Virus record (IMG/VR): IMGVR_UViG_2563366961_000004 | Location: 1-9,448 of that record | DNA: 9,448 bases | Direction: 5' to 3' (one strand) | From: a virus | Taxonomy: Duplodnaviria > Heunggongvirae > Uroviricota > Caudoviricetes | Shown here: one piece after another, positions 1 through 9,448 of the stretch | Layout of the letters: each line of letters opens with the position of its first letter | Numbering within the stretch: position 1 is the stretch's first letter | Translations under genes and position numbers: made by a program | Notes under the pieces: generated by a model | Told to the model about the DNA's origin: nothing | Database searches by the model: none | What the model saw: the letters and a program-made list of their open reading frames with translations, nothing else

Positions 1-295
1 AAGAACTGTTCACACTGTTCACCTTTCTTTTTTCTCCTTTTATTTCATAGTGATAGGTGGTGAATAATGGGTGAAGGGTGAACATTCGATTCTTCACCTC
101 CGGCATTCTGCCGGTGTGACTTGTGCAGGGGATTAATTTCCCGTGCTGAAATCACACCGGAAGAAAAAAGTTTTTTTTGATTTGATTGTTCACACTGTTC
201 ACCTTTCGTTTTTCTCTTTTAATTTCAGTGTGATAACGGGTGAATATACGGTGAAGGGTGAACAGTGGATTGTTCACCTTCGGGGGATTCAGGGA
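1..295. repeat. crr: crr-like cis replication region: two ~105-bp direct repeats (about 2-104 and 183-287) separated by ~78 bp, each carrying TGTTCACC-type octamer iterons in both orientations
   Basis: Seen directly: copy 1 and copy 2 align along their length (AACTGTTCACACTGTTCACCTTTC...GGTGAAGGGTGAACA...TTCACC). Iterons TGTTCACA/TGTTCACC at 7-23 and 188-204; inverted GGTGAANN copies at 59-84 and 250-265. In P4, as I recall, crr is two ~120-bp direct repeats with alpha-binding TGTTCACC iterons. Sits just downstream of the alpha gene. Confidence 0.65.
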
Positions 296-296
296 T

Positions 297-321
297 AAAA
301 AAAGACCGGCAGATGCCGGTC
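297..321 (-). terminator. Rho-independent terminator downstream of the alpha gene
   Basis: Stem GACCGGC (304-310) / GCCGGTC (315-321), loop AGAT; on the - strand it is followed by a U7 run (A7 at 297-303 on +). Lies 16 nt past the alpha stop codon (338-340). Confidence 0.6.
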
Positions 322-337
322 AGATGAGTCATGATGG

Positions 338-2671
338 TCAGGTTGTTGCAGGGTCGTCACATTTTGGCAGCCAGTCGCCGTAGCTTTCCTCTTTCAGCGT
401 CAGGTTGGTCTGTATCCCCTGTTTGGTATGGCGCTTCTCGTAATTCAGTCCGTATTCCTTCAGCATCACCGGCAGCCCCAGCCCGAACATTTTCAGACTG
501 AGTACATTCCGGTAGCCGTTTGCCTCCATGTAGGCCAGATAGGCGTGATAGAGGTATTTACGGTAATTACGCGGGATGATACTGGCGTTCCCCATATACA
601 TGCCGCTGGTCTGCGGCAGGGTTTCCAGATAGCCGATAAAATCAAACGTCGGGTCGGCATCCCGTTTGATGTTCAGTGCCTCGTCTGAGTTCTGCTGGGA
701 CTGAAGCAGTGACCGGGCGAGCATCGGGTCGCTGAACTTCTGCATCAGGTGACGCACGATGACCGCCAGCTCGCGGGTGATTTTGTCCTTAAGCTGCGGG
801 TCGCGCTCCTGCGGGGCTATCTGTTCCGGGAAGTGAATAATCACCCGCCGGCGTGACACGCCGCCGCTGCGGTCGGTGAAGCGCATCGGGTTATTGTTCA
901 CGGCCAGAATCACCGCCGGGATGTGCGTGGAGTACGCATCCCGGTATTTCGGGTCAACGGACACTGCATCGCCGCCGGTGATGGCCTTGAGTCCGGCTCC
1001 GTCGCCGCTCCATTTTTCCTGGTCCGGCAGGCGTATCAGTGAGAAGCCAGTTAACGCGGCACGTTCACGCGGGGATTCCAGCGTCTCGATGGTGGCCGAC
1101 GTGGCGTTATCCTCACCGGCCAGCAGGGTGGCGATTTCGGCCATGATACTTTTGCCGCTGCCGCCGGGACCGGTCACCTCCAGAAAGAGCTGCCAGTCGT
1201 AGCGGTTTGCCAGCACCATAAACAGTGCGGCCAGAATCACGTCGCGTTTTTCCGCACGGCCACCGGCGGCACGGTCAAGCCAGCGCCAGAACGCGGGGGC
1301 GTGGGTCTCCAGCGTTTCACCGTCCACCGGCGGGGTGAAATCCACATCGCACAGGGTGCGCATCCAGTGTGACGGACTGTGCGGATGGAACGTGCCGTTC
1401 TGCGTGTCGAGCACGCCGTTACGAAAGCCAATCAGGCGGCGGGAGGGGGCTTCCTGCTGCGGAATAATCAGTTTCAGGGTGTCCACCACGGAGGCCACCT
1501 TCCCGGAGGAGAACGGCGCGCGCAGACGCTGAAACAGCCCGGCCACATCCCGGGCAAAGTCCTGTGGCGGCAGCACCTTCCAGACACCATTTTCATAGCG
1601 GGACAGAAGCTGGCCGTTGGCATCGACCGCGAGCGCCTCGCCGTAATGCTCATAGATACGCATGGCCTTTTCGCTGGTACTCATGGCGGAAAACTCTGCT
1701 TCGCTCATGGTGTCGAACGGGCTTTCAGCCGGTGGCCGGATGGCATCGTAAATGGCCTTACGGGTGGCCTCCCCGCCGTACTGCGTGAAGGCATCATTCC
1801 AGTCACCGAAGACCGGCGGCAGGGCAACAACGCCCTCACACGCATCTGCGGCTGCGGCGGCTTTTTTCTGGCCGTCACCGCTGAGGTCACGGTCTGCGGC
1901 AAGGACAATCTGACAGGCCGGATGCTTCTGCCGGGCAAGGCTGGCCAGAGAAAGGAGGTTCACGGAAGAAAGCGCCACCATCACCGTTTCACCGGTCAGG
2001 TGATGCACGGTAAGTGCGGTCGCGTATCCCTCCGCTATCCACAGACGTTTTCCGGCCTGATTCTGTCCTTCAAGGGTGTGACAGGTGCCCCTGACCTGTC
2101 CGCCTTTCAGGGTGCGCTTACGGCCGTCAGCACTGATTAACTGAAGGTTAACCAGTTCGCCGCTGTCGTCATACAGTGGCACCACAAGGTCACCGGCGCG
2201 CCAGCTCACGCCACCGGCTCTGTGTGTGCCGGTCAGCATCCGGCATTCCCGGCCGGGAAAGCCCTTGCGGGTCAGGTAGGCGTTACCGGTTCCGGGACGG
2301 GTTTTTGCCATCAGGGTTTGTGCCAGTGCGGCGGCGTTCTTCCGGGCAGCGTCTGTTTCAGCAACGGCGGCGGCCGTCACTGCCGGGTCAGCCGGGGGCA
2401 GGCTGCCGGTCACGGCAGCCACCTTTGCGGCCGCGTCGGACGGAGAGACACCAAACACCTTTCCAACCAGTTTCAGGCCGTCACCGGCACCACACTGATT
2501 GCAGTACCAGGTGCCGCGCCCCTCCCTGTCATCAAAACGGAAGCGGTCACTCCCGCCACAGACCGGACAGGGCTGATGACGGTTTTTCAGCACCTGAATC
2601 CCCAGCGCCGGGAGAATACGCGGCCAGTGGCCGAGCGCATGGCTGACGGTGGCGGTTACGTTCATTTTCAT
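338..2671 (-). CDS. alpha: P4 alpha-type replication protein (primase-helicase with C-terminal origin-binding region), 777 aa
   Basis: 777-aa ORF, the length I recall for P4 alpha. N-terminal zinc ribbon CPVCGGSDRFRFDD...WYCNQCG; primase motif WIAEGYATA; Walker A VTGPGGSGKS in the helicase part. SD GGAGAA 7 nt upstream of ATG at 2671. Iteron clusters that alpha-type proteins bind occur at 1-295 and 5011-5114. Confidence 0.93.
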   Translation of the reverse strand: MKMNVTATVSHALGHWPRILPALGIQVLKNRHQPCPVCGGSDRFRFDDREGRGTWYCNQCGAGDGLKLVGKVFGVSPSDAAAKVAAVTGSLPPADPAVTAAAVAETDAARKNAAALAQTLMAKTRPGTGNAYLTRKGFPGRECRMLTGTHRAGGVSWRAGDLVVPLYDDSGELVNLQLISADGRKRTLKGGQVRGTCHTLEGQNQAGKRLWIAEGYATALTVHHLTGETVMVALSSVNLLSLASLARQKHPACQIVLAADRDLSGDGQKKAAAAADACEGVVALPPVFGDWNDAFTQYGGEATRKAIYDAIRPPAESPFDTMSEAEFSAMSTSEKAMRIYEHYGEALAVDANGQLLSRYENGVWKVLPPQDFARDVAGLFQRLRAPFSSGKVASVVDTLKLIIPQQEAPSRRLIGFRNGVLDTQNGTFHPHSPSHWMRTLCDVDFTPPVDGETLETHAPAFWRWLDRAAGGRAEKRDVILAALFMVLANRYDWQLFLEVTGPGGSGKSIMAEIATLLAGEDNATSATIETLESPRERAALTGFSLIRLPDQEKWSGDGAGLKAITGGDAVSVDPKYRDAYSTHIPAVILAVNNNPMRFTDRSGGVSRRRVIIHFPEQIAPQERDPQLKDKITRELAVIVRHLMQKFSDPMLARSLLQSQQNSDEALNIKRDADPTFDFIGYLETLPQTSGMYMGNASIIPRNYRKYLYHAYLAYMEANGYRNVLSLKMFGLGLPVMLKEYGLNYEKRHTKQGIQTNLTLKEESYGDWLPKCDDPATT

Positions 2672-2685
2672 GGTGTTGTTCTCCT

Positions 2686-3006
2686 TCAGTGCAGTACCGG
2701 CGCTTTTATGTGACGGGCACAGAGTTCATCCATCACAACCAGCCCGAGAAAGGACAGCGACGGCGCGGCCTTCAGGGGGCCGGATTCCATTAAATCTTCC
2801 AGCAGGGCACAGGCTATCTGACGCCCTTTTTCCTCACCGTGCTGGCGCAGATAAAAGCCTTCCAGCTCAGCGGCGATGGCCGCCTCCAGTGACTCAAGGG
2901 TGAGATGCGGGTAGCGGTGCTGACGTTCGCACACGGTCAGCCAGGCACAGGCGACAGCGCGACGGTAAAGGGCAGCACGTAAGACGGGCGGTAAGGGTGT
3001 TTTCAT
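2686..3006 (-). CDS. Hypothetical protein, 106 aa, immediately upstream of alpha in the left operon
   Basis: ORF with strong SD (GGGAGGAAA) upstream of ATG at 3006; ends 14 nt before the alpha start. Protein-like composition. Function not recognisable from sequence. Confidence 0.7.
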
Positions 3007-3141
3007 TTGTTTTCCTCCCTGTGACAGATGACTGCATTCCGTGCCGGTTGCATTAACTGATAAGGCATATCTGCGTCTCCTGAAGACGTGCGTATCCCTG
3101 CGCGAATACGCACATTTAATTTTTCGGGTGTCGTTTTTTAA

Positions 3142-3597
3142 TTACAGATAATTGCGGTAACTGTTATCCGGGGTGATTTCCGGGTCAGGCTCCGTGCGGG
3201 GAATTTCCCGCCATTCCCGCGCCACCGGTGCCGCCCGGCTGACCGGAACAGGGGCCTGCGGGTAAATATCCAGATATTTCTCCCGCCATTTCTGTAATTC
3301 CGGGTCTCCGGCCATTTCTTTCAGTACCGCATGCCGGTTTACGGGGCTGCGTTTAAACAGGTCAGGACGGTCACAGGTAAATTCCCGCAGAAAACGCCCC
3401 AGCGGGATGTCTGTGGTGCGCCCGTCAGCGAGGATACGCACAAGGATACTGAATTTACGGCGGTACGGGTTCCAGACAATGTCCGGGCAGCGGTACGGCA
3501 TTTCCCACGGAATACCGTCTTCCAGAATGCCGACCACGGCCACATCGGGAAAACCGGCAGAACGGTAAATCTCACCGGGCTGGGGAAAATCAAACAT
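3142..3597 (-). CDS. Hypothetical protein, 151 aa, left operon (size matches my recollection of a P4 'orf151')
   Basis: ORF whose ATG (3597-3595) overlaps the stop of the upstream 95-aa ORF in the sequence ATGTTTGA, consistent with translational coupling. No catalytic motif recognised. Confidence 0.75.
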   Translation of the reverse strand: MFDFPQPGEIYRSAGFPDVAVVGILEDGIPWEMPYRCPDIVWNPYRRKFSILVRILADGRTTDIPLGRFLREFTCDRPDLFKRSPVNRHAVLKEMAGDPELQKWREKYLDIYPQAPVPVSRAAPVAREWREIPRTEPDPEITPDNSYRNYL

Positions 3598-3877
3598 GCG
3601 TCTTGTCTCCCCGGTCTTTCTGCTGGGCGAGAAAATCGCGGCACAGGCCTTTGGCTTTCAGCTCATTCAGCACAAAATCAATATCTTCATTCAGGTAGCT
3701 GAAAATATGCGGAATGTAGAGCTGATGCAGGCCGGAGAGTTCACGGTGAATCAAATCACCCCCAACAAACTGGGATACGGCGCTGGCGCGGTTGAGCTTA
3801 TGGTAAGCCTCAATGCTGAGGTGTTCACGGGCGTCATGACGCGCTGAGACGGTCTGAGGGGCTTTTTTATTACGCAC
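3590..3877 (-). CDS. Small protein, 95 aa if started at GTG 3877; positional candidate for a P4 epsilon-like helper-derepression protein
   Basis: SD GGAGGT 5 nt upstream of GTG at 3877-3875; this start overlaps the stop of the upstream 65-aa ORF (GTGCGTAA). The longer 147-aa reading from ATG 4033 adds a Cys/Pro/Ser-rich, non-protein-like N-terminus and is disfavoured. Assignment as epsilon rests on position and size only. Confidence 0.55.
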
Positions 3878-4067
3878 GGGACACCTCCACCACCGGCAGA
3901 CGGGCAGCAAGGGAGAGCACATAGTCACGGACAAGGGAACGGCGGGCACTGCGTTCATCACCGGCGACGGTGCGAAGCATGCAGATACGGGGATGACGGT
4001 CTGCGCGACGGACAGCCGCAAACACAAAGACAAATTCAGGGTGTGAAGGGGTAAGGGTTGTAGCCAT
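3870..4067 (-). CDS. Small hypothetical protein, 65 aa, first translated ORF after the immunity leader (a kil-like position in P4 terms)
   Basis: ATG at 4067-4065 preceded by GGAGG with 8-nt spacing; it is the C-terminal part of a longer artefactual 214-aa ORF. Stop overlaps the GTG start of the next ORF. Function unknown. Confidence 0.4.
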
Positions 4068-4097
4068 GATGGCAGCCTCCGTTAGATAGCAGGTTAC

Positions 4098-4385
4098 GCT
4101 ATCGCCGGAGTTTCCACGCTCGATGGCGATAGCCCAGACGGGGGTGGAAATACCGGCTCTAACGGATACCGGCCAGCCCGGAGGCTGCCCCGCCTGAGCT
4201 ACCATTGACTCTGCGGCATAATGAGCGGACGCGGGCAGGATGCACGGAGTTCCATCTGCTCGACTGACCACACACCACACCATAATCTGGCGCTCTGTGG
4301 CGTTGATTGCGACACAAAAAAAGACGCATGGCGCGTCATATGTCGCCGTTAGATTGCTCGGGTTTCCACGCCCGGCTGCCGATTT
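4098..4385 (-). promoter_or_regulatory. P4-type immunity/leader region: two GCGUGGAAAC boxes (RNA sense) flanking one complementary UUUCCAC box; candidate CI-like small RNA and seqA/seqB/seqC-like architecture
   Basis: Seen directly: GTTTCCACGC on + at 4110-4119 and 4362-4371; complement GTGGAAA at 4144-4150; box 4110-4119 lies in the loop of a 9-bp hairpin (GCTATCGCC 4098-4106 / GGCGATAGC 4125-4133). In P4, immunity is an RNA (CI) whose seqB pairs with seqA and seqC on the nascent leader. Exact RNA ends cannot be set from sequence. Confidence 0.4.
4316..4337 (-). terminator. Intrinsic terminator inside the leftward leader, between the promoter-proximal box and the complementary box
   Basis: Stem GACGC (4323-4327) / GCGTC (4333-4337), loop ATGGC; followed on the - strand by U7 (A7 at 4316-4322 on +). 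Confidence 0.5.
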
Positions 4386-4400
4386 TGCGACAGCGGAAAA

Positions 4401-4430
4401 ACTATATCCGCAAATGCCGGAAAAAGGCAA
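4401..4430 (-). promoter_or_regulatory. Candidate sigma70 promoter for the leftward leader/operon (PLE-like)
   Basis: On the - strand: TTGCCT (-35; + coordinates 4430-4425), 18-bp spacer, TATAGT (-10; 4406-4401). Located between the vis stop (4466) and the first GCGUGGAAAC box. Hexamer matching only. Confidence 0.35.
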
Positions 4431-4465
4431 GCCAGAAAAAGGGACTTTTTGCAGAACAGGCATCA

Positions 4466-4732
4466 TCATGCGTCGTACCCCCGTTTGCGTCCGGCAATGC
4501 GGCCGGCCATCCATGCGGTGACTTCAGAGTGCAGCCAGGCCACATTTTTACCGCCAAGACTCACCTGCGGCGGAAATTCCCCCTTACGGATGAGTTCGTA
4601 GATGGTCGAGCGTGACAGGCCGCACAGGTGCATCACTTCCGGAAGACGTAAAAAACGCTCCTGTGTGATGTCCGGCAGCGGCATCAGTGGCGTCACAGGG
4701 GCGGGAGACGGGGAAGAAAAAACAGCTTGCAT
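4466..4732 (-). CDS. vis: AlpA/Vis-family small DNA-binding regulator/excisionase, 88 aa
   Basis: Core [50 protein letters not shown] is the characteristic AlpA-family helix-turn-helix region. SD GAGGT 6 nt upstream of ATG 4732. An internal start at Met17 (72 aa) cannot be excluded. Confidence 0.8.
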
Positions 4733-4834
4733 CGGGCTACCTCGTTAATGTCCATACAGCACCGGATAAGTCCGTCCGGCTTCGGGTAGCGCTTTATTTT
4801 GTGAATATTTTCGGCAGACGCAACAGGGGGGATT

Positions 4835-4852
4835 TGTTCCGGCAGCCTTACA
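4835..4852. promoter_or_regulatory. TGT-N12-ACA dyad, candidate Delta/Ogr activator site of a leftward late promoter (PLL-like) upstream of vis
   Basis: TGTTCCGGCAGCCTTACA fits the TGT-N12-ACA dyad that P2/P4 late promoters carry near -55. Lies about 100 bp upstream of the vis start on the - strand. Confidence 0.35.
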
Positions 4853-5010
4853 ATGGCTGTGCATTTTTTGTACATCAGCGCCAGATAGCTTTAAAACGCT
4901 CTGGAAGGAGCTGGAAAAAATTATAGTGAAATACAAATTGTTTTTTCTTATTTATTTCAGTGAATTAATAAAAATAAAAAGTAATAAACAGCACAAAAAG
5001 CCCATCAACG

Positions 5011-5114
5011 GGTGAACAGTGGTGAACAGACGGTGAACAGTCATTACTGCGATTGTTCACCCTTTAACTTACTGTATTACTTATCTTTTTTCTTATTGTG
5101 AACAGAGGTGAACA
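5011..5114. repeat. ori: ori-like iteron cluster: six TGTTCACC-type octamers next to an AT-rich block (about 4921-4990)
   Basis: GGTGAACA at 5011-5018, 5021-5028, 5032-5039; inverted TGTTCACC at 5054-5061; TGTGAACA at 5097-5104; GGTGAACA at 5107-5114. Same octamer as in the 1-295 repeats. Located between the divergent vis and sid genes. P4 ori is recalled to contain alpha-binding iterons. Confidence 0.65.
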
Positions 5115-5195
5115 GTAAAATATAAAAAAAAACAAACAGTAAGCCGGTTTTTCCTGCGACCTTTTCCTGGCTTGCCGGTCTGAGGATGAGTCTCC

Positions 5196-5213
5196 TGTGT
5201 CAGGGCTGGCACA
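5196..5213 (+). promoter_or_regulatory. TGT-N12-ACA dyad, candidate Delta/Ogr-dependent late promoter for sid-delta-psu (Psid-like)
   Basis: TGTGTCAGGGCTGGCACA at 5196-5213; centre about 80 bp upstream of the sid ATG (5286), compatible with an activator site near -55 and a short leader. Confidence 0.4.
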
Positions 5214-5285
5214 TCTGCAATGCGTCGTGTTGTTGTCCGGTGTACGTCACAATTTTCTTAACCTGAAGTGACGAGGAACCGGAAA

Positions 5286-6020
5286 ATGTCTGACAACACC
5301 ATCCCTGAATATCTGCAACCCGCGCTGGCACAACTGGAAAAGGCCAGAGCCGCCCATCTTGAGAACGCCCGCCTGATGGATGAGACCGTCACGGCCATTG
5401 AACGGGCAGAGCAGGAAAAAAATGCGCTGGCGCAGGCCGACGGAAACGACGCTGACGACTGGCGCACGGCCTTTCGTGCAGCCGGTGGTGTCCTGAGCGA
5501 TGAGCTGAAACAGCGCCACATTGAGCGCGTGGCACGCCGGGAGCTGGTACAGGAATATGACAATCTGGCCGTGGTGCTGAATTTTGAACGCGAACGCCTG
5601 AAAGGGGCGTGTGACAGCACGGCCACCGCCTACCGGAAGGCACATCATCACCTTCTGAGTCTGTATGCAGAGCATGAGCTGGAACACGCCCTGAATGAAA
5701 CCTGTGAGGCGCTTGTCCGGGCAATGCATCTGAGCATCCTGGTACAGGAAAATCCGCTCGCCAACACCACCGGCCATCAGGGCTACATCGCACCGGAAAA
5801 GGCTGTCATGCAGCAGGTGAAATCATCGCTGGAACAGAAAATAAAACAGATGCAAATCAGCCTCAGCGGTGAGCCGGTTCTCCGGCTGACCGGACTGTCA
5901 GCGGCAACACTCCCGCACATGGATTATGAGGTGGCAGGCACACCGGCACAGCGCAAGGTGTGGCAGGACAAAATAGACCAGCAGGGAGCAGAGCTTAAGG
6001 CCAGAGGACTGCTGTCATGA
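5286..6020 (+). CDS. sid: Sid, capsid size-determination (external scaffold) protein, 244 aa
   Basis: Protein begins MSDNTIPEYLQPALAQLEKARAAHLENARL, which I recognise as P4 Sid. ATG 5286 has SD GAGGAA 7 nt upstream; the ORF-track start at 5268 is an in-frame GTG 18 nt upstream and less likely. Stop overlaps the delta start (ATGA at 6017-6020). Confidence 0.9.
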   Translation: MSDNTIPEYLQPALAQLEKARAAHLENARLMDETVTAIERAEQEKNALAQADGNDADDWRTAFRAAGGVLSDELKQRHIERVARRELVQEYDNLAVVLNFERERLKGACDSTATAYRKAHHHLLSLYAEHELEHALNETCEALVRAMHLSILVQENPLANTTGHQGYIAPEKAVMQQVKSSLEQKIKQMQISLSGEPVLRLTGLSAATLPHMDYEVAGTPAQRKVWQDKIDQQGAELKARGLLS

Positions 6021-6517
6021 TTTACTGCCCGTCGTGTGGACATGTTGCTCACACCCGTCGCGCACATTTCATGGACGATGGCACCAAGATAATGATTGCA
6101 CAGTGCCGGAATATTTATTGCTCTGCGACATTTGAAGCGAGTGAAAGCTTTTTCTCTGACTGTAAAGATTCAGGAATGGAATACATTTCAGGCAAACAGA
6201 GATACCGCGATTCACTGACTTCTGCCTCCGGCAGTATGAAACGCCCGAAAAGAATGCTTGTTACCGGATATTGTTGTCGGAGATGTAAAGGCCTTGCACT
6301 GTCAAGAACATCGCGGCGTCTGTCTCAGGAAGTCACCGAACGTTTTTATGTGTGCACGGAGCCGGGCTGTGGTCTGGTGTTTAAAACGCTTCAGACCATC
6401 AACCGCTTCATTGTCCGCCCGGTCACGCCGGACGAACTGGCAGAACGCCTGCATGAAAAACAGGAACTGCCGCCAGTACGGTTAAAAACACAATCATATT
6501 CGCTGCGTCTGGAATGA
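6017..6517 (+). CDS. delta: Delta, late-gene transcriptional activator (tandem Ogr-like zinc-finger domains), 166 aa
   Basis: Two Cys4 modules (CPSCGH...CRNIYC and CCRRCK...CTEPGC); 166 aa as I recall for P4 Delta; translationally coupled to sid. Confidence 0.9.
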   Translation: MIYCPSCGHVAHTRRAHFMDDGTKIMIAQCRNIYCSATFEASESFFSDCKDSGMEYISGKQRYRDSLTSASGSMKRPKRMLVTGYCCRRCKGLALSRTSRRLSQEVTERFYVCTEPGCGLVFKTLQTINRFIVRPVTPDELAERLHEKQELPPVRLKTQSYSLRLE

Positions 6518-6590
6518 GGGCTGCCGGTTAACCCCGGCCGTCGCCGCACACCGTATTTTTATTCTTCAGCATGATGAGAAAGAGATAACG

Positions 6591-7163
6591 ATGGAAAGCA
6601 CAGCCTTACAGCAGGCCTTTGACACCTGTCAGAATAACAAAGCAGCATGGCTGCAACGCAAAAATGAGCTGGCTGCGGCCGAACAGGAATATCTGCGGCT
6701 TCTGTCAGGAGAAGGCAGAAACGTCAGTCGCCTGGACGAATTACGCAATATTATCGAAGTCAGAAAATGGCAGGTGAATCAGGCCGCCGGTCGTTATATT
6801 CGTTCGCATGAAGCCGTTCAGCACATCAGCATCCGCGACCGGCTGAATGATTTTATGCTGCAGCACGGCACAGCACTGGCGGCCGCACTGGCACCGGAGC
6901 TGATGGGCTACAGTGAGCTGACGGCCATTGCCCGAAACTGTGCCATACAGCGTGCCACAGATGCCCTGCGTGAAGCCCTCCTGTCCTGGCTTGCGAAGGG
7001 TGAAAAAATTAATTATTCCGCACAGGATAGCGACATTTTAACGACCATCGGATTCAGGCCTGACGCGGCTTCGGTGGATGACAGCCGTGAAAAATTCACC
7101 CCTGCGCAGAACATGATTTTTTCGCGTAAAAGTGCGCAACTGGTATCACATCAGTCTGTGTAA
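6591..7163 (+). CDS. psu: Psu, polarity suppression / capsid decoration protein, 190 aa
   Basis: 190-aa ORF beginning MESTALQQAFDT, in the sid-delta-psu order typical of P4; followed by a terminator hairpin and then cos. Confidence 0.9.
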   Translation: MESTALQQAFDTCQNNKAAWLQRKNELAAAEQEYLRLLSGEGRNVSRLDELRNIIEVRKWQVNQAAGRYIRSHEAVQHISIRDRLNDFMLQHGTALAAALAPELMGYSELTAIARNCAIQRATDALREALLSWLAKGEKINYSAQDSDILTTIGFRPDAASVDDSREKFTPAQNMIFSRKSAQLVSHQSV

Positions 7164-7199
7164 AACTCCCCGAAAATCCGCCCGTTTTTACTGAAAAAA

Positions 7200-7232
7200 G
7201 CCATGCATCGATAAGGTGCATGGCTTTGCATG
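7200..7232. terminator. Bidirectional intrinsic terminator between the convergent psu (+) and cargo NTPase (-) genes
   Basis: Stem GCCATGCA (7200-7207) / TGCATGGC (7217-7224), loop TCGATAAGG; flanked by AAAAAA on the 5' side (U6 for the - strand) and TTTGCATGCGTTTT on the 3' side. Confidence 0.55.
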
Positions 7233-7327
7233 CGTTTTCCTGCCTCATTTTCTGTAAACCGTGCCATTCCCGGCGCGGTCTGAGCGTGTCAGTACAACTG
7301 CATTAAAACCGCCCCGCAAAGCGGGCG

Positions 7328-7346
7328 GGCGAGGCGGGGAAAGCAC
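7328..7346. other. cos: cos site core: 19-nt P2/P4 cohesive-end sequence
   Basis: Exact GGCGAGGCGGGGAAAGCAC at 7328-7346, the cohesive-end sequence I recall for P2 and P4. Preceded by a GC-rich dyad (CCCGCAAAGCGGG, about 7313-7325). In P4 cos lies directly after psu, as here. Confidence 0.8.
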
Positions 7347-7380
7347 TGCGCGCAGTATAAGAATTAAATAGGTATGGATT

Positions 7381-9075
7381 TTAAAATCCATCAAGTAGCT
7401 GATTGATACCATTGCTCTCATCACAATTTATTTGCTCTAACTCAAATAAAGCACTGTCGTACTTTATTTGGGGAGTGTTTTCAAATGACAATAAAGATTC
7501 GATTAGTCTTATTTCTTTATCTTTATTTATGTCTTTAAGTGAGTCTAAAGTTAAATTGAATTTAACTTCGGGTTGTTTTCCTACTTCCATCATGATATTT
7601 GACTCCAACTCTGGATCAGTATTGAAGAATCGATGTGTCTTATGGAAATAACTAGGTTTTCTTGATTTTAAAATACTTAGTATATCCGACTTGATAGTGC
7701 TTTCCCGTGCTATCACAAGCCAATGGTTGGCAACCCCTGTGATGGTGGTAATGATGTGGGAGCCATTTTCACTTAGTTCATTAAAGGCTCTTAAGTCACC
7801 CTTGAAAAAATCATTTAGCAACTCATTTTCTTTATCTTTATCAAAAAGGTAAATTATTGAATTGCCGGCTAATGATATTTCAGCCTTGGTTTTTATAGTA
7901 TCGCAATTAAATTGCGCGGTCTCATTTTTTAATTCTTCGTAAGATGATTTTAAGTCTAAAAGCAAGCATTTTATTATACTTGATCTGAAAGATGAGTAAT
8001 CAATATCAGCACAAAGTGAAAATAAATTTCTGTGACGAATGGATTCAGGGCTGTAATATAGCTTTGTTAATATTTCTTTTTGGCGTTCTTTTGTGTCACG
8101 ACAGATAAACATAGCTGCAAAATATTCCATTAATGATTTGTGTGACCAACGAATAATAGCGCCTTCTTTGACAAATAATGGAACGGTTTCAATTAAGTCC
8201 TGAATAAAAAGAGATGGTGAAGTTGATATTCCGGGAATTTTTGAAATGATATTTTGCAATGTTATTTGCAGATCGTCTTTCGTAAACTCAATTTTACCTC
8301 CGTCTTTCAAACACCAAAAACCTAATCTCCTTAAGACCTGATGGAAGTCAGTGGAGTCTAGCTTAGAAAATTTTTCTCTAACATAACCAAGTTCTTTAGT
8401 TAAATCATGAGACTCATACAAAGCGTCAAATACTTGGCTATAAAATAACTCTCTTTTTCTTGGTATTATCGGTTTGAATTTATATGCACAAAATAATAAT
8501 GAAACATAAAGAGGTGTGGATAAAAATTCATTTAGATTATGACCATTCTCCAGTCGTAATCCTTTAATTAATTGAGATGAAATAGGGCCACGTCCATCAT
8601 ATCGACGTAATAGATCATACGCTTGATTCGTTTCTAATGGGTTGATTTTAAATCTTGAGAAACCATGTAGTTCTGATAAGAAATTATCATGACGAGAAGT
8701 TATAATTATTTTGCTTTCTGAGAAATTATTAGCAAAGGTACTTAGTAAATTTACGATCTTGGATTTGAGTTGTTGTGGGATTTCATCTATGCCATCGAAA
8801 AGATAAATAAAAGGGATTTTTTTGAGGCAGTTGTCTGAAATGTCTTCTCCTAAACCAAGTTGATGTTTCACCTGTAGCGCAAAATCATAATCTTTAGCAC
8901 GTCGTAATTCAATGTATATTGGAATGTATTCCTTATTAGCGATGCAATCTAAAGCAATTCTTTTCATTAGGGTGGACTTACCCATTCCTGCTGAGTCAGT
9001 GATTAATATATGATTGAAATTATCTAATAAATCTGCATTGTCTTTTATTAGGCATGTGTATGGTTTTTTTTTCAT
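7381..9075 (-). CDS. NACHT-type STAND NTPase (564 aa as drawn) with a ~230-aa C-terminal region of unknown fold; candidate anti-phage defence protein
   Basis: Walker A ITDSAGMGKST (aa 24-34); Walker B of the NACHT hhhhDGxDE type (IYLFDGIDEI); sensor-1-like IIITSR. AT-rich, unlike the P4-like core. The ATG sits directly on an A9 run and has no SD, and the upstream ORF joins it with a 1-nt shift, so this may be the downstream part of one larger gene. Confidence 0.8.
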   Translation of the reverse strand: MKKKPYTCLIKDNADLLDNFNHILITDSAGMGKSTLMKRIALDCIANKEYIPIYIELRRAKDYDFALQVKHQLGLGEDISDNCLKKIPFIYLFDGIDEIPQQLKSKIVNLLSTFANNFSESKIIITSRHDNFLSELHGFSRFKINPLETNQAYDLLRRYDGRGPISSQLIKGLRLENGHNLNEFLSTPLYVSLLFCAYKFKPIIPRKRELFYSQVFDALYESHDLTKELGYVREKFSKLDSTDFHQVLRRLGFWCLKDGGKIEFTKDDLQITLQNIISKIPGISTSPSLFIQDLIETVPLFVKEGAIIRWSHKSLMEYFAAMFICRDTKERQKEILTKLYYSPESIRHRNLFSLCADIDYSSFRSSIIKCLLLDLKSSYEELKNETAQFNCDTIKTKAEISLAGNSIIYLFDKDKENELLNDFFKGDLRAFNELSENGSHIITTITGVANHWLVIARESTIKSDILSILKSRKPSYFHKTHRFFNTDPELESNIMMEVGKQPEVKFNLTLDSLKDINKDKEIRLIESLLSFENTPQIKYDSALFELEQINCDESNGINQLLDGF

Positions 9076-9340
9076 TATCGTAATAAATGCTCATTGGCTC
9101 ATAAATATCTAGAAGCTCTACTGGAGTATTTTGAAAAGCTAAGGTATTCACAAGGGAGCATTGCCCTTTCACATTTGATAGGAAACGTTCAAGATTTTTA
9201 TTCAAGAAGCGTGCTGCATGTACATCTATTAAATAATTACGAACACTACTTTCTATGATAGGTAATATTTTATTCTTAATAACCTCCTTTGCCCATGGAA
9301 GGGATGCAGAGACTAATACATCAAGAGATACTGGTTGCAT
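9020..9340 (-). CDS. 106-aa ORF encoding a probable N-terminal module (~92 aa before the A9 tract) of the NACHT protein; separate frame, overlapping the NTPase ORF by 56 nt
   Basis: ATG at 9340 with a weak AAGG SD. Reads through the A9 tract as ...DNEKKT... and stops 18 codons later. Deleting one A gives an in-frame junction ...YYDNEKK-PYTCLIKDNADLL... with the NTPase. No known effector motif recognised. Confidence 0.5.
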   Translation of the reverse strand: MQPVSLDVLVSASLPWAKEVIKNKILPIIESSVRNYLIDVHAARFLNKNLERFLSNVKGQCSLVNTLAFQNTPVELLDIYEPMSIYYDNEKKTIHMPNKRQCRFIR

Positions 9341-9448
9341 GAATTATACCTTATTTTGGTAATGACTCCAACTTATTGATAGTGTTTTATGTTCAGATAA
9401 TGCCCGATGACTTTGTCATGCAGCTCCACCGATTTTGAGAACGACAGC

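Follow-up and report, generated by a model that had tools for sequence, protein, structure and literature searches.

Positions 4098-4430 of the 9,448 nucleotides analysed here (a viral sequence, IMGVR_UViG_2563366961_000004:1-9448, hereafter the window) very probably represent, read on the minus strand, an immunity switch that operates through a CI RNA and belongs to a P4-type satellite prophage. Judged by its alignment, the region is the orthologue of the immunity region of satellite phage P4. The mechanism is a known one and the architecture is P4's own; what is new is the recognition sequence of both pairing modules. There is little mechanistic news, since the workings of the P4 CI RNA have been known from the 1990s on and Rfam already includes the RNA families concerned.

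Regarding the element as a whole, window positions 1-7327 correspond to P4 4308-11624 in a single collinear megablast piece with 97.5% identity, the remainder (7328-9448) being non-P4. Across the collinear part the gene order is alpha primase, orf106, orf151, epsilon, kil/eta, vis, sid, delta, psu and the cos end, i.e., the collinear alpha to psu gene set by which a P4-type satellite is recognized. Pfam matches in the window comprise primase, DUF5375, AlpA, Ogr/Delta and Psu. Closer to the immunity region, 3900-4800 is 95.7% identical to P4, and the 441 nt from 4040 to 4480 differ from it by 33 substitutions and 0 indels. The spacing, which the original prediction suspected might differ from that of P4, is therefore the same; the box positions coincide, and the genes of the orthologous locus follow the shared order vis, eta/kil, epsilon, orf151, orf106, alpha. 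A P4-like match was found in 1253 of 5426 complete E. coli genomes (1554 places in all), 875 of these covering at least 80% of the region; P4-like satellites, which bear defence cargo, are present in roughly one in four of the complete E. coli genomes searched. E. coli SCU-172 is 100% identical to the window over 4040-4480.

A PLE-type constitutive promoter is predicted at 4401-4430 (-), with a -35 hexamer TTGCCT (4430-4425), an 18-nt spacer and a -10 hexamer TATAGT (4406-4401). It had been proposed from inspection and was recovered by a promoter scan as the sole promoter-like site in 3700-5300. Both hexamers are identical to those of P4, and the -10 hexamer is labelled 'consensus -10' in the P4 record X02534 (L001 695-700, corresponding to window 4406-4401). 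Downstream, a leader or seqA RNA, resembling the short IsrK transcript, is delimited at 4317-4394 (-) by the Rfam model isrK RF01394, which is matched over its full length (positions 1-77 of 77, 4394-4317) with 72.5 bits against a gathering threshold of 50. The model c4-a1b1 RF03163, whose span lies within the isrK match, scores 45.8 bits at 4407-4355 (-), i.e., 0.9 bit short of its gathering threshold of 46.7 (E 3e-9). In leader hairpin 1, 4394-4388 pairs with 4381-4375; in leader hairpin 2, 4374-4371 pairs with 4362-4359 and box a1 is held in the loop, after which come box b1 and an intrinsic terminator at 4316-4337 (-). This terminator, which had likewise been foreseen, was confirmed by a terminator scan and consists of a stem GACGC/GCGUC (4337-4323) followed by U7 to 4316; it differs from that of P4 at a single loop base only (4328). 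From its position, and in line with the work of Briani and colleagues in 2000 (reference 47 of PMC4825925), it is probably the t1 of the P4 literature. Among 49 relatives, the leader helices are paired in 99.7%, 81%, and 100%, and the terminator helix is 100% paired with one compensatory pair. Folded alone, the leader has no significant stability (z -0.8) and displays no obvious anti-terminator that CI pairing could remove, and the folds give no structural reason for CI pairing to enhance termination at 4337-4316.

The CI RNA itself can be located at 4122-4209 (-) by the Rfam C4 antisense RNA family RF01695, which includes the P4 CI RNA and is matched over its full length (1-87 of 87, 4209-4122) with 76.2 bits against a gathering threshold of 45 (E 5.9e-14). 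The same span is marked as a dyad symmetry in P4 record X02534 (L001 898-973, corresponding to 4203-4128). A closing stem of 17 bp (4204-4188 with 4143-4127) surrounds hairpin I (4187-4174) and hairpin II (4173-4152), and the minimum free energy fold (-48.1 kcal/mol, z -4.4) equals the family structure and leaves the elements a' and b' unpaired. The 27 pairs of the CI stems are 100% paired in 49 sequences, 3 of them being compensatory, so that the long closing stem around two hairpins that characterizes the C4 family is maintained in relatives. Taken together, the intramolecular helices of CI, leader and terminator are 97.8% paired in the alignment of 49, with 6 compensatory pairs. The CI helices are identical to those of P4, the CI substitutions of the window being limited to the b' loop and the a' linker. 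The resemblance to the seqA/seqB/seqC riboregulator of P4 put forward in the original prediction thus proves stronger than was claimed, given a P4 orthologue with C4 and isrK matches above gathering. The 'variant riboregulator' suggested there holds as to a different recognition sequence, whereas the architecture is that of P4. The P4 CI RNA pairs with seqA and seqC, located up- and downstream of cI, leading to premature termination (PMC4825925), and is an RNase P substrate (PMC5499578). In structural terms the P4 seqA RNA has been described as homologous to IsrK, a C4-like RNA lying downstream (PMC4825925), and IsrK and C4 as structural homologues of seqA and CI (PMC3632133).

Two sets of recognition boxes can be found on the minus strand. 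In set a, box a1 (seqA; GCGUGGAAAC, 4362-4371) and box a2 (seqC; GCGUGGAAAC, 4110-4119) share the core GUGGAAA (4369-4363 and 4117-4111, respectively), which is complementary to box a' (seqB; UUUCCAC, 4144-4150), a box lying unpaired in the linker that leads from hairpin II to the closing stem. These are the two boxes and the complementary box that were first noticed in the sequence, and all of their coordinates (4371-4362, 4119-4110, and TTTCCAC at 4150-4144) are exact, the sequence of box 1, GCGTGGAAAC, being confirmed at 4371-4362 (-). The complementarity of 7-11 bp reported at that time stands for set a; it was incomplete in that a second module, with 8-9 bp per target, had been missed. 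In this set b, UCUAACGG is found at 4353-4346 (box b1, 4346-4353, identified by sequence search and by its pairing with b') and again at 4086-4079, both complementary to box b' (CCGUUAGA, 4158-4165) in the 12-nt loop of CI hairpin II. The downstream copy, box b2 (UCUAACGGA, 4078-4086), pairs with CI 4166-4158 (9 bp) and overlaps the Shine-Dalgarno sequence GGAGG (4080-4076) of the ORF that follows; since the pairing extends over 9 nt (4086-4078), it covers the GGA of the kil Shine-Dalgarno sequence. As in the C4 family, therefore, a' and b' are each complementary to one site upstream and one site downstream of the RNA gene, and the downstream target b2 overlaps the ribosome-binding site of an icd/kil-type ORF.

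Regarding chance occurrence, the exact 10-mer of boxes 1 and 2 is present twice against 0.03 expected, with 0 of 200 shuffles reaching 2, and the motif TCTAACGG (4353-4346 and 4086-4079), together with its complement at 4165-4158, gives 3 matches against 0.17 expected. The bare 7-mer core alone is not significant (3 matches versus 1.5 expected, reached by 33 of 200 shuffles), and box 1 with one mismatch allowed is uninformative (2 matches versus 0.78 expected). Homology and covariation, rather than chance counts, are judged to be the decisive evidence for the boxes.

Box a2 lies in the 18-nt loop of a 9-bp hairpin at 4098-4133 (-), in which 4133-4125 pairs with 4106-4098. This hairpin, which had been predicted, is real: it is 98.9% paired in relatives, with 3 pairs changed on both sides. 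Seven nucleotides of its 5' arm (4133-4127) also belong to the 3' arm of the CI closing stem, which makes the two helices mutually exclusive; once CI is included in the fold, the hairpin is missing from the minimum free energy structure and the CI stem is kept. Two conserved and exclusive helices may point to a conformational step, either in target presentation or in the atypical downstream terminator. The hairpin might correspond to the atypical terminator that P4 is reported to have between cI and its Rho-dependent site.

The RNA elements are embedded in overlapping coding sequences. Upstream of the immunity region, vis/orf88 (4466-4732, -) is an 88-aa ORF for an AlpA-family excisionase/regulator, which matches Pfam Phage_AlpA with 74 bits and aligns with P4 ORF88. 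The vis stop codon is overlapped (ATGA) by the start of eta, an ORF of 199 aa at 3870-4469 (-) that corresponds to a RefSeq CDS of the 99.8%-identical E. coli SCU-172 locus (mapping to 4469-3870), spans PLE, leader and CI RNA, and ends as kil. The latter (3870-4067, -) encodes a 65-aa Icd-like cell-division inhibitor, matching NCBIfam NF033153 phage_ICD_like with 76 bits. With its Shine-Dalgarno sequence GGAGG at 4080-4076, a spacer of 8 nt and an ATG at 4067-4065, kil is the first ORF translated from PLE transcripts, in agreement with the first ORF with a strong Shine-Dalgarno sequence foreseen at this place. In 65 of 67 distinct relatives the eta frame remains open over 354 nt or more ahead of the kil ATG, compared with 0.4% of shuffles. 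Relatives with the eta frame include Kosakonia, Kluyvera, Phytobacter and Mixta elements with indels. Because the frame stays open through promoter, terminator and CI RNA, the same bases are constrained both as structured RNA and as codons. In the published description, the constitutive promoter sits inside eta, Kil being a truncated product translated on read-through; eta itself is translated, in coupling with the alpA homologue, on transcripts from the late promoter, and this translation keeps them from being terminated (PMC10111431).

In RefSeq, 3870-4469 is labelled 'host cell division inhibitor Icd-like protein', with no ncRNA annotated. Pfam Phage_ASH spans residues 37-161 of the ORF, i.e., leader, terminator and CI RNA, and both PHROG 6928 and the P4 RefSeq record carry the label 'transcriptional repressor'. 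Such labels look like legacies of a time when the repressor was not yet recognized as an RNA. This bears on annotation, as the actual repressor is an unannotated RNA in a stretch labelled as protein.

For the study of covariation, 85 loci were collected with Kil and 80 more with a CI-core pattern; a scan of genome contigs with Kil gave 5 loci, the diversity coming mainly from IMG/VR, and the covariation alignment consists of 49 distinct sequences. Across these, pairing in the four intermolecular helices amounts to 99%, with changes on both sides in 12 of the 15 pairs, so that the pairing of both modules is kept by compensatory change at three sites. Considering the upstream targets, a1:a' and b1:b' are together 98.9% paired with 12/15 pairs double-changed, compared with 40-51% paired in slid controls, and their covariation score is 0.670 versus 0.230 in shuffles (reached by 0/500). 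Individually, a1:a' is paired in 99.7% of cells (6/7 pairs change on both sides) and b1:b' in 98.2% (6/8). For the downstream targets, a':a2 and b':b2 are 99.5% paired, again with 12/15 pairs double-changed (score 0.672), a':a2 being 100% paired with 6/7 pairs changed on both sides. In 12 sequences b' has a U opposite G, b1 and b2 keeping the G, a wobble that fits RNA pairing and not a repeated DNA site. Of 146 distinct regions that have full flanks, 144 carry a complement of at least 7 nt to the CI element at a1, 146 at a2, 136 at b1 and 137 at b2, and 103 of the 146 relatives have a 9-nt complement to the CI loop at b2. A lack of conservation of the boxes among related elements had been named as grounds for abandoning the original prediction; the boxes instead vary in concert, bar a few chimeras and degenerate cases.

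Different explanations can be considered for these conserved boxes. It could be supposed that the conserved element is a protein, namely that the ORF ('cI/ash gene product') encodes the repressor and that the boxes are incidental codons. The ORF at 4469-3870 is indeed open, with its frame kept in the relatives as given above, Phage_ASH scores 99.7 bits on residues 37-161, and the PHROG 6928 match and the P4 RefSeq name both read as a repressor. Nevertheless, such a role for the protein is very improbable: constraint on a protein does not predict compensatory variation at the RNA level between sites in opposite orientation and 200-280 nt apart, wobble is tolerated (the b' U opposite G in 12 sequences), and the full-length covariance-model matches support an RNA. 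In P4, nonsense or frameshift mutations in the ORF upstream of kil are reported to leave immunity intact. The literature names the RNA as the immunity factor (PMC4825925) and assigns to eta translation a role in anti-termination (PMC10111431); the ORF, although real, exists alongside the RNA and does not take its place. The box triplets could also be read as DNA operators for a sequence-specific protein such as Vis/AlpA, with one copy inverted. Three motif copies, one of them inverted, would co-vary with a co-evolving binding protein, and a helix-turn-helix protein is encoded directly upstream. This explanation can hardly be credited either, as the a and b modules assort independently (42 combinations) and no second specificity protein is apparent, G-U wobble is confined to the sense expected of RNA pairing, the boxes lie in loops and linkers of conserved RNA helices, the b2 pairing extends to 9 nt into the Shine-Dalgarno sequence, and P4 genetics point to RNA. 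Chance, protein-only and DNA-operator explanations were accordingly rejected.

With the CI RNA retained as the immunity factor, the remaining matter is whether its specificity is still that of P4. Of the 33 differences from P4, 18 fall in the 45 box positions of the 441 (hypergeometric P = 1.6e-11), and all of these are compensatory. Set a reads GUGGAAA/UUUCCAC here versus GUGAGAA/UUCUCAC in P4, and set b UCUAACGG/CCGUUAGA here versus UUCACAGG/CCUGUGAA in P4, so that 2/7 (a) and 4/8 (b) positions differ in each copy. Since both recognition modules differ from P4 in all three copies, the element probably belongs to a separate immunity group and would be heteroimmune to P4. This prediction draws further on P1/P7 ImmI, where minor nucleotide differences suffice for heteroimmunity (PMC6906374). 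For the exposed CI segment, duplexes are predicted at -30 to -32 kcal/mol with cognate targets, against -17 to -22 kcal/mol with P4 targets, intramolecular structure being ignored; sharing of a single module gives -22 to -28 kcal/mol, and sharing of neither gives -11 to -27 kcal/mol, most values falling between -13 and -20. It could be argued that, under the same mechanism, the box differences are functionally neutral and the element and P4 are co-immune: few positions differ, non-cognate duplexes are still appreciable on prediction because flanking GC-rich segments can pair, and mismatched a1/b1 targets are tolerated in some natural elements. Co-immunity is nonetheless unlikely, as all 18 box substitutions are compensated in three copies and the pattern recurs in 42 allele combinations, which argues for selection for matched pairing. 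Regarding the retronphage phiR73, which is P4-like, Sabbattini and colleagues are said to have found in 1996 that it is heteroimmune to P4, its specificity differing through CI and the target boxes. No phiR73 sequence was found in the collections searched.

Beyond the pair formed with P4, heteroimmunity might be a general trait of these satellites. The 153 distinct regions contain 6 a-alleles and 26 b'-loop variants in 42 combinations, the common alleles forming a complete 2 x 4 factorial; the type of the window (a = GUGGAAA, b = UCUAACGG) is represented by 7 of the 153. It is possible, although the suggestion is a tentative one, that P4-like satellites carry a two-module combinatorial RNA 'address'. 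Each module has to be matched at three interleaved sites (a1, b1 ... b', a', a2 ... b2), so a new combination needs several conversion patches or mutations. If the suggestion is true, there would be strong diversifying selection for many mutually heteroimmune satellite lineages, and both modules would be needed for recognition. The allele catalogue could in any case serve as an immunity-typing scheme for P4-like satellites. Some regions depart from the matched pattern: the chimera L075 combines a1 and b1 of one type with CI, a2 and b2 of a second type, the b1 of L061 is foreign, and in L065 and L021 the b boxes are degenerate, b2 having lost 1-2 nt. As the targets in these four mismatch their own CI, not every pairing is indispensable, and chimeras such as L075 and L061 suggest recombination between leader and CI together with some tolerance of a mismatched upstream target. 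Two pairs of P4-like elements residing in the same genome were encountered in IMG/VR (n = 2): L010 and L079 differ in both modules, while L031 and L032 are of the same type and 99.4% identical.

By analogy with the P4 and P1 literature, from which the processing of CI, its action in trans, and the termination and translation steps are taken, the following mechanism can be proposed. The promoter at 4430-4401 would transcribe the minus strand, giving an untranslated leader that holds the CI RNA of ~78-88 nt, which, as in P4, would be cut from the transcript by RNase P, trimmed at its 3' end and accumulate. CI would then act in trans, and possibly in cis, on nascent leaders, exposing b' (hairpin loop) and a' (single-stranded linker) to match a1/b1 upstream and a2/b2 downstream. 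Pairing at a1/b1 would raise termination at the weak terminator 4337-4316, yielding a short IsrK-like RNA and making CI autoregulated, while pairing at a2/b2 would cover the kil Shine-Dalgarno sequence and block kil translation. The untranslated transcript is expected to terminate before epsilon, orf151, orf106 and alpha primase, so that the prophage would not replicate. Transcripts from the upstream late promoter would escape CI control, because eta would be translated through the whole region.

Similar modules can be found in other mobile elements. The C4 RNA of P1/P7, in the immI operon c4 - icd - ant, belongs to the same Rfam family and clan as the CI of the window and shares its logic of two recognition elements and two target pairs (a1/b1, a'/b', a2/b2 layout), with specificity set by few nucleotides (PMC6906374) and a downstream target that overlaps the ribosome-binding site of an Icd-like ORF, as here. 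P1/P7 is however a plasmid prophage in which an antirepressor is controlled, whereas the element in the window is a satellite in which the downstream genes are replication genes (epsilon, alpha). Unlike P1/P7, it also has an intrinsic terminator between a1/b1 and the RNA, and a second promoter from which eta, a long overlapping ORF, is read. The other counterpart is IsrK/STnc1160 of Salmonella Gifsy-1, whose model is the one matched full length by the leader 4394-4317. While IsrK is described as activating translation of a long isoform (orf45-anrP-antQ), the short RNA of the window is proposed to be the product of CI-enhanced termination and is not known to have an activating role. At the DNA level, the segment 4028-4208 (-), which contains the CI RNA and the kil start, is 70-80% identical to N15-like linear-plasmid prophages (phiKO2, PY54, Klebsiella phages) and, also at 70-80%, to P1-like phages (D6, RCS47, JL22), where the counterparts lie beside Icd-like genes or are unannotated. 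Going by these identities, c4-icd appears as a module common to very different mobile elements.

In the non-P4 part of the window, a cargo gene located beside psu (7381-9340, -) encodes a short NACHT NTPase with a SNaCT5 C-terminal domain (Pfam). P4-like satellites carry an anti-phage hotspot between psu and int (PMC9122126), and the cargo site is at the same place. A PADLOC search with the 564-aa cargo ORF gave no convincing match (Avs2, E 0.004). In E. coli SCU-172 (99.8% identical) the cargo gene is one CDS of 652 aa, while in the window it is split into frames of 106 aa and 564 aa by an extra T (T9 at 9064-9072 versus T8), a difference that may reflect a sequencing error, a pseudogene or a slippage switch. 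The last 91 bases of the window (9358-9448) give no alignment with the SCU-172 locus, where the integrase gene ends just past the NACHT gene; the junction or the neighbouring gene differs in the window. Another homopolymer, at 5124-5132, likewise differs in length between the two sequences, with A9 in the window versus A8 in SCU-172. A scan of the plus strand revealed terminator-like hairpins at 4842-4860 and 5032-5061, in the vis-sid intergenic/ori region.

Follow-up and report, generated by a model that had tools for sequence, protein, structure and literature searches.

Bacterial NACHT proteins closely related to the one described here have already been cloned and challenged with phages. 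bNACHT04, bNACHT22 and bNACHT24 were exposed to T2-T7, lambda-vir, M13, MS2 and Q-beta, and the Phage Defense column is empty for each of them in the tables of the Kibby et al. 2022 preprint; the sole effect, a lower number of T3 plaques with bNACHT22, was distrusted by the authors themselves. The panel was small, expression was native and the bNACHT24 construct carried only ~85 nt of IS1 upstream. The nearest characterised relatives, bNACHT01, 02, 11, 12 and 23, all defend (Kibby et al. preprint). The mechanism of bNACHT11 has been described, including the role of its N-terminal motif and the docking of its tail into the neighbouring protomer (10.1101/2024.12.17.629029). Defence pseudogenes are reported to be rare in P4 hotspots (2026 preprint, 10.64898/2026.02.27.708500). 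For the cargo locus studied here, the account that we hold with good confidence is that it carries an allele of bNACHT22/24, recently inactivated in this copy, whose intact protein would work in a bNACHT11-like manner, the mechanism being carried over from that system.

The window, i.e. the whole stretch of 9,448 nucleotides that was analysed, showed a GC content of 0.50-0.65 in the P4-like core and of 0.30-0.35 from about 7351 to its end, as determined by a composition scan. At positions 7328-7346 on the plus strand, the 19-nt sequence GGCGAGGCGGGGAAAGCAC was found as an exact match (0/200 shuffles matched), which we take to be the P2/P4 cohesive end (cos). The region 6000-7327 shared 98.4% identity with phage P4 (X51522), the match ending exactly at the P4 right end, and the cargo had no match among 50,697 phage records. 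The element carries genes for a P4-family primase, an Icd-like protein, Sid, Delta and Psu along with the C4 immunity RNA, and its order is cos, NACHT gene, (IS1), int, ssrA. The host element is a P4-like satellite integrated at ssrA, and positions 7347-9357 are the cargo, with a single gene, of its variable psu/cos-int "defence hotspot" (Table 1). An earlier, sequence-only reading had proposed a shift to AT-rich composition straight after cos, which the drop in GC and the position of cos bear out, and a P4-like satellite with cargo in its variable hotspot, which agrees with the primase, Sid, Delta, Psu, C4 RNA, cos and the integration at ssrA. The last 91 bases of the window (9358-9448) are not cargo but the end of an IS1. 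That reading had missed both this terminal IS1 and the frameshift described below.

Table 1. Positions of features in the cargo region and at its borders (residues are those of the intact protein)
Feature	Position	Strand	Basis or remark
Terminator-like GC hairpin followed by a T run, putative	7309..7328	-	Consensus scan; 53 nt 3' of the NACHT stop codon
P2/P4-type cos site, 19-nt cohesive end	7328..7346	+	Exact match; core/cargo boundary
Downstream ORF, 564 aa: MKKK from a fortuitous ATG, then intact residues 93-652	7381..9075	-	RefSeq WP_001571806.1
Conserved C-terminal tail QLLDGF	7384..7401	-	Homologue alignment
SNaCT5 C-terminal domain, residues 446-638	7426..8004	-	Pfam PF22711; presumed sensor, most rapidly evolving part
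RWSHKS, residues 397-402, conserved winged-helix histidine region	8134..8151	-	Aligns with bNACHT11 FLHKS
Sensor-1 TSR, residues 214-216	8692..8700	-	Nearly invariant among homologues
Walker B IYLFDGIDE, residues 178-186	8782..8808	-	Motif reading
Walker A GMGKST, G118-T123	8971..8988	-	Motif reading
Upstream ORF, 106 aa: intact residues 1-92, then 14 out-of-frame residues and a stop	9020..9340	-	ORF reading
A9 homopolymer (A8 in intact allele), +1 frameshift at codons 89-92 (E-K-K-P)	9064..9072	-	Comparison with L001
N-terminal motif M-Q-P-V-S	9326..9340	-	Resembles the MDPIT/MEPIS-like motif of clade-14 bNACHTs
IS1 9-bp target-site duplication, one copy, AAAATAAGG	9349..9357	-	L001 (no IS1) vs L002 (IS1)
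IS1A, terminal 91 nt (768 bp in complete relative)	9358..9448	-	RefSeq annotation of matching locus and junction analysis

When one A was removed, the window translated to WP_001183326.1 (652 aa). Table S1A of Rousset et al. 2022 has 24 entries for this protein among the hotspot cargo, annotated 'NACHT', and it is bNACHT22 of clade 14 in Tables S1/S2 of Kibby et al.; the clade placement is taken from their Table S1, no tree of our own having been built, and our statements on bNACHT22 and bNACHT24 rest on the Kibby et al. 2022 preprint and its tables. Of the 25 complete E. coli genomes with the locus, 23 have the intact allele encoding WP_001183326.1. A comparison of the locus across P4-like elements, as the sequence-only reading had suggested, placed the gene between the psu side and int of such an element in all 25; in one of them, H25, an IS1 has eliminated psu and cos, and the encoded variant measures 648 aa. 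The Enterobacter, Citrobacter and Klebsiella orthologues show the same order, int, NACHT, psu, with psu convergent and cos in between where examined. Judged by its sequence, the cargo gene is an allele of the NLR-related bNACHT22/bNACHT24. The suggestion of an undescribed defence system did not hold, as the intact protein is present in Rousset et al. 2022 and is bNACHT22, which has been cloned and phage-challenged. Both the protein and the type of locus (P4 hotspot) are already published, and the annotation adds little to them.

Over 2058 bases, the window differed from two matching loci, L001 without IS1 and L002 with IS1, only by one base of the A run, read as T9 in the window where L001 shows T8. 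Because the A8 run became A9, the gene is split into ORFs of 106 and 564 aa, the latter spanning the NACHT module and the SNaCT5 domain. One large gene had been described here, which is true of the intact allele (652 aa), whereas the window has two overlapping out-of-frame ORFs. No Shine-Dalgarno sequence was found upstream of the internal ATG of the 564-aa ORF. The IS1 is oriented like int and the NACHT gene and separates the latter from int, the upstream integrase gene; the element of 768 bp sits 5 nt before the int stop codon and 17 nt upstream of the NACHT ATG, its 9-bp duplication is derived from the last int codons, and the window ends at a break inside it in the source scaffold. Without IS1, the int stop codon lies 3 nt before the NACHT ATG, and int and the NACHT gene are therefore probably co-transcribed. 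No promoter was found when the sequence from the IS1 end to the ATG was scanned. A promoter picked by eye at the IS1 end (TTGGAG-17 nt-TATAAT) was rejected, since only 2 nt lie between the end of its -10 element and the ATG, so that the transcript would lack the start codon. With the A9 split, a 564-aa ORF devoid of an obvious ribosome-binding site and IS1 upstream, the window copy is most likely inactive, and probably represents a recently inactivated allele. In another strain, Z0117EC0116, IS1 takes out the C-terminal tail along with psu and cos.

The intact protein is a STAND NTPase of the NACHT type and has no TPR, LRR or WD40 repeats. It scored 34.9 bits with Pfam NACHT (PF05729, cut-off 26.7) and 31.4 bits with Pfam SNaCT5 (PF22711, cut-off 27), while the NB-ARC and AAA profiles stayed below their Pfam cut-offs and the Pfam search returned 0 matches to repeat families. 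No family for the protein was obtained from NCBIfam, and the PADLOC search gave just a weak P-loop match to Avs2 and one to mad8. Membership of AVAST/Avs (Gao et al. 2020) was rejected, the Avs2 match (E = 0.0039, 12.9 bits) covering 69 residues around the P-loop and repeats being absent. On the minus strand, GMGKST is read at 8988-8971, IYLFDGIDE at 8808-8782 and TSR at 8700-8692, in keeping with the patterns GxxxxGK[ST] for Walker A and hhhhD[GAS]hDE for Walker B and with a sensor-1 arginine; among 79 homologues, G118, M119, G120, K121 and T123 of Walker A and D182, G183, D185 and E186 of Walker B are invariant. The AF2 model of the intact protein (pLDDT 85, pTM 0.81) had the NBD-HD1-WHD-HD2 fold of a NACHT module and showed the SNaCT5 region as an alpha/beta domain, and the best Foldseek matches in the PDB were NLRC4 (4kxf, E = 1.2e-12), NLRP3 and NOD2. 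A PDB sequence search with the intact protein gave nothing at E <= 0.01, and the bNACHT11 cryo-EM structure was absent from both the PDB sequence and the Foldseek matches. The profile searches and structure prediction proposed in the sequence-only reading thus upheld its NACHT-type STAND NTPase, through the NACHT profile, the Walker A/B and TSR motifs and an NLR-like fold, as well as its lack of a repeat sensor, with SNaCT5 also above its cut-off and Avs reduced to the P-loop.

That reading has to be revised on two further points. The C-terminal part carries the named Pfam family SNaCT5, and what was called an unrecognised N-terminal module is a short extension of the kind that typifies clade 14. 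The MQP[VI][ST]L[DE] N-terminus is conserved in close homologues, the remoter ones starting with (M)LETITLE or MITLEN. When modelled alone, the 88-aa N-terminal region gave essentially one long helix (pTM 0.37) and not a compact domain; a Bell/HeLo-like fold was considered and set aside, the model being too poor for a meaningful fold search. At the other end, L634, I637, D640, S642, N643, G644, L648 and the final GF are conserved. The SNaCT domain is far more variable than the NACHT module, with a mean column entropy of 2.63 vs 1.31 (p = 1e-36) and identities in the close set of 30-66% vs 68-92% (66% vs 92% for the homologue P0002, and 37% vs 78% for P0006). The architecture is that of a helical N-terminal extension of ~60-95 aa (MQPVS), a NACHT NTPase, a repeat-free, fast-evolving SNaCT5 domain and an ...LDGF tail.

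Taken on the model of bNACHT11, the intact protein probably uses its SNaCT domain to recognise phage proteins, and would then oligomerise in an ATP-driven manner and kill the cell through its N-terminal region. Each step is modelled on that system: the SNaCT domain would bind at least one phage protein, the ATP-bound NACHT modules would form a ring stabilised by the C-terminal tail, the clustered N-terminal extensions would harm the membrane or the osmotic balance, and the infected cell would die, amounting to abortive infection. Alignment of the intact protein with bNACHT11 by hhalign gave a probability of 99.8 over residues 31-430. The SNaCT5 domain and the SNaCT domain of bNACHT11 showed no similarity by BLASTP, hhalign or Pfam, the Pfam SNaCT5 profile having no match on bNACHT11, and homology between the two sensor domains was discarded on these grounds. 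The pairwise similarity of the N-terminus to those of bNACHT01, 02, 11, 12 and 23 was not significant, being reached by 137/2000 shuffles for bNACHT11 and 75/2000 for bNACHT02.

The intact protein may not act against lytic phages at all, but may sense P2-like helpers, rival satellites or other elements, or be a decaying passenger; we consider this unlikely. In its favour, the position of the gene is always immediately downstream of the satellite int, its locus has been hit repeatedly (A9, IS1 upstream, loss of the tail to IS1 in Z0117EC0116), and trusted protection against T2-T7, lambda-vir, M13, MS2 or Q-beta was obtained with none of bNACHT04/22/24, although these negative results have their weak spots in the panel, the expression and the bNACHT24 construct. 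Against it, the locus is an experimentally shown reservoir of anti-phage systems (PMC9122126), defence is found in all of the nearest characterised relatives (bNACHT01, 02, 11, 12 and 23), and a fast-diverging sensor beside a conserved NTPase is the pattern expected of an arms race. The lesions at the locus might be a sign that the gene is costly to carry. Several independent lesions at the bNACHT22/24 locus make it a small counter-example to the rarity of defence pseudogenes in 10.64898/2026.02.27.708500. The sub-lineage of bNACHT04/22/24, with its MQPV[ST] start and SNaCT5 sensor, is widespread in Enterobacterales, and none of its 3 tested members has a trusted phenotype.

It is improbable that the frameshift is a sequencing or assembly artefact and that the source strain has an intact 652-aa gene, with only the IS1 being real. 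A8 is indicated for 24 of the 25 complete E. coli genomes, where the match was 1 base shorter than the query; homopolymers are a classic site of assembly errors at which any single record could be wrong, and the source of the window is a draft scaffold with a break inside IS1. The identical A9/564-aa allele, however, was recovered in 7 contigs, whose sources are an assembled ENA metagenome, two unrelated Logan read sets and genome assemblies at NCBI (with two protein accessions in GenBank), and an extra base in A8 would be atypical for short-read assemblies, the platform being our assumption. The A9 allele occurred both with and without IS1. A recently inactivated allele, as opposed to an error of the record, remains our reading of the window copy.

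The A run is A8 in the Enterobacter orthologue (84% protein identity), A6 in Citrobacter and absent in Klebsiella. Near-identical loci show all four combinations of IS1 presence or absence with A8 or A9, which means that one or both of these characters changed more than once. These combinations, the A8 of Enterobacter and the precedent of poly-A as a transcriptional slippage site, e.g. A11 in Citrobacter tssM (PMC4256274), would suit a contingency or recoding site with slipped-strand switching between A8 and A9 or partial rescue of A9 by transcriptional or ribosomal slippage, and hence ON/OFF or low-level expression of a costly suicide protein, or else an effector-less 564-aa isoform made from the ATG that comes into frame through the added base, but we regard this as very improbable given the A6 and missing runs, the rarity of A9 (7 contigs and 0/24 complete E. 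coli genomes with a readable run), the internal ATG without a preceding Shine-Dalgarno, and, for E. coli RNA polymerase, the lack of deletion slippage on tested poly(A) runs of up to 8 (PMC6260861). A conserved phase-variation tract was rejected on the Citrobacter and Klebsiella runs, and rescue of A9 by slippage of E. coli RNA polymerase was judged unlikely (PMC6260861). There is equally little prospect that A8 is the switch of a costly suicide NLR, A9 being its OFF state with a free N-terminal peptide and possibly a NACHT-SNaCT isoform; if it were, slippage back would turn the gene ON and sub-populations would differ in their competence for abortive infection.

Among known systems, the animal NLRs NLRC4, NLRP3 and NOD2 share the NACHT fold of the window protein, the winged-helix histidine region included (Foldseek E = 1e-12 to 1e-9), but have 12-17% identity to it, and the window protein has no LRRs, CARD or PYD. 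The STAND systems that Rousset et al. 2022 describe for the P4 hotspot, TIR-NLR among them, occupy the same niche as single-gene STAND NTPases, but have TIR, SIR2 or nuclease effectors and TPR-type sensors, neither of which the window protein possesses. The mechanistically solved bNACHT11 (WP_114260439.1), from a Klebsiella plasmid, shares the clade-14 layout of N-extension, NACHT and repeat-free C-terminal part, and the ends of the two proteins can be written as M-[DQ]-P-[IV]-[TS], a likeness not significant in the pairwise shuffles, and as ...L-x-G-F (KEILGF in bNACHT11). However, the identity in NACHT is just 28%, and the sensor domains are without detectable similarity; bNACHT11 protects against T2, T4 and T6 and its activators are known, neither of which applies to the bNACHT04/22/24 lineage, and bNACHT11 is carried on a ColE1-type plasmid, whereas the window gene lies in a P4 hotspot.

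Within the sub-lineage, bNACHT04 (Klebsiella pneumoniae UCICRE 8, WP_004899960.1) has the same length of 652 aa, starts with MQPVTL and is 76% identical to the intact protein across the first 399 aa. The Klebsiella relative P0006, assumed to be close or identical to bNACHT04, adjoins int in a P4-like element, with a SNaCT domain ~37% identical and no A run. bNACHT22 (E. coli ECOR36, WP_001183326.1) and bNACHT24 (E. coli ECOR35, WP_087889289.1) are the same gene as that of the window, from which they differ in that the window ORF is split, with A9 and not A8. The bNACHT22 clone included int, the two genes forming a predicted operon, and has no IS1, whereas the window has one. In the bNACHT24 clone, the IS1/ATG junction (...gttggagtcattaccaaaataaggtataattcATG) is identical to positions 9338-9372 of the window.

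GC content is 0.50-0.65 over the element core, and past about position 7351 the rest of the window is at 0.30-0.35. Positions 7328-7346 match exactly the 19-nt cos sequence GGCGAGGCGGGGAAAGCAC, which we take to be the P2/P4 cohesive end. Phage P4 (X51522) is 98.4% identical to positions 6000-7327, and the match stops exactly at its right end. The AT-rich block beyond did not match any phage record. The element encodes a P4-family primase, an Icd-like protein, Sid, Delta and Psu, and ssrA adjoins the integrated element. Rfam matches to isrK and to the C4 antisense RNA, which is the P4-type immunity RNA, confirm that the satellite immunity region is intact. A second AT-rich stretch (4800-5250, GC 0.37-0.40) without a long ORF lies between the AlpA/Vis-like regulator and sid, and is presumably a late-promoter or regulatory region of the satellite. 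The left end (1-330, GC about 0.41), which separates ypjA from the primase gene and contains a T8 run (171-178), is also AT-rich and probably includes the satellite attachment-site end.

Features located in the window, with strand and supporting detail
Feature	Position	Strand	Detail
C4 antisense RNA	4122-4209	-	Rfam, 76 bits vs gathering score 45
isrK Hfq-binding sRNA	4317-4394	-	Rfam, 72.5 bits vs gathering score 50
Upstream ORF, 106 aa	9340..9020	-	overlaps 564-aa ORF out of frame
Downstream ORF, 564 aa	9075..7381	-	overlaps 106-aa ORF out of frame
GMGKST	8988-8971	-	in 564-aa ORF
IYLFDGIDE	8808-8782	-	in 564-aa ORF
TSR	8700-8692	-	in 564-aa ORF

The GC profile, cos match, ORFs and motif positions showed that the coordinates, composition shift and motifs reported for this cargo by the sequence-only reading are all real. 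Its single large gene is indeed on the minus strand with NACHT motifs, but is present here as two overlapping, out-of-frame ORFs. The window corresponds to nt 1-9448 of scaffold KE137131.1 (GCA_000408485.1) and carries A9 at 9064-9072, as against A8 in the intact allele. This extra A is the sole difference over 2058 bases compared with the E. coli SCU-172 locus, which has no IS1, and with a near-identical locus which has one. The frame shifts after residue 92, and a fortuitous ATG (9075) is thereby placed in the reading frame of the downstream part, hence the 564-aa ORF. No Shine-Dalgarno sequence was found upstream of this ATG. The 564-aa product is in RefSeq (WP_001571806.1), and the allele was read from 7 contigs, comprising NCBI genome assemblies (two GenBank protein accessions), two Logan runs and an ENA metagenome contig. 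Thus, A9 is unlikely to be a one-off error. IS1 was absent in both Logan runs and present in the ENA contig. The A-run is A8 in the Enterobacter orthologue; a conserved switch was ruled out, as the run is A6 in Citrobacter and absent in Klebsiella. Deletion slippage by E. coli RNA polymerase was not seen on poly(A) runs up to 8 (PMC6260861). With its frameshift, and with IS1 cutting it off from int, this copy most likely represents a null allele.

A complete relative carries a 768-bp IS1A inserted 5 nt ahead of the int stop codon, with a 9-bp duplication (AAAATAAGG) and in the same orientation as int and the NACHT gene. In loci without IS1, only 3 nt separate the int stop codon from the NACHT ATG. 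The NACHT gene lacks a separate promoter region, and the two genes probably share a transcript. The IS1 end gives a -35-like TTGGAG (9371-9366, minus strand), and 17 nt past it lies a perfect TATAAT (9348-9343, minus strand), which is native and overlaps the int stop codon. By sequence, 9343-9371 (minus strand) is a possible IS1-created hybrid promoter. A consensus promoter scan did not list this pair, and its transcript would probably lack the start codon, as just 2 nt lie between the -10 and the ATG (9340). The locus has a second, independent IS1 lesion in E. coli Z0117EC0116 (NZ_CP098192.1, 2435-5210), where a different insertion cuts the 3' end of the NACHT gene (648 vs 652 aa) and takes out cos, the whole of psu and most of delta. 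Alignment of the source scaffold with complete relatives breaks off at 9448, within IS1 (cf. locus L003, 9223-9627), and this boundary is probably an assembly gap in a repeat, technical and not biological.

The order int, NACHT, psu (convergent) is repeated in the Enterobacter, Citrobacter and Klebsiella orthologues. End-to-end homologues of about 650 aa are common among Gammaproteobacteria; distant members are single genes in other contexts, their neighbours in Proteus being a transposase and an Ogr/Delta remnant, and in Pseudomonas a Bro-N gene. Homologue P0091 (41% identical) is very common in Proteus mirabilis (610 blocks listed in the collection index). In the three loci L014-L016 it always adjoins a 66-aa Ogr/Delta-like gene and an IS3-type transposase, and the locus has the appearance of a P4/P2-type element reduced to a fixed remnant. 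A P2/186-like prophage (integrase, CI repressor, CII, Dam, replication endonuclease gpA) lies directly beside the P4-like int in SCU-172 (L001, 12597-20057) and in one Klebsiella genome (L013, 1-6531), thereby placing satellite and potential helper in tandem at one site.

With 79 homologues as input, AlphaFold2 modelled the intact protein at pLDDT 85 and pTM 0.81. The closest solved structures to this model were NLRC4 (E = 1.2e-12), NLRP3 and NOD2, and the NACHT module is genuine. The first 62 residues are modelled as three helices and the last 200 as an alpha/beta domain. The Walker motifs, the RWSHKS region and the extreme C-terminal tail are conserved across homologues. Profile search matched no repeat family, in agreement with the earlier remark that no repeat sensor is recognisable. 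NCBIfam returned no family, and PADLOC nothing beyond a weak P-loop match to Avs2. The psu/cos-int hotspot of P4-like satellites was defined by Rousset et al. 2022 (PMC9122126), whose Table S1A has 24 entries for WP_001183326 ("NACHT"). The annotation of this P4-hotspot gene as a NACHT STAND NTPase is correct.

Among 5426 complete E. coli genomes, 25 carry the locus. The gene is named "NACHT domain-containing protein" in RefSeq, and in the 2 loci inspected is a 1959-nt CDS encoding WP_001183326.1. This same protein is bNACHT22 (clade 14) of Kibby et al. (10.1101/2022.07.19.500537), cloned from ECOR36 with int as a predicted two-gene operon. The proposal of an undescribed defence system thus fails on its own terms, because an identical protein was already catalogued and tested. 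In the same study, the ECOR35 clone bNACHT24 starts inside IS1, at a junction exactly that of window 9338-9372. A further clone, bNACHT04 (Klebsiella), is 76% identical across its first 399 aa. The "Phage Defense" column is blank for all three (10.1101/2022.07.19.500537). According to the methods, bNACHT22 gave fewer T3 plaques but not the expected smaller plaques, and the authors therefore distrusted the result. What triggers the bNACHT04/22/24 sub-lineage is still of interest, as are the repeated lesions at the locus.

The solved clade-14 member is bNACHT11 (10.1101/2024.12.17.629029). Its SNaCT domain binds several unrelated phage proteins by beta-augmentation, its ATP-bound protomers form a heptamer stabilised by the docked C-terminal tail (residues 633-639), and a ~45-aa N-terminal extension (motif MDPIT) causes plasmolysis (10.1101/2024.12.17.629029). 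Bell/HeLo-like membrane-targeting domains contain a related region with a "MEPIS" motif (10.1101/2024.11.07.622273). Residues 31-430 of the intact protein align with bNACHT11 (probability 99.8), while similarity was not detectable in the sensor domain and not significant at the N-terminus. The intact protein starts with MQPVS and ends with LDGF, as compared to MDPIT and LGF in bNACHT11. Entropy was 2.63 in the SNaCT region and 1.31 in the NACHT module (p = 1e-36), and identity in P0002, for example, is 66% and 92% in these regions, respectively; the SNaCT region evolves far faster. By analogy, the alignment, the termini and the fast SNaCT divergence support the same logic as in bNACHT11, in which the intact protein would combine a sensor, a switch and an N-terminal killer.

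Follow-up and report, generated by a model that had tools for sequence, protein, structure and literature searches.

The question that this locus raises is whether a gene that is split at a single homopolymer is a sequencing or assembly error, a gene that was truly inactivated, or a gene whose full product is still made by slippage. The window, by which we mean the whole stretch of 9,448 nucleotides that was analyzed (IMG/VR record IMGVR_UViG_2563366961_000004), carries the split gene on its minus strand. A first-pass annotation had claimed that an A9 run divides this cargo gene into an upstream ORF and a NACHT ORF, that the NACHT ORF has no Shine-Dalgarno sequence and that removal of one A would join the two into a protein of ~652 amino acids; each of these points was borne out. 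The run is seen as T9 at 9064-9072 on the plus strand, which is A9 on the minus (coding) strand. ORF1 (106 aa; 9340..9020, minus strand) reads through the run and is composed of residues 1-92 of the protein identified below as bNACHT22 and, out of frame, a further 14 residues (TIHMPNKRQCRFIR) up to its stop. ORF2 (564 aa; 9075..7381, minus strand) begins ATGAAAAAAAAACC and contains MKKK followed by residues 93-652 of the same protein. The overlap between the two ORFs is exactly 9020-9075 and the ATG of ORF2 overlaps the run itself. A Shine-Dalgarno-like motif is absent from the 30 nt (tttatgagccaatgagcatttattacgata) preceding this ATG, and ORF1 has an AAGG 9 nt upstream of its own start. The ORF2 ATG, lacking a Shine-Dalgarno sequence and overlapping the run, can thus be regarded as a fortuitous start. 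Deletion of one A fuses the ORFs into a 652-aa product with the junction ...IYYDNEKKPYTCLIKD.... The whole frameshifted gene (7381..9340, minus strand) is 1960 bp long, compared with 1959 bp for the intact gene (652 aa and a stop). The intact allele has A8 at this +1 frameshift site (9064..9072), covering the last two bases of Glu90 together with Lys91-Lys92 in the codons GAA AAA AAA CC.

A long A run is not in itself remarkable here. The window has three loci of at least eight A/T; overlapping pattern matches number 5, where 1.3 +/- 1.6 are expected, and five or more were reached by 10 of 200 shuffles; the bNACHT22 gene has a G+C content of 33%. For such a composition of window and gene the A9 run is statistically unremarkable. 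The feature that is not random is its position, at the sole frame break of an otherwise intact and conserved gene, in a window where the remaining genes are all intact.

The repaired 652-aa product is identical at every residue to RefSeq WP_001183326.1. The bNACHT study of Kibby et al. reportedly appeared later in Cell in 2023. The supplementary tables of its preprint (files 1 and 2) give WP_001183326.1 as bNACHT22, a protein of clade 14 whose gene was taken from E. coli ECOR36 for cloning (Kibby et al., bioRxiv 10.1101/2022.07.19.500537). The system was named through these tables because PADLOC, which gave just a marginal Avs2 match (E 0.002), and NCBIfam, which gave no match to the repaired product, were not helpful. 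In Pfam the repaired product matches NACHT with 34.5 bits (cut-off 26.7) and SNaCT5 with 31 bits (cut-off 27), the latter at the C-terminal, over residues 446-638. The domain order of bNACHT22 is an N-terminal helical region followed by the NACHT NTPase module and the SNaCT5 C-terminal domain, and the Walker motifs GMGKST and DGxDE are invariant across 26-32 relatives. Residues 1-90 have no family match in Pfam, NCBIfam or PADLOC, and no N-terminal effector domain can be recognised in them; clade 14 proteins were described as a NACHT module with a short C-terminal domain and without a recognisable effector (Kibby et al., bioRxiv 10.1101/2022.07.19.500537).

The AlphaFold2 model of bNACHT22 has a mean pLDDT of 82, and a Foldseek search with this model matched the NACHT modules of NLRC4, NLRP3 and NOD2 at E~1e-12. 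The model predicts a beta-hairpin with strands at residues 83-87 and 95-98 (pLDDT 83-88), which places the frame break in the predicted hairpin turn, between the N-terminal helical bundle and the P-loop strand. The native part of ORF1 would then comprise the helical bundle (residues 1-62) and the first hairpin strand, while ORF2 would hold the second strand, the P-loop GMGKST, the remaining NACHT module and SNaCT5. Regarding function, intact bNACHT22 was found to lower T3 PFU without smaller plaques, an effect in which its authors placed no trust, and was left out of the confident hits (Kibby et al., bioRxiv 10.1101/2022.07.19.500537). We regard bNACHT22 as an NLR-related, single-gene candidate anti-phage protein whose antiphage role is weakly supported, by this ambiguous T3 effect, and the label of "costly defence gene" that the first-pass annotation gave to it is an assumption.

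The normal state of the gene was examined by comparing tract length in related loci, a check that the first-pass annotation had itself suggested. All 25 complete E. coli genomes with the locus have A8 and none has A9, and an intact NACHT protein is annotated. These genomes were scored with a 71-nt query across the run, which gave exactly one gap in each, and seven of them were read directly as A8. Four further contigs, three from IMG/VR and one from JGI (L025-L028), were found with a pattern that accepts any tract length and all four have A8. The exact repaired product is encoded on ~975 contigs and another variant of the intact protein on 706. Relatives down to 38% identity, from many Gammaproteobacteria, are single proteins of ~650 aa with 100% query coverage, and residues encoded by ORF1 (P15, A17, P27, A68, F69, N71, and Y80) are invariant across the family. 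A two-gene arrangement was found in none of the relatives examined. It had been proposed that homologues with two consistently separate ORFs would speak against a split gene; the opposite is seen, as the homologues consistently have one. The one-ORF architecture is thus the ancient, ancestral state, and the uninterrupted ORF that characterises bNACHT clade 14 is replaced in the window by ORFs of 106 and 564 aa.

The run itself is less constant than the reading frame. Relatives with 76-84% identity occupy the same slot, in the order int–NACHT–psu, and among them the run is an in-frame A8 in Enterobacter and in one other. In Citrobacter (L021/22) the run is broken to GAT AAA AAA, and in another close relative (L023) it reads GAA AAG AAG, a synonymous interruption; distant relatives have other residues at this position. 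The homopolymer is thus not conserved among close relatives.

These comparisons also bear on the option that the 106-aa peptide and the 564-aa NACHT-SNaCT protein act as separate polypeptides, a functional split that we consider extremely improbable. The break does lie near residue 100, the boundary that Kibby et al. gave for the NACHT module, and ORF2 keeps the P-loop, NACHT and SNaCT5. Yet ORF2 has no ribosome-binding site, the break cuts a beta-hairpin that is well predicted rather than a linker, no relative has the two-gene arrangement, and the A9 allele is rare.

The gene resides on a P4-like phage satellite of E. coli. The window has an alpha primase gene (338-2671, minus strand) with Pfam primase domains, a DUF5375 gene (2686-3006, minus strand) and the sid, delta and psu genes (5268-7163, plus strand), which were recognised by Pfam Ogr_Delta and Psu and, for sid, by the annotation of L001-L003. 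The psu gene for the polarity suppression protein (6591..7163, plus strand; Pfam Psu, 1.9e-87; also annotated in L001-L003) bounds the psu–int hotspot, and the NACHT gene occupies this slot. In complete genomes the element adjoins ssrA/smpB, with sid, int, ssrA and smpB annotated in L001-L003. The psu–int slot of P4-like satellites is described as a defence hotspot (Rousset et al. 2022, PMC9122126), and all of the features of psu–int cargo are present here: alpha primase, sid, delta, psu, and a NACHT gene between psu and int. No close copy of the locus was found in the plasmid and phage collections.

An insertion sequence has also entered this slot. The last 91 nt of the window (9358..9448, minus strand) are the insB-distal end of an IS1, annotated in L001 as an IS1-like element IS1A family transposase, which was inserted 17 bp upstream of the ATG of the NACHT gene in the same orientation as int and the NACHT gene. 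Comparison with the empty site in L002, which is free of IS1, reveals a 9-bp target-site duplication, CCTTATTTT, at 9349..9357, and on the minus strand this duplication contains the AAGG Shine-Dalgarno of ORF1. The window ends at a 405-N gap of the scaffold, within the IS1.

Is the ninth A real? One explanation, put forward in the first-pass annotation, is a homopolymer error of sequencing or assembly in a strain that truly has A8 and an intact gene. Judging from assemblies rather than from reads, we find this unlikely for the window. There are reasons to consider it: the 25 complete genomes all have A8, the closest of them (L001) combines A8 with the same IS1 insertion, the window has another A8-to-A9 difference at 5124-5132, and two other A9 assemblies show systematic +1 over-calls. 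Against it, the A9 is repeated in an independent assembly of this lineage. Scaffold KE137131.1 of GCA_000408485.1 is 100% identical to the window, which together with the gap in the IS1 marks this assembly as its source, and GCA_000351945.1 (L005), which differs from the window by 4 substitutions and 1 indel, shares both the IS1 insertion and the A9. In at least five further assemblies (ERR9385121, ERZ27245116, SRR32758665, ERR8652025, and ERZ913980) the A9 is the sole indel relative to an A8 reference over 2.3-6.3 kb, and MEGAHIT-style metagenome contigs are among the A9 assemblies with a single indel. The other two homopolymer differences of the window are also found in complete genomes, and all of its other genes are intact.

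A systematic over-calling of homopolymers in the window was at one point suspected, as all three of its indels relative to the closest complete genomes are +1 changes within A/T runs. This idea was dropped since the T5 at 7185 and the A7/A8 at 5124 are ordinary polymorphisms in complete genomes and since several independent assemblies have no indel other than the A9.

Not every A9 call can be taken at face value. L012 and L015, which are long-contig assemblies, have five +1 homopolymer insertions in 4.75 kb; these are systematic errors, so their A9 was discounted and is probably the result of sequencing error. L009 and L011 have a second homopolymer indel within the gene and their A9 was treated as uncertain. 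Given these four assemblies, the apparent recurrence of A9 is due in part to artefact or to decay at a later time. Up to 15 contigs encode the exact 106-aa product and 7 the 564-aa product. The contig count for the A9 product is 6-15, compared with ~975 and 706 for the intact proteins.

The gene is found as four haplotypes, and A9 is present on at least two of them, A and B, each of which is also found with A8. In haplotype A, A8 is seen in L001, L002, L026 and L028 and A9 in the window and in L004-L008; in haplotype B, A8 is seen in L025, L027, L030 and L032 and A9 in L013 and L017. Haplotype C has A8 in L029 and A9 in L011, the latter with one extra indel, and haplotype D has only A8 (L003 and L031). 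All four combinations of presence or absence of IS1 with A8 or A9 are present in haplotype A, which implies at least two or three independent changes of the tract, or recombination. Changes in the other direction exist as well: the 96-aa product expected from A7 is encoded on 17 contigs, and the products expected from A10 and A11 were absent in the contig search. Each of the off alleles (A9 and A7) accounts for ~1% of occurrences and the two together for ~2% of gene copies. The +1 and -1 changes were repeated in E. coli because an A8 run is a mutational hotspot, and rare ±1 alleles that recur are the picture expected of such a hotspot in an accessory gene that can be dispensed with, rather than of a maintained two-frame design.

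The explanation that we consider probable is that the bNACHT22 allele of the window is a true loss of function, or a strong hypomorph, that arose by recurrent A8-to-A9 slippage and whose rescue is rare and unselected. This agrees with the option of a real inactivating frameshift in the first-pass annotation, which gains support from the A9 in the second assembly of the lineage, in at least five independent others and on two haplotypes. The functional allele has its A8 run in the turn of the predicted beta-hairpin just before the P-loop, and replication slippage would have added one A. With A9, translation from the native start terminates after 106 codons, comprising 92 native and 14 foreign residues, and the rest of the gene is left behind an accidental ATG without a ribosome-binding site. 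The full-length protein would need rare A8 or A11 transcripts, which RNA polymerase slippage may produce as an unselected by-product. The sequences themselves show the allele, its recurrence, the single ancestral ORF and the lack of conservation of the run; we infer that the extra A came from replication slippage, and likewise that rescue is weak. The architecture of the allele suggests that it is null or a strong hypomorph, because ORF2 is without a ribosome-binding site, the N-terminal part that is conserved in the family and one of the two hairpin strands.

How much full-length protein could be rescued depends on which transcripts restore the frame. In silico only A8 or A11 transcripts do so, and A7 and A10 transcripts stop within a few codons, which makes a -1 ribosomal slip on the run unproductive. 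It was reported that runs of ~9 A or T are long enough for detectable slippage by the RNA polymerase of enterobacteria (PMC1088944, PMC5009743), and that on poly(A) the E. coli enzyme requires at least 8 A's and favours insertions, with no deletion slippage detected on poly(A) runs of up to 8 (PMC6260861). To restore the frame, the mRNA of this allele must lose one nucleotide or gain two, changes that are less favoured on poly(A), and rescue is therefore probably small. Leaky full-length expression may occur as a by-product, and it is probably weak.

One may also ask whether this leak is more than a by-product, that is whether the run is an evolved contingency switch (phase variation), a programmed slippage site giving low stochastic expression of the full-length protein, or both. 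We find this quite unlikely, although some of the data do point in this direction: +1 and -1 changes recur independently on several haplotypes, the run of at least nine A/T that is expected at a frame junction is present (A9, 9064-9072) and has the length at which slippage of enterobacterial RNA polymerase becomes detectable (PMC1088944, PMC5009743), and Citrobacter tssM, with its A11 run, is an earlier case in which an interrupted gene is rescued (PMC4256274). However, a key trait of programmed slippage is that run length and two-ORF layout are conserved among homologues, and here all of the relatives are single ORFs, the run is lost in close relatives (AAG AAG in L023 and GAT in L021/22) and distant relatives carry different residues in its place. 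The off alleles make up just ~1% each. A stimulatory RNA hairpin upstream of the run was not found (MFE -4.8 kcal/mol, z = +0.5 relative to shuffles); a hairpin just upstream is present in some of the known slippage cases but not in all of them. Restoration by deletion or by +2 is disfavoured on poly(A) for the E. coli polymerase, and the -1 ribosomal slip does not help. With A8 as the ancestral state, an unconserved run and no hairpin, the third option of the first-pass annotation, slippage expression of the full protein, finds no support as a designed mechanism.

A more specific form of this idea is that the A8 run serves as a slow reversible on/off switch, in which the A9 state leaks full-length sensor through slippage, so that a lineage could shed the cost or the autoimmunity risk of the gene and win it back by reversion of a single base. 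We hold this to be very improbable. In E. coli with intact mismatch repair, the mutation rate of an A8 run lies far below that of the classical contingency loci; on indel rates as a function of run length in this species, the literature search gave nothing directly usable. A reversible leaky switch, if true, would be a first case of a bacterial NLR-like gene under control of the contingency type, but the evidence at hand argues against it.

The reading that we prefer, a disrupted bNACHT22, has a practical consequence. The source assembly of the window, GCA_000408485.1, annotates ORF2 as WP_001571806.1, and annotation pipelines and defence censuses will score the locus as this shorter "NACHT domain-containing protein" together with a hypothetical protein, when it is really a disrupted bNACHT22 and should be annotated as such. 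On a small scale, the locus also illustrates how satellites lose accessory defence genes in nature, through homopolymer slippage and IS insertion.

Comparison with known systems places most of these features. With bNACHT22 of ECOR36 the window shares an identical repaired product, a position adjacent to int and a NACHT and SNaCT composition without an effector domain, and it differs in being frameshifted at codon 92 and in having an IS1 between int and the gene. With the P4-like hotspot cargo of Rousset et al. 2022 (PMC9122126) it shares the variable psu–int slot and a P4-like element beside ssrA; the text of that paper, in the portion that could be searched, describes no frameshifted or IS-interrupted cargo, and "NACHT" is confined to its reference list. 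We found no published mention of an A9 allele of bNACHT22.

As for the mode of disruption, the locus resembles the Citrobacter rodentium tssM1 A11 (PMC4256274), Shigella mxiE/spa and Thermus dnaX A9 (PMC5009743) systems in having a run of at least nine A/T at a frame junction. In tssM1, mxiE/spa and dnaX, however, conservation extends to the run and to its two-frame layout, and neither product can be spared (PMC4256274, PMC5009743), whereas the run of the window exceeds that of nearly every other copy of the gene by one base, it is unconserved and the two-frame layout is rare. A closer likeness is found with the "pseudo-pseudogenes" described by Baranov et al. (2005, Genome Biol 6:R25, PMC1088944), in which, in some isolates only, a frameshift mutation turns an A8 that does not slip into an A9 that is prone to slippage. 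Here too an A8 has become A9 in a gene with single-ORF orthologues, and again in some isolates only; it is the same event in a coding run, and theirs includes an E. coli example. The case that Baranov et al. illustrated is rescued by insertion of an A, while the window allele needs a 1-nt deletion or a +2 change, which is expected to be rarer. The protein (bNACHT22), the place (the P4 hotspot) and the mode of disruption (A8 to A9) are each known, and in this comparison the locus is a largely ordinary one.

The A8 and A9 forms of the homopolymeric tract in the bNACHT22 gene are not the only ones, as an A7 variant exists in other assemblies, where it yields a truncated product of 96 amino acids (P0136, WP_226473509.1) that is found on 17 contigs, the longest of 5.2 Mb. 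No A10 or A11 product of the tract is present in the protein collection.

Some of the assemblies that carry A9 outside the KTE pair show further homopolymer differences. Two long-contig assemblies, GCA_024496645.1 (locus L012) and GCA_024547185.1 (locus L015), show five +1 insertions within 4.75 kb when compared with a complete genome, and these fall in A/T homopolymers of 6-8 bases. This pattern is systematic over-calling, and it introduces spurious frameshifts both in the NACHT gene and at other sites. In two other A9 loci a further homopolymer of the gene is shortened by one base, T7 to T6 at gene position ~1531-1537 in L009 and A7 to A6 at ~518-524 in L011. These deletions reflect either continued degeneration of a gene that was already dead or an error of the sequencing platform.

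Length differences are also found elsewhere in the window. A second A9 run, intergenic and upstream of sid (5124-5132), is A9 in the two KTE assemblies, A8 in L001, L002 and L030, and A7 in L003, L029 and L031. Another run, at 7181-7185 in the stretch that separates psu from the 3' end of the NACHT gene, is polymorphic in length (T4/T5). An error of the window's assembly was considered for this T5 and is ruled out, since T5 is common among complete genomes (L027, L029, L030 and L032).

In L012 and L015 the genes flanking the satellite int on its upstream side encode an AAA_15/AAA_21 ATPase and a D12 methyltransferase, in place of ssrA/smpB. Because of these different flanks, the same cargo-bearing satellite seems to lie in a second chromosomal context, or beside another island.

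An IS1 insertion lies 17 bp ahead of the NACHT start (window 9349-9448; 11160-11930 in the complete-genome locus L001), with CCTTATTTT as its 9-bp target duplication; the window ends in a 405-N scaffold gap within it. The identical insertion is found alongside A8 (L001) and alongside A9 (the window and L005). It lies within the final int codons, changing the Int C-terminus from ...NKV-stop to ...NKG-stop, and separates int from the NACHT gene. In the published bNACHT22 clone, the 'native promoter' fragment is the int region (Kibby et al., bioRxiv 10.1101/2022.07.19.500537).

Among the relatives of the protein, P0029 from Klebsiella pneumoniae (586 amino acids, 60% identity) is accompanied by about a dozen similar K. 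pneumoniae proteins, and one form of it occurs on 46 contigs. Proteins of this type lack roughly 66 residues of the NACHT module through an in-frame deletion (alignment A1, columns 217-293), the missing part being the region after Walker B, and they are possibly another inactivated, or re-purposed, member of the family.

Follow-up and report, generated by a model that had tools for sequence, protein, structure and literature searches.

We found that the region flagged for study (positions 7381–8085, minus strand) forms the C-terminal third of bNACHT22, one of the "short" NLR-related proteins of bacteria in clade 14, and that it contains a separate domain of about 180 residues (474–652 of the full-length protein; window 7384–7920), which sequence comparison assigns to the SNaCT domains of the Pfam SNaCT5 type. 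The best explanation for bNACHT22, and by analogy a probable one, is that this domain senses infection in the manner of bNACHT11. The window (the whole stretch of DNA analysed, 9,448 nt) is a P4-like satellite, and the bNACHT22 gene is cargo in its psu–int defence hotspot. The protein, its clade, the class of repeat-free C-terminal domain and the hotspot have all been published and the domain family has a Pfam entry, so these elements are already known; the original prediction, which had spoken of a candidate "non-canonical" sensor domain, gives way here to an exact protein, bNACHT22, with a named domain class.

The flagged interval encodes residues 331–564 of a 564-aa ORF (9075..7381) together with its stop codon; this ORF overlaps a second ORF of 106 aa in a different frame (9340..9020), with the junction at a run of nine adenines. 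The closest genomes have A8 at this position and a single intact CDS of 1,959 nt, annotated "NACHT domain-containing protein" (WP_001183326.1), and alignment of NZ_OZ547117 with the window revealed a single difference within the CDS, the one extra A in the window. After repair of the frame, the window protein (652 aa) is identical to WP_001183326.1, which is listed as bNACHT22 of clade 14 in Tables S1/S2 of Kibby et al. (bioRxiv 10.1101/2022.07.19.500537); through this identity the window protein takes the clade-14 position in the phylogeny of those authors. The window copy thus differs from bNACHT22 in having A9 rather than A8, which splits the reading frame, and the 564-aa ORF arises artefactually from the +1 frameshift, the true N-terminus lying at 9340. 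Residue numbers below refer to the full-length protein unless the ORF is named, and equal the 564-aa ORF number plus 88. We conclude that the frameshift is most likely a sequencing error, because A8 and an intact 652-aa CDS are found in all 25 complete Escherichia coli genomes that carry the gene (25 of 5,426), and because the window differs from its nearest genome by three +1 homopolymer differences (9072, 7189, and 5132) but only four substitutions over 5.3 kb. We do not favour phase variation or programmed frameshifting, since A9 is confined to the window and is accompanied by the two other +1 homopolymer differences.

Table 1. Features of the bNACHT22 gene and its surroundings, in window coordinates.
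Feature	Position	Strand	Basis or remark
psu, conserved left border of the P4 psu–int hotspot that holds the NACHT gene	6591..7163	plus	Pfam Psu, 1.9e-87
Terminator-like GC hairpin followed by a T run	7309..7328	minus	downstream of the bNACHT22 gene
Complete bNACHT22 gene	7381..9340	minus	652 codons plus stop after frameshift repair
Conserved C-terminal helix and tail, aa 631–652 (~22 aa), ending ...DESNGINQLLDGF	7384..7449	minus	family alignment
Hypervariable α/β core of SNaCT5, aa 474–630 (~157 aa)	7450..7920	minus	strands 494–500, 529–536, 539–546, and 591–596, packed with helices
HD2-like four-helix subdomain, aa 401–473	7921..8139	minus	helices 401–415, 417–429, 433–446, and 448–473 (model)
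NACHT NTPase core (NBD, HD1, winged helix), aa 83–398	8146..9094	minus	Pfam NACHT
A9 homopolymer, +1 frameshift splitting the bNACHT22 gene	9064..9072	minus	A8 in intact copies
N-terminal helical extension, aa 1–82, starting MQPVSLD	9095..9340	minus	model helices 6–62
IS1 element end	9358..9448		17 bp upstream of the start codon, between the gene and the P4 integrase

The satellite genes in the window are those for the alpha primase, an AlpA-type regulator, sid, delta, and psu, together with the C4 antisense RNA and isrK. In P4, the psu–int defence hotspot lies between psu and the integrase gene (Rousset et al. 2022, PMC9122126). The GC content of the bNACHT22 gene is about 32%, as against 52–63% in the satellite core. 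In most other genomes int stops 3 nt ahead of the NACHT ATG; NZ_OZ547117 has the IS1 junction of the window, with the element labelled IS1A. The bNACHT22 clone of Kibby et al. came from ECOR36 and included int, and these authors list a near-identical protein, bNACHT24 (WP_087889289.1), from ECOR35 (bioRxiv 10.1101/2022.07.19.500537). The cloned bNACHT24 region begins in the same IS1 end as the window.

To describe the architecture of the protein we used a family alignment of 72 sequences, which also served as input for a full-length AlphaFold model (pLDDT 84.6, pTM 0.81). Pfam NACHT matched ORF residues 25–159 with 34.9 bits (gathering cut-off 26.7), and the model divides the core into an NBD (83–232), HD1 (237–309), and a winged helix (329–398). 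The Walker A motif is DSAGMGKST (K121) and the Walker B motif FIYLFDGIDE; G118, G120, K121, and T123 of the G118–T123 stretch, as well as D182, D185, and E186, are invariant in the 72 homologues. A Foldseek search of the PDB with the predicted full model returned NLRC4 (4kxf) as the best match (E 2.2e-13), followed by NLRP3, NOD2, and NAIP5, and the top structural matches reported for bNACHT11 by its authors are of the same kind, namely NLRs (Robbins et al., bioRxiv 10.1101/2024.12.17.629029). Searching PDB chains with the sequence and the family profile gave only a marginal match to the NLRC4 P-loop (E 0.05). The residues conserved in the N-terminal extension of the family are P15, A17, P27, C61, A68, and N71. 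The family N-termini read MQPVS, MLETITLE, or MITIENA, with a consensus nearer to MLETITLE or MITIENA, and we presume that the extension is an effector or adaptor region.

The original prediction had a region of about 230 aa beyond the NACHT module, starting at what is residue 419 of the full-length protein. We found that a separate domain does exist in this region, that it measures about 180 aa, and that its structural boundary is actually near residue 474 (window 7920), while the flagged region opens with ~55 aa of HD2-like helices that, in the model, continue the NACHT module. The assignment of residues 401–473 to that module rests on a weak Pfam match to NLRC4_HD2, on low entropy (1.46, with invariant KSLMEYF and LCxDID motifs), and on the NACHT bound of 100..477 given for bNACHT22 by Kibby et al. 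2022, who annotated no SNaCT in this protein (bioRxiv 10.1101/2022.07.19.500537).

SNaCT is the name that Kibby et al. gave to the variable, repeat-free C-terminus of clade-14 proteins, which they proposed to be a sensor or a target of phage antagonism. The Pfam model SNaCT5 (PF22711, cut-off 27) matched the whole ORF with 31.4 bits and the C-terminal 252 aa with 35.0 bits; the match spans ORF residues 358–550 and profile positions 1–193 of 196. Of note, the Pfam model begins inside the HD2-like helices, at full-length residue 446, and so extends to both sides of the structural boundary near residue 474. Structure prediction and a fold search, which the original prediction had named among its checks, gave a distinct domain: the α/β fold is modelled over residues 479–650, and the C-terminal 252 aa folded alone by AlphaFold (pLDDT 88.5, pTM 0.85) had the same secondary structure as in the full model. 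No structural neighbour of the domain was found in the PDB or among the BFVD viral models, where nothing reached E ≤ 0.001. The expectation that the C-terminal ~230 aa would lack repeats was borne out by three approaches. The Pfam scan of bNACHT22 found no TPR, LRR, or WD40; self-alignment found no internal repeat (best score 42, as against 32.6 ± 7.3 and a maximum of 56 in 40 shuffles), so that an internal-repeat reading of the C-terminus is rejected; and the AlphaFold models show a globular α/β C-terminus, not a solenoid. The short, repeat-free C-terminal extension typical of clade 14 is therefore present in bNACHT22. We also rejected the reading of the C-terminus as an effector or enzyme because the domain is hypervariable, has no conserved polar residues of catalytic type outside the tail, and matches no enzyme fold.

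A profile of the core and tail searched against 1.84 billion representatives retrieved 60 clusters. All full-length matches are 614–744 aa long with the domain at the C-terminus, and the short matches resemble fragments. Pfam found NACHT in nine and SNaCT5 in eight of ten full-length matches, each having one or both. Full-length homologues with invariant catalytic residues occur in many genera, and all homologues share this architecture.

We then compared the variability of the parts of the protein. Mean column entropy is 2.70 for residues 474–630 and 1.39 for the NACHT module (Mann–Whitney p = 8e-35), which agrees with the definition of SNaCT by Kibby et al. as a domain more variable than the adjoining NACHT module. 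Relative to the E. coli protein, homologue P0002 is 91% identical in the NACHT module and 66% in the α/β core, with corresponding values of 75% and 34% for P0008 and of 52% and 17% for P0032; identity in the tail is 45–82% across these three comparisons. Within the family the core falls into at least three sequence subtypes. The near-invariant residues of the tail are L634, I637, D640, S642, N643, G644, and L648, in the pattern DxSNGIxxLLxGF. Hypervariability of the core between a conserved NACHT module and a conserved tail fits, at the level of sequence, the signature of an arms race. Within the α/β domain the least variable residues (I553, I556, L557, R560, P562, and F565) lie in the helix right after the β-hairpin 529–546. 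An allele with a 66-aa in-frame deletion is common in Klebsiella.

The member of clade 14 with known ligands is bNACHT11 (WP_114260439.1, Klebsiella). Its SNaCT domain binds gp6, gp9, and gp57 of phage T2 through β-augmentation and a hydrophobic patch, as established by binding assays, mutagenesis, and cryo-EM, with accessions PDB 9ORF and EMD-70775; ligand binding triggers assembly of a heptamer that depends on ATP, oligomerisation requires the last seven residues, which dock into the adjacent SNaCT domain, and the N-terminal MDPIT extension is the effector required for plasmolytic cell death (Robbins et al., bioRxiv 10.1101/2024.12.17.629029). An AlphaFold-multimer screen had also been applied to bNACHT11. 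For comparison, we reconstructed the bNACHT11 sequence across the record origin of a ColE1-type Klebsiella plasmid of 4.2 kb, and all of the published residues (D2, P3, K115, R214, S518, I519, F522, I549, and I553) fit the rebuilt sequence. A search of genome contigs with bNACHT11 returned one truncated cyanobacterial contig.

Both proteins belong to clade 14 and are of similar length (652 aa for bNACHT22 and 639 aa for bNACHT11), and they align with 27% identity over aa 38–393 (E = 2e-28), that is, over the N-terminus and NACHT. Their parts come in the same order: a short N-terminal extension, NACHT with HD2, a non-repeat α/β domain of about 160–180 aa, and a hydrophobic tail. The tails are similar (...NQLLDGF in bNACHT22 and ...DDALKEILGF in bNACHT11), while the N-terminal motifs (MQPVSLD and MDPIT, respectively) are alike in character without being the same motif. 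The two differ in that bNACHT11 is carried on a ColE1-type plasmid and bNACHT22 on a P4 satellite, and in that ligands and a clear T2/T4/T6 phenotype are known for bNACHT11 and neither is known for bNACHT22. When the C-terminal regions of the two families were compared by hhalign, the α/β parts showed no similarity (probability 0.3%; bNACHT11 SNaCT residues 466–628), and the sole aligned piece was the shared first helix, KSLMEYF/KSIQEYH (probability 9%). Because similarity does not extend beyond this helix, we do not claim homology of the two sensor domains. Moreover, bNACHT11, bNACHT01, and bNACHT23 match no Pfam SNaCT model, and both results speak against taking a shared fold and binding mode for granted. 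At the sequence level the SNaCT5 type has no detectable relation to the only SNaCT domain with known ligands, and an activator of bNACHT22 would reveal whether SNaCT domains in general bind as bNACHT11 does, by β-augmentation with a hydrophobic patch, or whether this mode is peculiar to that protein.

By analogy with bNACHT11, we infer that bNACHT22 works through ligand binding, oligomerisation, tail docking, and cell death. In the resting state the protein would be a monomer in which the SNaCT domain holds the NTPase off. Upon infection, a single phage protein or a few such proteins would bind the variable face of the SNaCT domain. The NACHT modules could then oligomerise in an ATP-dependent way to form a ring, which the conserved tail may steady by docking on the neighbouring protomer. 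The clustered N-terminal extensions of about 80 aa (MQPVS...) would then kill or arrest the cell before the phage cycle is completed, as in abortive infection. The candidate role of the C-terminus as a non-repeat sensor, put forward in the original prediction, gains support from the distinct fold, from hypervariability, and from the analogy with bNACHT11; for the SNaCT5 type itself a sensor function is suggested by that analogy together with hypervariability, the signature that Kibby et al. used.

Published infection data bear on this model. In a panel of ten phages, neither bNACHT22 nor bNACHT24 gave confident protection, and the "Phage Defense" entry is empty; a drop in T3 PFU with bNACHT22, without smaller plaques, was judged unreliable in the Methods (Kibby et al., bioRxiv 10.1101/2022.07.19.500537). 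One reading compatible with a sensor role is that SNaCT5 is a sensor fold distinct from the SNaCT domain of bNACHT11, with triggers that are absent from the classical panel of T phages, lambda, and ssRNA phages, which would explain the negative screen. This reading draws on the lack of both profile similarity to the bNACHT11 domain and a PDB neighbour, and the trigger proteins could belong to P2-like helper phages or to other temperate phages in competition with the P4 satellite; we regard it as possible but put forward only tentatively. The negative coliphage panel is also compatible with a trigger other than a common phage protein, as would be expected if SNaCT5 acted as a guard and monitored a host factor or process. 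A precedent is bNACHT25, which detects the MS2 coat protein only through the host chaperone DnaJ, without direct binding. However, extreme diversification of the core among close orthologues better fits a fast-changing phage partner than a conserved host partner, and bNACHT25 is listed apart from the named clade-14 proteins, whose member studied so far, bNACHT11, senses directly; we therefore consider guard-type sensing unlikely.

A further explanation, which we judge quite improbable, denies the protein an anti-phage role in E. coli and makes its C-terminus mainly a module for autoinhibition and oligomerisation, the gene being decaying cargo or a part of satellite biology. The absence of confident defence in the screen is in keeping with it, the conserved tail points to a structural and oligomerisation role, and damaged alleles occur, namely the window frameshift and the common Klebsiella deletion. 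Decay is nevertheless difficult to reconcile with a gene that is intact in every complete E. coli genome that carries it (25/25) and that has full-length homologues with invariant catalytic residues across many genera, and the hotspot in which the gene lies is given over to defence cargo. That hypervariability is limited to a single domain likewise argues for selection. The flagged region might finally be nothing but a winged-helix or helical extension of the NTPase core, without any domain of its own, the outcome that the original prediction had named as fatal to it. This is true of residues 401–473, which are helical, conserved, and weakly matched by NLRC4_HD2, but it is contradicted for residues 474–652, and for the region as a whole we consider it highly improbable. 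Direct sensing of the bNACHT11 kind remains our preferred reading.

The model also places bNACHT22 among better known systems. Eukaryotic NLRs (NLRC4, NAIP5, NLRP3, and NOD2) share the NBD–HD1–WHD–HD2 fold predicted for its NACHT module, but their sensors are LRR solenoids, whereas the putative sensor of bNACHT22 is a compact α/β domain and the protein is without CARD, PYD, or BIR. PADLOC assigned no defence family; its Avs2 profile gave a weak match at the level of the P-loop (E 0.0039, 12.9 bits, ORF residues 17–85 only), and no Avs family matched beyond the P-loop. Avs/AVAST proteins share the tripartite logic of effector, STAND NTPase, and C-terminal sensor of phage proteins, but use large TPR-like arrays as sensors, and the bNACHT22 NTPase falls in a different STAND clade. 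We additionally observed that the placement of the least variable residues in the helix behind the hairpin 529–546 of the model is reminiscent of the bNACHT11 interface, which we note as a resemblance only.

Within the variable alpha/beta core of the NACHT protein (full-length residues 474-630), sequences in the family alignments A2 and A3 separate into three or more subtypes: an enterobacterial form ('IIYLFDKDKEN...HWLVIARE'), a second form ('ITNKRIK...LYIVSDDP..INNS'), and a Proteus form ('DKEIWASISFF...NNFIGFRDYITHITYP'). All three subtypes share an 'IL.ILk.K.PE.F' helix and a DxSNGIxxLLxGF tail, a pattern that suggests cassette-like replacement of the putative sensing surface.

A different kind of variation is found in Klebsiella pneumoniae, where the 586-amino-acid homologs P0016-P0028 match the 652-amino-acid form P0008 except that residues 204-269 are deleted in frame. 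Parts of the NBD and HD1 are lost as a result, so the allele is probably inactive. It is nevertheless common, being present on dozens of contigs.

In the window, the NACHT gene is broken into two ORFs by a run of nine adenines (9064-9072) that is A8 in intact copies. Comparison with the nearest genome suggests homopolymer sequencing errors and not a true pseudogene: Two further +1 homopolymer differences occur (at 7189 and 5132), while there are only four substitutions in 5.3 kb.

The gene has a GC content of approximately 31-34% (window 7251-9250), compared to 52-63% in the P4-like core, consistent with recent acquisition as hotspot cargo. An IS1 end separates it from the P4 integrase; in most genomes the two genes are contiguous, with a 3-nt spacer. 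NZ_OZ547117 carries the same IS1/NACHT junction, and the bNACHT24 fragment that was cloned from ECOR35 also has this junction at its start. For the Klebsiella relative bNACHT11, the gene spans the record origin of a 4,234-bp ColRNAI plasmid (NZ_CP127841.1, locus L005) and is absent from the gene table of that record, which gives three other CDSs.

Features of the window outside the NACHT gene
Feature	Position	Strand	Detail
C4 antisense RNA	4122-4209	-	Rfam, 76 bits, above gathering score
isrK Hfq-binding RNA	4317-4394	-	Rfam, 72 bits, above gathering score
sid gene	5268-6020	+	PHROGs label 'polarity suppression Psu-like'
IS1 terminal sequence	9358-9448		17 bp upstream of NACHT start codon

The Rfam matches to the C4 antisense RNA and isrK mark the P4-type immunity region, which overlaps the mechanically listed ORF 3870-4514. 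Public annotation of sid is inconsistent: The product has no Pfam match, and RefSeq names the same protein either 'capsid size-determining scaffold Sid' or 'glycoprotein 3'.

Follow-up and report, generated by a model that had tools for sequence, protein, structure and literature searches.

The question raised by this locus is whether a segment of about 92 amino acids, encoded upstream of a putative defence NTPase in a window of 9,448 nucleotides (the whole stretch of DNA that was analysed), is a novel effector or adaptor domain. The initial annotation placed this segment in an open reading frame of its own and proposed that it is an unrecognised N-terminal module of the NTPase. The peptide on which this proposal was based, MQPVSLDVLVSASLPWAKEVIKNKILPIIESSVRNYLIDVHAARFLNKNLERFLSNVKGQ, is matched exactly by the minus-strand translation of positions 9076-9340 and is conserved in 69 diverse full-length homologues, showing that it is real coding sequence. 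It belongs to an open reading frame of 106 amino acids on the minus strand (9020-9340), which starts with MQPVSLDVLVSASLPWAKEV and extends 56 nucleotides beyond the ATG (position 9075) of the 564-amino acid open reading frame of the NTPase (7381-9075, minus strand), in a different frame. The longer frame begins inside the shorter one, in the +1 frame, and their overlap contains nine consecutive adenines on the minus strand (A9, positions 9064-9072; T9 on the plus strand) in the context GATAATGAAAAAAAAACCATAC. It is the extra A of this run that splits the two frames.

Deletion of one A joins both frames into a protein of 652 amino acids that matches WP_001183326.1 (P0001) from end to end at 100% identity. 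RefSeq labels this entry as an intact 'NACHT domain-containing protein'. Residues 1-92 of the 106-amino acid frame (to ...DNEKK) are in frame with the intact gene and represent its true N-terminus, whereas the 14 residues at the end, TIHMPNKRQCRFIR, are read in another frame and are a product of the frameshift. The 564-amino acid frame corresponds to residues 89-652 of the intact form and starts from an internal ATG that no Shine-Dalgarno-like sequence precedes. Each of the 25 complete E. coli genomes of RefSeq in which the gene is present has a tract of eight adenines (A8) and an intact coding sequence, and none has A9. Given that the repaired protein is identical to the intact WP_001183326.1, and that A8 is found in 25 of 25 genomes, the upstream open reading frame is the 5' part of the NTPase gene. 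The concern that it might be unrelated to the NTPase is therefore answered in the opposite sense, since both frames belong to the same gene. The gene model is corrected from two open reading frames to a single gene encoding 652 amino acids (7381-9340, minus strand), which carries a +1 A frameshift in this window.

It is virtually certain that the segment is the N-terminus of bNACHT22. WP_001183326.1 is listed under this name in Tables S1 and S2 of Kibby et al., as originating from ECOR36 and belonging to clade 14 (bNACHT01-like), a placement that comes from the phylogeny of those authors in Table S1 (bioRxiv 10.1101/2022.07.19.500537). The repaired protein agrees with the partial sequence that Table S2 gives and with the reported length of 652 amino acids. 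The bNACHT22 of Kibby et al. is the undivided A8 gene, whereas the window carries the A9 allele, split into frames of 106 and 564 amino acids. Two relatives are found in the same work: bNACHT24 (from ECOR35), which is near-identical to bNACHT22 and whose clone has the same IS1 end ahead of the gene, and bNACHT04, a Klebsiella relative that starts with MQPVTLD... (bioRxiv 10.1101/2022.07.19.500537). bNACHT22 was cloned and tested by these authors with no convincing phage defence: a decrease in T3 PFU that was not accompanied by the expected plaque-size change was distrusted by the authors, and bNACHT22, bNACHT24, and bNACHT04 all have an empty 'Phage Defense' column (bioRxiv 10.1101/2022.07.19.500537). 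For this reason, the role of this subfamily in defence is to be taken as putative. Clade 14 was also described there as an exception among bacterial NACHT proteins, in that it has no fused effector domain (bioRxiv 10.1101/2022.07.19.500537), and the idea that a short N-terminal extension is the means by which clade-14 bacterial NLRs kill has already been put forward for bNACHT11 (bioRxiv 10.1101/2024.12.17.629029). The segment can therefore no longer be called novel or unrecognised, as the protein is already catalogued as bNACHT22 and both the missing effector domain and the short extension of clade 14 have been described; as a discovery, the protein carries little weight.

The proposal that the NTPase is a STAND protein of the type used in defence was borne out by a Pfam NACHT match above cut-off, by the Walker motifs, and by NLR-like folds. 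The Pfam NACHT domain covers residues 113-247 (8599-9003, minus strand) with 34.5 bits against a cut-off of 26.7. Within it are found the Walker A motif DSAGMGKST (8971-8997, minus strand), of which GMGKST (residues 118-123) is invariant in the 69 homologues, and the Walker B motif FDGIDE (residues 181-186), where D182, G183, D185, and E186 are invariant in the same set; the two motifs conform to the patterns GxxxxGK[ST] and hhhhDGhDE. Kibby et al. annotated the NACHT module alone (residues 100-477), and Pfam now adds a C-terminal SNaCT5 domain, the presumed sensor, at residues 446-638 (7426-8004, minus strand; 31 bits against a cut-off of 27). This domain is the most variable part of the family, and a short non-repeat SNaCT C-terminus thus stands in place of LRR, TPR, or WD repeats. 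The full-length AlphaFold2 model, obtained with the family alignment as input, has a pLDDT of 85 and a pTM of 0.77, and its best fold matches in the PDB by Foldseek are NLRC4, NAIP, NOD2, and NLRP3. A PDB sequence search with the full protein gave no match at E up to 1, and the bNACHT11 structure 9ORF is absent from the results of that search and from the Foldseek PDB library (releases to April 2026). Matches of the full protein to PADLOC Avs2, PADLOC mad8, and NCBIfam EruA were rejected as weak P-loop matches. The protein is a single-gene bacterial NLR-related protein carried by a P4 satellite, namely bNACHT22 of clade 14, with a NACHT module and a SNaCT5 domain.

The surroundings of the gene bear on whether the effector could be encoded separately. 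The window is a P4-like satellite prophage beside ssrA in which the genes of the alpha primase-helicase, sid, delta, and psu are present, with the NACHT gene placed between psu and int. The int-psu interval of P4-like satellites is a defence hotspot (Rousset et al. 2022, PMC9122126), and the gene holds the same position here, with the difference that in this strain IS1 has been inserted between int and the gene. The end of IS1 (9358-9448) and the 9-bp target duplication AAAATAAGG (9349-9357) occupy positions 9349-9448. The insertion point separates the P4 integrase from the gene and lies 8 nucleotides ahead of the ATG; in loci free of IS1, the integrase stop codon is 3 nucleotides from the ATG of the NACHT gene. 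The initial annotation had considered that a partner effector gene could lie past position 9448, and the neighbourhood check found there the remaining part of IS1, the P4 integrase, and then ssrA. No partner effector gene is present in any of the loci examined, where int or IS1 lies upstream and psu downstream. A GC-rich hairpin with a T-rich tail (7309-7328, minus strand), located 53 nucleotides past the stop codon, is the likely terminator of a single-gene unit, and psu converges on the gene from the other side. A promoter scan gave nothing above shuffled expectation. bNACHT22 is a single-gene system.

The anatomy of the 92 residues determines how much of them can be regarded as a candidate effector. 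For this analysis, 120 homologues were gathered and 69 diverse full-length ones were aligned. In the AlphaFold2 model, the N-terminus forms helices at residues 6-12, 14-32, and 40-61, followed by beta-strands at 83-87, 95-98, and 110-114 before the Walker A motif at 118-123. Profile-profile alignment by hhalign against the bNACHT11 family, which was collected from the partial query sequences of bNACHT11 and bNACHT12 given in the supplement of the bNACHT11 preprint, matched residues 34-130 of bNACHT22 with residues 31-124 of that family (probability 98.1%, E 1.1e-13). In BLASTP against bNACHT11 (27% identity, E 2e-28), the alignment starts at residue 38. These starting points mean that residues 34-92 are conserved clade-14 NACHT sequence that precedes the P-loop, and the module of about 92 amino acids proposed at first is reduced to an extension of approximately 33-47 residues.

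Residues 34-61 (9158-9241, minus strand) contain the third helix (40-61) and lie inside the region of homology with the bNACHT11 family (residues about 31-60 of that family) according to hhalign, BLASTP, and the AlphaFold2 model. Residues 62-92 (9065-9157, minus strand) carry the conserved motifs QCS..NT.AF.N and L..IY.P and the first NACHT beta-strands, and end in the hairpin loop ...DNEKK. Judging from these alignments, residues 1-33 alone are lineage-specific. This part (9242-9340, minus strand), which starts with MQPVSLDV and comprises helices 6-12 and 14-32, is the putative effector element. If the boundary is instead placed according to the 45 residues that are unresolved in the cryo-EM structure of bNACHT11, the extension ends at about residue 47. 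The consensus of the N-terminus across the family is xLxxITLExAIxLAxPxAKKxF..KIxP, and P15, A17, and P27 are invariant in the 69 aligned homologues. The mean pairwise identity of residues 1-33 is 0.42, compared with 0.48 in the nucleotide-binding domain and 0.27 in SNaCT5, and the extension is thus under a constraint comparable to that on the ATPase domain. The candidate effector is in this way narrowed to residues 1 to approximately 33-47, with P15, A17, and P27, together with Q2 and P3, as the candidate functional residues.

Whether such a short segment can be a domain was explored at the level of sequence and of predicted structure. Residues 1-92 have no match in Pfam (E up to 1), PADLOC, or NCBIfam, in agreement with the initial statement that they hold no recognised domain. 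When residues 1-62 were modelled in isolation, a single long helix was obtained (pTM 0.43), and a Foldseek search of this model against the PDB returned 0 matches; given that the model is a single helix, a fold assignment for it is not meaningful. The structure prediction and fold search that had been suggested for this segment thus revealed no new domain. No transmembrane segment is found in the N-terminal extension, where the maximum of the 19-residue Kyte-Doolittle profile is 0.99 (residues 3-21), and helix 1 shows only moderate hydrophobicity and no amphipathic character.

To see whether the segment occurs in other architectures, 1.84 billion representative proteins were searched with a profile of residues 1-62, which gave 22 matches. 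All matches that were inspected belong to the same NACHT family (approximately 650 amino acids), either as members or as truncated or frameshifted fragments, and the few multi-stretch matches in longer proteins were taken as low-complexity false positives without inspection. The possibility that the segment is a mobile module was rejected, because among the inspected matches it never occurs alone or in another fusion. As modelled, residues 1 to approximately 33-47 are a short lineage-specific helical extension without an autonomous fold.

These observations weigh heavily against the proposal that the segment is a helical-bundle pore-former of the Bell/HeLo type (MLKL-like), or a death-like adaptor that recruits a separate effector. 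The first residues do resemble the MEPIS motif of Bell, Hell, and Babybell domains, and the whole region is helical in the AlphaFold2 model. Nonetheless, just 33-47 residues or so lie outside the NACHT module, and a Babybell domain has approximately 80 amino acids and a Bell domain approximately 100, with four helices each. In Bell and Babybell domains the four helices cup helix 1, whereas bNACHT22 has three helices, of which the third is common to the NACHT region. Bell, Bab, and Hell domains are autonomous bundles of 80-100 amino acids that are often activated by amyloids, and bNACHT22 has neither a bundle nor an amyloid motif nor a stand-alone occurrence. The single helix obtained in isolation with its 0 matches in the PDB, the lack of a Pfam match at E up to 1, and a locus without a partner gene point in the same direction. 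A bundle or adaptor of this kind is hardly credible for bNACHT22 and is largely refuted. The death-like or globular adaptor fold that had been suggested is likewise not seen, given that three helices in the full-length model become one long helix in isolation. The domain searches and the gene neighbourhood gave neither a six-helix death-like fold or an EAD domain nor a co-encoded effector with a matching adaptor. The suggestion that a small helical element or a membrane-active peptide serves as the effector fared better: it comes close to what has been found for bNACHT11 (bioRxiv 10.1101/2024.12.17.629029).

The comparison with bNACHT11 is the one that best informs on the possible function of the extension. 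In bNACHT11, the SNaCT domain binds several phage proteins and the active form is a heptameric ring (bioRxiv 10.1101/2024.12.17.629029). Its N-terminal extension of approximately 45 amino acids is required for defence and is unresolved (disordered) in the cryo-EM structure of the active heptamer. Substitutions D2A and P3A abolish defence and killing, with expression and assembly unaffected and puncta still formed, and activation leads to a plasmolysis-like death that depends on external osmolytes (bioRxiv 10.1101/2024.12.17.629029). The N-terminal consensus across 537 clade-14 sequences is MDPIT (bioRxiv 10.1101/2024.12.17.629029), and this motif has been linked to the N-terminal helix named 'MEPIS' that is found in Bab/Bell, fungal Hell, and Avast2 proteins (bioRxiv 10.1101/2024.11.07.622273). 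In Bab/Bell, Hell, and Avast2, N-termini of the MEPIS type are needed for killing and for membrane retraction (bioRxiv 10.1101/2024.11.07.622273).

bNACHT11 (WP_114260439.1, from Klebsiella) has the same tripartite layout as bNACHT22, with 639 amino acids versus 652, and both are single-gene systems with no recognisable effector domain. The two proteins share 27% identity across the NACHT module and are homologous from residue 34 of bNACHT22. Ahead of this point, the extensions, MDPITNEI in bNACHT11 versus MQPVSLDV in bNACHT22, are collinear and of equal length, A17-K18 align, and the common start can be written as M-[D/Q]-P-[I/V]-[T/S]-x-[E/D]-[I/V]. Set against M-[D/E]-P-I-[T/S], MQPVS agrees at M, P, V/I, and S/T, and has Q where D or E is expected. 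From the published description and the comparison with bNACHT11, bNACHT22 resembles the MEPIS domains in having a short, conserved, moderately hydrophobic helix at the extreme N-terminus, and its start fits the motif loosely.

The differences are also several. Position 2 is an essential D in bNACHT11 and a Q in bNACHT22; the bNACHT22 family has the invariant P15-x-A17...P27, whereas the bNACHT11 family has G12 and W29; and the C-terminal domains of the two proteins come from different SNaCT families. The strict motif M-[D/E]-P-I-[T/S] is present in 9 of 98 members of the bNACHT22 family and in 24 of 105 members of the bNACHT11 family, and many members of the former start with MITIE... or MLETI..., without the acidic residue-proline pair. 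When the isolated N-termini of the two families were aligned with hhalign, only the first 8-10 residues aligned (probability 12%, P 0.0025). Defence, triggers, and plasmolysis have been demonstrated for bNACHT11 and not for bNACHT22.

By analogy with bNACHT11, the extension may itself act as the effector, through clustering and membrane and osmotic collapse, and this is considered the most likely mechanism, with slightly better than even confidence. In the intact protein, the C-terminal SNaCT5 domain would bind a trigger derived from the phage, upon which the NACHT module would oligomerise into a ring. This ring would cluster the N-terminal extensions, whose MQPVS... start would be the equivalent of MDPIT/MEPIS. 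The clustered extensions could then act directly at the inner membrane, with the infected cell dying by a plasmolysis-like collapse, and a separate effector protein would be unnecessary. This mechanism is favoured given the collinear extension of equal length, the MQPVS start, the constraint on residues 1-33, the single-gene locus, and the precedent of bNACHT11. It is weakened by the absence of a defence phenotype in the subfamily and by an N-terminal profile similarity that is not significant beyond the first 8-10 residues. The Q-P start, the presence of the strict motif in only 9 of 98 members, and an extension that is not strongly hydrophobic also weaken it. The bNACHT22 subfamily would be a reasonable comparison case for the generality of the MDPIT/MEPIS mechanism.

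The same helices could also be read as a regulatory or structural element of the NACHT module, such as an autoinhibitory lid or an aid to oligomerisation, with killing taking another route, for example through a recruited host factor. The full-length AlphaFold2 model predicts residues 6-61 as helical with confidence (pLDDT 72-93), whereas in isolation they become one long helix, and this collapse suggests that the N-terminal helices depend on contacts made elsewhere in the protein. Helix 3 is already within the region conserved in bNACHT11, the extension is never found apart from this NACHT family among the matches inspected, and the D2A and P3A mutants of bNACHT11 still form puncta, all of which agree with a regulatory or structural role. 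Nonetheless, the equivalent 45 residues of bNACHT11 are disordered in the active heptamer and point mutations in them abolish killing, not expression or assembly, and neither the protein nor the locus of bNACHT22 offers another candidate effector. A purely regulatory or structural role is considered unlikely.

It is also conceivable, and still rather improbable, that the extension of the SNaCT5 subfamily (bNACHT22 and bNACHT04) is a different kind of effector, for example one that docks to a host target, with expression perhaps toggled by slippage between A8 and A9. The signature P15-x-A17...P27 that is proper to this family, the Q at position 2, and the relatives without an acidic residue-proline start are the reasons for considering it. 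If true, a distinct kind of effector or toggling between A8 and A9 could help to explain the absence of a defence phenotype in standard assays. The effector role in the manner of bNACHT11 is still the preferred reading of the extension.

The state of the allele in the window is a separate matter, and the polymorphism between A8 and A9 is a minor side observation. As sequenced, the frameshift would uncouple the extension from the ATPase. The 106-amino acid product has no ATPase, and the 564-amino acid frame has no extension, no first NACHT strands, and no Shine-Dalgarno-like sequence, so that the A9 allele, if real, is probably non-functional. Slippage of the RNA polymerase on A9 would restore at most a minority of transcripts. 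The allele, if real, is thus most likely inactive or strongly down-expressed. Alternatively, A9 may have arisen in the assembly, and the gene would then be intact.

L007 (GCA_000408485.1, contig KE137131.1) matches the window with 100% identity, and the exact 106-amino acid open reading frame is present on at least 15 other contigs from independent samples. Among the loci retrieved, at least two SNP haplotypes, separated by six differences, carry A9. On one haplotype with the same IS1 insertion, A8 is found in L001, a complete genome with an intact coding sequence, and A9 in the window and L007. The occurrence of A9 on at least two haplotypes, and of both A8 and A9 on one of them, suggests recurrent slippage in the tract. 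The frequency of A9 relative to A8 in the population was not derived from exact-protein look-ups (15 versus 5 contigs), given that a query of 106 amino acids tolerates downstream SNPs and one of 652 does not.

A little short of an even chance is given to the view that the locus is a decaying pseudogene, with the frameshift and an IS1 directly upstream, in which the 106-amino acid frame is functionless and the remaining 564 amino acids lack their N-terminus. The contrast between A9 here and A8 in every complete genome agrees with it, as do the IS1 at 8 nucleotides from the ATG, which separates the gene from the transcription unit of the integrase, the internal ATG at 9075 with no Shine-Dalgarno-like sequence ahead of it, and other truncated or frameshifted fragments of the same family in public data; the loss of a toxic abortive-infection gene would also be plausible. 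L001, however, has A8 and an intact coding sequence with the same haplotype and IS1 insertion, which makes the A9 change either very recent or a sequencing artefact, and no further disabling mutation is found in the 1.96 kb of the gene. Moreover, decay concerns the state of the allele and not the nature of the extension, and it is compatible with an effector mechanism like that of bNACHT11.

The adenine run could alternatively be a functional switch that tunes a toxic NLR, either by phase variation between A8 and A9 or by expression of A9 through +1 frameshifting or slippage during transcription. The slippage of E. coli RNA polymerase on nine or more consecutive A or T counts in favour of a switch, together with the two or more haplotypes that carry A9, the identical haplotype with a shared IS1 insertion on which both alleles occur, and the 15 or more contigs with the exact frameshifted open reading frame. 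Against it, A9 is seen in 0 of 25 complete genomes, and the A9 assemblies L003-L006 carry further homopolymer indels of the type produced by error-prone reads. The second open reading frame occupies the +1 frame, and -1 slippery sites do not usually yield such a product. Homologues, moreover, do not preserve the tract and have DNDKK, DNEQS, or similar sequences at this place. A switch is on this evidence decidedly improbable, and a recent inactivating slip or an assembly error is more likely than programmed switching.

The coding homopolymer of the bNACHT22-type NACHT gene, a run of nine adenines (A9) at positions 9064-9072 of the minus strand, is polymorphic in length across the fetched loci that carry this gene (L001-L012), with either eight (A8) or nine adenines. 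Among these loci, A9 is borne by at least two SNP haplotypes, and both lengths are seen on one identical haplotype with a common IS1 insertion. The 25 complete RefSeq genomes all lack A9 (0/25), but it is carried by at least 15 contigs from draft assemblies or metagenomes. The polymorphism could be the product of recurrent slippage or of recurrent assembly error.

Truncated, out-of-frame ORFs of other members of this protein family also occur in public data, as seen from the short database matches P0241-P0249. One of these, P0243, is a Klebsiella-type homologue of 96 aa in which the frame is lost directly after ...VELKK, where the intact bNACHT04 relative reads ...IELKKIYEP. Given the two lysine codons at this place, the protein sequence suggests another, putative A-rich stretch at the break. 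Genes of this family may often be broken at A-runs, or often be mis-assembled.

The end of an IS1 element and its target duplication occupy positions 9349-9448, and the element runs past the end of the window (9258-9983 in L007, the identical contig KE137131.1). IS1 separates the P4 integrase from the NACHT gene, its insertion point lying 8 nt before the ATG of the NACHT gene. The target duplication is of 9 bp (AAAATAAGG). The insertion has altered the last integrase codon from V to G, and the new stop codon of the integrase comes from the IS1 inverted repeat. Kibby et al. (bioRxiv 10.1101/2022.07.19.500537) cloned bNACHT24 in a construct that carries the same IS1 junction.

In the source genome, the P4-like satellite is integrated adjoining ssrA. 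In loci L004 (GCA_024496645.1) and L005 (GCA_024547185.1), the P4 integrase is preceded not by the smpB/ssrA neighbourhood but by another integrase and an AAA_15/AAA_21 ATPase gene, together with a D12-class methyltransferase in L005, which suggests tandem islands at the integration site or a different integration context.

Positions 1-7163 hold typical P4-like satellite gene content, namely the alpha primase-helicase (338-2671, minus strand), DUF5375-like, derepression and Icd/Ash-like ORFs, an AlpA-type HTH protein (4466-4732, minus strand), sid (5268-6020), delta/ogr (6017-6517) and psu (6591-7163). A further A9 homopolymer lies upstream of sid, at 5124-5132 on the plus strand.
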